A stretch of DNA of 64,000 nt from Candidatus Bathyarchaeia archaeon (GTDB taxonomy: Archaea > Thermoproteota > Bathyarchaeia > 40CM-2-53-6). Shown here one piece after another: positions 1-64,000 of this stretch. The stretch covers positions 1 to 64,000 of the forward strand of contig JBEKSC010000007.1 in the NCBI GenBank assembly GCA_049517415.1, in the 5' to 3' direction. Numbering within the stretch: the first letter of the stretch is position 1; each line of letters begins with the position of its first letter. The notes beneath the pieces were generated by a model, which ran no database searches, was not told the DNA's origin, and saw nothing but the letters and a program-made list of their open reading frames with translations. The translations under genes were made by a program, and so were the position numbers.

Positions 1-481
1 CGTAGCTTTTCAACTTCTTTGACAGAGGAGCTTCGCCGGAGTGTTCTTCACGTTCTAAGATTGCTAACACGACGCCCCCCAAAGTCAGTGCGATGCCAAT
101 TGCGGCGACTGGTGGAATTGTTTCACCGAGCATGACGTATGCACCCAGAGACGCGAATATTGGAGCCAAGGCATAAATCAGCAGAGAACGGCGTGGGCCA
201 AGTATCACGTAAGCGGCGAAGAGTCCTGAATCACCAATACCTAACCCGACTACACCGCTCGTACCCAACCAGAACCATTGAGGTCCGCTAGCCAAAGGTA
301 GAATGGCTCCGAGCAAAACATATTGAGTGACGAGGAGCAGACCCACCGCTATCACAGTGCGGTACGCGTTCACGCTGAGCGACCCTATTCGTCTCCCAGC
401 CGACGTGAAAAACAGTGAACTAACAGTCCAAAGGGCAGAAGTGATTAATGCAGCGGTTTCCCCGAGAACGCTTGAGTTCAA
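1..481 (-). CDS. DMT/EamA family transporter (5' part; runs off the window start)
   Basis: Hand translation of the minus strand from TTG at 481: MNSSVLGETAALITSALWTVSSLFFTSAGRRIGSLSVNAYR...LGIGDSGLFAAYVILGPRRSLLIYALAPIFASLGAYVMLGE, a typical EamA repeat. Not in the ORF track because it is truncated. Confidence 0.8.
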   Translation of the reverse strand, partial: MNSSVLGETAALITSALWTVSSLFFTSAGRRIGSLSVNAYRTVIAVGLLLVTQYVLLGAILPLASGPQWFWLGTSGVVGLGIGDSGLFAAYVILGPRRSLLIYALAPIFASLGAYVMLGETIPPVAAIGIALTLGGVVLAILEREEHSGEAPLSKKLKSY

Positions 482-693
482 TTGGCTCACGAAGTCCTAG
501 ACTGCAAAGCGACATTTGCGGGTTTTTTCTGTCTTTCGTTACAGTTTCTCCATTGGCATCCCAGCAAACTCAAAGGTTTACAGTTTGTTACTTTAACGTC
601 GATCTGCTCGGTCTGTAGATGGGGCGTAAACTCGTTCTCGCTATTACGTTGGCCCTCGTGTACGACTGTGGAAGGTAAGAAGACTCACTGAGC

Positions 694-1011
694 TCAGATC
701 TTGAATTGCAAAGCGCCCTCAGCGGTTCCTGTATAGTGCACTACTTGTGTAACGCGAACTTCGTTTATGCCCGCTGTTATTCTGCCAATCACTCTCGGCC
801 CACCGTCAAGGTCGATTAAGGCAACAACATATGGTGCTCCCTTCTCGAAGCCACTCGGCGGATACCTAATCACAGTGAACGTAGCAACTTTACCTTGCGC
901 CGAGAACATTACTTCCTTAACTTCGCTGAGGCACCGTGGGCATGCTCTAGTCGCGAAGAAGTCAGACCAGGTACAATTCACGCATTTGTAGCCTCTGGTA
1001 CCTTCATCCAT
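694..1011 (-). CDS. Zn-ribbon/OB-fold protein (DUF35 family), thiolase partner
   Basis: CVNC...CPRC zinc ribbon, 'GKVATFTVIRYPPSGF..APYVVALIDL' OB-fold, directly downstream of the thiolase. Confidence 0.85.
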   Translation of the reverse strand: MDEGTRGYKCVNCTWSDFFATRACPRCLSEVKEVMFSAQGKVATFTVIRYPPSGFEKGAPYVVALIDLDGGPRVIGRITAGINEVRVTQVVHYTGTAEGALQFKI

Positions 1012-1017
1012 ACCTTA

Positions 1018-2169
1018 CTACCCCCTAAGTATGTGGACCGCAACCGTGCTACCAATTCCGCCCACGCTCTGCGACATTCCCAGGTGGGCTTCGGGAACTT
1101 GGCATTTGCCTGCTTTCTTTGACAGTTGGAGAGCGAGTTCTGCGATTTGGTACATTCCACTAGCACCGACAGGATGACCTCTTGCCTTTAGCCCTCCGAA
1201 GGTGTTTGTGGGCATCGGCCCATCCCGCGCACAGACTCCATCCTTGACGAGTTGAGAGCCAGAACCTTTCGGTGCAAACCCCAGGTCTTCTAACGCCATG
1301 ATTCCAAGAATTGAGAAGGCATCGTGAACCTCCAATAGGTCAATTTCTTTAGGCTTCACACCCGCCGCCTCGTACGCCCGTTGGGCCGCTCTCCTTGAGG
1401 CCTCAAAGGTAGTCAAGTCTTGGCGCTGGTAGAGGCTGAGTGTATCAGTCGCAACGGCGGAAGCAGCAATCGTCACTGGCGAACCAGCGATTTCCTTCGC
1501 CTTCTCAACAGTCGTCAACACGAGGGCTGCTGCTCCATCTCCGATGGGTGAGCAATCATACAACCTCAATGGGTCCGCCACTAACGGGGACTTGAGCACA
1601 TCTTCGACAGTGATGCGCTTGTGGAATAGGGCCTTGGGGTTGTTAAGGGCGTTTTCGTGGCAGAGAACCGGAAACTGAGCCAGTAGCTCATGTGGTGTAT
1701 CGTACTTGCGCATGTACTCTCGGGCAATCATGGCGTTGAGGCCAACGAAAGTGATACCGCTTGCTCCAACCCGAGCTTTGTCCTCTGCCATCATAAGACC
1801 GGATGTCACCTCAGGTGTCGTGTAACCCGACATTTTCTCAACCGCCCCCACCAAGACCACGTCTTCTAATCCCGACATTACACCCATCACGCCGGCGTGA
1901 GCGGCGACTCCACCCGAGGCGCACGCACCCTCCACTTTGAAGCTTGGGACGCCTTCCCTTCCGAGTGCTGTCGCCATCAAAGCGCCCAAATGCTCTTGGT
2001 TCTGGAGAAACCCAGACATCATGTTCCCGACATAAATGGAGTCAATTTTGTCCACCCCGGAATCTTCGATCGCTTCCATAGCGGCTTCGACGAATAATTC
2101 TTGCAGGCTTCTCCCAGAACCTACCGTAACCGGCGACATTCCAACTCCAATTATGGCGACATTCCGCAA
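1018..2169 (-). CDS. Archaeal thiolase (acetyl-CoA C-acetyltransferase family)
   Basis: VEGACASGG catalytic Cys, EVHDAF, GGLKARGHPVGASG motifs. Confidence 0.93.
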   Translation of the reverse strand: MRNVAIIGVGMSPVTVGSGRSLQELFVEAAMEAIEDSGVDKIDSIYVGNMMSGFLQNQEHLGALMATALGREGVPSFKVEGACASGGVAAHAGVMGVMSGLEDVVLVGAVEKMSGYTTPEVTSGLMMAEDKARVGASGITFVGLNAMIAREYMRKYDTPHELLAQFPVLCHENALNNPKALFHKRITVEDVLKSPLVADPLRLYDCSPIGDGAAALVLTTVEKAKEIAGSPVTIAASAVATDTLSLYQRQDLTTFEASRRAAQRAYEAAGVKPKEIDLLEVHDAFSILGIMALEDLGFAPKGSGSQLVKDGVCARDGPMPTNTFGGLKARGHPVGASGMYQIAELALQLSKKAGKCQVPEAHLGMSQSVGGIGSTVAVHILRG

Positions 2170-2242
2170 AGTTGCCTACCCAGCCGAAGAACATCTTGCA
2201 AGCTCTATGTTTAATTATTCGCTGGCGGGCAGTTAGTTTGGA

Positions 2243-2363
2243 GTTGGCGGCCATAGCTGAGGGCTAGGACCCGTTCCCATTCCGAACACGGAAGTGAATC
2301 TCTCAGGCGATTCGGGTAGTAGTGTGTTCCGAAAGGCCATGCGAGCCCCGGACCGCTGCCGAC
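2243..2363 (+). rRNA. rrf: 5S rRNA (unlinked from 16S/23S); ends approximate
   Basis: GGCGGCCATAGC...CCCGTTCCCATTCCGAACACGGAAGT signature; terminal helix GGAGTTGGCGGC (2240) pairs with GCTGCCGACTCC (to 2366); ~120 nt. Confidence 0.93.
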
Positions 2364-2407
2364 TCCATTATTCTTGTGACTTGGTTGATTAGCACTGAGT
2401 CAAATGA

Positions 2408-3598
2408 ATGAACGTTTATTACATGGGCGGCTTGGCTTATGAATTGAAACTTAGAGGAATCCTATTGTTAGGTCAACTAGGCGCGATAATTCTCGAAACC
2501 GGATTATTTGGCTCAGGCGGAGTCAGCAATTTAGTGAACATTCTGTTCTTCGCCATGTTCTTTGGTTTCATGTTGTTTGGTCAACAAATTCAAAGTCGAA
2601 TTGCCTTAATGCAAATAGATGGGGCTGTTAGAAAACTTGAAAACATGAGAGACAACGCGAAATCTCTCACACTAAAGGTGCTTAGGGACGTAGGCAAACC
2701 CAAGGACGACCCGACAGTGCGATTGAATTCTTTGCTTGAGCAATTCCTCATTGAGCCCGTGAGTATGGATCCATCTGGTGTGGTTCGGAAGTTCGATCAC
2801 CTGCTCGACGTTCGGGAGTCGAAGTTCAAATCGGATGTGGCTAGGATTGCGCCCGAAGCGAATCCTTCACAGGTGAACAATCTCGAGAACCTGGTCGAAG
2901 CAGCTTGGGCGCTGAACTACATGTATAAGGTTGTTCGGCATTTGTACCTCCTCGGCAAGAAGACGTTCAGCATCTTCGTCATATTCCAGCTTCAGGCGTT
3001 CCTACCACTGATCATGATGGAGGCGGATGCTTACCAAGGGGCGACCAAGGCCTTCGCGGAAGGGCACCCGATAGGTGATGGCGCTGGCGCGCTTGTGGCG
3101 TCGAGGTTGATGCGCGGCCACGAGGCTAGGAAAGTTGAGAAGGACATGGTTGCGGCCGAGACAACTTTGGAGGGCCGGAGAGTTATTGCGCTAAAGGCAG
3201 AGGGCCCAGGCGGGAACGTTGGTAAGCCTGGTGACGCCATCCGCCAGGTCCTGGAAGAAAACAACGGAAAAGCATCAATGATAATCATGGTTGATGCTGC
3301 GTTGAAACTGGAGGGAGAGAAGACAGGGGAAGTTAGCGAAGGAATCGGCGCTGCGATTGGTGGCATTGGGACAGAGCGGTTCAAGATTGAAGAGGAAGCA
3401 ACGAAATTCGGTATACCCGTCTACGCCATCGTAGTCAAACAAAGCATACAGGAAGCAGTCACCACCATGAAAAAGGAGATCGCTGAATCCGCTGAAACCG
3501 TCTTAGAGAGAATAAAGCGGTTAGTCGTTGAGCGCACCAAAGAAGGCGAACTCGTCATAATCGCTGGCATCGGCAACACCGCTGGCATCGGACCATAG
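2408..3598 (+). CDS. DUF1512 family protein (true start probably ~2467)
   Basis: N-terminal TM segment, PIGDGAG, GPGGNVGKPG, IIMVDAALKLEGE, GIGNTAGIG motifs typical of DUF1512. Confidence 0.8.
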   Translation: MNVYYMGGLAYELKLRGILLLGQLGAIILETGLFGSGGVSNLVNILFFAMFFGFMLFGQQIQSRIALMQIDGAVRKLENMRDNAKSLTLKVLRDVGKPKDDPTVRLNSLLEQFLIEPVSMDPSGVVRKFDHLLDVRESKFKSDVARIAPEANPSQVNNLENLVEAAWALNYMYKVVRHLYLLGKKTFSIFVIFQLQAFLPLIMMEADAYQGATKAFAEGHPIGDGAGALVASRLMRGHEARKVEKDMVAAETTLEGRRVIALKAEGPGGNVGKPGDAIRQVLEENNGKASMIIMVDAALKLEGEKTGEVSEGIGAAIGGIGTERFKIEEEATKFGIPVYAIVVKQSIQEAVTTMKKEIAESAETVLERIKRLVVERTKEGELVIIAGIGNTAGIGP

Positions 3599-3608
3599 GC
3601 GAATACAG

Positions 3609-4001
3609 ATGAGTAGCAAACCTTCAACATACTACGCGTACATACTGATTGCCTTCGGATTAGTGATCCTAGCGATCTCAATGTGGGCAATGGTGCAAGC
3701 CCTCGATTACTATAACGCTGGACAATTCCCACAGTTCTTCGTGTACGGCATAATGGCGACTGTAGGCACCGTACTCGCCATATCATCAATCACGCAAATG
3801 CGCCGCCGAATGGTCGTCCTGCAACACATCGCCGCCAAAGTACTCAGCGTCGTGCTCTGCGCGAACTGCGGGTTCAAAGTGGTTAGGACATTCAGCGTCG
3901 GCGACTACGTGACTAAAGAGGTTGGGCAATGTCAACAGTGCAAGGGGAGCATGCGCGTCGACTCCATCTACGCTGAAGACCTTAAGCCCAAGAAAATCTA
4001 G
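3609..4001 (+). CDS. Membrane protein with C-terminal Zn-ribbon
   Basis: Two TM helices, then CANC...F.VGDYV....CQQC. Confidence 0.7.
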   Translation: MSSKPSTYYAYILIAFGLVILAISMWAMVQALDYYNAGQFPQFFVYGIMATVGTVLAISSITQMRRRMVVLQHIAAKVLSVVLCANCGFKVVRTFSVGDYVTKEVGQCQQCKGSMRVDSIYAEDLKPKKI

Positions 4002-4894
4002 GCAGTTAACACTCGGCAACCATTCTCAGTCACGATTATCGTATGCTCCGCCTGAGCAACAACGTGGCCGCTCGCTTCGACGAGCACAGGGTAACCAACG
4101 ATACACCGATACTTCACGAGTTCCCCAAACGCCGCTTGGAAATTGGCACCGCGGAAAGAGTTATGAGCCCAACGAGCCGCGAAAGGTAGAGTTTTGTATG
4201 TATCCCTAATAAACTCGCCAAGTTTAACGGCTTCATCTGTTTTGGCACCTTTTTCCTTAACAAAACGGTAGATATACGCGGAATCCCCATCGCGGACAGC
4301 ACCCTCAGCACCTTTCAACGTAACAAAAGGCTCGATTGCATAGATTTCGCCCACCTCAAAGCGGCCGCTCTCCATCCCTGAAACATTAGGAACCGACTTC
4401 CCTGCATGTATCGTATAGCGGTCTATCTTGTGGCCGGTTAAATTTCTAATCGGCTTAAAACCGTACCTCTCGATACAGCGTTCCACCACACTTCCGATTT
4501 CGGACAGTTTTCGACCGGGGGCTACGGCTGCAAGCGCCTCCTGGAGCGCAGCTTCAGCCGCGATTTTCATAGAGTCGTAAGCTGGGTTTAGTGCAATCGT
4601 TATCGCTGTATCTGTTATGAAGCCATCGAGCGCTACACCGAAATCCACCTTCACTATACAATCTTCCGGAATCTTGCTGGTGTCGTCCCACGGGCTTGTA
4701 TAGTGGGCGGCGACGTCATTGATCCCGACATTGCATGGAAAAGCTGAGTCCGCCCCCAGGCTCTGTATCTTTCCCTCTACCTTCTCACATACTCCAAGAA
4801 CGCTCCTGCCAGCCAAGGGAAGAGTTTTCACGAATTCTCGAACCTCGGCAAGGATTCGCCCGGATTTTGTGAACATTTCAATTCGTTGGCTCAA
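3998..4894 (-). CDS. map: Methionine aminopeptidase type II
   Basis: AFPCNVGIN..AAHYT, KVDFG...DG.ITDTA, NLTGH, IHAG, AIEPF, QAEHT metal-binding motifs. Confidence 0.95.
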   Translation of the reverse strand: MSQRIEMFTKSGRILAEVREFVKTLPLAGRSVLGVCEKVEGKIQSLGADSAFPCNVGINDVAAHYTSPWDDTSKIPEDCIVKVDFGVALDGFITDTAITIALNPAYDSMKIAAEAALQEALAAVAPGRKLSEIGSVVERCIERYGFKPIRNLTGHKIDRYTIHAGKSVPNVSGMESGRFEVGEIYAIEPFVTLKGAEGAVRDGDSAYIYRFVKEKGAKTDEAVKLGEFIRDTYKTLPFAARWAHNSFRGANFQAAFGELVKYRCIVGYPVLVEASGHVVAQAEHTIIVTENGCRVLTA

Positions 4895-4952
4895 CCGCGG
4901 CTACACCTTCCTTATGGATGATTGACTTGGGATCTTCGTACAGTTGACAAGC

Positions 4953-5138
4953 CTACTGCTTCTTTGCGACCTTCACCATTATTCGGCCAAGCCGCTTATG
5001 CCCGGCCTTCATGTACCATTTCAGCCACCAGACGGCTAAGGCTTTAACAGCTTCTTGATCAAGGGATGCGAGGTCTGTTTCTGCCTCTTCCGCTGCCGCG
5101 TCCATTTTAGCCAAAACGTTGTCTTTCTCGTCACTCAT
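4953..5138 (-). CDS. Small hypothetical protein
   Basis: ATG start, helical acidic/basic composition, WW.KWYMKAGHKRLGR. Confidence 0.65.
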   Translation of the reverse strand: MSDEKDNVLAKMDAAAEEAETDLASLDQEAVKALAVWWLKWYMKAGHKRLGRIMVKVAKKQ

Positions 5139-5305
5139 AGCTACTCCCTAGCAGCATGGCATCAATGGAGCTTCTAGAAGTTTACCCTCTTCTGGCGCAG
5201 CGGCTATTTGATTTATACAACTAGTCGAGTTATGACACACGCACATTAATTGTGGGGAAGCAACTAAGTCGGAGAGTAGTTTCTGAAAGCGGGAGAACCT
5301 GAGTT

Positions 5306-6442
5306 ATGTCAGTCAATAACGAGGAAATGGTGGTGACCCCTTGGGAGGTTACGGGTAAAATCGATTATGATAAGCTGATAAGGGACTTTGGGACCCAACC
5401 CCTTACCTCAGAAATCTTAGACACGATTAGGAAGCACACCGGCGAATTACACCCACAACTCGCTAGAAGAATTTTCTTCTCACACAGGGATCTGGATTGG
5501 ATTCTGCATAGGTATGAAGCCGGAGAGAAATTCGTACTCTACACAGGGCGGGGCCCTTCTGGGCCGGTCCACATTGGTCATCTGGTCCCATGGATCTTCA
5601 CCAAGTACTTGCAAGACAAGTTCGGCGCCAAACTTTACTTCCAGATCACAGACGACGAGCGGTTCCTCCAACACGATGAGTTTTCGATGAGTGAACCGGC
5701 GAAATGGGCATTTGAGAACGCGCTCGACCTGATCGCCCTGGGCTTCGACCCCAAGAAAACCCGAATCATACTGGACACTAAGAACATGGACGCTCTTTAC
5801 GGCCTTGCGATCAAGATCGCTAAGCACGTGACTTTCTCAACTGCCAAAGCGGTGTTTGGCTTTCGGGAGAGCACGAACATAGGCATGGCATTCTACCCGG
5901 CTGTCCAGGCGGTTCCAGCCTTTCTAGAGTCGCAACTAGTGGGACATAATGTCCCGTGCTTGATCCCCGCCGCTATCGACCAAGATCCTTACTGGAGGAT
6001 CACGCGGGATGTTGCACCGAAGCTGGGGTTTTACAAGCCCGCCCAAATTCACTGCCGCTTCGTACCAGGACTTGGGCGCGCCGGAAAAATGTCTGCATCA
6101 ATGCCTGAAACTGCAATATTCACAATAGATAATCCTCAACGAGCGAAAAAGAAGGTCATGAGCGCATTCACAGGCGGACGAGCCACGATCGAGGAACAAA
6201 AAAGGCTTGGCGCCAATCCTGACATCTGCTCCGTTTTCGCCTACGACTATTTCCTATTTATGAACGACAAGGAAATTGAAGACCTACGTTACAACTGCCT
6301 CGCCGGAAACATCATGTGCGGAGAATGCAAACTCAAACTCGCGGAACGAGTTGAGGAGTTCCTCATAGAGCATCAAGCAAAGCGAGAGAAAGCCAAAGAT
6401 AGATTTGAGGAATACCTCTTCAACCCGAAAGACTCGTGGTAA
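5306..6442 (+). CDS. trpS: Tryptophan--tRNA ligase
   Basis: VTPWEV, YTGRGPSG.VHIGH, IDQDPYWR, KMSAS. Confidence 0.97.
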   Translation: MSVNNEEMVVTPWEVTGKIDYDKLIRDFGTQPLTSEILDTIRKHTGELHPQLARRIFFSHRDLDWILHRYEAGEKFVLYTGRGPSGPVHIGHLVPWIFTKYLQDKFGAKLYFQITDDERFLQHDEFSMSEPAKWAFENALDLIALGFDPKKTRIILDTKNMDALYGLAIKIAKHVTFSTAKAVFGFRESTNIGMAFYPAVQAVPAFLESQLVGHNVPCLIPAAIDQDPYWRITRDVAPKLGFYKPAQIHCRFVPGLGRAGKMSASMPETAIFTIDNPQRAKKKVMSAFTGGRATIEEQKRLGANPDICSVFAYDYFLFMNDKEIEDLRYNCLAGNIMCGECKLKLAERVEEFLIEHQAKREKAKDRFEEYLFNPKDSW

Positions 6443-6567
6443 ACAATCTATTATAGACCTAGGCGCCTATAGCTGCGAAGCTTCGAGGTTGAGCGTATGA
6501 TTGCAGGTGACCGCGTTTTCAGGCCTCAACGCAACATTCCAGTTGTCCTCTGAACTAATTTATCTGA

Positions 6568-8130
6568 ATGCGGCGTGGGACAGGCACGCAAACTCCATGG
6601 GAGCGCAAATGCTTGTTTGATATGCGTGAGAACGAAGCCGCGGTAATGCATGGCCTACAATCCTCCGGCGGCAACTGCTCCTTCGAAGAATTAGTACTAA
6701 AGACTAAGCAGAGTAGTGCCGCCGTGACGCGAGCCTTAACGACTCTGCAAGAGAAGCAATTTGTTCGAGTGACGGAAGCTGAACGAACAATCCTAAAGCT
6801 TACAGAAGAGGGAATGAACTACGCAAAACAAGGTTTGCCCGAAAGACGGCTTTGTCAGGCTGTTCTTGAACTAGGAGGCGAAGCAACTCTTGACCAGGCG
6901 GCGAGACGTGCCAATATAGCCGCGAACCTCGCTTCCGTCGCATTGGGATGGATTAAGGTCGCTGGCTGGTGCGAGGTCACAACTCAACTTCAAAGAGTAG
7001 TACTCAAAGCGTCGGGCATACCTGACAAGACCGATTTAGAAAGGTCACTGGAAAGTCTATCAACCAAAACCGAGACCACCCTCGAGGAATTACCGAAACC
7101 TCTACGCGAAACCCTTGAGACTTTGAAGAGACGAAAGTTAGTCATAAGCAGGAAGCAGACTAAACGTTACGCGGAACTGACCTCGCAAGGTTGGAAAGCC
7201 CTTGAGGAAGGCATAACTGTCCCAGTAGAGGTGAGCGACCTCACCCCCGAGCTACTCGCGTCCCAGCGATGGAAAAGCGCTACGTTTCGAAAATACAACA
7301 TAGCGGCCTCAGTCACTCCGACCTGGCCCGGGAAGAGACAACCCTATCGGCTGTTTCTTGACAACTTGAAGAATAAACTCGTCAATCTTGGATTCAAGGA
7401 AATGACAGGCCCCGCGGTCGAATTGATGTTCTTCAACTGCGACGCGCTCTTCATGCCGCAGGACCATCCCGCACGCGAAATTCACGACCTTTACTTCATC
7501 GAGACGAAGGAAAGGGGAAACCTAGGAGAGAGCGAGCGCTTCATGGATCCCGTTTCGAGAACACATGAAAACGGTTGGAAGACGGGGTCGACCGGTTGGA
7601 AGTACTCTTACTCACGCGACGAAGCTCTAAAGCTGATACTCAGAAGCCAAGGAACCGCTCTAAGCGCCCGGACCCTCGTCAGCAAGGAGCTGCAGATACC
7701 GGGGAAGTATTTCTCCATAGTGAGATGCTTTAGGCCTGATCAAGTAGACCGCACTCACCTTACAGAATTCAACCAAGTTGAAGGCATAGTGTTAGGCGCT
7801 GGCCTGTCACTAAGGGACCTTTTGGGGGTACTCGAACGCTTCGCCATAGACATTGCGGGCGCAGACAAAGTCCGTTTTAGGCCTGATTACTTTCCCTTTA
7901 CCGAACCAAGCGTGGAGCTTCAAGCCTACAAGGAAGGTTACGGATGGCTTGAGTTCGGCGGGTCAGGAATCTTCAGGCCTGAATTGACGCTCCCATTAGG
8001 AATCAAAGTGCCCGTGATCGCCTGGGGCATAGGTGTGGACAGGCTGTACATGATGCGAGCTGGATTCGATGACATACGCCTCCTCTTCGCCCAAGACCTC
8101 GAATGGATGAGGAAGCAGAAGGTTCTCTAA
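6568..8130 (+). CDS. pheS: Phenylalanine--tRNA ligase alpha subunit (start likely 6613-6622)
   Basis: FMPQDHPARE, FRPDQVDRTHLTEFNQVEG, YFPFTEPS, GGSGIFRPE, AWGIGVDR. Confidence 0.96.
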   Translation: MRRGTGTQTPWERKCLFDMRENEAAVMHGLQSSGGNCSFEELVLKTKQSSAAVTRALTTLQEKQFVRVTEAERTILKLTEEGMNYAKQGLPERRLCQAVLELGGEATLDQAARRANIAANLASVALGWIKVAGWCEVTTQLQRVVLKASGIPDKTDLERSLESLSTKTETTLEELPKPLRETLETLKRRKLVISRKQTKRYAELTSQGWKALEEGITVPVEVSDLTPELLASQRWKSATFRKYNIAASVTPTWPGKRQPYRLFLDNLKNKLVNLGFKEMTGPAVELMFFNCDALFMPQDHPAREIHDLYFIETKERGNLGESERFMDPVSRTHENGWKTGSTGWKYSYSRDEALKLILRSQGTALSARTLVSKELQIPGKYFSIVRCFRPDQVDRTHLTEFNQVEGIVLGAGLSLRDLLGVLERFAIDIAGADKVRFRPDYFPFTEPSVELQAYKEGYGWLEFGGSGIFRPELTLPLGIKVPVIAWGIGVDRLYMMRAGFDDIRLLFAQDLEWMRKQKVL

Positions 8131-8131
8131 C

Positions 8132-9844
8132 TTGGTCACTATACTCACCCGAATAGACGACCTGGAGCAGTTAGTCGGCAAGAAACTGCCGCGAAGTCAC
8201 GAGGACCTTAACGAGATACTCTACTCGGTTAAATGCGAACTCTCCGGCCTAAGCCGAACGGAACCCATCCTAGAAGACTCCGAACTTCAACTCGACAACA
8301 AGGATACAAACCGGCCGGACACGTGGAGCACCGAGGGCATAGCCCGCGCTCTGAGAGGTCTGCTAGGAATTGAAGTCGGCCTTAAGACTTACGTCACCGC
8401 CAAGAAACCTGCGGTCCACATCCATGTTGACAAAGAACTGAAGGACATCAGGCCGTACATCGCGTGCGTGGTCGCCAGGAACACGAAACTGAACGACGTT
8501 ATCATTCGCGGCTTGATTCACCTCCAAGACAAGCTTGACCAGAGTTATGGAAGGAAACGCCGAAGATCATCGATCGGTTTCTACGACTTTGACTTGATTA
8601 CTCCTCCACTTCGCTACGGCGCGGTGGGGCCGGATGATGTGAAATTCGTGCCCCTGGAAGGAGACAAGGCGATGTCGCTCCGCGAAATCTTGGAAGCCCA
8701 CCCGAAGGGCATAGAGTACGGTCACATCCTAAAGGAGCATGAGAAAATGCCCATCCTGCTTGATGCAAAACACAAAGTGCTCTCCTTCCCGCCCATCATC
8801 AACTCTAACGACCTAGGACGACTCACACCAGACACAAAGAACGTACTCGTCGAAGTCACAGGTTCGTCTGAAGAAACCGTAATGAACGCCGTCACGATCC
8901 TCACAACCTCCCTCGCCGACCGGGGAGCCAAAATCTCACCAGCCTCAGTCCAGTACAAGTACGGTAAGACACGGATACTGAAAACTCCGGACCTTGACGA
9001 ACGACGAATCAAACTATCCCTCGATAGCCTGAAAAGCCTAATCGGCCTGGAGCTCAGCCACACCCAAGTAGTGTCGCTTCTTCGCCGCGAACGATATGAT
9101 GTGGCAGGTTCGGCTGGGAAGCAACTGAACGTTCGTGTCCCATGCTACCGATTGGATATTCTCCATCCAGTTGACATACTCGAAGATGTAGCCATCGCTT
9201 ACGGTCTAAACAAAATGCAGCCGAAATGGCCGTCCGACCTAACAATGGGCGGCCTCTCGCCGATGGAAGAGTTCTCGGACAATGTGAGGCAGTTGATGAT
9301 AGGACTTGGGTTCCAAGAGATGGTGGGGTTCATGATGACGAATGAGGAAAAGTTGTTCACAAAGATGAACATGCAGCCTGGCGAAGTGGTTGAGATTGCG
9401 AACCCGAAGATCTTGACAATGAGATGCCTACGCCCCTGGCTGCTGCCAAGTTTGATGGATTTCCTAGCGAACAACACTCACGTTGAATACCCCCAACGAG
9501 TGTTTGAGGCTGGAGACTGCACAATCTGGGACCCTGCCGTTTCGAACCGGGCGAGAGATGTCCGCAAATTGGCTTGCGTTTCATCTCACTCGAAAGCTAA
9601 TTTTACGGAGATGAAATCTTACCTCGAACCGCTCATGCTCAACCTTGGGTTCGAATTCACATTGAACCAAACCCTTAACCCGAGTTACTTGGAAGGGAGG
9701 GTCGGTAGCATTCTTATTGGCCAGCGTGAGGTTGGGGTAATAGGAGAGGTTCATCCACAAGTCCTCGAAAACTGGAAACTAGAAGACCCCGTAACAGCAA
9801 TGGAGCTTGACCTTGACCAACTCTTCCAGTTGCAAAGACATTAG
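8132..9844 (+). CDS. pheT: Phenylalanine--tRNA ligase beta subunit
   Basis: NRPDTWSTEGIAR, LSFPPIINS, R.DILHPVDILEDVAIAYG, GEVHPQVL. Confidence 0.96.
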   Translation: MVTILTRIDDLEQLVGKKLPRSHEDLNEILYSVKCELSGLSRTEPILEDSELQLDNKDTNRPDTWSTEGIARALRGLLGIEVGLKTYVTAKKPAVHIHVDKELKDIRPYIACVVARNTKLNDVIIRGLIHLQDKLDQSYGRKRRRSSIGFYDFDLITPPLRYGAVGPDDVKFVPLEGDKAMSLREILEAHPKGIEYGHILKEHEKMPILLDAKHKVLSFPPIINSNDLGRLTPDTKNVLVEVTGSSEETVMNAVTILTTSLADRGAKISPASVQYKYGKTRILKTPDLDERRIKLSLDSLKSLIGLELSHTQVVSLLRRERYDVAGSAGKQLNVRVPCYRLDILHPVDILEDVAIAYGLNKMQPKWPSDLTMGGLSPMEEFSDNVRQLMIGLGFQEMVGFMMTNEEKLFTKMNMQPGEVVEIANPKILTMRCLRPWLLPSLMDFLANNTHVEYPQRVFEAGDCTIWDPAVSNRARDVRKLACVSSHSKANFTEMKSYLEPLMLNLGFEFTLNQTLNPSYLEGRVGSILIGQREVGVIGEVHPQVLENWKLEDPVTAMELDLDQLFQLQRH

Positions 9845-9845
9845 G

Positions 9846-9987
9846 TTCGTTGGAGAGGCACCAGAGCCGCCCACCTCCGAGAGAGCCAACTGAGTGGGGC
9901 GATGCCCTCCGGTGAAGTTTGCGTGTTAGTGTCGTGGGCGATAGGGGTCGGATCGTTCCGGCCCTGCGGCGAATCCCCTCCAACGAA
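9846..9987. ncRNA. Candidate structured RNA/element between pheT and tyrS (unassigned)
   Basis: Perfect 10-bp closing stem TTCGTTGGAG/CTCCAACGAA enclosing two internal stem-loops. Confidence 0.4.
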
Positions 9988-10034
9988 AGAAGAATAGCAC
10001 AGCCCACACAATTAGAACTTGAGAGGGAAGAAGC

Positions 10035-11123
10035 TTGGACGTAGAAACACGACTAGGCCTCGTCGCTAGGGACACTGAAGAGATCATAACGCGGGAAGAG
10101 CTACGAACGATTCTAGAGACTAAGGACCGCCCACGCGCCTACTGGGGCTTCGAGTCAAGCGGGATGATGCACATAGGGATGGGCCTCGTGTGCGGCAGGA
10201 AGATCATGGACCTGATTGAGGCTGGTTTCGATTTCAACGTATTCCTCGCCGACTGGCATGCTTGGATAAACAACAAGCTGGGAGGTCGGATGGAGAATAT
10301 TCGAACCTGCGGAGAATACATCAAACAATGCTTCACCGCGATTGGCATCCCACCCTCACAGGCCACGTATTCTTGGGCGTCTGATTTGGCGGGAAAAAGG
10401 GAATACTGGGAGAGGGTTGTACGAATCGGTAAGTCCATCAACGTAAACCGAGTATGGCGTGCGCTACCAATTATGGGCAGGGAAATGGATAGCAAGGACC
10501 TGGAAGCCGCCGCAACCTTCTACCCATGCATGCAGGCGGCCGACATATTCGAACTAAAGTTAGACGTCGCTTGCGCAGGGATAGACCAGAGAAAAGCTCA
10601 TGCATTAGCACGCGATGTCGCAGACAAGCTAGGATGGCCGAAACCAACAAGCCTGCACACACCTCTACTCATAGGGCTAGCGGGAGCGAAAAGGATGGAC
10701 TCGGCCAAGTTCGATGAAAATCAGGAGGTCAGCTCCCAAATCTCCTCTAAGATGTCAAAGAGCATCACGGAGAGCGGAATAATCGTCCACGACGAACCAG
10801 AAACAATCAAGCACAAACTCAAGGGTGCCTACTGCCCCCAAAAGGAAACAGCGAACAACCCAGTCCTCGAAATCGCTCGTCACATCATCTTTCCTTGGGC
10901 CAAGTCAGTCACAATGGATAGGCCAAGCAAGTACGGCGGTTCCGCAACATTCACCACGTACAAAGATCTAGAAACGGAATATCGCCAAGGTAAGATTCAC
11001 CCCCTCGATCTGAAGACCTCAGTTGCGGAAGGCCTCATCAAAATCCTCGAGCCAGTCCGAGAAGAATTCGAGAAACGCCCAGAACTACTTCACAAAATGG
11101 AACAGATGGAAATAACAAGGTAA
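10035..11123 (+). CDS. tyrS: Tyrosine--tRNA ligase
   Basis: AYWGFESSG.MHIG, LADWHAWIN, YPCMQAADI, GIDQRKAH, KMSKS, HPLDLK. Confidence 0.96.
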   Translation: MDVETRLGLVARDTEEIITREELRTILETKDRPRAYWGFESSGMMHIGMGLVCGRKIMDLIEAGFDFNVFLADWHAWINNKLGGRMENIRTCGEYIKQCFTAIGIPPSQATYSWASDLAGKREYWERVVRIGKSINVNRVWRALPIMGREMDSKDLEAAATFYPCMQAADIFELKLDVACAGIDQRKAHALARDVADKLGWPKPTSLHTPLLIGLAGAKRMDSAKFDENQEVSSQISSKMSKSITESGIIVHDEPETIKHKLKGAYCPQKETANNPVLEIARHIIFPWAKSVTMDRPSKYGGSATFTTYKDLETEYRQGKIHPLDLKTSVAEGLIKILEPVREEFEKRPELLHKMEQMEITR

Positions 11124-11132
11124 CACCCCGCA

Positions 11133-11624
11133 ATGCGTGCCCCCGCCGAAGTAAGGCTTGAACGATTAGAGAAACTCATTCAACGAGTCACCCACGAGTC
11201 TGAACAAGGTGGCATCATCATAGTCGAAGGGACACGCGACCGAGAATCCCTCCATAAACTAGGAATCCCTGGAACAATCCTTTGCTTACAGAGTAGCCGA
11301 AAAAACCCGGTGGGCTTCGTTGAGGAACTGGACCCATATGGTAAGGTGATAGTTCTCACGGACTTCGACCACGAAGGCGTCTTTCTAGCGAAGCGTCTCG
11401 CCCGCACATTAAACTACCAGAAGATTCACGTGAACTTGGTCTTATGGCGCGAGCTCCGAGGATTGACACGGTCGGATGTTCGCAGCATCGAAGAACTACC
11501 GAGATTCCACGCCCGTCTTAGGGCCGAAGTATTTTTCGGCCCTCAGTCCGTCAGGCGTGAATATGAAAGCCCATATTTCGTAGGTAGGCACAAAGAGCGA
11601 AGCAGGTTTCTGAGGAGACCGTGA
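11133..11624 (+). CDS. Toprim domain protein
   Basis: IIVEG.RD and VLTDFD.EG Toprim motifs. Confidence 0.85.
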   Translation: MRAPAEVRLERLEKLIQRVTHESEQGGIIIVEGTRDRESLHKLGIPGTILCLQSSRKNPVGFVEELDPYGKVIVLTDFDHEGVFLAKRLARTLNYQKIHVNLVLWRELRGLTRSDVRSIEELPRFHARLRAEVFFGPQSVRREYESPYFVGRHKERSRFLRRP

Positions 11625-12284
11625 ATGCGATTCAATATTTTTCTGTCATGCATTTTGGTCGTGGTCGCAATATGTGCGATGCCACCGGGACTTCTGAGTT
11701 CTAGGCCGGCGGATACGTCTACGACAACGGCGACACTAACTACGATTTTTCCAATTGCAAATGAGACCTACTGTGGCGTGGATGCGGCGCCCATACCGTT
11801 CACAGGACCAGTCCACATTACCTTCCATTCAACTCTGCCCATGGATTTTTACGTCTTCCAAACCCTCAACTACATTCCCTGCGGACAACACCTCCGAGTT
11901 GAGGATCTGGCGTCGAATGGATGCGTATTCGCGGAATGGGATGCCACTAACCTCGACCTCAATCAAAGTCTTCCATCAGCATATTTCATATTCCTTGTCG
12001 CATGGGGAAACCCTGCGGATATCAACGGCGCGACTGCAACCATCACAATGAAGGGAACTCCTCAAAACACGAACACGACGCAAGTTAACCTTACACCTTA
12101 TACAACAATGCGTCCTACCACCTCACCATCACTCCAGATGCCCCAACCACCACAAACCGCCTCTACACAATCAACAAGCATCCCAGAGGAAGCATTGGGA
12201 GTGGTCCTCATAGCCGGAATCGGACTATACCTACTCGTTAGGAGACACGTCAAGCATTCTCAGAAGTTGTCAGTGCCATCTTAG
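11625..12284 (+). CDS. Secreted/surface protein with Thr/Pro-rich linker and C-terminal TM anchor
   Basis: Signal-like N-terminus, T/P/S-rich linker, 'IPEEALGVVLIAGIGLYLLVRR' anchor. Confidence 0.65.
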   Translation: MRFNIFLSCILVVVAICAMPPGLLSSRPADTSTTTATLTTIFPIANETYCGVDAAPIPFTGPVHITFHSTLPMDFYVFQTLNYIPCGQHLRVEDLASNGCVFAEWDATNLDLNQSLPSAYFIFLVAWGNPADINGATATITMKGTPQNTNTTQVNLTPYTTMRPTTSPSLQMPQPPQTASTQSTSIPEEALGVVLIAGIGLYLLVRRHVKHSQKLSVPS

Positions 12285-12465
12285 TTAACAGCTTAACCTA
12301 GAATCCTGCCTGTCAACTGATAACAACATCTCTCATCTCTCCGTGTCAACGCCTCGTTCGGATATCTTGTGCACGGCGTTTTAGTGCATTGAGCGAAATC
12401 TGCAATGCAAAATGGTGCACCTGCCGCCAAACCATTCAGACCGAGTTCAGTTTCCATCGGAGACC

Positions 12466-13464
12466 TTATAGAAATTTCGACATGGTTTGCACCATGTCAA
12501 CCAGCCTGTTTGAGTATCCCCACTCGTTATCGTACCATGCGAAGACTTTGACCAACCTATTGTCGAGAACCATGGTTGAGAGTGAATCGAAAACGGCTGA
12601 GTGTGGGTTCCCGATGATGTCAGAGGAGACTAGGGGCTCCTCGGAGTATTCTAGGATATGCTGCATGGGACCGTTCGCCGCACTTTGGAATGCCTTGTTC
12701 ACGTAGTCGACGGTGATGTCGCGGCCCACTTCAGCCACGAAGTCAACGATGGACCCGTCGGGGACAGGCACTCGTAGTGCCACGCCGTCAACCTTGCCCT
12801 TCAGCTCTGGGATGACCTCGGTTGTCGCGATGGCGGCGCCTGTTGAGGTGGGAATTATTGAGAGCGCTGCTGCCCTAGCCCGCCTCAAATCGCTATGTGG
12901 CAGGTCGTGGAGTCGTTGGTCGCCCGTGTACGCGTGGGCAGTGGTCATGAAACCATGCTTTATCGTGCAGGAGTCATTCAGCACCTTGACCACCGGTGTC
13001 ACACAGTTCGTGGTGCAGGATGCAAGTGAGACTACATCATGCTTCTTCGGGTCGTACTTCTCCAAATTCACTCCCGGGACAATCGTGATGTCAGGATTCT
13101 TGGCAGGAGCGGATACCAGGACCTTCTTGGCGCCGCCTCTCATATGCTTCACAGCCATGTCCCGACTCGTAAACAGCCCTGTGGATTCGACCACAATCTC
13201 GACGCCGTACTTAGACCAAGGGATTTCGCCGGGATCCTTGACGGACAGTATCTTCACCGGTTTTCCGTCAACCTTGAAACCTTCAGGCTCTAGGCTGACG
13301 GTTCGGCTAAATTTCCCGAACACTGAATCATACTTGAGCAAGTGAGCCGCCGTCTTTGGGTCCATGATGTCGTTGGCTGCGACGATATCCAAGCCAGCCT
13401 CTGTCGCAGCCCTGAAGAAGCAGCGGCCGATTCTTCCGAACCCGTTAATTCCAATTCGCGACAC
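12466..13464 (-). CDS. gap: Class I (bacterial/eukaryotic-type) glyceraldehyde-3-phosphate dehydrogenase
   Basis: RIGINGFGRIGR, ESTG.F, ASCTTNC, DLRRARAAA..IIPTSTGAA, WYDNEWGYSNR. Confidence 0.96.
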   Translation of the reverse strand: MSRIGINGFGRIGRCFFRAATEAGLDIVAANDIMDPKTAAHLLKYDSVFGKFSRTVSLEPEGFKVDGKPVKILSVKDPGEIPWSKYGVEIVVESTGLFTSRDMAVKHMRGGAKKVLVSAPAKNPDITIVPGVNLEKYDPKKHDVVSLASCTTNCVTPVVKVLNDSCTIKHGFMTTAHAYTGDQRLHDLPHSDLRRARAAALSIIPTSTGAAIATTEVIPELKGKVDGVALRVPVPDGSIVDFVAEVGRDITVDYVNKAFQSAANGPMQHILEYSEEPLVSSDIIGNPHSAVFDSLSTMVLDNRLVKVFAWYDNEWGYSNRLVDMVQTMSKFL

Positions 13465-13705
13465 GATTGCGCAACCTCATGCTTGAAACGACGAACGATG
13501 AGATAAGACGTTCTCTCGGTAATACATTTCTACTGAATACTAGACTATAGTAGTGATTACCGCTGTATTCGGAACTCCCTCTATCTTTCACTTACATTCT
13601 TCCGGAGCTCTGGGCTTCGTTCCAAGTTCGGCTAGTTCATAGTGTCGGGGGAGGGGCACGACTTGGCAGGCATAGGTAAATTCGACATACGTGTTTTGAG
13701 GTATT

Positions 13706-14455
13706 ATGCGGCTGCATGCTATTTCACTGACTGTGATGGTGATTCTATTTCTTGGGGCATCAACGGGTTTGGTTTCAGCCCAGTCGCCCGTCTCTGGTGG
13801 CATATTTTACTTTCACTTGAAGGCTGTGACATACCGTAGCGAGAACGCTTCTATCACGGTTGTTGAAGAAGCCAATTTGACGGCGCCTTCAGGTTCAACC
13901 CCGAAAGTCTTTGAAGTTGCCGCGGCTATCCGAAACGCTACCACAATCTTCGGCACTATCTGGGTAGGATCCGTTGCTTGGGTGACTGAACCACTAACGG
14001 AACCTACGATGCTTGGCGGAACCGCAACATTCACAGCGTGGCTCTCCAGCGACGACGTTACACCATCCTTCTCTGGTGTAGGGGCAGGGATTGCAGTTCT
14101 CAATCAACTAAATCAGACCGTTCGAAACTACCGTTACGCCTTCACCTACGCGCGCGGCAAGGCTCTCACCGGAACCCCGGCGCTTTATAGTTTCAATGTC
14201 GAACTCAACCAAAACGTCTCTGCAGGCCAGAGGCTTGTCTTCGCTGTTGGGGTGGGTTCGACGACGGAGGGGTGGCGTATGAATGTCTTCTTCGACGACG
14301 TACAACACTCTAGCGGCGTGCAACTGCCCACGGCCGTAACCGTAGTTCCGGAATTCGACCCAGCCACATTTTTCTTGGCAATTCTCATCCCAACTATTCT
14401 ATCGTTAAGGATACCGCGACAAGTGATTCGGGGCAAGAAGGTCAAGCTTAGTTGA
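13706..14455 (+). CDS. Secreted protein with PEF-CTERM-like sorting signal
   Basis: Signal peptide; C-terminal VVPEF + hydrophobic helix + basic tail. Confidence 0.7.
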   Translation: MRLHAISLTVMVILFLGASTGLVSAQSPVSGGIFYFHLKAVTYRSENASITVVEEANLTAPSGSTPKVFEVAAAIRNATTIFGTIWVGSVAWVTEPLTEPTMLGGTATFTAWLSSDDVTPSFSGVGAGIAVLNQLNQTVRNYRYAFTYARGKALTGTPALYSFNVELNQNVSAGQRLVFAVGVGSTTEGWRMNVFFDDVQHSSGVQLPTAVTVVPEFDPATFFLAILIPTILSLRIPRQVIRGKKVKLS

Positions 14456-14657
14456 GGTAAAGTTCTGAGAGAGAACGAGGGAGTGAATGACAGATGTCTC
14501 CCCGCCAATCCGGTCCACTGATTCCGAATCTGCCTGTGCATAGCGTTTATATGGGGTACTTCGAAAGGTACGTTTTGGATGCTCATGTCAGTTACTTTCG
14601 CTTCGCTTCCTCTGTATACCGAAGCAAACATGAGCAAATTAGGAGGTTCAATCATAA

Positions 14658-15845
14658 TTGGGAGCAAATTCACAATATGCACCTACGACCAAATATATGA
14701 TCGTCGCCCGTTTCGAAGTGGAGGGCGTCGTAGAGAAGCCTGACGTGATAGGCGCCATATTCGGTCAAACGGAAGGATTGTTTGGTCCGGACCTGGATCT
14801 ACGCGAGCTCCAAAAATCCGGTCGAATCGGACGCATAGAAATTCAATTGGAATCCAAACAGGATAAAACATTTGGAGTAATCACCATCCCGTCGAGCCTT
14901 GACAAGACCTCGACAGCCATCATCGCAGCTGCTGTGCAAAGCGTGGACCGCATAGGTCCATGTATCGCCAAAGTCATATTGGACAAGGTCGCTGATATCA
15001 GAGAAGAAAAACGTAAAGTGATTCTGGACAAGGCGAAGGACATTCTCCGCACTTGGGTCATTGAAGACTCACCAAGCACAGACGAGATGGTCAAGGACGT
15101 ATCAGACGTAATCCGGTCGTCAGACGTTGCCGAGTATGGTGCGGATCATCTTCCCGCAGGTCCAGACGTTTCCACCAGTGCTTCCATAATTTTCGTTGAA
15201 GGCAGGGCTGACATTGTCAACCTTCTCCGATGTGGAATTCGAAACGCAGTAGCGATCGAAGGGACGAAGATTCCCAGGACTATAATCGACCTGGCGAAAT
15301 CTAAAGAAACAACAGCCTTCCTCGATGGGGACAGAGGCGGGGACCTGATTTTGAAGGAATTGATGCAGGTTGCTCCCGTTGATTATGTTGCACGGGCTCC
15401 TTTGGGTAAGGAAGTCGAAGACCTAGTGCCGAAAGAAATCTTGAAGGCATTGCGAGAGAAGGTGCCAGTTGAAACCGCAAGGCCCCCAGGAACACGCCCT
15501 CCAGAACCAGTTCATGTTCCAACGCGACCACCTCTCGCCCAGCTACCGCAAAACGTTGTAGTCAAAGCCCGCGAACTCAGAGGTTCCCTGGAAGGGGTGT
15601 TACTCGACCAGAATCTGAATGAGGTTGCCAAGTTGCCCGTAAGCGAACTTGCAGGGAAACTCGCTGACTACCAAGCAGTTGATACCATCGTCTTCGACGG
15701 AGTGGTCACTCAAAGGTTGGTAGATTTGGCGGAGGAGCGAGGCATCAAATTACTTGTGGGAGACCGGATCGCGGACCTAGCACGTAGGCCCGCCTCAATT
15801 AGGATCATGACCCTCCCCGAAGTTGCTGGCCCGCCAACGGCCTAA
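14658..15845 (+). CDS. dnaG: Archaeal DnaG (primase-like, exosome-associated)
   Basis: VEKPDVIGAIFGQTEGL..DLDLRELQK.GRIGRI, VEGRAD, FLDGDRGG. Confidence 0.96.
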   Translation: MGANSQYAPTTKYMIVARFEVEGVVEKPDVIGAIFGQTEGLFGPDLDLRELQKSGRIGRIEIQLESKQDKTFGVITIPSSLDKTSTAIIAAAVQSVDRIGPCIAKVILDKVADIREEKRKVILDKAKDILRTWVIEDSPSTDEMVKDVSDVIRSSDVAEYGADHLPAGPDVSTSASIIFVEGRADIVNLLRCGIRNAVAIEGTKIPRTIIDLAKSKETTAFLDGDRGGDLILKELMQVAPVDYVARAPLGKEVEDLVPKEILKALREKVPVETARPPGTRPPEPVHVPTRPPLAQLPQNVVVKARELRGSLEGVLLDQNLNEVAKLPVSELAGKLADYQAVDTIVFDGVVTQRLVDLAEERGIKLLVGDRIADLARRPASIRIMTLPEVAGPPTA

Positions 15846-18199
15846 GTTACCAACTGCCCTTCGCTTACACCGAACTGCTCCAATATCCGCATCGCGGCGG
15901 GCTTCACCTGGTTCTCCAAGTAGTACTCAATGTCAACGTCTCCAGGTTTCACTTGGCTTGAGGGTTTGGCCTTCTTGAAGAGGCTTCCCGGCCCCCTCGT
16001 GATAACATAAGCGACCTTATCGCCAACTGTTAAGGTCCAACCCTCCTTAATCAATTGCTTAGCAACCTCAACGTGGGGCGTTCTCACAGCGTACTTTTCG
16101 ATGGGTTTGGTCAACGTTTTCCTAATCGTGAGGTCAGCGAGTGGTACTTGGCCCTTGTGTAGTCTGCGTATAGTCGCTTTGACTACCTCAACAGCTCTCT
16201 CAGGAGACTGTTCACGCAGGATCTTCCCCAACACTTCTTCTTGGACTTGGCGTGCGATATCAGACCAGTCGCCGCGAACAACTTCTAGTCCCACTATGTC
16301 TAAGGAATCATCTGGGAGAAGGCCTGCATACCGCTTCATCGCCTCCGTGAACAAAACCCGCCGGTATTCTCGTTCAACCTTGATCTCCAGTCCAAGCTCA
16401 TCTTCAACCCAATCGAGGAGTTGCTTGACCTTCGCACGCTCATTCTTGACGAAAAGTGAGTCAGTATCACCGTAGATTACTGAGAGCCCGAGAGATTCTG
16501 CTTTCGTTGTGGCTTTGGTAATCGTCTCTCGCCCTAGGGCGGCCGCGGATTCTGCAACCTCCCGGACATACCACCGCGCGCCTGCCCACCCAGCGTAACC
16601 GTAGCACGCGTTCGTAATGACCTTCAGAGCCCTTTCGCGTTCCTTTAAGACCTTATAGCGAGTCAATTTGGGATTCGCATCTTTCAGCAAGGCTTTGATT
16701 AACGACCGCTCATGAATGAGCGTGGTGAGTACAGTTTTGTACAAGCCTTCCGGCTTTCTCTTGAAGCGATGGTTCACTTCAGGAATGATGTACACTGAGT
16801 CTTCAAGAACGCTTTCGCCAGGTTTGATGAAGGTGTCGGGTGAGAGGTTGTACTTTTCCATGAGAGTTGGATACATGGAGGCGAAGTCAAGCACCGCAAC
16901 GTCGTCATGCAACCCAGTTTTGGGCTCAAGCACAATTGCGCCCCTATACGTGAAGTATGGTTGCTCATTCCTCCCCGGAACCAGCTCTCCTATTTGATGA
17001 GCCCTGCGAACCAAGTACGAGTCGACACGAAACCCAGTCGCTGCAGCCATCACCTAGTCGAGCGGCAACCCTGTTAGGGCGGAAAGTTGCATGGGAAAAT
17101 CCATCGTTTCTTTCGCCAGCTCTAACGAAGCATGAGCCGACATACTTGCGTTTTCGACCAGTTTTCTTCTCCCGGACTCCTCAGCCCATAACGAAGACCT
17201 GTCCCATTCTTCGAATGTCGTGAACTTTCCAGCGGAATCAAGGCGAAGATATTTGGCAAGGTTTTCGAGCGTCTTCACTTTGACTTCAGGGATACCACTT
17301 GCCACGTCGAACAGGTCTAGGTTTGCTCTGCCAGCTACTGAAACATGGCCGTAGACGCTGTTATGCGGTTCACTCGAATCCCGTCCCACCGCCAACTTGA
17401 ATTTCACGGCCCTTGATCGTTGGATCAGGTACAGCCAATCCTGGGTGTTGGTCTGGAAGCCGACGATGATGTCTGGATCGTAGCCCTTTACGAATGCGAC
17501 GAAATCCTTCAGGACCTTTACATCGTCCTTTTCGGAAACAAGGGTTGTCGATCTCCCTGAGTTTGTGGCTATGGCTATGGCTCGAATGGGGTCGCTTTCA
17601 GGTTTCGCTGAACCCTTCTCCCCCACCGTGAGCGTGTAGAATGCGAGGATTCGAAGGGTTGGAACAGTATCGTCGGCAACACTCTTGGGAGCTGTAGACG
17701 TGATGTAAGCATCGTATCCCGCAGCCCCATCGAATTTCATTTTGTCGGCTTCGCATTCGTTCCAACCGCACGGGGTTAACATCAGGTCGGTCATGTAGCG
17801 GACGGGAAGCCTTACGTCGTTCTCAAAGCCCTCGCCCTTACCGGCTAGCCTCTGTAACTCTTTCAAGTAGTTTGATCGCACGTCGGACTCGGCGCAGATT
17901 ATCTTCAGCACTTTGCATTCTTGGCCAAGGCGCTTTTTTGTCTCAATTGATATGCCGATTATTTTTGGAAAATGCCTCTTGTCCTCGAAGACCTTCTGCC
18001 TAATTGTCTCGAGGTTGTCTTGCTGGTTTGGTAGAAAGTAGCAGTAAGGCATTATCAGGTTGCTGAGTAAGCAAATTCTGGCGCCCTTCTCGTCCACGCC
18101 CCAAAACCTGACGTAAGGTTTCCCCTCCCACTCAATTTCATTATCATCGAGCAGGTAGAATTGAGATTTCACTAAGCCATCACCTTTGTCTATGCCCAA
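15842..18199 (-). pseudogene. polB: Family B DNA polymerase (PolB3-like) interrupted by an in-frame TAG at 17054-17056. Could be a pseudogene, a split gene or a read-through case.
   Basis: ORFs 17054..18199 and 15842..17053 share a frame: ...LTGLPLD*VMAAATGFRVD. Polymerase motifs DFASMYP, KVITNACYGY and YGDTDS are intact; the ExoI position reads LAFYTL. Confidence 0.85.
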
Positions 18200-18674
18200 C
18201 CTTCACGACCTGTTTCTTGAAGGTCATTCGCATTCGCAGTGCTGCTGAACCGTCTAAGTAATAATTCTCCAAAACCATCATAGTTGCAAAGTGGAACTTT
18301 TCGTAAAGTTTGATGGCTTCTTTGTTTCCCTGCTTTACTTCAAGCCAGAGCTCTTCTACCTGGCGTGCCTCTAGGCCCTTTATAAGATTCTTGAGTAGTA
18401 CTGTCGCTACGCCTTTTCTACGGCCCTCAGTGAGAACCGCGATTGAAATCAAGTGGGCTAGCCTCCCCTCTATGGAGGAGACGCTGTACCCGACTAATGC
18501 GCCACTCACATTTTCAGCCACTACGAAATTGTTTCGAGTATCATCTAGCAGTCGCTTGAGTAGGTAGCTGGGATATGGGTCGGAGAAGGAATCATCCTCA
18601 ATAAGGCAAATGGCCTGAAGGTCCGCTGCCGATGCGGATCGTATTCGCAAACTTCTCACAGGAAGGACATCCAT
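18180..18674 (-). CDS. rimI: RimI/Ard1-like N-acetyltransferase
   Basis: HLISIAV...RRKGVA..LL, LEVKQGN..AIKLYEK..F.....NYY.DG..A. Confidence 0.9.
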   Translation of the reverse strand: MDVLPVRSLRIRSASAADLQAICLIEDDSFSDPYPSYLLKRLLDDTRNNFVVAENVSGALVGYSVSSIEGRLAHLISIAVLTEGRRKGVATVLLKNLIKGLEARQVEELWLEVKQGNKEAIKLYEKFHFATMMVLENYYLDGSAALRMRMTFKKQVVKVGHRQR

Positions 18675-18776
18675 CTCGGTTTCGATTAGACTAAGCCCAA
18701 GGAAAGTTAAATATGGCGAACTAGGTTGACCAGATCGAATATTCACTTGGATGTGTGACCACTGTCGGAGAAGAAA

Positions 18777-19163
18777 GTGCCTCAGCGCTGGGGTATAGCG
18801 AACATCTATTCCTCGTTCAACAATACGCTAGTTCACATAACGGACCTGAGTGGTGCTGAAACCATCTCCCGCAGCGCAGGGGGACAGCACGTGAAGGCGG
18901 ACCGGCTTCAAGGGTCGCCTTACGCTGCGATGCAAGCTGCCGCAGCAGCAGCCCGCGTAGCTAAGGACAGAGGAATCACATCCCTTCACATCAGAGTCAG
19001 GGCTCCAGGCGGCCACAAAGCGAGAACCCCAGGCCCAGGTGCCCAAGCTGCAATCAGAATGCTCGCGCGAACAGGTTTCAGGATCGGCCGAATCGAGGAT
19101 GTTACCCCGGTTCCACATGATGGTACACGCAGGCCCGGCGGTCGCCGGGGCAGACGCGTATAA
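18777..19163 (+). CDS. rps11: 30S ribosomal protein uS11
   Basis: [59 protein letters not shown]. Confidence 0.97.
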
Positions 19164-19166
19164 CCG

Positions 19167-19442
19167 GTGAACATAGCGCATGGGCCAATGGACCAAATGC
19201 TCTCGATTCATACTTCACTTGCGGAAAGATCTCGTCAGACGCTACTTGCGGATGGCTTTACTAGCGCTGGAATACTCCAAATTTGGAAGAGAGGGAAGGT
19301 TTTCGGCTATATCCGCCACCTACGATATGATCTGGAGTGGCATGTGAGGGCTTACGCCGACGGAAGCTTAGAGTCTGAGCCTGAACCGCCCCGGAATACA
19401 ATCCACCTATTCGCCAATCCTACCAATCAGATGGCATGTTAG
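19167..19442 (+). CDS. Hypothetical protein
   Basis: Follows rps11 on the same strand; G.VFG...EWHVRAYADG.LESE.E pattern. Confidence 0.5.
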   Translation: MNIAHGPMDQMLSIHTSLAERSRQTLLADGFTSAGILQIWKRGKVFGYIRHLRYDLEWHVRAYADGSLESEPEPPRNTIHLFANPTNQMAC

Positions 19443-19490
19443 CCCTGCTGCTGACCCAACACCAAATCCCTTTTTGGACTTCTCAGTAAG

Positions 19491-20705
19491 TTGGTTGTTG
19501 ATGTTCCGTTGAAACTTCGGATTACGGAAAGAAAAGCGGGAATCCCGTCCTCCCTGAGGAAACTGCTACACCAGCATGAAGCTTGGCGGCTGGGCAAATG
19601 CCTGAACCTTCTTCCCTCGGAGAACATGTCCAGCCCAGCAGTGCGCGGAATTCTCAGCTGCGATCTGGCCAATAGGTACACGTCGCCCGAACGATTCTAC
19701 ATGGGAACAAAGTACACCGATCAGATCCAGACTGAGACATTAGCGAAGGAAATCTTCCGTGCAAAGTACGCGGATGTGAGGCCTCTTTCAGGCCATTCCG
19801 CCGACATGATCGCCCTAACCGCGTTGGCAAAGCGTGGAGACAAGATAATCACAGTCGGCCCGGGAAACGGCGGGTACCCGGGCATATCTCAGTATGGGTA
19901 CCCGAAAATTTACGGGCTCCATGTCCTCGAATTCCCCTTCAACAGAAGTGTGTTCAACATTGACATCGAACAAGCAGGGGCGGTCATTGAACGGGAACGG
20001 CCCAGCGTCGTCGTTTTCGGGGCAAGCCTAATTCTCTTTCCACACCCCGTTCAAGCGTTGGCCGGTGTTTGCGAGCAGGTTGGCGCAAAAGTCGTCTTTG
20101 ACGGTTCTCACGTGTTGGGCTTAATCGCTGGTGGCCAATTCCAAGACCCACTCAGGGAAGGCGCAGTGATGTTAATTGGTTCTACACACAAGAGTTTCTT
20201 CGGCCCGCAAGGAGGAATCATACTCTCAAACGCCTATGAGGAGAGCCTAAGGAAGGAAGTTCATCCCGCCATCGTCGATAACGCCCATTGGAACCGCATC
20301 GCGGCGCTTCAAGTTGCCCTCTACGAAATGAAAAGGTTCGGCAAACGGTATGCTCAGCAGGTGGTGCGCAACAGCAAAGCCCTTGCAGAGGCACTGGACC
20401 AGAATGGGGTGAAGTTGCATGGGAAGGAAGTTGGGTTCACTCAATCCCACCAGGTCATTGTCGATGTCCCATCCGAGGATGAGGGCTTTCGCCTGGCGAA
20501 GAGACTCGAGGAAGCAAACATCATCGTCGACATAGCAGTCAGGATTGGAACAAGTGAGGAGACGAGGCGTGGGATGCGGGAAGGCGAAATGGCCCAAATA
20601 GCTGAACTGATTGCTCGGGTATGGATAAGAAACGAGGACACGACTCGGGTCAAAAAGGAAGTCTTGCGGTTAAGACGAGAGTTCCCATCTATTCATTTTG
20701 CCTAA
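19491..20705 (+). CDS. glyA: Serine hydroxymethyltransferase (archaeal type)
   Basis: NLLPSEN, RY...FY.G, DVRPLSG, DGSHVLGLIAGG, STHKSFFGPQGG PLP-lysine motif. Confidence 0.93.
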   Translation: MVVDVPLKLRITERKAGIPSSLRKLLHQHEAWRLGKCLNLLPSENMSSPAVRGILSCDLANRYTSPERFYMGTKYTDQIQTETLAKEIFRAKYADVRPLSGHSADMIALTALAKRGDKIITVGPGNGGYPGISQYGYPKIYGLHVLEFPFNRSVFNIDIEQAGAVIERERPSVVVFGASLILFPHPVQALAGVCEQVGAKVVFDGSHVLGLIAGGQFQDPLREGAVMLIGSTHKSFFGPQGGIILSNAYEESLRKEVHPAIVDNAHWNRIAALQVALYEMKRFGKRYAQQVVRNSKALAEALDQNGVKLHGKEVGFTQSHQVIVDVPSEDEGFRLAKRLEEANIIVDIAVRIGTSEETRRGMREGEMAQIAELIARVWIRNEDTTRVKKEVLRLRREFPSIHFA

Positions 20706-21973
20706 GTGGCCCTATAGCGGAGGATCGCGGCGATTCCGCCGAAGGAATCCTTCAACATTACTCCCTCATCAGTTTCCGTAGATATGACCGCGATGTTGGC
20801 GTTTTGTTTCTCCGCGATTTCGACCAATTCGTCGACCAAATCCTTCGTGTTCTCGATGAAGAGAGCTGATGCGTTGCATTTCTTGCAGGGAGTTGCTATG
20901 AGGTCCTGTTCGAACTTGACGAGGTTAGCTTGCGGAATGAGCGAATCCTCAACGGCGCCACAGTTTTTGCACTTCGTGTAGACGTGAAGTATGTTCATCT
21001 TCTCGGACACGAGCAAAAGGTCGACTATGCCTGCGGTCAAGAATTTTCTGACCTGAGTCTCTCCGTAAACGCCCAAGCCGGTATCATGGCCGATTTCATA
21101 TAGGAACTTCTGGACAAGGCGTTTCTCCTCTAAGTACCTAACGCCTTTCAAGACGTCTTGGCTCTTGGAGATTATTTCTTCGACGCCTTGCTCCCCTACG
21201 TAGGACGTATCAACTGTGGCCATGATCTTCTCCTTTAGCATGTAATTCAAGTAGTCCCCTTCCACGAAGTCATGCTTTGTTGGCCCAGGGCCGCCTATGA
21301 TCAGGCCCTTTAGTCCCTGAACCTTGCCGAGTAGCTCGTATGAGTGGGTCGCAATCCTTCTGAAGTAGTCGTTCATAGCCTGCTCGCGGATCCGCTCAAA
21401 ACGCCTAGCCGATTGCCCACCAGCTCTATGCTTACCAGGTATGCCCGACGTGAATTCCTGCAAGACCTCCATCCTTTGACCTCGGACAGTAGCTACGACT
21501 GCTTCAGTGGAATCAATCACTACGACGCCAAACGCGTCTCGTTCGGTAGCCATCTCCATTAATGGTTCAAGGTGAAACTTCGCGTCACACCGGTAGAAGT
21601 AAATGTTGATTGGTTCGGGTGGTTCCAGAACGTAGGTTTCCATTTTCTCCGTCCCGGCTCCTCCGTGTGGGATTGCCCCACAGAAAATAACTAAACCATT
21701 CTTCGGGGGCTCTTTGAATAGCTTGAGCCTCTGCTGCACCCTCTCAATGGCTTCCAAAACGTTCTTTCGCGTCGTACGCGATTTGATGTTCGAGGCAGTG
21801 CCGTACTCCTCACGGAGGTTAGCCATCACTTCGTGAATTCTCCGGCCTGGCGGGACATAGAGGCTTATGAGTTCGGTGCCCCGACCCTCCTTGGAGGCCA
21901 GCATTTCCAATGTCCGTTTCAACCGAAAGCGCGAAACTGAATCCGAAGTGGTTGTCGTTGACAATGGAAACAC
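20702..21973 (-). CDS. prf1: Peptide chain release factor aRF1
   Basis: ELISLYVP, ASNIKS, YRCD, KHRAGGQSARRFER, FGGIAAILRY. Confidence 0.97.
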   Translation of the reverse strand: MFPLSTTTTSDSVSRFRLKRTLEMLASKEGRGTELISLYVPPGRRIHEVMANLREEYGTASNIKSRTTRKNVLEAIERVQQRLKLFKEPPKNGLVIFCGAIPHGGAGTEKMETYVLEPPEPINIYFYRCDAKFHLEPLMEMATERDAFGVVVIDSTEAVVATVRGQRMEVLQEFTSGIPGKHRAGGQSARRFERIREQAMNDYFRRIATHSYELLGKVQGLKGLIIGGPGPTKHDFVEGDYLNYMLKEKIMATVDTSYVGEQGVEEIISKSQDVLKGVRYLEEKRLVQKFLYEIGHDTGLGVYGETQVRKFLTAGIVDLLLVSEKMNILHVYTKCKNCGAVEDSLIPQANLVKFEQDLIATPCKKCNASALFIENTKDLVDELVEIAEKQNANIAVISTETDEGVMLKDSFGGIAAILRYRAT

Positions 21974-22074
21974 CGTTGCGCATGGGTAACGTTCCGGATT
22001 TTATATAGGTTGGTTCGGAGGGGCTTGGTTTCAGAAATCAAATAACGCTCGGGACATAGTATCAGCTAAGGTGG

Positions 22075-22758
22075 TTGTTTTTGAAAGTCGTGCTGAAACT
22101 TGGCGGCTTTGCCTTCCCAGGTGGATCTGGAGAGGTTCTCGTCGAGGAATACGTGAAGTTACTCAAGGAACTTGTAGGCGAATACCAACTTGTGGTTGTG
22201 ACTGGTGGTGGCGGCGTCGCCCGGACATACATCAAAGCTGCTCGGAACATGGGGGTCACTGAGTCGCTTTGTGATCAGATCGGCATCCTGGTCAGTAGGT
22301 TGAACGCACGGCTGCTAGTTGATGGGTTGGAAGAATACGCTTTCCCCAAAATTCCTGTGAATATTGGGGACTTGAAACATTATTTTAGCTCAGGAAAAAT
22401 CGTGGCCATGGGCGGACTCACACCAGGCCATTCAACCAACGCCGTTGCCGCAATCGCTGCAGAAACAGTCGGTGCGGAGCTTTTCGTAAATGCAACCGAC
22501 GTCGAAGGAGTCTTCACATCCGATCCGAGCAAGGACAAGAGTGCAAAGAAGCTGGACGAAGTATCGGTCAGCAAGCTAACAGAAATCCTCTCGAAAGCCG
22601 ACATCAAGGCCGGAGCCTATGAGCTAATGGATCCACTCGCCATCCGAATCATAGCTCGATCGAAGATACCGACAATAATTCTGGACGGGCGAACAACAGC
22701 AAACGTAATCCGAGCCCTAAGGAATGAGCATGTTGGGACTCGGCTGCTACCAGGCTAG
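22075..22758 (+). CDS. pyrH: UMP kinase
   Basis: VLKLGG, VTGGG..AR.YI, PGHSTNAVAA, TDVEGVFTSDP. Confidence 0.93.
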   Translation: MFLKVVLKLGGFAFPGGSGEVLVEEYVKLLKELVGEYQLVVVTGGGGVARTYIKAARNMGVTESLCDQIGILVSRLNARLLVDGLEEYAFPKIPVNIGDLKHYFSSGKIVAMGGLTPGHSTNAVAAIAAETVGAELFVNATDVEGVFTSDPSKDKSAKKLDEVSVSKLTEILSKADIKAGAYELMDPLAIRIIARSKIPTIILDGRTTANVIRALRNEHVGTRLLPG

Positions 22759-22770
22759 GCGGCTTGCCAC

Positions 22771-23049
22771 TTGAAGCTAAGCGACGTTTTTCAATCCAAG
22801 GCACAGGTCAGGCTACTGGAATATTTCCTAGAAAACGCGGGAACGCAACGAGTCTTCAACCAGGCGCTCCTAGCAAACCTTCTTGGCCTATCGCCATCAA
22901 CAATTGCCCGTATTGTCGAGCCCCTAATCAAAGAGAAGATAATACTCTTCGAAAAGTTTGACGAGGGCATGAAAATCTTTACGCTTAACGAGGCTGAAGA
23001 GAAAACTAGAGCCCTAGTAGAATTCCACAAAAGGCTAAAAGAACTCTAG
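22771..23049 (+). CDS. Winged helix-turn-helix protein
   Basis: VRLLEYFL...NQALLANLLGLSPSTIARIVEPL HTH pattern. Confidence 0.75.
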   Translation: MKLSDVFQSKAQVRLLEYFLENAGTQRVFNQALLANLLGLSPSTIARIVEPLIKEKIILFEKFDEGMKIFTLNEAEEKTRALVEFHKRLKEL

Positions 23050-23064
23050 GAGAGTTCCTTTGAA

Positions 23065-23211
23065 TTACTTATTCTCACTCTTAGCTACCGAGCGAAATTT
23101 GTCCGCCAGGGAATCACAAATCAGTGAACAGACGCGCCATTGTCGTAGGTTATAGTTTATTCTTAGCTCTTCCAGTGCTTCGACTACTTTGTCTTCTTCT
23201 TCTGGCGTCAA
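23065..23211 (-). CDS. Possible small protein (48 aa), below the ORF-track cutoff
   Basis: TTG start; MTPEEEDKVVEALEELRINYNLRQWRVCSLICDSLADKFRSVAKSENK fills an otherwise empty gap. Confidence 0.35.
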   Translation of the reverse strand: MTPEEEDKVVEALEELRINYNLRQWRVCSLICDSLADKFRSVAKSENK

Positions 23212-23325
23212 TGTTTTTTTCCCGACTGAAGGTCGGCGAATATTTGGGGCGGCCTATTAAGTGTTCCCCGAATTTCTCAAGAAAGTATGAAAATTCCAAA
23301 AAATGCTCGAGTTCCTTTTGCGGAA

Positions 23326-23646
23326 CTAGACTTCGCTGAGTAGCGCTCTATCCATCCATGCGAGGTAGGGTTTGGACCCGCGGTCGATTTTGAGAGAGAC
23401 TATCTCAGGCACCTCATAGCTGTGTAGCGCGAGAATTCGTCGCCTCAATTTTGAGAAAATCTTTGAGTCGGTTTTGATTATCAGGAGCCATTCGCGTTCT
23501 TTCATGACCTTCCCCTTCCACCTGTAGCATGAAATGACGGGGAGAATGTTCACGCACGCGGCTAATCGCCTTTGGACTAGGGCTCCAGCTATTTCGTGGG
23601 CTTCTCGAATGCTTCCACAGGTCGAGAGGACTATGCTTTGGGGCAT
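23326..23646 (-). CDS. cutA: Divalent-cation tolerance protein CutA
   Basis: LV..RLAACVNI, S.YRWKG, IIKT, HSYEVPEI, YLAW. Confidence 0.93.
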   Translation of the reverse strand: MPQSIVLSTCGSIREAHEIAGALVQRRLAACVNILPVISCYRWKGKVMKEREWLLIIKTDSKIFSKLRRRILALHSYEVPEIVSLKIDRGSKPYLAWMDRALLSEV

Positions 23647-23703
23647 CTTGTGTCCCAGAAAGGTTTTAGTTGAGCACCTTAATTTCACTGCCGAAGATTT
23701 CGA

Positions 23704-24876
23704 ATGGACCCATTATTCTCTTTCTTAGTAGTTTATCTCGCAGTCTGGGTCTTCATATGCATTGCGTGGTGGGCGTTTAAGGCTGAGAGGTTTGGCGTTT
23801 CCGGGCTACCGTTCTACATAATTTACCGAACGACACGGTTGAACAGGCTGATTGAAAGGATCTCGAACTCAAAGCCCTCGGTCTGGAGAACATTTTGGAA
23901 CATCGGCATCGTAACCGTCATCGGTGCGATGGTATTCATATTCTACCAACTTGCGAGTAATCTGCTAAACTTGTTCTTCCAAACCCAACAAGCTGTCTCC
24001 ATTCAGCCCATAATTCCAGTTCCAGGACTTGGGGTGAGTTTCGAAACTTTCCCATACATCGTTCTAGCGTTGTCGGTTGTTGTGGTAACGCATGAAGCCT
24101 CCCATGGAATTGCCAGCCTCGCCGACCACGTTCCACTCAAATCCACTGGAGCTTTCTTTGGCCATGTATTGATGGGCGGTTTCGTTGAACCGGACGAAGA
24201 GAAGCTGATGCACGCACGGAATACGACTAAGCTAAGGGTCTTCGCTGCAGGTTCTTTCACAAACGCCGTGCTCGGAGTGCTCTGCATCTTCTTGCTCTTC
24301 AATTTCTCGGCCACAATTGCCCCATTCTATACAGTAGCTACAACCGGCGTCACAATCGGCTCAATCCCGTCGAACCTACCCGCACATTCTTCCGGCCTTC
24401 AAGCAGGGGATATTGTAACGAGCATAAATGGAACAAAGATCACGGACATAAACGACCTGCGCCAATACATGACACAAGTAATCCCAGGGGAGGAAATTGT
24501 CGTTGGCACTCCACGCGGATCTTTCACAGTCAAGACGGGAGTGGACCAAACCAATTCAAGTCATGCTATAATTGGGATAGGCGGGTTGACGGATAATATT
24601 GTTTACAACCCTAAGTTCCAAGGCTGGTCAAGCGAATTCCCCCCAGTCCTCTTTCACGCCGAGTTCTGGCTTTCCATTGTCCTCATTAGCGTTGCATTGA
24701 TCAACATGCTTCCAATGTATCCGTTCGATGGAGACAAATTCCTCGAAGCGGCCTTGAACGTATTTGGAATCACGAAAACGAAACAGATTCGCACAGCAGC
24801 AAATCTCGCCGCCTACACACTTCTCTTCTTGAATGTAGGTTTGTCTCTTCTCAGGTTTGGTTTCCTGAGGTACTAA
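23704..24876 (+). CDS. Site-2 protease (M50) with PDZ domain
   Basis: HEASH zinc motif, AAGSFTN, PA..SGLQAGD PDZ, NMLPMYPFDG. Confidence 0.92.
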   Translation: MDPLFSFLVVYLAVWVFICIAWWAFKAERFGVSGLPFYIIYRTTRLNRLIERISNSKPSVWRTFWNIGIVTVIGAMVFIFYQLASNLLNLFFQTQQAVSIQPIIPVPGLGVSFETFPYIVLALSVVVVTHEASHGIASLADHVPLKSTGAFFGHVLMGGFVEPDEEKLMHARNTTKLRVFAAGSFTNAVLGVLCIFLLFNFSATIAPFYTVATTGVTIGSIPSNLPAHSSGLQAGDIVTSINGTKITDINDLRQYMTQVIPGEEIVVGTPRGSFTVKTGVDQTNSSHAIIGIGGLTDNIVYNPKFQGWSSEFPPVLFHAEFWLSIVLISVALINMLPMYPFDGDKFLEAALNVFGITKTKQIRTAANLAAYTLLFLNVGLSLLRFGFLRY

Positions 24877-24880
24877 GGCT

Positions 24881-25804
24881 GTGGATACTGCAACTTGCAC
24901 ATACTGCTCAGGGGATGCAGTTTACACTAGGGAGTATGAAGGCGTCTCCTTCTGCTCCAAGTGCTTTCGCGGCGCCCTAGAAGAAAAGGTGCGTAAAACC
25001 ATCATACGCCATCAAATGCTTGACTACGACGACCATGTCGCGGTCGCCGTTTCCGGCGGAAAGGACAGCTTAACACTGCTTAACGTTCTTGTCAAGCTGG
25101 AAGGCCGTTTTCCCAAGAGCCGCCTGACCGCGGTTTGCGTGGACGAAGGTATCGATGGATATAGGGATGAGGCGCTCGAACTTGCCCGCAACGCCTGCAG
25201 TAGACTCGGCGTCGAACAAGTAGTAGTATCGTTCCGTGAGCTTTTTGGCGCTACGACCGATGAAATTGCTGGGTTAAGGTTAGGGCAGACACCCTGCGCA
25301 TATTGCGGCGTATTTCGGCGAAAGGCAATCAACAAGGCTGCGGCGAAAATCGGAGCCACAAAAATCACGACCGCACATAACTTGGATGATGAAGTGCAGA
25401 CAGTTCTCCTCAACATGTTGCATGGCGACCCGATGAGGATTGCACGCTCGGGCCCACTCCTAAAAGACCCAAGCGGAAGGTTCCTACCCCGCATCAAACC
25501 TCTTTCGGACATTCCTGAGAAAGAAATAGTTCTCTACGCTTACCTGAACCGGATAGAATTTCAGAGCATTGAATGCCCGCATGGACATGAGGCCTTAAGA
25601 AACGACATCCGAGCTTTCCTCAATCAGCTGGAGCAAAAGCACCCCGGAAGCAAGTTCACGTTGCAAAGGGCCGCCGAAAGACTGCGTGATACATTGACCG
25701 AGACAACGCCAATCATGGAATTGGGTCAATGCGAAAAATGCGGTGACCCAACTCCGCATAAGTTTTGTGAAGCCTGCGTAATGCTTGAAACTATGGCAGC
25801 TTGA
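24881..25804 (+). CDS. tRNA 2-thiolation protein (TtuA/NcsA, TIGR00269-like)
   Basis: N-terminal CxxC pairs, VAVSGGKDS PP-loop, PCAYCGVFRR, TAHNLDDE, C-terminal CxxC...CxxC. Confidence 0.9.
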   Translation: MDTATCTYCSGDAVYTREYEGVSFCSKCFRGALEEKVRKTIIRHQMLDYDDHVAVAVSGGKDSLTLLNVLVKLEGRFPKSRLTAVCVDEGIDGYRDEALELARNACSRLGVEQVVVSFRELFGATTDEIAGLRLGQTPCAYCGVFRRKAINKAAAKIGATKITTAHNLDDEVQTVLLNMLHGDPMRIARSGPLLKDPSGRFLPRIKPLSDIPEKEIVLYAYLNRIEFQSIECPHGHEALRNDIRAFLNQLEQKHPGSKFTLQRAAERLRDTLTETTPIMELGQCEKCGDPTPHKFCEACVMLETMAA

Positions 25805-25866
25805 ACCCTAATTACCATGGCGGTATCACTGCCGTCTTTATATGACAACTAAGGTGAGAATCAATC

Positions 25867-26192
25867 GGCGATGGCAGGAGGATCGGGGAGCCAGCCGTTC
25901 CCTGTGACCCGAAATCGGCTATACGCGGGGACCCGTTAACCCGAGGGAGAGTCATCTCCTAACCTGAGTAGGCTTCCAAGGCCAACGATGAGACTCTGCC
26001 CCACCGGGCCAGCGCAGGGGAGAATCCTTCTGAAGGGAAGGATTCATCTCTTCATCGTCGAACCCGATGAGGCTCGGAAGAGAGCAGTCGTAAGGCGAGC
26101 GCCAAGGCGCTGATGGGATAACAGGGTGTAGGAGGTTTTGGAGAAACCGCTCAGGCGTGGAATGCCAATTCATCGGGGATGCTGCCATCGCC
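25867..26192 (+). ncRNA. ffs: Signal recognition particle (7S) RNA
   Basis: Terminal helix GGCGATGGCA/TGCCATCGCC; Alu-like CCCTGTGACCCGAAATCGGC; helix 8 GAACCCGATGAGGCTCGGAAGAGAGCAG; ~326 nt. Confidence 0.92.
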
Positions 26193-26730
26193 ATACAATC
26201 TCACCTGAGCAAAGAAAATCTTAGACCCAATCCGGCCAATCGATGGAAAGAATAATGAAGATACTCAACCGGAGGATAAACGGAATTAGGGTTCAGGGGT
26301 ACGGCCAGGTTAAAGGACTTCAACGAAATACTAGTCGAGTATATTGAACAATCATTAAAGGAAACTGTAGGTATAGCCGTTAGCGAAGCACTACTCACTG
26401 AATGCTGGTAGTGCAACGCTCAATAACCCCGCAAATCCGAACTTCCCATTCAAACAAGACACAATCTCCCTCAGGTGAATTGGACCTCAACGATGATTAA
26501 CCCACCACACTAGCCATCTGTCAGATTCGAAGGTTGGCGTCGCTTTAAAGTTGATTTCACCGTCAATATACGGTCTCTGTGTTCGACTCGACCAAAGGAT
26601 ACCTGGACAAAAATTTTCATTGAATTCGCGGGAGCTTAGAATCTGCAGCCGAAGCCGTTGTTTGAAGTCAACGCTTAATACGGCGGACCGAGTAGGCTAC
26701 CAAAAATTCAGTGGAGATCAGGTCATTCCC

Positions 26731-27309
26731 ATGAGTCGTAAGCCGCCCGATGTCAGGATCTTCGAGAAATGGGGCGTTGATAACATCGAGGTTGTGGACC
26801 CGGGCCTTGAGAAGTATCTCTCTGTGAAACCCATCCTTTTCCCTCACAGCGGGGGGAGGCATGAGCACAAGCGCTTTCGTAAGTCAGCCCTCAACATCGT
26901 GGAACGCCTCGTTAACAACATGATGCGTCCCGGTAGGGTGGGTGGGAAGAAGACTAAGGCAATTAGCATTGTTCGGAACGCATTTGAGATAATCGCCCTA
27001 AAGACGGGAAAGAACCCTGTCGAAGTTTTCGTAAAGGCCGTCGAGAACACTGCTCCAGCGGAAGATGTCACCCGAATAGCTTACGGTGGAATCGTCTACC
27101 CCATCTCAGTCGACATAGCCCCACTCAGGAGAATCGACATGTCCTTACGCTTCATGACAGACGGAGCGCGCCAAGCGGCCTATAGCAACCCTAGAACGAT
27201 TGATGAATGCCTCGCTGAGGAGATATCGTACGCGGCCCAACGGGACAACAGGAGTTTCGCAGTCAGGAAGCGAGACGAAATGGAACGAGTAGCTTTAGCC
27301 TCGCGTTAA
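26731..27309 (+). CDS. rps7: 30S ribosomal protein uS7
   Basis: PHSGGRHEHKRF.K..IVERL, NPVEVFVKAVEN.AP.ED, KRDEMERVALASR; ATG at 26731. Confidence 0.97.
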   Translation: MSRKPPDVRIFEKWGVDNIEVVDPGLEKYLSVKPILFPHSGGRHEHKRFRKSALNIVERLVNNMMRPGRVGGKKTKAISIVRNAFEIIALKTGKNPVEVFVKAVENTAPAEDVTRIAYGGIVYPISVDIAPLRRIDMSLRFMTDGARQAAYSNPRTIDECLAEEISYAAQRDNRSFAVRKRDEMERVALASR

Positions 27310-27425
27310 GCAAATTCCCTGAAATATTTTTCTACGACACTTTTCGTCCTTCGCAAAGTTCTAACCCTTAAATACGGGTGCCAGTGTTGACTAGCAAATC
27401 ATTAGACAAATTGGAAAGATGAAAG

Positions 27426-28751
27426 ATGTCTGCAGCGAAGAAGCCGCATTTGAACCTGATCATCATTGGCCATGTAGACCATGGAAAGAGCACGATGACA
27501 GGCCACCTACTCTTCGATACAGGGAACGTGGACGAGAAGACCATTGCTAAGTATGCTGACGAATCAAACAAGCTTGGGGCTGGGGAGACTTTCAAGTTCG
27601 CATGGGTCCTCGACACGCTCAAGGAAGAGAGAGAACGTGGTGTTACGATTGACCTTAGGTTTGAGAAATTCGAAACCGACAAGCTCTTCTTCACCATCAT
27701 CGACGCGCCTGGCCATCGGGACTTCATCAAGAACATGATTACGGGCACAAGCCAAGCCGACGCGGCAATACTCGTAGTATCCTCGAAGAAGGGAGAGTTC
27801 GAAGTCGGCGTCGGCACTGGAGGCCAAACCCGAGAACACGCATACCTAGCACGAACGTTAGGCGTCGGCCAACTTGCCGTCGCTATTAACAAGATGGATG
27901 ACGCGTCAACAAACTATGCGGAGGAGAGGTATAATGAGTGCAAGAAGGAAATGGAAGGCCTCTTGAAAGTTGTCGGGTATGATACCTCGAAGATTCAATT
28001 CGTCCCAGTCTCAGGATGGCTAGGCGATAATCTCGTTAAGAAATCAGCAAAGATGGCCTGGTACAAAGGCCCAACAATGATCGAAGTATTGAACAGCTTC
28101 ACGGAACCGGCTAAACCAACCGACAAACCCCTAAGAATCCCCGTTCAGGACGTCTACTCAATTACGGGAATAGGAACGGTCCCCGTGGGCCGAGTCGAAA
28201 CAGGAACTATGAAGGTTGGCGATAGCATCGTCTTCATGCCAGCAAACGCCAGAGGCGAATGCAAGGACATTGAAACCCACCACACAAAGATTCCGCAGGC
28301 GCTTCCTGGAGACAACATAGGCTTCAACGTAAGAGGCATAGGAAAGACCGACATACACAGAGGCGACGTGGCGGGACATAGTGACAAGCCACCAACGGTC
28401 GCAGCGGAGTTCATTGGCCGAATCATCGTGGTATTCCACCCGACCGCCATTGCAGCCGGCTACACGCCCGTGCTCCACGCTCACACCGCAACCACCTCAG
28501 CTACCCTAACAGAACTATTGCAAAAGATCGATGCACGCTCAGGCCAGGTCACGCAAGAAAAACCTGACTTCCTCAAGACTGGCGACGCTGCCCTAGTGAA
28601 GATAAAACCGCTCCGCCCACTATCCGTGGAAGCATACTCCGAGATTCCGCAACTTGGCCGCTTCGCAATTCGCGACATGGGTAGCACCATCGCGGTTGGC
28701 GTAGTTCAAGAGATCACGCAGAAAGCTCAGATACCTGAGAAGAAGACCTAA
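27426..28751 (+). CDS. tuf: Translation elongation factor EF-1alpha
   Basis: [40 protein letters not shown]. Confidence 0.98.
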
Positions 28752-28859
28752 CCTTCTCAGGCCCGAAATTATTTTTCCAGACATCCTTTGCCTAGCGAAC
28801 GCTTTTTATTGGCCCCACCGGCCTAGGGGCATGTTTCGCACCTAGAAGGAAAGCATACT

Positions 28860-29168
28860 TTGCCAAACAAAGCAAGGATTCGGCTCTCAAGCACTGACCC
28901 TCAGGGCCTGAACAGCATCTGCAGTGAGATCATGAAGATTGCCGACCGAACAGGTGTGAAGCTCCGCGGGCCGATACCCCTCCCGACCAAGAGGCTATGG
29001 GTCCCGACACGAAAAAGCCCATGCGGGGAAGGAACGCATACATGGGACAGCTGGGAAATGCGTATCCACAAGCGACTAATCGATGTCGATCCGAACGAAA
29101 GGTTCCTCAAGCGTTTGATGCGAATTCAAACCCCCGAAAAAGTCTTCATCGAGATTGAACTCCTCTAA
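28860..29168 (+). CDS. rps10: 30S ribosomal protein uS10
   Basis: [13 protein letters not shown]...[22 protein letters not shown]. Confidence 0.97.
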
Positions 29169-29451
29169 GCACCCGCGTCCGGATTCCATTGACCTTTCGG
29201 GCTAACGTGAAATCCTTCATCGTTAAGCCACCGGAATCATGTGTTGTTAGCACGAGCTTGACTTTATTGTATTGAACTAATAAGTCCGGATGATGGTTCA
29301 TGGATTCGGCGTGTGTTGCAACGCGATTTACGAAGCGCATACTCTGAGCAAAGTCTTCAAAACCGAATAATCTCCAAATGCATTTGCCCCTGAGTCGCCA
29401 GCCATCGGTTTTCGCAAGCTCTAACTTGATCCGACGCTTGGTTAGCCTCAA
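29146..29451 (-). CDS. Pterin-4-alpha-carbinolamine dehydratase
   Basis: F.DF...FVNRVA..AE..NHHPD.....V...[14 protein letters not shown]. Confidence 0.9.
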
Positions 29452-29749
29452 TTCGTATCGAGCATGGCGGTTTCTAATTGCAGCTATTTAGGTACAACTC
29501 GGAGAAGGTGGAGCGTTTTGTTATCGAACTGCGACTGTGTGGGTTTAAGCCAGCCCAGCTGCCTACTCGCTACAGAAGATTCCAACCCGATACGAACAAG
29601 CGTCCGGGAACATCTTCTTGCAAGGCTAATTCCAAGAAGTACTCTCAAATATTTCGTTTCGCTAAGCAAGCCACATCGAGGCTCCCTAGGTGACTTTCTC
29701 GTCTGCACATCACCTTAATTTGCAGCACAGGATTGTATGAGTGCCCGGT

Positions 29750-29931
29750 GCGGGGATACCAGAGCCAGGTCAAATGGGCGGGTCGCGTGCTACGTATGTG
29801 CGGCATGTGATGCCTACGCTTGGCCACGCGCGCTACACTCAAGATTCGCGCTCGGCGCGAGGGTTCACGTGCGCGGGTGAGCTATCCCGTGGCGTAGGCC
29901 TTCGTGGGTTCGAATCCCACTCCCCGCACCA
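29750..29931 (+). tRNA. tRNA-Leu(CAA) with two introns (30/31: 29783-29836; 37/38: 29844-29883) and encoded CCA
   Basis: Spliced sequence GCGGGGATACCAGAGCCAGGTCAAATGGGCGGG-ACTCAAG-ATCCCGTGGCGTAGGCCTTCGTGGGTTCGAATCCCACTCCCCGCACCA; long variable arm; BHB-type pairings at both junctions. Confidence 0.9.
29904..29931 (+). repeat. attL core: 28-bp 3' end of tRNA-Leu
   Basis: GTGGGTTCGAATCCCACTCCCCGCACCA, identical to 37452-37479. Confidence 0.9.
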
Positions 29932-30254
29932 CCTACTCCCACGGATGCAGGCGGACTAGGCAGTGCCGGCTCGGCGTCGGCTAAAGGAGGGGTACCGGTT
30001 CCAGCAATTCAGCGGGAGCGCATCCTTCAGCATGTGTGGCATCTGAAGAAGAACGGCTACCGAGAATCCACCATCACAGGCCGCGTGAAGCTGCACAGAA
30101 GCCTCGCCAGGCGCGTCAACCTCTTCAACCCCGAGGCCATCAAAGGAACCATGCTCTCCTCAATGTCTCGGAATGGAGGAAGCAGATGTTATCCTGCGGC
30201 TACCTCTGTATCTGTAGACAGTTCAACCTCCCCCTGTCAAAGCTAGCTGATTGA
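29932..30254 (+). pseudogene. Truncated, frameshifted tyrosine integrase (N-terminal part only)
   Basis: ...RILQHVWHLKKNGYRESTITGRVKL...VNLFNPEAIK then, after a frameshift near 30150, ALLNVSEWRKQMLSCGY. Resembles archaeal integrase N-termini; no catalytic domain follows. Confidence 0.7.
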
Positions 30255-30465
30255 CTCGCAATCGCAAACTTCTGCGAGCGAAGGGTGTGTAATGGCTAAT
30301 GGTTGCAGATTCGGTGGAAATATTATTACGGCATGGAACGGCCTGCCAAGCTTGGATAGTCGGTTTGTAAAATGGTTGGGCCGGTGTGGTACGAATCTTC
30401 GTTACTTTCGGCACTTTTCATGACTACGACGAACTGTGAACGAAATGCGCATGGAGATTGAAGCC

Positions 30466-32397
30466 TCAGGTCTGATTCTTTTGTTTCCGTAGTAGCAAAA
30501 TCAAGACTGCGATGACGGCCATTATTATGGCGACAACGAGCCAAACCGGGAGCGCGAATGTCGAACCCGTTGCTATTGTTGACTGGTAGTTGGCTAGGTA
30601 CGCTCGTACTGCGACTGCTTGATTACCAAGTTGACTCGCTTGAATTGTGAAACTTGCTCGGCCTGTTGAGTCGGTTATTATAGTTGGGAGTTGCTTTCCA
30701 TTCACGTACGGGGTGAGTGAAGCACCAGCCAGTGGGTTTCCGTGTACGTCCGTCACCGTCACAGTAGCGTGTGAGGAGGTCACGGTTATGGGGGGTTGGG
30801 AGAGGCTGAGAATCATTCCAGCAGGTGCAATATTCATGGAGAGAGACACGGACGAGGGTAGGAACCATGCACGGCAACTTGGTCCTCCCACATAGTAGAC
30901 TCGAACATTGTAGGCTCCGACATTGTACTTGAGATCCAGTTCAATGAGAGCCCCGCCTGTTTGATTAGTCGTGACTGAGGTTATCTGCTTCCAATCGCCC
31001 TGGTCTTGAAGATCTACCTCGATTGTCTGGCCTGTAATCGGCGCCCCTGTCTGATCCACCAAAACGACTGTTGTCGCCACCTTATCATTGTAGGCTGCGG
31101 TGATCTGCGTATTCAAGGCATGTAGCTGCGTTGGGAGAATTTGAGCCGTAAGCAGCTGCGTCGTGTATAGCGCCATAATCTTCCCTGGCGTGCCTAGGAA
31201 ATTGAGGTAGACACCATTGCTTGAATCATAGAAGTGATCTGCTGGTTCAAAGACTGCACCGTTTAGATCGTCCACGTGATCTTCACTTGGAAACAGGGTT
31301 CCCGTTTTTGGATTGATTAGCCTCAGGATTCCGTTACCCGTATTCAGGCTCTCGTCGGCGAGGTACACCAAGACCCCGGCCGCGGGAAGATGTGAATCAC
31401 AGCCCGACTTGGCGCGGTCCTCGACAAAGTAGTATTGACTCTGCGAGATCGGTATGATCATTGCAGTCGCCTGAGGAGACCCCAAAGGGTTCAGGGAGAT
31501 AGAGGATATCGGTAAGTTTGGGTCTCCTACAGTTGGTGTGAGCCAACCAAGCAAGGTTGCTCCCCAACCTCCGATATAGGATGGTGTGCTCTCAGTTTTG
31601 TTGTAGCAACATCGATTTCCATCATCCATCAATGACCAGTATCCAACATAGCTACCCCCGGTAACAGCATCATATAGGTCCGGGAGACCAAAAAGGTGGC
31701 CCCACTCATGTGCAAACGCCCCAACCCCATTCAATTCCGAAAGAACCGCATAGTCTTCGAACGCCTTTCCCTTGGAGGATACAGGGTTGACTCCTTCATA
31801 GTTCGGGAAGACTGAACAGAAGCATTGCGACCATATCTCATCGGATCTGACATTATATTGATCATCAGCCTGATCCTCCCCCGCATGGACGATGACAAGA
31901 TACTTGAATCCCGTGACATCGACCGAGGGGGGCAGCATGGCGAGCGCGTCAGGAGCCAGAGCTTGCAGGTTGTCGTCGTCACCAGGGTTCCTACGATCAT
32001 GCCCATAGTAGCTCATCGTATGGCGAAGTGAGTACCAACCATACACAGCTCCCGTAATGGAGATGTGGCCGTAAGATACTTCGGCGTAGTAAGCATTGAG
32101 CTGCGACATTGCAACGCCCTCAATATCCTGGAGGCTCTTCACATGATGAACATCCTGAAAGTCGACTAGAATTATCAGCGCCTTCTGTTCACCCATCACA
32201 GTATGCGCCCCCGAGAGTATCATGTAGTGATACCTTACAGTAGCCCCTGCCTGAGCGAAAGCGGTGGGAGAGGCGAATGCAATCCAGAGAATTACCACAA
32301 ACCCTAGCACAAGCCTGTGTATGTGCACTCTCGTTTCACTATCCCCGTGCGCTGGGCTAACCAGGTTGCTTCTCATGCCCGAGCATAATGAAGGCAA
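30466..32397 (-). CDS. M6 family (immune inhibitor A-like) metalloprotease, secreted, with C-terminal Ig-like domains and TM anchor
   Basis: ILVDFQD, YY.EVSYG, IVHAGEDQ, AHEWGHLFGLPDLYD, WSLMDDG, LGWL; C-terminal TM helix + RKQK. Confidence 0.88.
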   Translation of the reverse strand: MPSLCSGMRSNLVSPAHGDSETRVHIHRLVLGFVVILWIAFASPTAFAQAGATVRYHYMILSGAHTVMGEQKALIILVDFQDVHHVKSLQDIEGVAMSQLNAYYAEVSYGHISITGAVYGWYSLRHTMSYYGHDRRNPGDDDNLQALAPDALAMLPPSVDVTGFKYLVIVHAGEDQADDQYNVRSDEIWSQCFCSVFPNYEGVNPVSSKGKAFEDYAVLSELNGVGAFAHEWGHLFGLPDLYDAVTGGSYVGYWSLMDDGNRCCYNKTESTPSYIGGWGATLLGWLTPTVGDPNLPISSISLNPLGSPQATAMIIPISQSQYYFVEDRAKSGCDSHLPAAGVLVYLADESLNTGNGILRLINPKTGTLFPSEDHVDDLNGAVFEPADHFYDSSNGVYLNFLGTPGKIMALYTTQLLTAQILPTQLHALNTQITAAYNDKVATTVVLVDQTGAPITGQTIEVDLQDQGDWKQITSVTTNQTGGALIELDLKYNVGAYNVRVYYVGGPSCRAWFLPSSVSLSMNIAPAGMILSLSQPPITVTSSHATVTVTDVHGNPLAGASLTPYVNGKQLPTIITDSTGRASFTIQASQLGNQAVAVRAYLANYQSTIATGSTFALPVWLVVAIIMAVIAVLILLLRKQKNQT

Positions 32398-32440
32398 CCA
32401 TCGCGAGTACTACCGCATCACAGAGAGTTGGTGAGACGGT

Positions 32441-33412
32441 TCATGGCTTTGGGATGGGCTTCGGTTTGCGGCTTCTCGCAAAGATTACCGCAACGATTAC
32501 GACTAGGATGACGAGGAGGCCGACTATGACCAAACCGTTCTGTTGAATCAACCCCACAAAGAAAGCAGCTTGATTGGGTTGAGAGGAATTGCTGAGGTTC
32601 TGGGGTGATGTCGTCTGCGTCTGCCCGCTTACCATCAAGGTGAAATTCGCGTCTCGTTCTCTCCCTCCCCCAGTACCTCTCACTCTTATTGCGACTTGCC
32701 CGGCTGACGCTGATTGTGTCGTCGAGACGGTCAGCAGTGAGTTGTAGGGGGGTTTTCCGGATTGTGGGTCGAATGACGCAGTTATTCCCGCCGGCATGTT
32801 CTTGATGCCTAGCTGAACATGAACTGGTGTTCCAGAGATGAGGTTTACTATCACAACGTACGCTGCGCTTTGACCTGGGGTTACCGTTCGTTCGGTTGGC
32901 GAAACTGATATTGAAAAGTCGAATGGTGCCTGAGTACTAGTTGTTGAGCTCTCTCTCACTGTCCGAGTTGTTGTCCGACTTGTTGAACTCCGTACCTGTG
33001 TTTGAGTTACCGAAGCGACAACTTCGAAGGTCGCGCCTCCGCCTATCGCTGCTCCACCCAACGGGCCGGGGATTACGATCAAGACTGTTACAAAGTACTT
33101 TCCAGGTGTGCTAATGCCAGGAGCAGCTACATCGTAGCTGTACCCGAAGTATACCCCCATATGCAAGCTTTTCCAGATGTTAGAGCAGCCGGAGCAGGTT
33201 CCGACCTCAACGGTGGCATTGGCCTGGCCCTGAAATTGGGAGTTGACTGTGAAGTGTACGTCGAATGATTGGCCCACGGGCACTGTTGGCGGAACCACAC
33301 TGACATCAACTGGTGCAGATGTCGCGACGACCGTGCTGCTCGTTGTTGTGGGGAGAGACGCAACACAGACCAACGAAAGAATCACTATTGTTGCCCAATT
33401 TTCCGAAGCCAA
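32441..33412 (-). CDS. Secreted surface protein with Ig-like domains and C-terminal TM anchor
   Basis: Signal-like N-terminus from TTG 33412, S/T-rich linkers, 'FDFSISVSP..TVTPGQSA.Y.V.V' domain, TM + basic tail. Confidence 0.7.
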   Translation of the reverse strand: MASENWATIVILSLVCVASLPTTTSSTVVATSAPVDVSVVPPTVPVGQSFDVHFTVNSQFQGQANATVEVGTCSGCSNIWKSLHMGVYFGYSYDVAAPGISTPGKYFVTVLIVIPGPLGGAAIGGGATFEVVASVTQTQVRSSTSRTTTRTVRESSTTSTQAPFDFSISVSPTERTVTPGQSAAYVVIVNLISGTPVHVQLGIKNMPAGITASFDPQSGKPPYNSLLTVSTTQSASAGQVAIRVRGTGGGRERDANFTLMVSGQTQTTSPQNLSNSSQPNQAAFFVGLIQQNGLVIVGLLVILVVIVAVIFARSRKPKPIPKP

Positions 33413-33522
33413 TTTCCTTTCAACTCCGCAAGATGTGATTACTTTTCCGGATATTCTTCCATCGAATCGAAGAAGCTTCGTGAGCCCCCAATTTCTGCCT
33501 GACCATGAGCCAAACTCTCGGG

Positions 33523-36405
33523 CTATGAGGATGCATCCCAATGACCCACGTGTGAAGCTAGGCGAAGGGAACGATGCGGATTGTTTCCTGCGATCCAGGC
33601 GGATGGGATGAAGGGGCGTGAGGGAATTGGTAGGCAATCTTCCGCTGTGGCCGAGTCCTTGGAAAACATCGAGGATAGCGGTGATATGAGTGACTGGGGG
33701 TTCCGGGATGTAACAGTAACAGTCGCGGGTTTGTCATGCAGCGGAGCCTGACATCGGAGGGTGAGACCTAGGGTCTTGTCGCCCGGCACGGAGCCTTCAT
33801 ATGCAGTCAGGGTGATGGTTACTTGAGTGGACGTGTTCAATGTGCAGTATGGTCCGGCTTGAAAAGTGGCGGAAACTGGGCAGCCATTACTGCAGTCCTG
33901 GTTGGAGAGACTGCCGGAGCCGATTGTCGTCGGGCTGTTAGAACCGGAAGCAACAGTCCACGCATACTTGTTTACCTTACCCTCACCCCTACTCTTTATG
34001 GATCCGACGAGTTGAGTGGTCGATGTAGAGTATTGCAGCTGCGCGGAATCAGGTTGATCAATTGTGACTTCTGGCCCTGGATTTTCCCCTGGATTTAGAG
34101 GTTTTACGTTAACTTGAACGCTCTGGGTGGCTTGGTATCCGTTAGTGCCCGTGGCGGTGAGCGTGATCACCCACACCCCGTCGCTTGGAACGGACTCTAA
34201 TGTGGCTGCGCACCAACCAGACGATTGGGTTGGCTTAAAGGTTTGAACATTAGAGGGTTCAGCTTCCGGATAGATAGTGAAAACTAGTTGATTGCAAGGG
34301 AGACCGGTCACCCCGACACTGGCATCTCCTTCCATGTTGATCGCGTCAGTTACGTAGATCGTATCCGTTGCGGTGGGGCTAATGATGTATGCCTTCGGTT
34401 TTGCAACGGTAACGACCACGTGCACCGTCGCGCTTGAAATTGCACCCTCACTGTCCGTCGCGGTGAAAACTATGTGATAATCTCCATCACGTTTGAAGGT
34501 CTCCCCGGGGAGACTGCAGCCGTTACCAAGTTTGCCGTCCTCATCCGTCCAGACCAGATTAGCGGGGGACAAGCCGCAGAGGTCACCGTCCTGAGGAGAG
34601 ACGGCTGTGGCCTTGAAGCCTGCAGCCGCTACGCCCGACGAAACATCCATAGCCTGTTCTGGTTGAGGGTATAGGATCGCGACTACGGGCGGGAATATTG
34701 TTCCTTCGAACAGCAGCTCAGGGCCGAGTAATGGCTCCGGTCCCCATGACCATTGGCCAATATTCCATGTAAACAAACCCCAAAGGACGCTTAAGCTCAG
34801 CCCTATTCCTGCGTATGCATCGACCCCCCAGTTAACCCACCAGCTGGGATTACGTGGGATCAATGAATTCACTTGCATGAAGAAATCAGCTGACAGGGAT
34901 CCCCAGGCCGACGCGTAAATCAGCCCTCCTAGGCCACCGTTTATGGCAATTTGGAAATTAGGTCCAATTTCCACCTTAGCATCTGAACCGGACCCTGGAG
35001 TGACTGGATTGGCGCTATGGTCACCAGCCGGCGCAGTCCAACTGTTGTACATAAACCATCCCCCACATTGTTCATGTGGATCCGTACCAGGACAGCCATC
35101 CATCGTGTCATATGTCGGACCGACCTCATAACCGAAATTCTGGTTCTGGACCTGCAAATTGATTTTCTGGCTAAGGGTTCCGCTGGCTCTCCCTTCCATG
35201 AAGACATTAATGCTAAGCCAGACGAGATCATCGAAGATTAGGATCTGATCTTGGTAAAGGGTCCCCAGATTATTGTCCGTTGTACATGCGCACCAGTTCA
35301 AGCTGGTTCCCGCATTTCCAGTTAGCGAAACATCTTCATCTACAACGAATCCCAAATGTATCCTGAAGTAGTCGAGACCGTTGCTCCAAGTGAAGTGAAT
35401 GCCGGGAGTGATCCCAACCGCGAAGTTCCCACTAGCGGAGAAGGTGTCTCCACTCCCGATATCTACTGGACTGGAGGTCCCGAATGGCCCGCTGAAGAGT
35501 GAATACCAATCATAGTACCAATAATCCGGAACAATGGAGGACATTTTTGAATACTGAGAAGACCCACGAGATTTGGATGATGAGTGTGCAGTAAAGTTCA
35601 TCGCACTGTTGCCCAAGTTGAGCGCCTGAAATTCATCAAATAGGCTGGCCTGAACCGTTTCCACAACGACTTTACTTCCTTTACGGATTACGGAGAGCAC
35701 GCTGCGCATCAAACCTTGTCTTGCCAGTTGAGTTTTCTTCGGAGGAACGATTATTACATCGCCTCGAGCGAGGCCATGTAACTCTGGAGTCATGGTAGAG
35801 AATACGAAGGTGCCGTTGGAGTAGCTTGTGAGCGCGTTCAGTGTTTCACTTGGAAGAATCTTCGTAGTATCATAGACAATCGCTGATCCGGATCTCTCCG
35901 TTATGTTTCTTACGCCTACAACCTTCATGTCGAGGAGAGCGAACTGGTCAACGACACCAGCTGATGACGCTCGCACCGTCAAATTCAGCTCAGTCTTAGG
36001 CGCATCCTTCGAAGCAAAAACCTCGAAGGTACTATTCGAAACCGTTGGCCCAATGGTGGCAGGTTTGTAGGCCACCCAGTTCGGAGGATTCACAACGTCA
36101 ACTGTAATCACGCCAGAAAAACTAGTTGAGCGTTGTACGAACGCGATTATCTTCTTCCCTTCAGCCGCTGCGACATGAAAGAACGGCGGTGCCACGAAAA
36201 ATGCGAACTTGATCGGCTGCGTCGTGGCCGTCCCAACTGGGCCTGTGGTAGCCGTACTTACGGCGCTAGGATGCTGCTGAAAGAACAGCCAGTACGACGT
36301 CCCACTTGCCAGGATCAGTATAAGCAGAGCCAGAAGGGCCGTTCGAGTCTTCAAACGCATCCTTTTTCGGGTCGGAGTCTCTGATCCTACACTGGAAGGA
36401 TCCAT
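33523..36405 (-). CDS. Large (960 aa) membrane-anchored extracellular protein with repeated Ig/PKD-like modules
   Basis: N-terminal basic+TM anchor; repeated P.V.I..P ...W....G.....ITLTAT modules; Trp/Gly-rich beta region. Confidence 0.75.
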   Translation of the reverse strand: MDPSSVGSETPTRKRMRLKTRTALLALLILILASGTSYWLFFQQHPSAVSTATTGPVGTATTQPIKFAFFVAPPFFHVAAAEGKKIIAFVQRSTSFSGVITVDVVNPPNWVAYKPATIGPTVSNSTFEVFASKDAPKTELNLTVRASSAGVVDQFALLDMKVVGVRNITERSGSAIVYDTTKILPSETLNALTSYSNGTFVFSTMTPELHGLARGDVIIVPPKKTQLARQGLMRSVLSVIRKGSKVVVETVQASLFDEFQALNLGNSAMNFTAHSSSKSRGSSQYSKMSSIVPDYWYYDWYSLFSGPFGTSSPVDIGSGDTFSASGNFAVGITPGIHFTWSNGLDYFRIHLGFVVDEDVSLTGNAGTSLNWCACTTDNNLGTLYQDQILIFDDLVWLSINVFMEGRASGTLSQKINLQVQNQNFGYEVGPTYDTMDGCPGTDPHEQCGGWFMYNSWTAPAGDHSANPVTPGSGSDAKVEIGPNFQIAINGGLGGLIYASAWGSLSADFFMQVNSLIPRNPSWWVNWGVDAYAGIGLSLSVLWGLFTWNIGQWSWGPEPLLGPELLFEGTIFPPVVAILYPQPEQAMDVSSGVAAAGFKATAVSPQDGDLCGLSPANLVWTDEDGKLGNGCSLPGETFKRDGDYHIVFTATDSEGAISSATVHVVVTVAKPKAYIISPTATDTIYVTDAINMEGDASVGVTGLPCNQLVFTIYPEAEPSNVQTFKPTQSSGWCAATLESVPSDGVWVITLTATGTNGYQATQSVQVNVKPLNPGENPGPEVTIDQPDSAQLQYSTSTTQLVGSIKSRGEGKVNKYAWTVASGSNSPTTIGSGSLSNQDCSNGCPVSATFQAGPYCTLNTSTQVTITLTAYEGSVPGDKTLGLTLRCQAPLHDKPATVTVTSRNPQSLISPLSSMFSKDSATAEDCLPIPSRPFIPSAWIAGNNPHRSLRLASHVGHWDASS

Positions 36406-36739
36406 AACCCGACCTCACCTCTCTGAACGATATCTGCCACTCGTGTGCCCGGCATGAAATCGGCAGTTGCAACCACCACTAAGGAGCTCGCGACGGCTCT
36501 CTCAAGATTACGACCGGAAAATCTCAACGAGAGAACTCCAAGCACTAACGTGCGATTTGCGCCTATAACGCTTTGCATACGTACGCTACATACGTACTCT
36601 ATCCATATCTACGACCTAGTTTCAGCGATGAGAAGCTTCAATGGTCTCTTCCGAGGACTCAGAACTCGACTAGCCCATTATAGCCTGTAGACGATGATAG
36701 GCCAGCGTTATGCGAGGTGCCATGCGACCCAAATGCGAG

Positions 36740-37027
36740 CTAATCAGCGAGGCCGAATTGCTTCAGTACCTCGAGAACTCTCTTGTACTGTGATACGAAA
36801 GCTCTGCCTTTGGCAGTGCTGCCTAAGGCGCTGCTGTGCTTGAGAAGCCTGAGTTGCTCCATTTCTCGGAGATGCCGCCGCAAGCGGTCGGACGGAAGGT
36901 TAACTTCGTTCTGAACCCTCGTAATCCTCGTATACCCTTTCTTTTCTTGGCTGATTATTGAGCAGAGAATATCATAGTAAATTCTCTCACGGTTGCGTCC
37001 GCGGGTCTTGAACTCGTCCTTAGCCAA
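36740..37027 (-). CDS. Winged helix-turn-helix regulator
   Basis: RNRERIYYDIL...ITRVQNEVNL...L..HL.EM...LL......TAKG..F. Confidence 0.8.
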   Translation of the reverse strand: MAKDEFKTRGRNRERIYYDILCSIISQEKKGYTRITRVQNEVNLPSDRLRRHLREMEQLRLLKHSSALGSTAKGRAFVSQYKRVLEVLKQFGLAD

Positions 37028-37033
37028 GTCGGG

Positions 37034-37428
37034 TTAGCCTTTTCGGAATCCCTTAGTTAGAGCAACTGCCAGTGTTACCAGTCCAGCCAGTTGCATTACA
37101 TGTGCGAGAACCAGTGACGACAACCCTCTGTCAAGGGCCCAGAGCAAGAGGCTGTACTCATTCCCAGCTAGAAAAACGAAGCCGGACAGTACCATGGCTC
37201 CAACCTCATGCCGCTCGCCTTTAAGGGCTTGGTACAAGCTAAACAGTATGTACGCCAGCAAGGCCAAGTTTGTGATTCGGAACAGCTCATCCACAGTACG
37301 GTACGATGGAACAACCATCCGGGATGGAACAAGAATCGTCACAACAACAATAACCGCGAGGACGATGAGCAGGGAAAAAAGCCATACGGACGCTCGTCCC
37401 ACCGACCTCCACAAGCTTCTCCTCTTCA
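37034..37428 (-). CDS. Multi-pass membrane protein, possibly 5'-truncated at the island boundary
   Basis: Four hydrophobic helices; the ORF-track N-terminus (MVRGVGFEPT) is only the antisense att/tRNA repeat. Confidence 0.55.
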
Positions 37429-37451
37429 AGGCGTATGTTCGATCGATACCA

Positions 37452-37479
37452 GTGGGTTCGAATCCCACTCCCCGCACCA
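37452..37479 (+). repeat. attR core: duplicate of the tRNA-Leu 3' end
   Basis: 28/28 identity with 29904-29931. Confidence 0.9.
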
Positions 37480-37536
37480 TAAAATTAATTCGACGAAATC
37501 GGGAGAGCTTCCTCACGCCAAGTAAACGGGGTAAGT

Positions 37537-38172
37537 TCAGCGATCCCGTACTTCAATAATCAACTCTCCCGCCTCTTTAACTACAAAAACCAAAATCACG
37601 AACGTCGCTAGATAATCAATCCCTGAAATTCTCCAAACATAGTTAATTGCAAGACCGGAAAGTAGCGCCGCAGACATCCAGAAGCAAGTAGCCGACTCCA
37701 CAGCGTCAATCGTCAGCGGCAAGCAATCAGCAGCTATGCCAATCCGTTTCTTCTCAAACCACAATACCGGCATAATCACGACTGCCGCAATGGCAACAGC
37801 GATACCCAACAGTGAGGGTTCGGGTTTGATGCCGTTAAGGAAAGAGTAGATCGCTGCAAGCCCGATCAAGGGTATTAACGAAAGGAGAAGCAACGTTCTG
37901 ACCCATTCAGCTCGCTTACTCTCGACGTGAGCAGTTGAGCTTGATCTCCCCTTCAAGCTGGTCCTCAGATATTGTATCACGGCAAACGATGACAGTAATT
38001 CAATTAGACTGTCGCCTCCGAAGGCAAGAAGGGCGAGGCTCCAAGCGGCCATACCAGAATAAATGGCGGCAGCACATTCCACTGTCATCCATAATACGCT
38101 AACATACTCTACGAACAATCCCCGTTGCAGAAGTTTTGCGTCTGTTACCATTCTCCCACGGCCAACTTCCAT
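37537..38172 (-). CDS. Cation-efflux (CDF-like) transmembrane protein
   Basis: SLALLAFGGDSLIE, K.RIG....L..DAVES..C, D.LA motifs. Confidence 0.8.
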   Translation of the reverse strand: MEVGRGRMVTDAKLLQRGLFVEYVSVLWMTVECAAAIYSGMAAWSLALLAFGGDSLIELLSSFAVIQYLRTSLKGRSSSTAHVESKRAEWVRTLLLLSLIPLIGLAAIYSFLNGIKPEPSLLGIAVAIAAVVIMPVLWFEKKRIGIAADCLPLTIDAVESATCFWMSAALLSGLAINYVWRISGIDYLATFVILVFVVKEAGELIIEVRDR

Positions 38173-38252
38173 CAGCCTTGCTCACGCAGGTAAAGTCCAA
38201 TCCAGTGAATAATCGAAACCTCAGCGAAACTTTTCGTTCCGTAAACAGTCAC

Positions 38253-39527
38253 TCATAGTGTGAGAACTAAGATGTAGATGTTAAATGCAATAATAATTCC
38301 GCAGAAGAGGAGTGCTATTGCTGTGAGTGATTTTCGGTTGACGAAGTTACCCATCAACTTCCTATCCATCGTGAAGATTATCAGCGGAATCAGAGGGAGG
38401 GGTATTAAGAAGCTTAGGACGACTTGGCTGTAGACTAGAAGGGTCAGCGGATTAAATCCCAACAGGATCATTACCGTTGTGGGTGCGACATTGATGACTC
38501 GGATTATGATCCTTCTGACCCATGGATTGATGTGGCTTCCTAACATGCCTTCGAGTATAGCCTGGCCAGCCAGAACTCCACAACAAGAAGATGACCAACC
38601 AGAGCATAGGAGGGTTATAGCGAAAACAGTACCGGCTAAAAAGCCGAAGAGGGGCAGCAGCGTCCAATATGCCTGCTGAATCGTGGCCACTAGGATTCCG
38701 CGCGTGTTGAAGGCCGCAGATGCCATGATCAAGATCGCCGCATTAACGCACCCAGCCATGGTTAGCATGGATAGAGTCTCATTCCGATGATACCCAAGCA
38801 ATCTTTTCCTTTCTTTCAAATCTCCTTCCTGAAGTTTATTCTTGGCCAGATAGGAGTGCAATACGAGGGCATGCGGCATGACAGTTGCGCCAATAACACC
38901 AACGCAAATCACTGCTGCATTCGTGCCCGGAATCAATGGAAGAATCGAGCCCACCGCAATCGGAATCGCGTTCGGTTTGGTTATGAAGACCTCGTAAAGA
39001 TACCCTAAGCCAATTACGGTGACAAAATTTGCTATGATGAGCTCCATTCTCCGGAACTTATTGCCCGTCAGAAAGAATATGACGATAATGTCAAAGGCGG
39101 ATATGAACGCCGCTATGATTAGCGGGATGCCGAAGAGCAGATACAGGCCAATTGTGACGCCGAGAAATTCCGCTAGGTCCGTAAATACAGCGAAGATTTC
39201 GCAAGCCAGCCAGTAAGGTACGATCTTCCATCGGGTCCTCAACTTCCCGCGAATGATCTCAGCGAGAGAAAGACTAGTCGCAAGGCCCAGCTTACCGGAA
39301 AGGTATTGGAGAACCATAGCCATTATGTTCGCAAGCCAAACGACCCAAAGAAGTTGGTAAGCGTACTGTGCTCCGCCTGCAATATCGGTCCCAAAATTCC
39401 CCGGATCAATGTAAGCCGTACTAACAATCAGAGCTGGACCGATATAGCGAATGAAACCAGTTGCCGCGGAACCCCTCAAAGCGGCTCTAACCGTACGTAG
39501 CCTAGACGGAAGTGCTAATCCCAGCAT
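38253..39527 (-). CDS. mntH: Nramp family divalent metal transporter
   Basis: AYIDPGNF, DLAEFLG, GATVMPHAL.LHS, LLVYSQVVLS. Confidence 0.93.
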   Translation of the reverse strand: MLGLALPSRLRTVRAALRGSAATGFIRYIGPALIVSTAYIDPGNFGTDIAGGAQYAYQLLWVVWLANIMAMVLQYLSGKLGLATSLSLAEIIRGKLRTRWKIVPYWLACEIFAVFTDLAEFLGVTIGLYLLFGIPLIIAAFISAFDIIVIFFLTGNKFRRMELIIANFVTVIGLGYLYEVFITKPNAIPIAVGSILPLIPGTNAAVICVGVIGATVMPHALVLHSYLAKNKLQEGDLKERKRLLGYHRNETLSMLTMAGCVNAAILIMASAAFNTRGILVATIQQAYWTLLPLFGFLAGTVFAITLLCSGWSSSCCGVLAGQAILEGMLGSHINPWVRRIIIRVINVAPTTVMILLGFNPLTLLVYSQVVLSFLIPLPLIPLIIFTMDRKLMGNFVNRKSLTAIALLFCGIIIAFNIYILVLTL

Positions 39528-39574
39528 AGAACGCCCCTTCGGATGACCGGACTCGAATGGAACACGTATAAGAG

Positions 39575-39596
39575 TTAGTTTCACCTAACATTTAAA
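39575..39596 (-). promoter_or_regulatory. TATA box (TTTAAA, 39591-39596) with an adjacent DtxR/MntR-like palindrome TTAG-N6-CTAA upstream of mntH
   Basis: Minus strand reads TTTAAATGTTAGGTGAAACTAA, ~50 nt before the ATG at 39527. Confidence 0.55.
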
Positions 39597-39834
39597 GGCT
39601 AAGCTATGATGCTGTAAACCAGCAGATCCGTGAGGCAGAGTTTCGGCCGGCATACGATTAGTTGAAAGACCCGGCAGAATGTTTTTGTCTGCAACATTGG
39701 CGTCGATCAGGAACTTGAAACAGTATCCGCTCGCTAAGGGATAGAGTGGTGCATTTAGGCTTCGAGAATTCTGCCGGCCTAGATTTCGCTGGATCCCATC
39801 GGAAAAGCGTATATCACCTGCGTAATTCCCGTGG

Positions 39835-40656
39835 TTGTTGTGGGCGGTTCTCCCAGTGACCACAAAAGCTGTTATCAACGCGCCTCCGGCACACCACGAT
39901 CAAGCTGAATTCGCTTGTGAGGACCTGGGATTCGCGTACGGCCCCAAATTCATCTTCAAAAACGTCAACTTAACCGTGTCCAATGACGAACTTGTCGCAA
40001 TCATAGGTCCGACCGGAACTGGAAAATCAACTCTGCTTCGAACTCTCGCCTATCTTATTCCTCCGACAACCGGCCACGTATTTCTTGAAGGAAAACAAAT
40101 TACGCGACCTTCTTCCACCGTCTCACTGATTCATCAATCCATCGCAACCTTTCCTTGGATGACGGCTTTAGACAATGTCAAACTCGCGCTAATCTGCAAG
40201 AGAACACCCAACGACGAAGCGGTTCAAATCTCCAAGAAGATGTTGGATCTTGTAGGCCTAAAGGCGGACGAGAATGATTACCCCAAAGAAATGAGCGGAG
40301 GGATGAGGCAGAGAGTCGCGATCGCGAGAGCACTAGCAGCGTCGCCTGCAGTTCTGTTGATGGACGAACCATTCGTCCACCTCGACGAAATAACCGCCGA
40401 CGGTTTGAGACGAGAGATTTATTCACTTGTCTTTAACCCGGAGACGAGTCTCAAATCCGCAATCCTTGTATCGCATAACTTACATGAAGTCGTGCAACTC
40501 GCCGACAGGGTTTACGTAATGAACGGATCACCTGCGACAATCGTCGATCAAATTAAAATTGATTTACCAAGACCAAGGACCGAGCGAGACCCTCGGTTCC
40601 TAGACTATATCGATCAGCTATACGACGAATTGTCGTTAAAGACGTCAAGGGTCTGA
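39835..40656 (+). CDS. ABC transporter ATP-binding protein (NitT/TauT type)
   Basis: GPTGTGKST, MSGGMRQRVAIARAL, LMDEPF, VSHN. Confidence 0.92.
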   Translation: MLWAVLPVTTKAVINAPPAHHDQAEFACEDLGFAYGPKFIFKNVNLTVSNDELVAIIGPTGTGKSTLLRTLAYLIPPTTGHVFLEGKQITRPSSTVSLIHQSIATFPWMTALDNVKLALICKRTPNDEAVQISKKMLDLVGLKADENDYPKEMSGGMRQRVAIARALAASPAVLLMDEPFVHLDEITADGLRREIYSLVFNPETSLKSAILVSHNLHEVVQLADRVYVMNGSPATIVDQIKIDLPRPRTERDPRFLDYIDQLYDELSLKTSRV

Positions 40657-40659
40657 CAA

Positions 40660-42327
40660 GTGGATCTTCTCATTCCACTGGCTACGCTTGCGACCGTCGG
40701 CAGAATATTCGCACTCATTGCTCTCTCTATCATAACCGGATGGCTGCTCGCTTACGCATCGATTAAGAGCAGGAGATTCGAGAACGCATACGTTCCATTA
40801 ACCAACGTGTTTGAATCGATCCCAGTCATAGGCTTCCTTCCTCTAGTTTTAGTCGCATTCGTTCTCGCGATCCCTGGCGCGATAGGAGTGGAGGCGGCCG
40901 TCGATTTTCTTGTTTTCGATGCTGTTGCGTGGAATGTCTGGATTGGCGTATACCAAGCGTTCAAGACGGTACCCGAACACTTGCTTGAAGTCTCGGAAAA
41001 CTACAACTTCGGATTCCTAAGAAGAATGAGATACCTATTCATCCCTCACTCCATCCCAAGAATAACATCAAACATTTTCTCAAGTTTCGCTGACGCATTC
41101 TTCTATATTTCCGTTAGCGAAGTGTTTACCGCCGGAGCTGCAACAGCGAGCGTCTGCCACGGCGGTGTTTGCTCAACTTTCGGGATCGGAACCGTGATTG
41201 CCCATTTCGTGGTTACTGGGAATTATGTTGGCGTTTTCTATTCCCTCGCGTCGATTGCTGTTGCAGTCATCGCAGTAACGCTGTTACTCACATGGCTAAG
41301 CAGGTGGGCCGTGGCGAAGTACGGGGTCGATACACCGGGCGTCATTAAACGCCATGCCGGTAGATGGCGGGGACGTATGGCTTACCCTTGGCGCAAGTGG
41401 CGAGCACATCTTGCGTTTCGCGGCCAAAGCTTACCCTTTTCGAGATACGCATTTAGAATGAGACCACACTGGCACAATCACCATATGCAGAGCGAGCGTT
41501 TTGATAAATCAAAGATCGTGAAGTACGTTTGCATCGTTCTTGTTGCTGCTATCCTAGCCTATCTTGCCTACTCCTCTTTCGTGCTGATAATTTCTGTTCC
41601 TTTTGCCATGTGGTACGGTTTCCTGCAGGAAACACCGCAACTCCTCGAATACGTTGGGGCGGATTACATTCGGGTGAGCGTCATAACTCTAGCCTCATTG
41701 GGTTTGGCGGTTTTCGCGGGGTACTTCCTCGCTTCGCATCACAGGATAGGTAACGTAGTTCTCCCTGCAATTCAGGCGTTTGCGGCGTTTCCCGCGCCGA
41801 CCTACTTTCCCTTGCTCTTCATAGTGACCATTCCTTTCCTCGAGAGCTTCCTACCGTTCTTCTATACTGAGGTCTACATATTTCTGTTGGGTTTCCTAAG
41901 TTGCTTCTATTACGTCTTCTTTGACTTTTGGATTGGTGTTCAGGCCATTCCTTCGGAGTTTATCGACGTGGTACAGAACCACGAGGTCCCATTCTGGACT
42001 AGGATGAGGCGGGTAATCCTACCCGCAAGCTTGCCATACCTCATCACAGGCCTTTCAAGCACCATTAACAGTGCTTGGGCGGGGATGGCGATTGGGGAGT
42101 TTTGGCCGGATATAGCCCCGAAAGTAGCTCCCCGAGGACTACAAGCCCCATTTGGAATGATGTATTACATCACCTCAAACATTGCGAAAGGGGCTATTGG
42201 CCCAGCCGCCTATGTTTCATTTTTGTTCGCCGTTGTCGTGGCCATCTATGGAATAGTGTTCACAAGGAACGCTATGGATTTGGCTAGGAGGAAGTATGTG
42301 GTGGAGGAGGGCATTTTCGCTGCGTAG
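40660..42327 (+). CDS. ABC transporter permease with two fused TM domains (NitT/TauT type)
   Basis: Two halves each with an EAA-like loop (VPEHLLEV; IPSEFIDV...ILPASLPYLITG). Confidence 0.88.
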   Translation: MDLLIPLATLATVGRIFALIALSIITGWLLAYASIKSRRFENAYVPLTNVFESIPVIGFLPLVLVAFVLAIPGAIGVEAAVDFLVFDAVAWNVWIGVYQAFKTVPEHLLEVSENYNFGFLRRMRYLFIPHSIPRITSNIFSSFADAFFYISVSEVFTAGAATASVCHGGVCSTFGIGTVIAHFVVTGNYVGVFYSLASIAVAVIAVTLLLTWLSRWAVAKYGVDTPGVIKRHAGRWRGRMAYPWRKWRAHLAFRGQSLPFSRYAFRMRPHWHNHHMQSERFDKSKIVKYVCIVLVAAILAYLAYSSFVLIISVPFAMWYGFLQETPQLLEYVGADYIRVSVITLASLGLAVFAGYFLASHHRIGNVVLPAIQAFAAFPAPTYFPLLFIVTIPFLESFLPFFYTEVYIFLLGFLSCFYYVFFDFWIGVQAIPSEFIDVVQNHEVPFWTRMRRVILPASLPYLITGLSSTINSAWAGMAIGEFWPDIAPKVAPRGLQAPFGMMYYITSNIAKGAIGPAAYVSFLFAVVVAIYGIVFTRNAMDLARRKYVVEEGIFAA

Positions 42328-42345
42328 GTCGTGCTGTCGGTCTGG

Positions 42346-42786
42346 TCAGCTGAATGACTTATAAATTGCAGGATATTTTTCGATAAGTATTAGGTTGAGT
42401 TTGAGAACGTTTACGTACGGATCGCCGGTGATCCATATTGTTCTGTCGACGTTATCATTGACGATTTGCTTAATCGAATCTAGAGGGATTCCTGTTGCGT
42501 TGCTTACTCGCGGAATTTGTGAGTAGGCATCTTGAAGGGTTATGTCGGGATCCACGCCTGAGGCTGAATTGTTCGCCCAATCTGCATGGAAGAACATTGA
42601 GGAATTGAAGTTCTGAGCGATCATGACCGCTCCTACTGGACGACCGTGGAGTTGCACTATGCTGCCGTTTGCCTGGGACGGGAGCAGAACTTGCGCAACA
42701 CCGGTCACTAAGAGTGGGAAGGCTAGTCCACATAATACGAGTGAAATGATTGCCAGTCGAAGGGTCGGCCCATAATTACTTACCAA
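42346..42786 (-). CDS. kdpC: Potassium-transporting ATPase subunit C (short form)
   Basis: FPLLVTGVAQVLLPSQANGS, IAQNF, SASGVDPDIT..A..QIPRV, VNVLKLN. Confidence 0.92.
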   Translation of the reverse strand: MVSNYGPTLRLAIISLVLCGLAFPLLVTGVAQVLLPSQANGSIVQLHGRPVGAVMIAQNFNSSMFFHADWANNSASGVDPDITLQDAYSQIPRVSNATGIPLDSIKQIVNDNVDRTIWITGDPYVNVLKLNLILIEKYPAIYKSFS

Positions 42787-42799
42787 ACTTGATAGCCTC

Positions 42800-44941
42800 C
42801 TATGGATGCATCGCCAAGATTACGATATCTATTAGCTTGATTCCGACGAACGGGACTATGACTCCTCCGACTCCATAGATCAACGTGTTCTTCAGGAACA
42901 GTGTCATGGTGTCAGATGGTTTGAAGGCTACACCCTTCATGGCTAGTGGAATCAGGAGCGGTATTATGATTGCGTTGAATATCAACGCGGAGAGAACGGC
43001 AGTGTGTAAGCCCAGTCCAAGAATATTCAGGGCCTGAAGTTCGGGTATGACCGCAAAAAGGACTGGCGTAATGGCGAAATATTTCGCTACATCATTTGCG
43101 ATGCTAAATGTTGTGACTGCTCCGCGTGTCATGAGGAGCTGTTTTCCGAGCATGACAACTTCGATGATTTTCGCGGGATTGGATTCTAGGTCAACCATGT
43201 TGGCTGCTTCTTTTGCTGCTTGAGTTCCGGAATTCATTGCCAGTCCGACGTCGGCAAGAGCAAGGGCGGGTGCGTCATTAGTTCCGTCACCGATCATGGC
43301 AACAATTCTTGAGTTGGCTTGTTCACGTTGGACGATTCCATACTTGTCTTCGGGTTTTGCTTGAGATACAAATTCGTCAATGCCTACTTCCGTTGCGATG
43401 CTTTTGGCTGTGAGTGGATGGTCTCCAGTTATCATCACGGGCCGTATGCTCATTGCCTTGACGGATTGAATCTTTTCCTTGATACCAGGCTTCAAAATGT
43501 CTCTTAGCCGAATAATGCCGATTACTTCGCGGTTCTTGGTTATTGCAACTGGACTGTCGCCTTGGTCGGAAATCTTGGTTATGACATCGTCGAGGTCAGG
43601 TGGAGTTACTTCCGCGAGCTTCTTTATTGCGTCTGGAGCACCTTTGATTATCTCAACTTCGCCGCCGGCCAAGGAGCTGGTTATTGAATCTGTGAACTTT
43701 CGCCTGAATCTCGCCCTCTCCTGACCACCTTTGGGGAGCATGAAGCCCGTACCGCCGGTGAATTTCACACCACTCGTTCTGGTCGTCGCGGAGAACTCAT
43801 AGGACTCGGATAAGGCAAGGTCGTTCAACTCATTCGGTATCAAACCGCTACTGTAGGCTAACCTGATTATGCTACGACCTTCAGGCGTGTCATCATGCCA
43901 GGAGGCGAGGAACGCCGCTTCTCCTACTTCTCGTTCTGAGTGGCCTGCGAACGGTATGAATTCTATTGCTTGTCTGCTTCCTACGGTTATTGTTCCCGTC
44001 TTGTCGAGAAGGATCGTGTCTGTGTCGCCTGCGGTCTCAATTGCCCTCCCTGACTTCGCAACAATTTTCCGCGCGTAGAGCCTAGACATACCAGACAGCC
44101 CTATCGCAGGAAGAAGTGCACCTATAGTTGTTGGAAGGAGGCAAACATACAATGCGATGAGAACTGACAGGTCGGCTCCGAGGCTGAGTACAACGGATAA
44201 TCCAAGAAGCGCGAAGATAATTATTGTAAAAATGGCTGTAAGGCCGATGAGGACTACGATAACAGCCTGTTCGTTTGGTGTCTTAGGTCTCTTCGAGGAT
44301 TCTACTAATCTAATCATCTGATTGATGTAGCTATCCTCAGGGTTTACAGTAACCTTGGCGGTTAATGTATCGCTAATTAGCTTTGAACCGCCGATTAGGG
44401 GATCGCTGGGTGCCTTCCTGACGGGTACAGATTCGCCCGTGAGAAGAGATTCATCCACCATCGCTATACCTTCAGTGACTTCTGCGTCTATCGGAATCAG
44501 GTCACCCCTCCCAAGCAAAATCATGTCCCCTCGACGTAATTGACCAGAAGGAGTAAGGACGACCGTCTGCTCCTCAGATTCGCCTTTTTTCTCAACGACT
44601 ATTTTCTTAGTCATGGCTTCTGTTTCAAGTTTCCTAAGACTGTTCGCAGTATTCTTTGCCTGCGTTTCAGCGAGAGAGTCTGAGAGAGTGCTAAACCAGA
44701 CCGTAATGAGTAAAATTACCGCAACTTCAACATAGAAGACCCGCTCATTCGGGCTTGCTACCGGAACGAACCATTGCGGGTACACGGCCATCGCTGTTAC
44801 AATGAAGAAGGTGACTTCGACGATGAACATCACTGGGTTTTGTATGAGCGAAATTGGGTTCAATCGAACGAGTGAGTCGACAAATGTTTTCCCGGACATA
44901 GCCCCTTGCGAAAAGCCAATTCGCCGAACCTTCTCTGACAT
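42800..44941 (-). CDS. kdpB: Potassium-transporting ATPase subunit B
   Basis: NPVMFIVE, TGES, CLLPTTIG, DKTGT, GDGTNDAPAL, TRGAVTTFSIANDVAKYFAI. Confidence 0.96.
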   Translation of the reverse strand: MSEKVRRIGFSQGAMSGKTFVDSLVRLNPISLIQNPVMFIVEVTFFIVTAMAVYPQWFVPVASPNERVFYVEVAVILLITVWFSTLSDSLAETQAKNTANSLRKLETEAMTKKIVVEKKGESEEQTVVLTPSGQLRRGDMILLGRGDLIPIDAEVTEGIAMVDESLLTGESVPVRKAPSDPLIGGSKLISDTLTAKVTVNPEDSYINQMIRLVESSKRPKTPNEQAVIVVLIGLTAIFTIIIFALLGLSVVLSLGADLSVLIALYVCLLPTTIGALLPAIGLSGMSRLYARKIVAKSGRAIETAGDTDTILLDKTGTITVGSRQAIEFIPFAGHSEREVGEAAFLASWHDDTPEGRSIIRLAYSSGLIPNELNDLALSESYEFSATTRTSGVKFTGGTGFMLPKGGQERARFRRKFTDSITSSLAGGEVEIIKGAPDAIKKLAEVTPPDLDDVITKISDQGDSPVAITKNREVIGIIRLRDILKPGIKEKIQSVKAMSIRPVMITGDHPLTAKSIATEVGIDEFVSQAKPEDKYGIVQREQANSRIVAMIGDGTNDAPALALADVGLAMNSGTQAAKEAANMVDLESNPAKIIEVVMLGKQLLMTRGAVTTFSIANDVAKYFAITPVLFAVIPELQALNILGLGLHTAVLSALIFNAIIIPLLIPLAMKGVAFKPSDTMTLFLKNTLIYGVGGVIVPFVGIKLIDIVILAMHP

Positions 44942-44956
44942 CTCATTCGCCTCGCA

Positions 44957-46615
44957 CTATTGACTAAACCCGTTCACATTTCCGTGAAGGAAGGATAGTA
45001 TAGGGCCCATTGCGAGGAATGGAAAGAAGGTTAAGACAACAAGGATCAGGGTGGCCCCAATGAGTATGATTGAAAACGTCAAGCTATCAGTCCGTAGCCC
45101 TATCTCTGCATGTCTCTTCCTGCCGAGCATAGAGCCTGCGAGCGCCAAGAGCAAGAAGATGGGAAGGAACCGACCTGCAAACATTACCAGGCCCGTTGAG
45201 ATGTTGAAGAATGGGGTATTCGCAGTCGCTCCTAGAAAGTCAGAGCCGTTGTTTGCCGCTGCAGACGTGTACTCGTATAAGATTTGGATAAAAGCGGTCG
45301 CATTCCCGCCTACGCCGATAGCGTTGGCAGCTCCTGTAGCATAGGCTAGGACCGTAGGTAACAGGATTATGATCGGATGAATAAGGAAGGCCGCCATTAC
45401 AAGCAATACGTCGCGTCCGTGAATTTTCATTCCCAAGTATTCCGGCGTTCTGCCCGACATGAGCCCAACTATGAACACGGTAATGACGATGTACATGACC
45501 ATGTACATCATTCCAACACCCTTTCCACCGGGCGTTGCTTGAATCAACATGCCCATGAAGGCCGCGAGTATCACAAGCGGGTGCATGCCGAAGAGCGAAG
45601 CGTTAACAGAACCAGTTGTAACGGCCGTCGTGACTACGGTCCAGAAGGCTGAGAAAAATCCTCCAAACCTAACCTCCATGCCCGGACCAAGTTGGGGAGT
45701 CGGGACAAAAGCGATTATCAGATCTATGATGAAAAGCCCGTAGGAGGCCCAAAGTATTGGCCTACTTTCCTTTCTCTTTCCAAGCGCCTCACCCCATACG
45801 AAGCACAAAACTGTCGGCAGAAGCAACATCAGAATGATTTGAAGAACGTCCGATGCGGGATTCGGATTCTCTAATGGGTAGGCGGAGTTTGCTCCGTAAT
45901 ATCCCCCGCCATTTGTACCTATCTGCATTATCGATACGAGAGACGCGACGGGGCCGACCAGAATAAGTTGGGTCGCTCCTTCCACTGTTTTCACGGCGGT
46001 GTAACCGTTGAGCGTCTGAGGCACGCCTAACCAAACGAACGTCATTGCGGCTACAAAGCACAGAGGGAAGAGTATCCTGGTCAGGGTTCTCACGAAGTCA
46101 ACATAGAAGTTGCCTAGGTCTTTGGAACCGGTCTTGAAGCCTCTTGCCATTGCTATAGCGGCGCATAATCCTGATGCCGCTGAAGTGAATTGTAGAAACT
46201 GAACCGCGGACATCTGGCTTAGATAAGAAAGCGTGCTCTCCCCATTGTAATGCTGAAGGTTCGTATTGGTTGCAAATGAGATAACTTGCATGAAGGCAAG
46301 ATCCCATGTTAATCCAGGAAAGCCCTGTGGATTCAGCGGTAGTCTGTCTTGGAAGACAAAGATCAGAAAGGCAAGCGCCATTTGAAAGATGTTAAGCAGC
46401 ATCAATGACAGAGAATATTGCTTCCAATCCATTCGATGATCTTTGTTAACGCCCCCGAGTCGGTAGATTGTGTTCTCGATCGGTGTTAGCAACCTATCAG
46501 GGCGGCTTGGCGCACAGGCAAACACTCTTGTCACATAGGGCGCTAGAAGGCGGCCTAAAGCAATTACTAAAGCGAATATCAATGCAATGACGGATAATTG
46601 AATGAGATCGATCAA
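44957..46615 (-). CDS. kdpA: Potassium-transporting ATPase subunit A
   Basis: SFATNTNLQHY.GE, GTNGGGYYGANSA.P.ENP, GRTPEYLG.KI, SAAANNGS. Confidence 0.96.
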   Translation of the reverse strand: MIDLIQLSVIALIFALVIALGRLLAPYVTRVFACAPSRPDRLLTPIENTIYRLGGVNKDHRMDWKQYSLSLMLLNIFQMALAFLIFVFQDRLPLNPQGFPGLTWDLAFMQVISFATNTNLQHYNGESTLSYLSQMSAVQFLQFTSAASGLCAAIAMARGFKTGSKDLGNFYVDFVRTLTRILFPLCFVAAMTFVWLGVPQTLNGYTAVKTVEGATQLILVGPVASLVSIMQIGTNGGGYYGANSAYPLENPNPASDVLQIILMLLLPTVLCFVWGEALGKRKESRPILWASYGLFIIDLIIAFVPTPQLGPGMEVRFGGFFSAFWTVVTTAVTTGSVNASLFGMHPLVILAAFMGMLIQATPGGKGVGMMYMVMYIVITVFIVGLMSGRTPEYLGMKIHGRDVLLVMAAFLIHPIIILLPTVLAYATGAANAIGVGGNATAFIQILYEYTSAAANNGSDFLGATANTPFFNISTGLVMFAGRFLPIFLLLALAGSMLGRKRHAEIGLRTDSLTFSIILIGATLILVVLTFFPFLAMGPILSFLHGNVNGFSQ

Positions 46616-46698
46616 ACGGCCCTAGCACCATCTACTTACTCCAGAACCTTCATCAACACTATGGATTAGTTGCATCAAGATTCCTAGAAAGGAAAATG

Positions 46699-46986
46699 TT
46701 ACTGCGACTTTGCGGGGTTAGCGCCGTTCCTTGGCCCTTTGGGTGCACTTAGTACGATCGAAGTGACCGTACTCTTTACGCCTTTAATTTTCAGGATTTT
46801 ATTTTTCAGAAGTTCCCGAAATTCCTCAATGTCAGCTGCCGAGACAAGCGTGACAATATCAAATTCGCCCGTTACTTCGTACAGTTCTTCCACGCTAGGT
46901 AACCGGGACAGGGTTTGTACAACGTCGCCAAGAGTTGGCGAGTCGACAAAAATGTTTACGAAGGCCAAAAGACGTGCCAAAGTCAA
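46699..46986 (-). CDS. Lrp/AsnC ligand-binding (RAM) domain protein
   Basis: AFVNIFV, V.ELYEVTGEFDIV, I.GVKSTVTSIVL; no HTH. Confidence 0.85.
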   Translation of the reverse strand: MTLARLLAFVNIFVDSPTLGDVVQTLSRLPSVEELYEVTGEFDIVTLVSAADIEEFRELLKNKILKIKGVKSTVTSIVLSAPKGPRNGANPAKSQ

Positions 46987-47126
46987 CCATCGATCCTTTG
47001 CTCCGGATTTGCAACTTGAAACCACACCGAAACGTGCCCTATAAATTAAGCGTTGCCGTTCAATTAGTTGCGATTTCAATCAAAATTTCCAGATGGGAGG
47101 AAATTTCTGCGTAACTTAGTTATTGG

Positions 47127-47201
47127 CTACTCTTGGAACCAAGAGTAGGGTTCCGCAGAAGTTTTTTCCTCAGACAGACGTCTTGGCTTTTCCTTCTTCA
47201 T
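47127..47201 (-). CDS. Possible 24-aa small ORF (MKKEKPRRLSEEKTSAEPYSWFQE)
   Basis: Strong SD-like AAGGAGG 7 nt before the ATG; the 3' end overlaps a perfect inverted repeat. Confidence 0.35.
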   Translation of the reverse strand: MKKEKPRRLSEEKTSAEPYSWFQE

Positions 47202-47297
47202 GCCGTATCCTCCTTCACGCTTTTTCTCGGATACTAGAGCTATTTGTGTAACCGCTGCGATTCATGTGAGCTATAGGATTCTGTTATATTCGCAACA

Positions 47298-48392
47298 TCA
47301 TTGCTTCTTTGCGGTTTGTTGTGTTGCCTCTTCTACTGTGAGATTCAGCACAACTTCCGCAACGTCGCTGGCGTATTCTCCAATTCTTCTAAGGCTGTCG
47401 GAGATTAGGGTCGTTGCGGATAGGTCGTTAGCAGATATCTTCTCTTTGAGCAGCCGGTCCAGCAGCTTAGACTCGAGTACTCCCATCTTGTCCTTTTCAA
47501 GAAGGGTCTTCTCAGCAAGCTCATAGTCATGCGTAAACAGGGCGTTCAACGCGCTTTCCATCACCTTGTACGAGAATTGTGCCAGAGCGTTGGTTTCCTT
47601 TCTAACCGCAGGTTCAAGAGGTTGATTTAGTGCTAGTGAATTCTGTGCCACGCGGCAGGCATGGTCTGCTGAACGCTCGACACTTTTCGTGATTATTCTG
47701 TATCCCAAGCACTCGACCGGAGTGTTGAGACCTATTCGTTCCAGTAATGGCAGATGCTGGACCGCCCATTTCAGCTGCCGTATAATGTAGAGACTGAACC
47801 GATCTATTTCATCGTCAATCTTGATGACCTGTGCCGCTAAGTCCTTGTCTCCATCGATAAGGGCCTGCATCGCATCATGTTGCATTGAACTCATTATCGA
47901 CCCCATCCGCCGGAGAGCATCAGGAACGAGTAGTTGAGGATAGTTTAGAAGAACTTGCAAGGTAGCGCTTTTAGCAGACTCGGTCACCATCTCCGTGCCC
48001 ACCAACTTCTGTCGCGCTACATCACGTATCGCATCACGAACCCGCGCTGCGAGATTGCCCGATTTTGAGCTAATGTCAATCGTTGAATATCCAATGACAT
48101 ACAACGAGATGATTTTCCTGGTCACAGCACTTGGATCAGCGTCCGGCGCGACCGACAATTCGCACCTCGTGCGCTCTCCATCAGTTCTCACCGTATCAAA
48201 CGGAATCAGAAGGAGTCCTTGGTTCTGCTGCTTGCTGAACTCAACACGCCCTCCTTTCTTAAGCCCCGCAGATTCAACCCAATGCTTAGGGATAGATACG
48301 ATGAAGGACCCACGCCCTGTCACTTGCACTCGGCGAACGTACCTATCCTCGAAGCTCTTGTCGGCATCTATGACTGATTTCATGGTACCCAT
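47298..48392 (-). CDS. phoU: PhoU-family regulator with N-terminal AbrB domain
   Basis: RRVQVTGRGSFIVSIPK.W AbrB; DDEIDRF, ERSADHA, RRIGEYASDVAE PhoU repeats. Confidence 0.9.
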   Translation of the reverse strand: MGTMKSVIDADKSFEDRYVRRVQVTGRGSFIVSIPKHWVESAGLKKGGRVEFSKQQNQGLLLIPFDTVRTDGERTRCELSVAPDADPSAVTRKIISLYVIGYSTIDISSKSGNLAARVRDAIRDVARQKLVGTEMVTESAKSATLQVLLNYPQLLVPDALRRMGSIMSSMQHDAMQALIDGDKDLAAQVIKIDDEIDRFSLYIIRQLKWAVQHLPLLERIGLNTPVECLGYRIITKSVERSADHACRVAQNSLALNQPLEPAVRKETNALAQFSYKVMESALNALFTHDYELAEKTLLEKDKMGVLESKLLDRLLKEKISANDLSATTLISDSLRRIGEYASDVAEVVLNLTVEEATQQTAKKQ

Positions 48393-48431
48393 CTAGATGC
48401 GCCGGGATTTCTATGTAACGGTTCTAGATTA

Positions 48432-48530
48432 CTATATCTTGCTAGCCGTAACTATGTATACCACTGAATCATCGATGTAACAAGCGTAGTCGGCAATCCG
48501 TTTAAGGTACCTCATAACTAGCGTTGAGGG
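48432..48530 (-). pseudogene. C-terminal remnant of a second PhoU
   Basis: LVMRYLKRIADYACYIDDSVVYIVT resembles the PhoU ERIADHA..I....Y motif. Confidence 0.55.
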
Positions 48531-48578
48531 CAAGTGCACATTTCGCGGATATCGTCTTGTCTCCGGTGACGGTTCTCT

Positions 48579-48707
48579 ACAATTGAACCGGGTGTCTACA
48601 TAAAGGGTAAAACGGGAGTAAGAAGCGAAGATGATGTTGTGATCACGAAGCAGGGGAGAAGGGCACTGACGAAGGTTCTTGCAATGGAATTCGGGTGGTG
48701 GCGCTAG
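48579..48707 (+). pseudogene. C-terminal remnant of an M24 (Xaa-Pro) peptidase
   Basis: Hand translation TIEPGVYIKGKTGVRSEDDVVITKQGRRALTK...; in-frame stop a few codons upstream, no 5' part. Confidence 0.7.
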
Positions 48708-48736
48708 CGCCACATATCCGAATTGTTTGTGACAGG

Positions 48737-49582
48737 TTACTTGTAAATCAGCGAACAACTCAGACAGGCCGGATTATCGCAAAGCAATGCGTTGGGTTGT
48801 TTCTCGATGAGAGATTCTGCCCGGTCAATCAGAGTCTTCATCGAGTAGGCTTGTGAGTCTGCGGCTCCAATCTTTGCCTCTTTGAAATCTTTGCTCCCAA
48901 GGTGAGCCTTGAGCTTCTCGAAGCCATTACTGCATCCCAACGCGGTGATGTCAACCCACGTACGCCCTTTCGAGGTGAAGGTAAGGGCGCGCTCTCGCAC
49001 GAACTTGGCGTTCAGCTTTAGTTGCTCGGCTAAATAAATGGCTGTTACCGAATCGAAACCCGCGCCAACAGCTAACACCTTTGGATCCAGCTTCAGGAAT
49101 CTCTTGAGTGGTAGGAGTGGGTCCTCTAATGAATAAGTCCGAACTAGGTCGTCTCCATGCTTTCCCACCGCGACGAACGAATATGCTGGATGGCCGCTTC
49201 GCCTCGAAGAGGGCCAACTGCATAACCTCTGGGCGATTACCCCGATGTTCCTGTCTGGTTGCAATTCGGGAATGAATGGCAAATGCCGATCTTCATGACC
49301 CTCACACCAACACCCAAGCTTGGTATTGTTCTCATGTGAGACAGTATGTCTTGTGATTGAGGTGAAGGTAGGCATCAACAGCGTCCCAGTCTTGCCGACG
49401 ACGCCCAGCAAACGGTGCAACACCATCGCGGCCTCCCCATCAACTGCCCCGATATTATCGAGGAACGCATGCATGATAATTCGGTCGCCTTCACGAAGAC
49501 CAAGCTGCCTGAAGCCTTCGGTTAATTCCTCTGGAGACACTTTTCTCGGTTCTACGGCACTTGGTTGGATTGGGTATGTCAC
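48737..49582 (-). CDS. AAC(3)/YokD family N-acetyltransferase
   Basis: LGLREGD.I.MH, GTLLMPTFT, RS.HP.YSF.A.G. Confidence 0.85.
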   Translation of the reverse strand: MTYPIQPSAVEPRKVSPEELTEGFRQLGLREGDRIIMHAFLDNIGAVDGEAAMVLHRLLGVVGKTGTLLMPTFTSITRHTVSHENNTKLGCWCEGHEDRHLPFIPELQPDRNIGVIAQRLCSWPSSRRSGHPAYSFVAVGKHGDDLVRTYSLEDPLLPLKRFLKLDPKVLAVGAGFDSVTAIYLAEQLKLNAKFVRERALTFTSKGRTWVDITALGCSNGFEKLKAHLGSKDFKEAKIGAADSQAYSMKTLIDRAESLIEKQPNALLCDNPACLSCSLIYK

Positions 49583-50196
49583 TGAGTTCCGCCCAATTTC
49601 CTGATTCTTGGAAGTATCATCATGATCTCGGAAGGGTCTCCTATCGCGAGGTAGCTTCCCTCAGCGTAATCTTTGGCAACGAGGGCGCAGTTTATTGAAT
49701 CGAGTTCGTCGCCTGTCAAGTCTCTTCTGGTGATGTCTCCTTTACACCTGAGCCTAAGAAGACTTTGTTGAAGTTCTGGTAGGCCACGCTGTTTCCGTGG
49801 AATCCCGAGCAAGTCCTGCGCTGCGCCCGGGAAGGCTTCAAACACTTCAAGGTTCAGTCGTTGGAGCTTTTTCTTGAGTCGAATGCCTCTAGCTGTGAGA
49901 GTTCTCATTGGCCCGATTGTTATCGGAAAGAATTTGATTCCCATCCGGGTTAGAACTCTGTCACAGGCTCGAAAGTGCTCGCGACCGCGACAATGCTCTC
50001 CAAGACAATGGCGGCCCTTGGGCAGCGCGAGCGGTGCATCAACCCCAACGTACTTGGCCCCGCTTTTACGTACAAATGCGAGAATCTCATCGTCGCCATA
50101 GAGGATAACACATTTCACCTTCATTTTTCCATCAATCACACAACCGCCCGTCGGACGGTTTGGGGATCCGGCCAAATCCAGCCCAACATAATTCAC
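49579..50196 (-). CDS. DUF429 family (RNase H-like fold) protein
   Basis: VGLDLAG, VGVDAPL..P, R.CDR, E.FPGA, DELDS..CA. Confidence 0.85.
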   Translation of the reverse strand: MNYVGLDLAGSPNRPTGGCVIDGKMKVKCVILYGDDEILAFVRKSGAKYVGVDAPLALPKGRHCLGEHCRGREHFRACDRVLTRMGIKFFPITIGPMRTLTARGIRLKKKLQRLNLEVFEAFPGAAQDLLGIPRKQRGLPELQQSLLRLRCKGDITRRDLTGDELDSINCALVAKDYAEGSYLAIGDPSEIMMILPRIRKLGGTQ

Positions 50197-50466
50197 GTCT
50201 CACTGCCTCCTTCCATTTTCTAGGCTGCGGGAGATCATGTACTGCATGTCTGGGCTAGGGGAAATATTCAGTGCGAGCGCGGCAAGTAAGAATATTGTGA
50301 GGGAAGCGGTGCCATGCATCAAAGCAACCTCAATCTTTTCGATGTGATTTCCTATTTTTCGACGAGTATGTTCAAATCCAATGGACCAGCCAGCGATTTA
50401 TGCTGGCACCCGTGTCGAACATTTAATGCCTCAGAATCAAACCGCCCTTATTTGCGTGTGTGGACT

Positions 50467-50796
50467 GTGGATACTAACGGGCTTGCGACCCTATTCATGA
50501 CTCAGATTGGGTTTGGCGGAACCTTGGGGTTCCTTTTAGGCTATGGTCTGAAGAAGGTCGCCACGATCATTCTCAAAATCCTTGCATTAGTTTCAGGCCT
50601 CTTTATGCTCGCCCTGACCTGGCTGGCCTCCATTGGGGTCATATCGGTCAACTTCAACGCGTTCTCCAGCGCCGTGGGGAATGGTTTCGCTGGCGTTATA
50701 GCCGGCCTTGTCGGCTCCCTTGCATTCGTAGGCCAAATCTTGCCCATTGGGGGAAGCTTCAGCTTAGGCTTCTACTTAGGGGCAAAGAAAGGCTAA
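50467..50796 (+). CDS. FUN14 domain membrane protein
   Basis: QIGFGG.LGF..GY.LKKV, GVI.VN, F..GFYLG.KKG. Confidence 0.85.
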   Translation: MDTNGLATLFMTQIGFGGTLGFLLGYGLKKVATIILKILALVSGLFMLALTWLASIGVISVNFNAFSSAVGNGFAGVIAGLVGSLAFVGQILPIGGSFSLGFYLGAKKG

Positions 50797-50906
50797 CGCG
50801 ATTCGACGGCTTGATCCAGTCAGACCCACCCATGCCCTCAGCCGACCTTCGGCAAAGCGAACACACTTCACCTACGCTAATTTACAATTGAGGTGGCGTC
50901 TCATCG

Positions 50907-51371
50907 TTGAATAAAGTCGTAATCGCGGTCGCGGTAACCATCTTCATCCTAGCCGTCTCTGCTGGATATTTTGTTTTCCAACAGTGGGCTTCCAATCGAA
51001 TAAGCATTGACGGGGTCGTCCTCAATATTGATTTAGCGACAACTCCGGCTGAGCAGCAGCAGGGCCTGTCGGGACGAGATTCGATGGCTCCAGATCACGG
51101 GATGCTCTTCGTATTTCAAAGCGAGGATTATTGGAGCTTCTGGATGATTGAGATGAAGTTTCCGTTGGACATGATCTGGTTCGATTCCAGTAGGCAGGCC
51201 GTTTTCTTCGAGCAGAACTTGCAGCCATGCAGCCCAACTTTCTGCCAAGTCTTCACACCACCAGTTAAGGCAATGTACGTCCTAGAGGTCAACGCTGGCT
51301 TCATTGCAGCCCACCACATATCTCTCGGCGACAAGTTCTACTTCCTCACGTTCGCCTTCCCGATGGCGTAG
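50907..51371 (+). CDS. DUF192 family protein
   Basis: A.T....QGLSGR, GMLFVF, FWM..MKFPLD.IW, YVLEVNAG. Confidence 0.9.
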   Translation: MNKVVIAVAVTIFILAVSAGYFVFQQWASNRISIDGVVLNIDLATTPAEQQQGLSGRDSMAPDHGMLFVFQSEDYWSFWMIEMKFPLDMIWFDSSRQAVFFEQNLQPCSPTFCQVFTPPVKAMYVLEVNAGFIAAHHISLGDKFYFLTFAFPMA

Positions 51372-51574
51372 ACTCTCGTACGTAGGTCGGTTCAATCAAC
51401 CACCGCGTATGACCATCCGTTCACGCGAAGATTTTCTTCACCAATTCAAACTAGGGACATCATATCCCCTTAGCTTCGTTGGCACAGCACGAGAACCCCC
51501 GTCTCCGTAAATCTTGACACTCAATCACTCCTTAGGACGTGAAAACCAGAAGCGATCGCAACGAGAATAATGCT

Positions 51575-52468
51575 TCAAACGTATCGGCCTGGTGGCTTTA
51601 GGGTCATGTAGAGGCCGGCCAAAATCAAAGCAGCGCCAATTCCAATATTCGGCTCGGGAACTTCTTGCAGCACGACCCAACCGAGTAGCAATGCAACTAT
51701 GGGGTTTAGAAAAGTGACCATGGAAACGTGGGTGGCACTAGCTCTTTTCAGAAGCCAGTATAATCCGATGAATCCGAATGCGGAACCCACCACGCCCAAG
51801 TAGAGGACGGCCAAGAATGCGGAGAACGTGAAGTTGAGCGAAGCCTTAGATTCGGTAACTAAGCCAAAGGACAGGAGAGCAGCGGCGCCAATGGAATTTT
51901 GAACCAGAACGTTGGCAACGGGATCAACTCCTCCCGCGTGCTTCTTGGCTACGACATAGGCCAGCCCGCCGGAAGCAGCGCTTCCAACGATCGCCAGGCT
52001 TCCAAGAACAGAGTATTGAGTTGCAAGGTTCTGGAGTGCCGTAAGATCCTTCCAGAAAATTGCTATCAAGCCACAAAAGGACAGTATTATGCCACCGACT
52101 CTGATTCCAGTAAGTTTCTCCTCCGTCAAGATATGTGCGAGGATTGCAACAAAGAAGGGCAAGGTAGCGAATAAAACGGCTGACAAACCCGATGAAACAT
52201 ATTCTTCGCCCCAAAAGACTAGGCCATAGGGCAAGGTAATCTGGAAGATACCTAGAAACAGCATCAAAATCCAAGAGGCACGATCTCTAGGAATACGAGC
52301 ATGAAGTATCTTCGCCAAGAGAATGAGTGCGGTGGTTGAGATTACAAAGCGAAGTCCCGCAAAGAGGAATGGTGGCAGAAATTCTAAACCAATCTTTATT
52401 CCAACCCACGTGCTACCCCAAATTATACAAAGTGCGCCGAAGATTAGGCCTGGGGCTTTCGACTGCAA
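51575..52468 (-). CDS. EamA/DMT family transporter
   Basis: IWGSTW, PPFLFAGLRF, two EamA repeats, P.VALLLG. Confidence 0.9.
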   Translation of the reverse strand: MQSKAPGLIFGALCIIWGSTWVGIKIGLEFLPPFLFAGLRFVISTTALILLAKILHARIPRDRASWILMLFLGIFQITLPYGLVFWGEEYVSSGLSAVLFATLPFFVAILAHILTEEKLTGIRVGGIILSFCGLIAIFWKDLTALQNLATQYSVLGSLAIVGSAASGGLAYVVAKKHAGGVDPVANVLVQNSIGAAALLSFGLVTESKASLNFTFSAFLAVLYLGVVGSAFGFIGLYWLLKRASATHVSMVTFLNPIVALLLGWVVLQEVPEPNIGIGAALILAGLYMTLKPPGRYV

Positions 52469-52528
52469 ATGCCTCGCGTCCTACGTGGGACTGATTGGGG
52501 AGACTCTATTCTGGATTACGATGAGTTT

Positions 52529-53728
52529 CTAGCCGAACCAGGCTCTCATTCGGTCTTCCAAGAAATTTTGCTTCTGGCGATACCCATCCTCACTTGGGGG
52601 CTCGAATTCCCATTTCGGATTAGGCTGGGCATAGAAATGCGCGCGAACGGGTGCAGCTCTTCCATCTCCGACTTCCATAAAGCAAACTCCTTGGCCATCA
52701 AAGGCGGCTGATTTTTCAGCGCCTTGGATTTCGTTAATGATGTTCTGCGCCACAACCTTTCCTTGCTCTTCTGCTAAGACGCCCGCCCTAGGAAGCATGG
52801 CCCCTTTGGGCGTCTTGGCGGCCGCGCAGTCACCGACCGCATAAACATTCGAAATCTCCATCGCTAACGTGGCTGAATCTACGGAAATCCATCCGGACTC
52901 GTCCAATAGTCTAGAATCCTTCAGCACTGAGGGGGCTACATGTATGGGGATCGCGAAAATCGCATCGTGTAGGATCTCATTTCCTTCTTCGGTTAGGATA
53001 CTCTTTTGTCGAATTTCTTTCACCTTTTGCGAGGGATAGTAGGCGATTTCTCGACTTGCGAGGAGCGTGGTTACCCTCTTTCCGGCTTCAGTACCGAGAA
53101 TACCGAGTGGGTGAGCCTCAGGTGTTACAATTTGCATTTTCACTTTGTCCCTGATCCCATTTTTTCTTAGGACATCGTCTATGATCATTGATGCCTCGTA
53201 AGGTGCTGGGGGACACTTGAATGGCAACCCGCAAACAAGCACAGTCAACGTCCCTCCTCTCAGTGAACGGAGCAGATCCCTAATCTCCGCGCAACCGCTC
53301 TCGGTATACATGTTCTTAGCATACCTAGCGAAGCCTTTTGGCCAGCCGAGCGAATAGTCGGCCCCCAATGCAATGATCAGGTAGTCATAGGCGAAGCGCT
53401 CGGGTCCTACTCGAACCTCAAGGTTTTGAACGTCAATTGCGCTCACTTCACCCTCGACGAAATTGATCCTACGCTTCGCCAACAGAGTCCTATTACCGGG
53501 ATTCTGGCCCACTTGCCTACTGCCGCTCAGTATCCAGAGTTTTGTAAGGCCCATGAAAAAGAGCGGTTGCTTGTCAACCAAGGTTACTGTGTGCTCGGAG
53601 CTGAGGCCTTTTCGAAGTTTGTCAGCCGCCGCTAGGCCGCCAAAACCGCCGCCGAGGACTAGGATACGTTTGCCTATGCGAATTCCACGCCGAATGGAAC
53701 AAGTAAAGCCTTTAGAAATCTTACTCAA
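52529..53728 (-). CDS. FAD-dependent oxidoreductase, sulfide:quinone oxidoreductase-like
   Basis: VLGGGFGG, YDYLIIALGA, FKCPPAPYE, VYAVGD, C-terminal G.CFME.G. Confidence 0.8.
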   Translation of the reverse strand: MSKISKGFTCSIRRGIRIGKRILVLGGGFGGLAAADKLRKGLSSEHTVTLVDKQPLFFMGLTKLWILSGSRQVGQNPGNRTLLAKRRINFVEGEVSAIDVQNLEVRVGPERFAYDYLIIALGADYSLGWPKGFARYAKNMYTESGCAEIRDLLRSLRGGTLTVLVCGLPFKCPPAPYEASMIIDDVLRKNGIRDKVKMQIVTPEAHPLGILGTEAGKRVTTLLASREIAYYPSQKVKEIRQKSILTEEGNEILHDAIFAIPIHVAPSVLKDSRLLDESGWISVDSATLAMEISNVYAVGDCAAAKTPKGAMLPRAGVLAEEQGKVVAQNIINEIQGAEKSAAFDGQGVCFMEVGDGRAAPVRAHFYAQPNPKWEFEPPSEDGYRQKQNFLEDRMRAWFG

Positions 53729-53760
53729 ACCGAAGAGAGAAGTTTCGGTTGCCAGGGGCT

Positions 53761-53955
53761 CTATCTAATATCGACAACTACGACTGAAACCCGTTTCCCG
53801 CATCCCCGTTTCCCGATTTTCTGGCAGAAGATGAAGTTCTCTAGGATTTGCCCAACATTTGTTATCACCGACGTGTCGAAGGCATCATATTTGCTATCGA
53901 ATTTGGCTTTGCACTCCATACACCTTAGTTTTACGTGCGTTGTCTGTTGACTCAT
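53761..53955 (-). CDS. Small Cys-rich (Zn-finger-like) protein
   Basis: CMEC ... CQK....GC. Confidence 0.55.
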   Translation of the reverse strand: MSQQTTHVKLRCMECKAKFDSKYDAFDTSVITNVGQILENFIFCQKIGKRGCGKRVSVVVVDIR

Positions 53956-54051
53956 AATCTATACTTCACAATTGATGACGCGAATTCGTTCTTCTCCAAT
54001 TGAAACCTTTCGGTCAATTCTCCCCCTAAATCGCCGGCGAGGTTTGGCAAC

Positions 54052-55176
54052 CTAGGAGGACACCTTGGAAAGTGTTGAAAGCACGTCTCCGACGCGTTCC
54101 AAGCCTGAAAGCAAACGCTCCTGCTCACAGCCGTAGCCTATTCGCAGATAATGGTCCATCCCGAACTGGTCGCCCGGCACTACCAAAGTGCTCTTCTCCC
54201 GCAAAAGTCGCTCCGCGAGCCGGGTCGAGCTGATTTTAAGAAAATACTTAATGTATGCGATAGCTCCGGCCTTGGGCGCAATGAACGATAAGTAATCGTG
54301 ATGTTTGTCAACCCAACTCGTCAGAATTGGCAGATTCGAACGGAGTATCTCTCGCGTCCGTCCTAGGATCTTTGCTCGCATATCAGGTCGCAAGGCCTTC
54401 CTTGCGATGAAATCGCTTAAAGCGCTCGGACCGATGGTTGTATAGTCATGGTAAGACCAGAGTTTCGTCGCCAATTCTTTACCCGACAATGCCCAGCCAA
54501 TCCTGAGTCCTGGTAGGCCGTAGGCCTTCGACAATCCGTTAGTTACTATGACCTTATCGTACTTGCCCCAAAACGTTGGAGTCTCCAAGCCCGATAGTTC
54601 AGCGCCATGGTACACCTCATCGGAGAGGATCCACGCACCCGCCCGCTTCGCGACCTCGCAAATACCTTCGACAGCCTCCTCATCGAGAACAGCGCCAGTC
54701 GGGTTGTTTGGGTTGCAGATGGCGACCAGCTTTGTCCTCTTCCTCACGATTTTTCTTAGAGCTCTTAGATCGACTGACCATTGACCTGCGTCTTCCTTGA
54801 GCCAAAACGGCTTGACCTTGGCTTGCATTGTTTTGGCCAAGCCCCAGACTTGCATGTAGTTCGGAAGCATCGCAACAACCTCAGAGCCTCGCTTCAGGAA
54901 GGACCAGAGGGTGACGAAGATCGCCTCAGAGCTACCATTCGTCACCAACAAGTCATCAGGAGACGCTTTCGAGTATGTTGCCGCGATTGTCTTTCTCAGT
55001 TCCTCCGTTCCATTCGTTTGACTGTACCCCAAAGGTTGTTTGAGCATATCGGACGTGTCGCCGTCCAGCACTTCGACAAGTTTCAGCGGATGGACGCCGC
55101 TTTCCGAGAGATTGTATTCGACTTGATTCTCCCACGTAGATTGCCAACGCTCCATTTCAAAGGGCTGAAGCTTCAT
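54052..55176 (-). CDS. Aminotransferase class I/II
   Basis: NLSESG, CNPNNPTG, DEVY, GLSKAYGLPGLRIGW. Confidence 0.92.
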   Translation of the reverse strand: MKLQPFEMERWQSTWENQVEYNLSESGVHPLKLVEVLDGDTSDMLKQPLGYSQTNGTEELRKTIAATYSKASPDDLLVTNGSSEAIFVTLWSFLKRGSEVVAMLPNYMQVWGLAKTMQAKVKPFWLKEDAGQWSVDLRALRKIVRKRTKLVAICNPNNPTGAVLDEEAVEGICEVAKRAGAWILSDEVYHGAELSGLETPTFWGKYDKVIVTNGLSKAYGLPGLRIGWALSGKELATKLWSYHDYTTIGPSALSDFIARKALRPDMRAKILGRTREILRSNLPILTSWVDKHHDYLSFIAPKAGAIAYIKYFLKISSTRLAERLLREKSTLVVPGDQFGMDHYLRIGYGCEQERLLSGLERVGDVLSTLSKVSS

Positions 55177-55242
55177 AACACTCAACGGAACTAGATGACC
55201 CACAGTGTGTGATAACAACTTTTCCAGATGGGTCGGACGTAG

Positions 55243-55905
55243 ATGAAAGGGGACTCACCGATATTAGCGTCGCTTGAACACGCCGTCTTCTATCCTCCAA
55301 CGAAGGCCGCGAAGTATGCGACCGTTGTGGCACTGCATGGCCGAGGAACTGACGAGAAGGATTTGATACCTCTCGTGCATTCGCTAGGTTTGAGTGACAC
55401 ACTTTTGATCTCCCCACGTGCACCCGCGCCCTTCGAATTTGGCGGAGGCTTCACTTGGTACGACCTGAGCCAGGAAGGAGTGCCGAACGCGCAGAGCTTT
55501 GGTGCGAGCCTTGGCCTTCTGCGTCGGTTCATGGACGAGATTAGGGCAGGTTACCCTGTGGATCCTGAGCGTGTCATCTTGCTAGGTTTCAGTCAGGGGA
55601 CTGTGATGGCGTATTCGGTAGCCTTGTTGAACCCAGCCGCGTTTTTCGGAGTCGCAGCCTTAAGCGGCTACATTCCACAAAGGTCTGGCTTACCTCTCGT
55701 CTCAGAGAATCTTAGAGGGTTTTCCATTTTTGTCTCCCATGGGACTTACGATCAAATCATACCAGTTCGTTTAGCGCGCGAATCCGCAGAGCTGCTGAAA
55801 AAAGCCGGAGCATGCGTGGAGTATCAAGAATATCCTATGGGGCATGAGGTTAGCAGAGAAACAGTTCGAGACCTATCCGCTTGGGTCAAAAATCTGCTGA
55901 AGTGA
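55243..55905 (+). CDS. Phospholipase/carboxylesterase (alpha/beta hydrolase)
   Basis: LHGRG, GFSQG nucleophile, HGTYD, MGH. Confidence 0.9.
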   Translation: MKGDSPILASLEHAVFYPPTKAAKYATVVALHGRGTDEKDLIPLVHSLGLSDTLLISPRAPAPFEFGGGFTWYDLSQEGVPNAQSFGASLGLLRRFMDEIRAGYPVDPERVILLGFSQGTVMAYSVALLNPAAFFGVAALSGYIPQRSGLPLVSENLRGFSIFVSHGTYDQIIPVRLARESAELLKKAGACVEYQEYPMGHEVSRETVRDLSAWVKNLLK

Positions 55906-55970
55906 CCCAGGTCCCTAAGCTTTGTGGCATAAAGGACGAAGTTTTATTCAACTTGAGAAGCCAGTAACTA

Positions 55971-56600
55971 GTGAGAGGATCAGTGTTGGGTAGTAGGTCG
56001 CCGCGACCTAGGGAGGTAGCGCTTACCGCCGTTATGACCGCTGCAACGGCTGCTGTAACCATGGTTCTGAGCATCCCATTTCCACCCACCCGAGGCTACT
56101 TCAACTTGGGTGATGCAATGGTCATGCTCGCTGGCTTGCTATTTGGAGCAAGGCTCGGGGGCTTTGCAGGTGGCGTTGGCTCAGCAATTTCTGACATTCT
56201 CTTAGGCTATGCGTACTTCTCACCGTTGACACTTTTAATCAAAGGAACGGAAGGGTTCCTCACAGGCCTGATAGGGAACAATCGAAGATTCCCACTCAAA
56301 GTGGCAGGGGTCGCGGCGGGAGCTGTAGCGATGCTGGTTGGCTATTTTTCTGTTGAAACCCCACTGTACGGGATTGGCGCGGCTTTCGCGGAACTTGCCA
56401 CGATAAATTCTATTCAAGTCTTGTCTGGGGCCGTTATTTCACTGCTGTTATGCCAGGCGATTCTGAAAGCGTATCCCGACATCAAGTTCCTCCAACCGAG
56501 ACATGAAGGCCTCCGATTCGGTGTCATCATGGTCGTTGTTGCTTCAATAGTTCTAGCCGCGATTGTTGGCCTCTATCTAATGACGGGCATTTCGCCCTGA
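55971..56600 (+). CDS. ECF transporter S component
   Basis: IP.P.T.GYFNLGD, GG.AGGVGSAISD.LLGY..F.P.TL.IKG.EG. Confidence 0.9.
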   Translation: MRGSVLGSRSPRPREVALTAVMTAATAAVTMVLSIPFPPTRGYFNLGDAMVMLAGLLFGARLGGFAGGVGSAISDILLGYAYFSPLTLLIKGTEGFLTGLIGNNRRFPLKVAGVAAGAVAMLVGYFSVETPLYGIGAAFAELATINSIQVLSGAVISLLLCQAILKAYPDIKFLQPRHEGLRFGVIMVVVASIVLAAIVGLYLMTGISP

Positions 56601-56622
56601 AACAAAGGCTGATAATCCGAAG

Positions 56623-56892
56623 TCAGGAGAGTCGAATCCATTTCGACTTTCTGTCTTCATCTGTCCTAACCACTTTAGGTCGTTTCCCTAAATAGAAGCC
56701 GACCAAGAGAGTGGCGGGAATGTCGATGAATGAAGGGTATACTAAATTGTGACTTGCCAGCCTCCACGCTAGGTCTATTAGTATTCCCAGAATTGCGAGA
56801 ATTTGGGTAATACGAATCTTAGGGAAGACCGAAGAAAAAGCTTCAACGAACTCGTAAGCCAATGTGAATCTTCTCCTCTTAGAACTAACCAA
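56623..56892 (-). CDS. Small membrane protein
   Basis: Two hydrophobic segments, basic termini. Confidence 0.45.
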   Translation of the reverse strand: MVSSKRRRFTLAYEFVEAFSSVFPKIRITQILAILGILIDLAWRLASHNLVYPSFIDIPATLLVGFYLGKRPKVVRTDEDRKSKWIRLS

Positions 56893-56908
56893 GTGATTGC
56901 TAAAGAAT

Positions 56909-57559
56909 TCATGGCTGTCTTTCTAAGCTTACTGGACTCTTGCCAAAGTAATTGTACAACCAAATGGGCAGAACAGTAAGATCCAACATGAGCATTAAGA
57001 CCTCCATGACGACGCCCGCTTCAGCCTGCTCAGGTGCGGGGTACATGGAGTATATGTGGATAGGAGTGAGGAGAAGGATAGCGCCGTAGAGGCCCATCGC
57101 CTTTCCGAGGACTATTGGCGCAAGTTGCCGCGCTCTTTTCGTCAACCCCCTTGACCCCCCAAATACCAGACCGCCTACGACGAATAATGTGACATGCATT
57201 TCAAAGTGAACCATTACGCTCAGCACCGCTGCGTCGAAATTGGCTGGAAGATACCAGTAGGCTGTCAAGAGAGAAGCCGTAACGAAGGCGGCAATGCCCC
57301 ATTTGTTGAATACGGAATTCGCCGTCAGAAGATGGCGGTAGATTTCGGCGACTTTCCTATGAAATGCGGACGCTACAAAGACCAGCGAATCGACACCGTA
57401 CGAAATAAGAAAACCTGTAGCGATGTAAAGAAAACCATGAGCCATATTCAAGGTCAAAGTTGACTCCAAATATGCGCCAAGTGGCGTAATCATAGAAAGA
57501 ATAATCACGGACGCCGTGCCGATCGCAAGAACGCCTCTAAGAAGCCACGGCATCAACAC
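56909..57559 (-). CDS. DUF1404-like membrane protein (possible oxidase assembly factor); the frame stays open upstream
   Basis: M.H, YWYLP..FDAAV....H..MH, KAMG..G..L, Y..YP..EQ..AG; divergent from the cox operon. Confidence 0.65.
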   Translation of the reverse strand: MLMPWLLRGVLAIGTASVIILSMITPLGAYLESTLTLNMAHGFLYIATGFLISYGVDSLVFVASAFHRKVAEIYRHLLTANSVFNKWGIAAFVTASLLTAYWYLPANFDAAVLSVMVHFEMHVTLFVVGGLVFGGSRGLTKRARQLAPIVLGKAMGLYGAILLLTPIHIYSMYPAPEQAEAGVVMEVLMLMLDLTVLPIWLYNYFGKSPVSLERQP

Positions 57560-57765
57560 GGCGCGAAGGTACCAACCCTTAGCTTCGTTCGAGGTTAACC
57601 CTAACGGGACTATGCGCTCAATTTCTTCTGTTCTTCGTCTAGTCTCTTTGACCGTTGCCGTAGGATTCCGCCCTCGAAACCTAACTAAGCGCCGGAATCT
57701 TAACGCTGTCTTTAGATCTCTTCCGGCGCTCGTCGATTCTAAGCAGGAGTTTCATCAGCAAAACG

Positions 57766-57773
57766 TGTAACAT
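57766..57773 (+). repeat. Left 8-bp target-site duplication TGTAACAT
   Basis: Identical to 61087-61094, directly abutting the TIRs. Confidence 0.9.
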
Positions 57774-58004
57774 GGTTCTGTTAATTCTTAGGGACTCTAT
57801 GCCTCCTGTTAAGTGTCGGGACTTAGCTTGCAGCTTGGATAATCGTCAACCATTGGTGTCAAGTCCTTGTTTGGTCGCCTAGGCTGTCACCGTTTGGTGG
57901 CTTGGTGGCTAATAATCGGTGGTGTTACCTCTGCGGTTGAAAGGCTCTAACGGGAGACTTTTTCCAGCTGTTTTGCCCGTTGTTACCTTTCGGTTGAGAG
58001 AGCA

Positions 58005-58709
58005 TTAGTATTGGTTTTTCAAGTCGACCTTTATTGCGTTTTGGATAGACTCGATAAGTCGAACTGCTTCTCTCTCTAGACTAGCCAATTTCTTTTGGTC
58101 TTCGTCTTTAGAGGCATGTTCAAGCATGTTAGCGAAGAATTCACCCAGCGTTACCTCTTCCATTGGAAACTCTTTCTTTAGAGTCGGAAAAACTGCCTCT
58201 ATACGGTTCTTCAATCGGGGAACTATCTTGCCCTCAAAAATGCACAAGGCAAGGTCATTAGCAAAATTCTTGGCGCCCTCATTGTTGAAAGCAAAAGGAG
58301 TTGAAAACGATTGGTTTAGTTTATTGAGGATTGCTTCCACGTATTTTGGATAAAGTTCTGTCTTTATCGAACTGAGAAGTCGCAACCTCTGATCGTAGAG
58401 TTCATGTATTTGCGTTTCGAGGTTTTCAGGAACCAAGTAAAGCAAATGTGCGGAACGGATTTGGGAGTATTCTATAATATCGAAGAAGCCGTACGCTGAT
58501 AGGTTCGTTTTCAGATTGCGTAATTCGTCATACAGAGGCGCGTAGACTTTCTCCCGTCTTTCATCCGCTTTTTGGGCCTTCCAAGAATATCGAGCCGTAT
58601 ACCACGACGCAAGAAAAGTGAGAAGTGAGGTTACAACAATGAAGACAAAAGTCCCTAAATTGTTGATAAACCAATGCGCTACGTCATTCAGAAGTTCTGT
58701 TATGTCCAT
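58005..58709 (-). CDS. Transposon passenger: hypothetical protein with N-terminal TM helix
   Basis: AT-rich 234-aa ORF right after the transposase; TM then 'ERREKVYAPLY.EL'. Confidence 0.75.
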   Translation of the reverse strand: MDITELLNDVAHWFINNLGTFVFIVVTSLLTFLASWYTARYSWKAQKADERREKVYAPLYDELRNLKTNLSAYGFFDIIEYSQIRSAHLLYLVPENLETQIHELYDQRLRLLSSIKTELYPKYVEAILNKLNQSFSTPFAFNNEGAKNFANDLALCIFEGKIVPRLKNRIEAVFPTLKKEFPMEEVTLGEFFANMLEHASKDEDQKKLASLEREAVRLIESIQNAIKVDLKNQY

Positions 58710-58727
58710 ACAATTAGATGAGGCTCT

Positions 58728-59882
58728 CTATCTATTTTCGGCTTTTGGAGGTTCTCCGCGTTTTCGGTCTGCCGCGTTTTGAATCAGTGTTAGCCATTTA
58801 TCTTCTCCCTCAACTGAAATGCCTACTTTGTCGGCTGGTGTTTGTCCATCCAGTCCCATGTGGGGGCGTATGTAGTTGTGGTAGATTTGGTAGCCTTTCA
58901 GTAGTGGGCTGTCTGCTTTCTTGACTCCTCGAACAATCTTCTCGCGGTCGCGGATTTCTCCGTTGAAGCGTTCCATCTTGTTGTTATTGTGCTGATTCTT
59001 GAATGCGATATTCCGAATGTGAACTGTCCTATCACCCGTATCACGAGTCCAATATTCTTTCGTGTACGCTTCTTGGTAGGTGCGCAACCCGTCCGTAATG
59101 AGTGTCTTAGGTTTCTTCCCTGCTACCACTTTAGCGGCTCGGAATAGTTGGCGTGCATCGTGAGCGTATTTCGTGTCTGCGACCTCTCGCGCTATCCAGA
59201 ACCGAGTTTCATCGTCTAGGACAGCAAACAGGTACTTCATGTCGCCTTTGACCTTGAGGTATAGTTCGTCTGCTCGCCAAGTATCGCTGACTTGCGGGGT
59301 GATTTTTGAGAGGTATGAATCCATGAGTTTCACGTATTTTCCAATCCATTTGTAAACAGTGACATGGCTAACTGCTATCCCTTGCAACTTCAAGAATTTC
59401 TGAACATTCCGTAGTGATTCGCCTGAGAAGTATAGTTGCATGGCTGTTGTTACGGCCTGTGGGTTCGCTTGCAACTTTTCGAAGCCGTAGTTCTGGGTGA
59501 ATCTTTTCTCACAGTTCTTGCATAGGAACCGTTGTAGGTCGCCATATCGGTTGTGGCGTAGTCCTCTCTTGATTAGTGCCTTGGAACCGCAGTTGGGGCA
59601 AACGGTTAGGCTGATATTTGGAATTACTACGTTTTCCTTTACTGTGTTTCTTACGGCGAGTGAAAATTCAACTGCCCATATGTGTTTGCATTTGACTTGG
59701 CGATATGTGAAGTCGGGGCAGAGGCATATCCACTCTGCGCCGAACTTGCTGCTGCGGGTTATCTTATAGAATCCTTTGCCAGATTGTGAGGCTACTTTGT
59801 AGAGGCAGTCATCAAAGCGTAGAACTTGGCTGTCTTTCTCGGCAATCGCTTTACCTCGCAACTGGCGTGTTTGTAAGGCCAT
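58728..59882 (-). CDS. DDE transposase (IS6-like) with N-terminal SWIM finger and IS1-like Zn ribbon
   Basis: C.CPDF....CKH SWIM; CPNCGS...QRFLCKNC; HTH SLRNVQ..VSHVTVYKW; WRADE / ITDG / NKMERFN catalytic triad. Confidence 0.92.
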   Translation of the reverse strand: MALQTRQLRGKAIAEKDSQVLRFDDCLYKVASQSGKGFYKITRSSKFGAEWICLCPDFTYRQVKCKHIWAVEFSLAVRNTVKENVVIPNISLTVCPNCGSKALIKRGLRHNRYGDLQRFLCKNCEKRFTQNYGFEKLQANPQAVTTAMQLYFSGESLRNVQKFLKLQGIAVSHVTVYKWIGKYVKLMDSYLSKITPQVSDTWRADELYLKVKGDMKYLFAVLDDETRFWIAREVADTKYAHDARQLFRAAKVVAGKKPKTLITDGLRTYQEAYTKEYWTRDTGDRTVHIRNIAFKNQHNNNKMERFNGEIRDREKIVRGVKKADSPLLKGYQIYHNYIRPHMGLDGQTPADKVGISVEGEDKWLTLIQNAADRKRGEPPKAENR

Positions 59883-59998
59883 GTGATATCTACCGTTCTA
59901 TCTATCATCCATATGTGATATAAGTATCTATCGTCCGGCCGCCGTTCCAGCACCGTTCAAACGGTAGATTTATACAGGTCGAAGTTAACGGTCTAGCC

Positions 59999-60211
59999 AT
60001 GAGCTTAGACAGCACCGTCGGAGTAGCCAAGATAGGAACGAAGTCACTCAGGGCAACCGTTCCAGAAGGAATCGTTGCCTACTTGAACATACAAGCTGGC
60101 GACAAACTCCTATGGACAATGGAAAACAACGAAACCGGAGAAAGAATCGCCATAGTCCGAAAAGCAAAGACCGCGCCATCATTTGAGAAGCCGTTCAAGA
60201 AACACAAGTGA
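59999..60211 (+). CDS. AbrB/MazE-type DNA-binding protein
   Basis: SLRATVP.GIV..L.I..GD.L.W. Confidence 0.85.
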   Translation: MSLDSTVGVAKIGTKSLRATVPEGIVAYLNIQAGDKLLWTMENNETGERIAIVRKAKTAPSFEKPFKKHK

Positions 60212-60810
60212 AAACAATGTCTGAAGAAGAATGGCGTGACCTGTTACCTTCCGAAGAAGAACGTAAACTCTTAGACCCAATAGCCGAAAAGTACACCACT
60301 CAGAAACTGAGAATCCTTGACGAAGAGGAATCACGTACCCGATTAGGCAAACTTGCGGATTTCTTATCAGGTCCGAGTTTAGACGAGTTACCATTTAATT
60401 TTGCCAACGCCGTGAAAGAATATCTCCGTCTCAACCATGTTGTCAAGATGCGAGCACGAACCTATGAGCAATATCCAAAAAACTCGGACTCAATAGAAGC
60501 GATAGAAGCGAAGAATTCGGTGATGCAATCCGTACTCAGTCTCCGCCAAGTAACTACTGAATTTAACAGGCTATACTATCAAGCCCTTGCGGAGCATAGA
60601 GTGGATGAAGGCTTTGGCAAAGAGTTGGAAGACCTTCGAGCCACAAAGATAGAACTTACAGCGCAAAACGAAGTATTACAGAAGAAATTGCGAGATGCTC
60701 AACATTGGACCAGACAACTTGAGACTTACATAAGAGCGCATAATGGAAATCCAGACGAAGCACGCGATTTGCCGGGTGATGTTGAAGAGGGTGGTGAGCC
60801 GCATGAGTGA
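60208..60810 (+). CDS. Transposon passenger: coiled-coil hypothetical protein
   Basis: Overlaps the AbrB stop; heptad-like C-terminal region. Confidence 0.7.
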   Translation: MKTMSEEEWRDLLPSEEERKLLDPIAEKYTTQKLRILDEEESRTRLGKLADFLSGPSLDELPFNFANAVKEYLRLNHVVKMRARTYEQYPKNSDSIEAIEAKNSVMQSVLSLRQVTTEFNRLYYQALAEHRVDEGFGKELEDLRATKIELTAQNEVLQKKLRDAQHWTRQLETYIRAHNGNPDEARDLPGDVEEGGEPHE

Positions 60811-61261
60811 TGTCGAAAATGTTGGAAGGTGCCCTCGGTGTCGAGCATTCTTAACCTCTGAACAAGTAGGCACTCATAAGTGTCATATTCCAATCAGAGG
60901 CACAGCAGAAATTTACCTTGACTGGATTGCTGACGGATTCATCGACGAAAATGAGGATTTTGTTAGAATGGCAACGAGCATAAAGGGAATCCTATACAGC
61001 GTCATTTTGTGCAAGCATAACCCACCGCACAGCCTTGAGTCCCGACTGTTAACACACGTAAAAAGTCCCGAAGACAGAACAGAACCTGTAACATCCAAAC
61101 ATAAATATCAGTACAAGAGATTTGCACAGCTCAAAATTACCGTGGTAATCTGTATTGCAATCATTCGTGCTACGTGTCGCGCCCAAACTGTCTGCCTTAG
61201 TCGGACTGTGCCTCTTCTACTTCTCGATACCATTCGCTTTCGCTCAGTCCTCGCAAGTTGA
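60803..61261 (+). CDS. Transposon passenger: Zn-finger protein whose frame runs out through the right TIR
   Basis: ATG 60803; CPRC...H.C; no stop before the TIR (..DRTEP at 61086). Confidence 0.6.
   Translation: MSDVENVGRCPRCRAFLTSEQVGTHKCHIPIRGTAEIYLDWIADGFIDENEDFVRMATSIKGILYSVILCKHNPPHSLESRLLTHVKSPEDRTEPVTSKHKYQYKRFAQLKITVVICIAIIRATCRAQTVCLSRTVPLLLLDTIRFRSVLAS
61087..61094 (+). repeat. Right 8-bp target-site duplication TGTAACAT
   Basis: Identical to 57766-57773. Confidence 0.9.
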
Positions 61262-61388
61262 GACGGAAAGGGCGCTGTTTAACCAGATTCTGATAATAGG
61301 AATAATCGTAGGCATAGTAGTATTTGGCCTTCTGTTCTACGCCATTATCAGGTTCAGAGAGAAACCGCATCAGGCTGGTGAGAAGTAA
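61155..61388 (+). CDS. Cytochrome c oxidase subunit II N-terminal part (signal + first TM helix)
   Basis: Signal ending AFA|Q, then LF..ILIIGIIVGIVVFGLLFYAIIRFR, as in helix I of CoxB. Confidence 0.7.
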   Translation: MQSFVLRVAPKLSALVGLCLFYFSIPFAFAQSSQVETERALFNQILIIGIIVGIVVFGLLFYAIIRFREKPHQAGEK

Positions 61389-61864
61389 TGGTTTCGAAAA
61401 CACATGCCATAGAAATTCTCTCAATCATTATCACTTCAGCGGTCCTAGCCTACATAGGTGTGATCGCCGGTATTTCGCTGATAGCAGTGGACACTCCCCC
61501 TCAGCAGGAAGGAGCACTTCACGTGAAGGTTATCGCGCGCCAATTCTATTGGACGTTTCAATATGCGCCCGGTAGCTCGATCACCTTCCCCAACGGAACA
61601 ACCATTGAATACCCCAATGGAACCTCCATACAGAACACACTCTATGTTAAGGCCGGACAAGTAGTAGACTTAGAGATAGTTTCTGACGATGTTGCACACA
61701 GCTTCTTCATCCCGCAGTTGGGAGTCCACATTGATGCCATCCCGGGACACGATAACCATTACTGGCTGAGAGCAGACAGCCCTGGGCAGTACCTTATTGA
61801 ATGTACCCAGTTTTGTGGCACGGGACACTACACCATGATAGGCCAACTAGTCGCAGTTGCATAA
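61388..61864 (+). CDS. coxB: Cytochrome c oxidase subunit II (second TM helix + CuA domain)
   Basis: VIARQFYWTFQY, DVAHSFFIPQLG..DAIPG, CTQFCGTGHYTM CuA motif. Confidence 0.93.
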   Translation: MVSKTHAIEILSIIITSAVLAYIGVIAGISLIAVDTPPQQEGALHVKVIARQFYWTFQYAPGSSITFPNGTTIEYPNGTSIQNTLYVKAGQVVDLEIVSDDVAHSFFIPQLGVHIDAIPGHDNHYWLRADSPGQYLIECTQFCGTGHYTMIGQLVAVA

Positions 61865-61880
61865 CGGAGTGTAGCGAACT

Positions 61881-63368
61881 TTGCAGGAAGTGGTTGAAGA
61901 GAAACCGAAACAAACACCAGCATTCTATTTAAGCTTGAAAGGAATTCTCACAACAACACACCACACGGACATTGGGATTCTATACATTTGCACTTCATTC
62001 TTCTTCTTTCTCCTAGGCGGCGTCGCGGCGCTGCTCATCAGAACCCAACTGGCCGAACCAGGAAACGCGGTTGTAACACCTGAGATATACGACAGCCTCT
62101 TCACAACCCACGGCACAACGATGATTTTCCTTTGGGTAATCCCCTGCCTCGTAGGCTTCGGAAACTACTTGGTGCCCAAACTAATCGGTGCTAAGGACAT
62201 GTACTTCCCCAGGTTGAACGCTCTTAGCTACTGGCTGCTTCCCGTCGGCGGTGCTCTGATCTGGGCCGGATTGCCTGACGCTGGGTGGAGCGGCTACGCA
62301 CCTCTGTCAGTTTATTCCCCTGGTTACGGAATTGATCTCTGGCTTCTGGGCCTCATTGTGCTAGGCGTCTCGTCGATGTTGGGTGCCATAAATTTCATAG
62401 TAACAATCTACAGGCTCCGCGGCCCCGGCGTTATGTTCAGAAATATGTCGCTTTTCGTTTGGATGATTCTGGTAAACTCCTTCTTGGTTATTGGTGCGAC
62501 CCCCGTCCTCTCAGCCGCGTTGGTTATGCTTCTTTCCGACCGAAACTTGGGAACAGGATTTTTCCTACCTAAATTAGGTGGTGATCCACTTTTGTGGCAA
62601 CACATGTTCTGGTTCTTCGGCCACCCCGAAGTATACATAATGATAATTCCCGCATTCGGCCTCATATCCGAAATTATACCAATAATGTGCCACAAGAAAA
62701 TATTCGGCTATGGAATGGTCGCCGGGTCCGGAATAATGATAGGTGTTTTCGGGTTCGGCGTGTGGGCGCACCACATGTTCACATCGGGATTATCGATAAC
62801 TGCTAGATTCCCCTTCATGGCAATGACTCTCGCTATTGCCGTCCCCTCTGGAATCAAGGTGTTCAACTGGATCGGTACCATGCTGGGAGGACGTATCAGT
62901 CTCAAGGTGCCGATGAAATATGCCATAGCATTTATCTCTACTTTCTTCTTCGCCGGTGCCACAGGCGTCTTTCAAGCAGCGATCCCGGTGGACTACTTAC
63001 TTCATGACACCTACTGGGTTGTCGGCCACATTCACTTGATGCTCTTGGGCGCTTCAACTCAGGCCATTTTCGCCGCATTGTACTTTTACTTCCCCTACAT
63101 GTCGGGGAGAATGTATAACGAGCGTTGGGGGAACATTCAATTCGTCATAACGGAAGTCGGCATTTACATGCTCTTCTCAATGATGTTGCTTCTCGGGTTG
63201 GAGGGAATGCCCCGGCGGTGGTACACTTACCCAATCCAATACGCAACGCCGAACCTTCTAGCTAGCGTATCGGGTTTTCTTATAGGAATAGGCGTAATCA
63301 TTATGGTCGTTAATCTGGTTTTCAGTTGGCTTCGCGGGCCACAAGTAACCGGGGATCCATGGCCTTGA
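61881..63368 (+). CDS. coxA: Heme-copper oxidase subunit I, A1 type
   Basis: THG..MIF, DMYFPRLN (D-channel), WFFGHPEVY, WAHHMF, PSGIKVF (K-channel), HDTYWVVGHIH, GMPRR. Confidence 0.96.
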   Translation: MQEVVEEKPKQTPAFYLSLKGILTTTHHTDIGILYICTSFFFFLLGGVAALLIRTQLAEPGNAVVTPEIYDSLFTTHGTTMIFLWVIPCLVGFGNYLVPKLIGAKDMYFPRLNALSYWLLPVGGALIWAGLPDAGWSGYAPLSVYSPGYGIDLWLLGLIVLGVSSMLGAINFIVTIYRLRGPGVMFRNMSLFVWMILVNSFLVIGATPVLSAALVMLLSDRNLGTGFFLPKLGGDPLLWQHMFWFFGHPEVYIMIIPAFGLISEIIPIMCHKKIFGYGMVAGSGIMIGVFGFGVWAHHMFTSGLSITARFPFMAMTLAIAVPSGIKVFNWIGTMLGGRISLKVPMKYAIAFISTFFFAGATGVFQAAIPVDYLLHDTYWVVGHIHLMLLGASTQAIFAALYFYFPYMSGRMYNERWGNIQFVITEVGIYMLFSMMLLLGLEGMPRRWYTYPIQYATPNLLASVSGFLIGIGVIIMVVNLVFSWLRGPQVTGDPWP

Positions 63369-63820
63369 AGCTCACACCCTTTCGCGGTTTATCGCTAGCA
63401 ACAGCAGTCTCCGTGTACATCCTGATCGTGATTGGCGGAATTGTGTCTTCCACTGGCTCCGGACTAGCATGCCCCGATTGGCCCTTATGCAGAGGCCAAG
63501 TGGTTCCCGCGCTCACGCTTAGCGTGCTAATCGAGTTCACACATAGAGTTTGGACGATTGTCGTTACTGTCTTAGTCGTAGCGACGCTGCTCTTTGCTTG
63601 GAGCAAGTACCGCTGGCCCAGCAAGCTAACAAAACTTTCGACCCTTACTTTCGGTTTGCTACTCTGTCAGATTATTCTCGGGATGATAACGGTAGACACA
63701 AGGACACTTCCGGCAGCTGTCACGGCGCACCTTGCTGTGGCGACGTTAGTGTTCGCTAGCGCGTTGACAACAACTGTCACCGCAATGTTATTCGACTCAA
63801 GAGGGACCGTTGCTTCATGA
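63359..63820 (+). CDS. ctaA: Heme A synthase (COX15/CtaA), half-size form
   Basis: GG.V..TGSGLACPDWPLC.G, EFTHR, Q..LG..TV, H...A; only four TM helices. Confidence 0.88.
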   Translation: MALKLTPFRGLSLATAVSVYILIVIGGIVSSTGSGLACPDWPLCRGQVVPALTLSVLIEFTHRVWTIVVTVLVVATLLFAWSKYRWPSKLTKLSTLTFGLLLCQIILGMITVDTRTLPAAVTAHLAVATLVFASALTTTVTAMLFDSRGTVAS

Positions 63821-63906
63821 CTAAGGAGCAAGTTGTCGTGATCGCATTTACGATAACAGCAATCGCTGTGGTTTCGGTTATTCTGCGTGCGGTCTTGACT
63901 AGGTAG
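63817..63906 (+). CDS. 29-aa single-TM peptide at the end of the cox operon
   Basis: ATGA overlap with the ctaA stop; MTKEQVVVIAFTITAIAVVSVILRAVLTR. Confidence 0.5.
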   Translation: MTKEQVVVIAFTITAIAVVSVILRAVLTR

Positions 63907-64000
63907 CTGAGCCTAGCTCGAAGCGGAAGGAACGCTTTCCGCTGAGCTTGCCAGTAAGGCCAGCAACTCTCTCATTGAATCGATTGAGAGATGCAAAATC

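Follow-up and report, generated by a model that had tools for sequence, protein, structure and literature searches.

What kind of mobile element lies between positions 57774 and 61086 of the window, the 64,000-nucleotide stretch of Candidatus Bathyarchaeia DNA analysed here, and what brought it to that site? The preliminary description took it for a recently inserted IS6-like transposon with its own regulator and four passenger genes. We examined the element itself, its relatives in other archaea and the sites at which they insert. Beyond that description, we noted a rule for target choice, tandem arrays, defence genes in the cargo of relatives, a probable code for end recognition and relic ends inside the element.

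Boundaries, ends and empty site of the transposon

The transposon is 3,313 bp in size (57774–61086). Its inverted tips, GGTTCTGTT, start at 57774 and 61086, and both are directly flanked by an exact 8-bp target-site duplication (TSD), TGTAACAT, at 57766–57773 on the left and 61087–61094 on the right (both on the + strand). The proposed boundaries, terminal inverted repeats (TIRs) with a perfect 8-bp TSD, can thus be seen in the sequence. The working end located 3′ of the transposase gene (57774–57824, + strand) is of the GGGAC class and has a GGTTC tip; it contains an outer site (57779–57797), in which the half-sites are separated by a 4-nt spacer, and an inner site (57807–57824) with a 3-nt spacer. 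The working end located 5′ of the transposase and regulator genes (61037–61086, − strand; tip at 61086) contains an outer site at 61081–61063 and an inner site at 61054–61037. The TGTT..GGGAC unit is therefore present twice per end, giving four sites in the element, as had been claimed. The two-site build recurs in the family: it scores at least 12 in 79% of 110 family ends, compared to 0.35% of 2,000 random genome positions.

The search for an empty site in relatives, proposed in the preliminary description, was successful. Two same-genus genomes, G014 (flank 93% identical) and G004 (89%), contain a single target copy followed by the same promoter-like sequence, and the site holds no transposon end. 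The empty-site joint was absent from the contigs of four peat metagenomes, in which rare variants are lost; these four runs may themselves be the source of the window DNA. No RNA holder was listed for the left junction. The claim of recent insertion thus holds in a relative sense only.

Gene content and relic ends

The transposase (58728–59882, − strand) is 384 residues in length. It is composed of a SWIM domain (residues 1–88), a C4 Zn ribbon (95–130), a helix-turn-helix (HTH) domain (141–191), an RNase H core and a conserved C-terminal helix; the catalytic residues D205, D264 and E304 are invariant across 105 sequences. Both extra modules claimed for the protein scored above their profile cut-offs: the SWIM domain with 20.7 bits (Pfam, cut-off 19.6) and the Zn ribbon, which is of IS1/IS1595 type, with 31.3 bits (NF050000, cut-off 28). 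DDE_Tnp_IS240 gave 52.6 bits (cut-off 27). The best model for the transposase is the NCBIfam IS6 model, with 118.1 bits, below its cut-off of 125; NF033587 covers residues 134–337. In the structure model, the HTH helices span residues 141–152, 157–166 and 173–191, and the core aligned with a retroviral integrase core (Z 15.1, rmsd 2.7, 140 aligned residues). The N-terminal domain had no sequence match in the PDB and no Foldseek match; the best fold matches of its model were ZSWIM8 (Z 6.2, rmsd 3.3, 77 aligned residues) and Shu1:Shu2 (Z 4.2), which fit the identity as a SWIM domain and say nothing about function.

The region 59883–59998, between the divergent transposase and regulator genes, contains four ACCGTT-type hexamers, at 59892, 59952, 59960 and 59987, of which the middle pair (59952 and 59960) forms a palindrome. 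By its sequence, this region is a candidate operator for the small regulator, a 70-residue protein of AbrB/MazE fold (59999–60211, + strand) that occupies a slot conserved in the family. Its match to Pfam MazE_antitoxin (E 0.009) is under the cut-off; the protein clusters with regulator family F1, several members of which match the same model. A small DNA-binding protein of this kind would most likely repress the divergent promoters.

The open reading frames (ORFs) were found as stated in the preliminary description, and its count of four passengers was reduced. Passenger 1 (58005–58709, − strand; 234 residues) is a near-orphan with an N-terminal hydrophobic segment, two homologues and unnamed atlas neighbours. 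Passenger 2 (60208–60810, + strand; ∼200 residues) is also a near-orphan, with three homologues apart from itself. Neither has a match in Pfam, NCBIfam or PADLOC, and the homologue and atlas searches yielded no name for the window passengers. These two stand as passengers; the AbrB gene belongs to the conserved core, and the supposed Zn-finger gene, passenger 3 (60803–61261, + strand), is open-ended. This Cys/His-rich ORF has weak Zn-ribbon matches only (E 0.045–0.07) and crosses the right end into host DNA; because its frame has no stop inside the element, it may not be an intact gene.

Two relic ends are located between the left working end and passenger 1. Relic end 1 (57852–57898, + strand), of the CGTTTGG class, has a decayed tip and a shortened inner site; it was not picked up by the PWM scan and was spotted by eye, 19 of its bases being identical to an end in the array at locus L006. 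Relic end 2 (57918–57998, + strand), of the CGGTTGA class, was a PWM match and matches the tip of the element at locus L058; one metagenome contig departs from the window sequence at 57917 into an L058-type flank. Judged by these sequence classes, the relic ends carry two specificities other than the element's own. Ends nested 57–110 bp inside other ends occur in the family, the two in the window element among them. Cargo would be gained as relatives insert into or beside one another, with the inner ends then decaying.

An archaeal family with a small conserved core

The family transposase has more than 5,000 homologous proteins, and members are present in genomes that carry the labels Bathyarchaeia, Nitrososphaeria, Euryarchaeota, methanogens and an Asgard archaeon. 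We surveyed 156 loci, 79 from genomes and 77 from metagenomes. Homologues with bipartite ends, 8-bp TSDs, a divergent regulator and variable cargo had been predicted, and they do share these features: bounded elements were present at 52 of the 79 genome loci and 35 of the 77 metagenome loci, 87 beyond the window. They are 2,031–9,197 bp in size (median 3,318, n = 87). The 8-bp TSD was seen in the window and in these 87 further loci by a search that asked for 8 bp; 9-bp duplications were seen at L021, L056, L264 and L280.

The conserved core consists of the transposase and the divergent small gene only. The idea that the family has its own AbrB regulator stood in part: a small divergent regulator is conserved, but the slot is often filled by an RHH-type gene instead. 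No ORF cluster other than those of the transposase and the small regulators occurs in more than 6 of 55 elements, and no conserved helper gene, such as an IstB-like ATPase or a resolvase, was seen among the conserved ORFs of these 55. The cargo is variable, and 18 of 52 elements carry defence-related genes, including restriction-modification genes.

In one complete genome (G098), identical copies of 2,826 bp and 4,026 bp are present in two places each; three of the four copies lack a matching duplication. On movement by cointegrate formation (copy-in), as in strict IS6 members, these copies bear indirectly at most. An IS26-type reciprocal flank swap between these copies was considered, and the flanks do not fit its pattern. 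The empty sites and the identical cargo-bearing copies at two sites show that the whole tip-to-tip segment, cargo included, inserts as one unit with an 8-bp duplication, which is the criterion for a transporter IS (tIS). No archaeal member of such build is listed in the available portions of two IS6 reviews, in line with the earlier suggestion of a poorly described archaeal transporter IS family. Searches of the open-access literature turned up no account of the family, nor of insertion in register with a TATA box in archaea; the family is apparently undescribed.

Comparison with IS6 elements

Statements on published systems, here and below, refer to the available portions of the papers cited. 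According to the criteria of Harmer and Hall 2019 (PMC6807381), the window element is not a strict IS6/IS26 member. Like IS26, IS257 and IS1216, it has the first nine TIR bases, an 8-bp duplication and the order HTH–DDE. However, the E-DH--K signature after the catalytic Glu, EQDHRPVK in IS1216, reads ERFNGEIRDREK in the window, and position 10 of the TIR, which is G in the strict 14-bp TIR, is A and C. Strict members are ∼0.8 kb and contain a single ORF of 220–250 residues, compared to 3,313 bp and a 384-residue transposase here; the ends of the window element, ∼50 bp with two sites each, are also different. IS26 cargo needs two flanking copies, whereas the window element carries its cargo between one pair of ends.

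The nearest catalogued relative is the ISCpe7 group, long IS6-like elements of clostridia (clade VII in PMC6807381, clade h in Varani 2021, PMC7986276). ISCpe7 is the best annotated match in plasmids, with ∼30% identity over residues 95–362, and its group shares the Zn ribbon, HTH, DDE and RPH..TP tail with the window family; both have an N-terminal CxxC zinc-finger extension ahead of the HTH, and the family Zn profile scores 22 bits on ISCpe7. In the tree, the archaeal family forms a branch sister to the clade-VII-type sequences (SH-aLRT 92–94, not starred, with two clade-VII-type rows only). It falls outside clade VII/h owing to its separate branch, extra SWIM domain and complementary GG tips. 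Different from it, the ISCpe7 group has no SWIM domain, is 1.2–1.3 kb in size with one gene of 340–350 residues, and has tips that are rarely complementary; the available portions of PMC6807381 and PMC7986276 mention no regulator, cargo or promoter register for the group. Clade VIII/i (ISTet2, ISHahy6 and ISHco2), known here by description only, has a further ∼100-residue N-terminal extension with a signal peptide (PMC6807381, PMC7986276), which may or may not be a SWIM domain. ISDsp3 is, like the window element, IS6-like with a passenger gene, and is the only such IS6 member named in the available part of PMC7986276; as described, it is set apart by its size (1,456 bp), bacterial host and lack of an intact Zn finger.

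Recognition of the transposon ends

Covariation between transposase residues and end bases gave 16 pairs with z > 4, all of them in the Zn ribbon or the HTH; the maximum for the SWIM domain was 2.8. The pairing of R118 with G holds in 85 of 86 elements, as does that of residue 178 with C; the residue classes were picked after data inspection. On a core-only tree, 8 of 8 independent pairs for residue 178 changed in the same direction (p 0.008). Five other independent-pair tests never ran in the opposite direction; each contained too few pairs to reach p 0.05. It is very likely that the HTH recognition helix (residues 172–178) reads the first half-site and that the Zn-ribbon hairpin (residues 104, 106, 118 and 127) reads the second. 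With the two half-sites read by two domains, end specificity would shift in small steps, so that many lineages can share one genome.

Insertion upstream of TATA boxes

In the window, the duplication ends 5 bp upstream of the TATA-like box of a co-oriented cox2 gene. The candidate core promoter (61095–61107, + strand), which the insertion leaves uninterrupted, consists of an A-rich BRE-like spacer (61095–61099) and the TATA-like box (61100–61107), which scores 8/8 on the TATA pattern; a similar sequence is present at the empty sites. Host cox2 (61155–61864, + strand) is made up of two ORFs, a membrane part (61155–61388) and a periplasmic part (61388–61864), which match Pfam COX2_TM and COX2; a cox1-like ORF then follows.

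The same register was seen across the family. In the discovery set, 39 of 55 sites match the TATA pattern in at least 7 of 8 positions at offset 5; for two-sided sites the count is 26 of 39, versus 7.9% in nearby DNA. Pattern and offset were fixed before the hold-out set was scored; there, 22 of 33 sites reached at least 7/8 at offset 5 (5.7% in controls), and 6 of 33 had a perfect box (0.8% in controls). When each target gene is counted once, 46 of 69 sites are in register. Of 93 sides, 18 have a perfect box beginning at offset 5, compared to 7 at offset 3, 6 at offset 7 and 0–3 at any other offset; the counts at offsets 3 and 7 correspond to the 2-bp period of TATA. Between duplication and box, an A-rich BRE-like signal is visible (A at 25 and 27 of 39 sites). 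An ORF of at least 100 residues starts 18–60 nt past the box at 24 of 45 sites, compared to 8 of 32 on the other side. At most targets, the 8-bp duplication ends 5 bp upstream of a TATA box, and the gene is directed away from the element. The elements themselves occur in either orientation (13 versus 11).

Some promoters were struck repeatedly, and taken by different elements with different duplications; judging from the N-terminal sequences of the gene products, they presumably belong to thermosome (6 loci), RadA (5) and TFB (3) genes. Elements that arrive later also insert at the 8 bp already used, forming head-to-tail stacks: in 18 of 24 right/left pairs of neighbouring ends, the distance is exactly 8 bp, and in C14 the duplications of two neighbours are offset by 2 bp. 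No neighbouring end is present at 62 of 90 sites, and solo sites, including that of the window, show the register.

At 27 of 90 sites (∼30%) the score at offset 5 is below 7; the C3 element of the window's genome has 4/8, and scores of 5–6 are frequent among TSD-bounded elements of complete AT-rich genomes. In AT-rich loci, the generic TIR finder returned pairs due to chance, which were left out of the counts. A cargo-free SWIM-bearing lineage in genome G148 gave box scores of 4, 7, 6, 7, 6 and 6, and SWIM-less relatives, represented by two bounded elements only, gave 6 and 7; these scores support neither sufficiency nor necessity of the SWIM domain for the register. For a control with an unrelated IS family, DDE_Tnp_1 had no match in the window's genome. 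Transfer RNA genes were rejected as targets: among 10 tRNA calls, one is 60 bp from an end, two are inside elements and the rest are more than 1 kb off. A fixed target 8-mer was rejected as well, the duplication showing just a weak pyrimidine...purine bias.

Known elements with comparable habits are built differently. TnGBS, ISLre2 and ISKra4 (p-MULT, Mutator-like) resemble the window family in being prokaryotic DDE elements that keep a constant distance from the core promoter element downstream of their insertion site; they insert 15–17 bp before the −35 box, and contact with the initiation complex has been proposed (PMC3942029). Their transposase is unrelated, the window transposase giving 21 bits with the IS256 model (cut-off 150), far below IS6. 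They use sigma-A promoters, mostly fixed orientation and circular intermediates, whereas the window family uses TATA boxes and both orientations. The DDE integrase of Ty3 is placed by TBP and a TFIIB-like factor (TFIIIB), and the gene is spared (PMC8632968; PDB 7q5b). Ty3 is an RNA element whose C-terminal domains direct insertion to 2–3 bp upstream of the start site; the window family is a DNA transposon located upstream of BRE–TATA, for which, unlike Ty3, contact with TBP/TFB is a proposal. Defence-rich cargo is shared with Tn7-like transposons (PMC8649781), and arrays through re-use of one site with casposons (PMC6563490). Different from both, the archaeal family has one transposase, no separate targeting gene among its conserved ORFs, and numerous target genes instead of a single att site.

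Proposed targeting mechanism

Overall, these observations are best explained by replicative IS6-like transposition aimed at promoters bound by TBP, perhaps together with TFB, a reading to which we assign a probability of roughly 60%. Transposition is probably replicative by analogy with IS26. Both ends bear two transposase sites in phase with each other. We lean slightly towards positioning of the transpososome at strong promoters by TBP, with or without TFB; the SWIM domain, for which no covariation with the ends was seen, is the most likely tether. Docking guided by TBP would park the element outside the core promoter and leave the host gene intact, and a targeting cue on one side only would survive insertion and be used again. 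Against the tether, bacteria, which are not known to have TBP, contain the same SWIM fold in fusions with IS5-type transposases and with Rad52-like proteins; moreover, with a gap of 5 bp one cut would fall within the BRE, which bound TFB could shield. A predicted complex of TBP, the TFB core and transposase residues 1–90 scored 0.23 (mark 0.32) and is evidence neither way.

The register alone fits a TBP tether and direct DNA read-out alike. A transposase that itself reads TATA-like sequence or bendability 5–13 bp from the cut, perhaps through its SWIM domain and without a host protein, would account just as well for the constant register and for the arrays, the SWIM fold is present on bacterial transposases, and the weakness of the duplication bias means that some one-sided read-out is needed. 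We nevertheless consider it rather unlikely, as the repeated independent strikes on the thermosome, RadA and TFB promoters suggest that occupancy matters besides sequence, and the A-rich BRE-like signal sits between duplication and box. Purging of harmful insertions could mimic part of this evidence. Purging has a larger role if elements insert more or less at random into open intergenic DNA rich in AT and only promoter-upstream copies persist: every observed site is a survivor, and ∼30% of sites lack a good box at offset 5. But a peak one base wide at offset 5, seen again in the hold-out, would not follow from selection, and exact re-use of one 8-mer by different elements would be unexpected, which makes this account very improbable. 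Slightly less credible still is that new elements are drawn to the tip of a relative already in place, as in the targeted reaction of IS26, with the promoter link inherited from founders. The 8-bp spacing of 18 of 24 end pairs, the nested ends, two of them in the window element, and the shifted duplications at C14 are in its favour; however, 62 of 90 sites have no neighbouring end, solo sites keep the register, and the empty site of the window element holds no end. Besides, the IS26 targeted reaction is not known to make a new duplication. It is described as conservative in PMC6807381. Tip-targeting may still account for the nested relic ends.

Returning to TBP-guided insertion, its fullest form is that a single-protein transposase docks on TBP/TFB through its SWIM domain and builds expandable defence islands just ahead of the strongest housekeeping promoters, with the two-domain residue-to-base code letting dozens of end specificities live side by side and stack at one site; we advance this tentatively, as its chances fall somewhat short of even.

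Implications of the archaeal family

In the available part of a 2019 survey of thaumarchaeal mobile elements, passenger-carrying composite transposons went undetected in archaea (PMC6563490); the family described here mobilises defence genes, those for restriction-modification among them. According to the abstract of PMC7986276, biochemical data on the IS6 family are scarce, and the proposed end-recognition code names residues to probe for end reading by an IS6-like transposase. Insertion guided by promoters has been published for Mutator-like elements of bacteria and for Ty3 of yeast, and our searches of the open-access literature gave no archaeal case; the archaeal family can therefore be used to test directly whether integration guided by TBP/TFB is older than the eukaryotes. 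If the proposed targeting is true, the family would be the counterpart, among prokaryotic DNA transposons, of Ty3/TFIIIB targeting. A transposase of small size, delivering 2–9 kb next to strong promoters and leaving them unbroken, could serve as a tool for archaeal genetics and, if the same holds, would be a safe-harbour integrase of natural origin, with six residues from which its end specificity can be deduced.

Insertion site and contents of the element

The element occupies 57774–61086 of the window. As the preliminary description proposed, its 3,313 bp carry GGTTCTGTT tips and are flanked by an exact 8-bp target duplication (57766–57773 on the left, 61087–61094 on the right), and sequence inspection confirmed two end sites per side. 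Its GC content is 43–47%, compared to ∼50% for the window. The right flank was matched in 16 of the 41 related genomes searched, and the start of the flank was reached in three of these matches (G014, G004 and G018); in G014 and G004, the left and right flanks are joined through one target copy, which is the empty site that had been looked for. The same genome (G000) has a near-identical counterpart of the element's left end standing alone at C18:6424; neither a transposase nor a partner end was found nearby.

Upstream of the element lies one Caa3_CtaG/DUF1404-like gene (56909–57559). On the other side, cox2 (61155–61864) is split over two ORFs that share one base, one for the membrane part and one for the periplasmic part, and a cox1-like ORF follows; these genes make up an aerobic terminal oxidase cluster, for which 15 of 22 same-genus genomes gave a match. 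Peat is the probable habitat of the host, a likely member of Bathyarchaeia, because the metagenomes containing this DNA are from peat, wetland or soil and because the insertion site on contig C5 of the window's genome is also used at locus L002, in a genome labelled Bathyarchaeota.

The passenger ORFs described earlier are present, but the third, the proposed Zn finger, lacks a stop codon inside the element and may not be intact. The passengers gave no match in the Pfam, NCBIfam and PADLOC libraries, and searches with the two near-orphan ones returned 2 and 3 homologues. Two decayed ends of other specificity classes are located inside the element, at 57852–57898 (matching an end in locus L006) and 57918–57998 (matching an end in L058); the transposase residues fit the outer ends, not these relics. 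Since the 234-residue passenger adjoins ends of other lineages, we regard the element as a patchwork.

The transposase and its relation to IS6

The transposase is 384 residues in length; profile scores identified an IS240/IS6 DDE domain and confirmed the SWIM and IS1-like (IS1/IS1595-type) Zn ribbon modules. The predicted model (mean pLDDT 83) has an integrase-type RNase H core, and the N-terminal domain, when folded alone (pLDDT 89), best resembles ZSWIM8 and Shu1:Shu2 in predicted fold, with modest Z scores. Homologues numbered 5,474 among 7,726 candidates. In plasmid records, the best matches were clostridial ISCpe7-type proteins of ∼30% identity, and every match stayed below 80% query coverage. 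A quick tree of 30 rows, with few outgroups and long branches, groups the SWIM-bearing archaeal proteins into one branch (SH-aLRT 93), in which two SWIM-less proteins are nested; this branch stands beside ISCpe7 and apart from IS1216 and a short archaeal IS6. The protein lacks the E-DH--K signature, and the NCBIfam IS6 model scored 118.1 bits, below its cut-off of 125. Owing to this absence, the tree placement and the low score, the IS6-like label holds in part: the element works like IS6, yet it falls outside the strict family definition in the available part of PMC6807381.

A multi-copy, cargo-free lineage of 1.7–1.8 kb with GATTCTCC tips, 8-bp duplications and a SWIM-bearing transposase of 467–468 residues was observed in one genome (L267–L274, G148). 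No description of the family was found in the open-access literature searched, including the available parts of thaumarchaeal (PMC6563490) and Asgard mobile-element papers; one IS6 member with a passenger is on record in the part of PMC7986276 at hand.

Anatomy and cargo of the family

The best 80 of 207 relatives from the genome scan gave 79 loci, and the best 80 of 569 from the metagenome scan gave 78, one of which, identical to the window, was left out. The expected pattern recurs among these homologues: inverted tips with exact 8-bp duplications bound 52/79 genome and 35/77 metagenome loci, and many of the remaining loci sit on short contigs. Element sizes range from 2,031 to 9,197 bp (n = 87, with three repeats dropped and three elements of the window's genome added). 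The two end sites are spaced 27–29, 36–39 or 46–49 bp apart in 105 of 110 ends, in steps of about one helical turn; the spacer of the inner site is one base shorter in 102 of 110. Two non-autonomous elements of 353–354 bp in the window's genome (C4:109415–109767 and C44:3426–3779) resemble each other internally and differ in the specificity class of their ends; this points to ends being exchangeable on one body. Two archaeal-type elements (L010 and L012) were found on contigs filed under bacteria; these contigs are probably mis-binned, because a TFB-like gene lies beside the element in L010.

The constant genes are only two, the transposase and a small divergent ORF. The latter, picked by eye, was found in 48 of 52 elements; however, the AbrB identity proposed for it is not general, as Pfam assigned 13 to the AbrB/MazE type, 10 to the ribbon-helix-helix type, two to DUFs and one to a Zn ribbon, and 22 had no Pfam match. 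Cargo is variable, as anticipated, with restriction-modification, other defence, proteasome-like and TBP genes differing between elements; 79 of 118 cargo ORFs of at least 100 residues had no Pfam match. Restriction-modification genes occur in 10 of the 52 elements (one of them GmrSD), and KwaB, TIR, NYN, PIN, PemK or PDC-M19A matches in eight more, so that defence-related cargo is present in 18/52, a raw count rather than an enrichment over host genomes. Six of the 52 (L001, L008, L022, L045, L051 and L071) carry a stand-alone proteasome-subunit-like gene, next to a PDC-M19A-like ORF in L001 and L022. One bounded element contains a full two-repeat TBP gene (L011:2549–3106), which adjoins a restriction-modification pair. 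tRNA-like genes were called within three others (L021:7089–7164, L025:9144–9222 and L040:8856–8950).

Insertion at a fixed distance from TATA-like boxes

The target duplications share no common sequence. Outward from the outermost duplication, on one side, a TATA-like box starts after 5 bases: in the discovery set, 18 of 55 sites are perfect and 39 match at least 7 of 8 positions. For the two-sided sites the values are 14/39 and 26/39, compared to 1.1% and 7.9% in nearby DNA. Pattern and offset had been chosen after seeing these data; therefore, both were fixed before new loci were tested. Among 33 hold-out loci (two repeats removed; L121 and L122, both misses, are one element), 22 scored at least 7 (5.7% expected from background) and six were perfect (0.8%). 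Counting one site per target gene, 46/69 have the box at this register. Among the 45 sites with sufficient flank, 24 have a co-oriented ORF starting 18–60 nt past the box; on the opposite side, this holds for 8 of 32. Scores below 7 were obtained in 27 of 90 sites, and values of 5–6 are common for elements of AT-rich complete genomes. The cargo-free lineage in G148 scored 4, 7, 6, 7, 6 and 6, and two SWIM-less relatives scored 6 and 7. The window's site follows the rule: a box matching 8 of 8 positions begins five bases beyond the duplication, and cox2 comes next. Judged from their N-termini, the targeted genes include those presumably encoding thermosome, RadA, TFB, ribosomal proteins and a proteasome subunit.

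Of 24 pairs of neighbouring right and left ends, 18 are separated by exactly 8 bp; such neighbours differ in sequence and often in end class, and arrays of this kind lie on C14 and C23 of the window's genome. A TTAC-N5-GTAA palindrome, which may be a repressor site for a stress regulon, lies just downstream of the TATA box in L006, L043, L050, L058 and L081, and at targeted promoters of the window's genome (C14, C23, C6:8128 and C3:149281); RadA promoters have a different palindrome. TBP and TFB are each encoded by at least four genes in the same genome, and a diverged family member (C6:71066–75668) lies directly upstream of one TBP gene.

Recognition of the ends

In 86 elements, the bases of the end sites were compared with transposase columns by mutual information; 16 pairs had z > 4, all of which map to the Zn ribbon or HTH; the maximum was 2.8 over 83 SWIM columns and 3.7 over 175 core columns. 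The first half-site tracks residues 172–178 and the second residues 104, 106, 118 and 127. With residue groupings made post hoc, the fourth base is C or A where residue 174 is Q (83/86) and G where it is R (85/86), and the sixth is C where residue 178 is M, V or R (85/86); in the second half-site, R118 goes with G (85/86) and H/R/K/A106 with C (82/86). The residue classes are scattered on a tree of the catalytic core only (18 and 27 changes). For residue 178, independent pairs changed in the same direction in 8/8 cases (p = 0.008); in the other five tests, 4–5 pairs agreed and none was opposite, a sample too small for significance. Family, 5-bp register and recognition code are well supported at the level of sequence.

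A possible mechanism of targeting

In one complete genome, two elements are each present twice at different sites, 100% identical over 2,826 and 4,026 bp, and three of the four copies have no matching duplication. Replicative transposition and a subsequent adjacent rearrangement, a course reviewed for IS26 in the available part of PMC7986276, are consistent with this pattern.

Promoter-register insertion, as in this family, is known for TnGBS, ISLre2 and ISKra4 (PMC3942029, in the part available) and for Ty3 (PMC8632968, likewise). Selection alone leaves the one-base peak unexplained. The main rival is that the transposase directly reads the TATA sequence. Most likely, with a probability of about 0.55, the transposase is placed at strong promoters by TBP, possibly together with TFB. 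As an added domain that does not track the ends, SWIM is a candidate contact point with the host factor, although the same fold on bacterial transposases counts against a TBP/TFB contact.

If the transposase is placed by TBP, its oligomer would bind the two phased sites of each end and be positioned, with or without TFB, at a strong promoter; insertion would then occur just upstream of the BRE-TATA, so that the host gene would be spared and the cue would remain for the next element.
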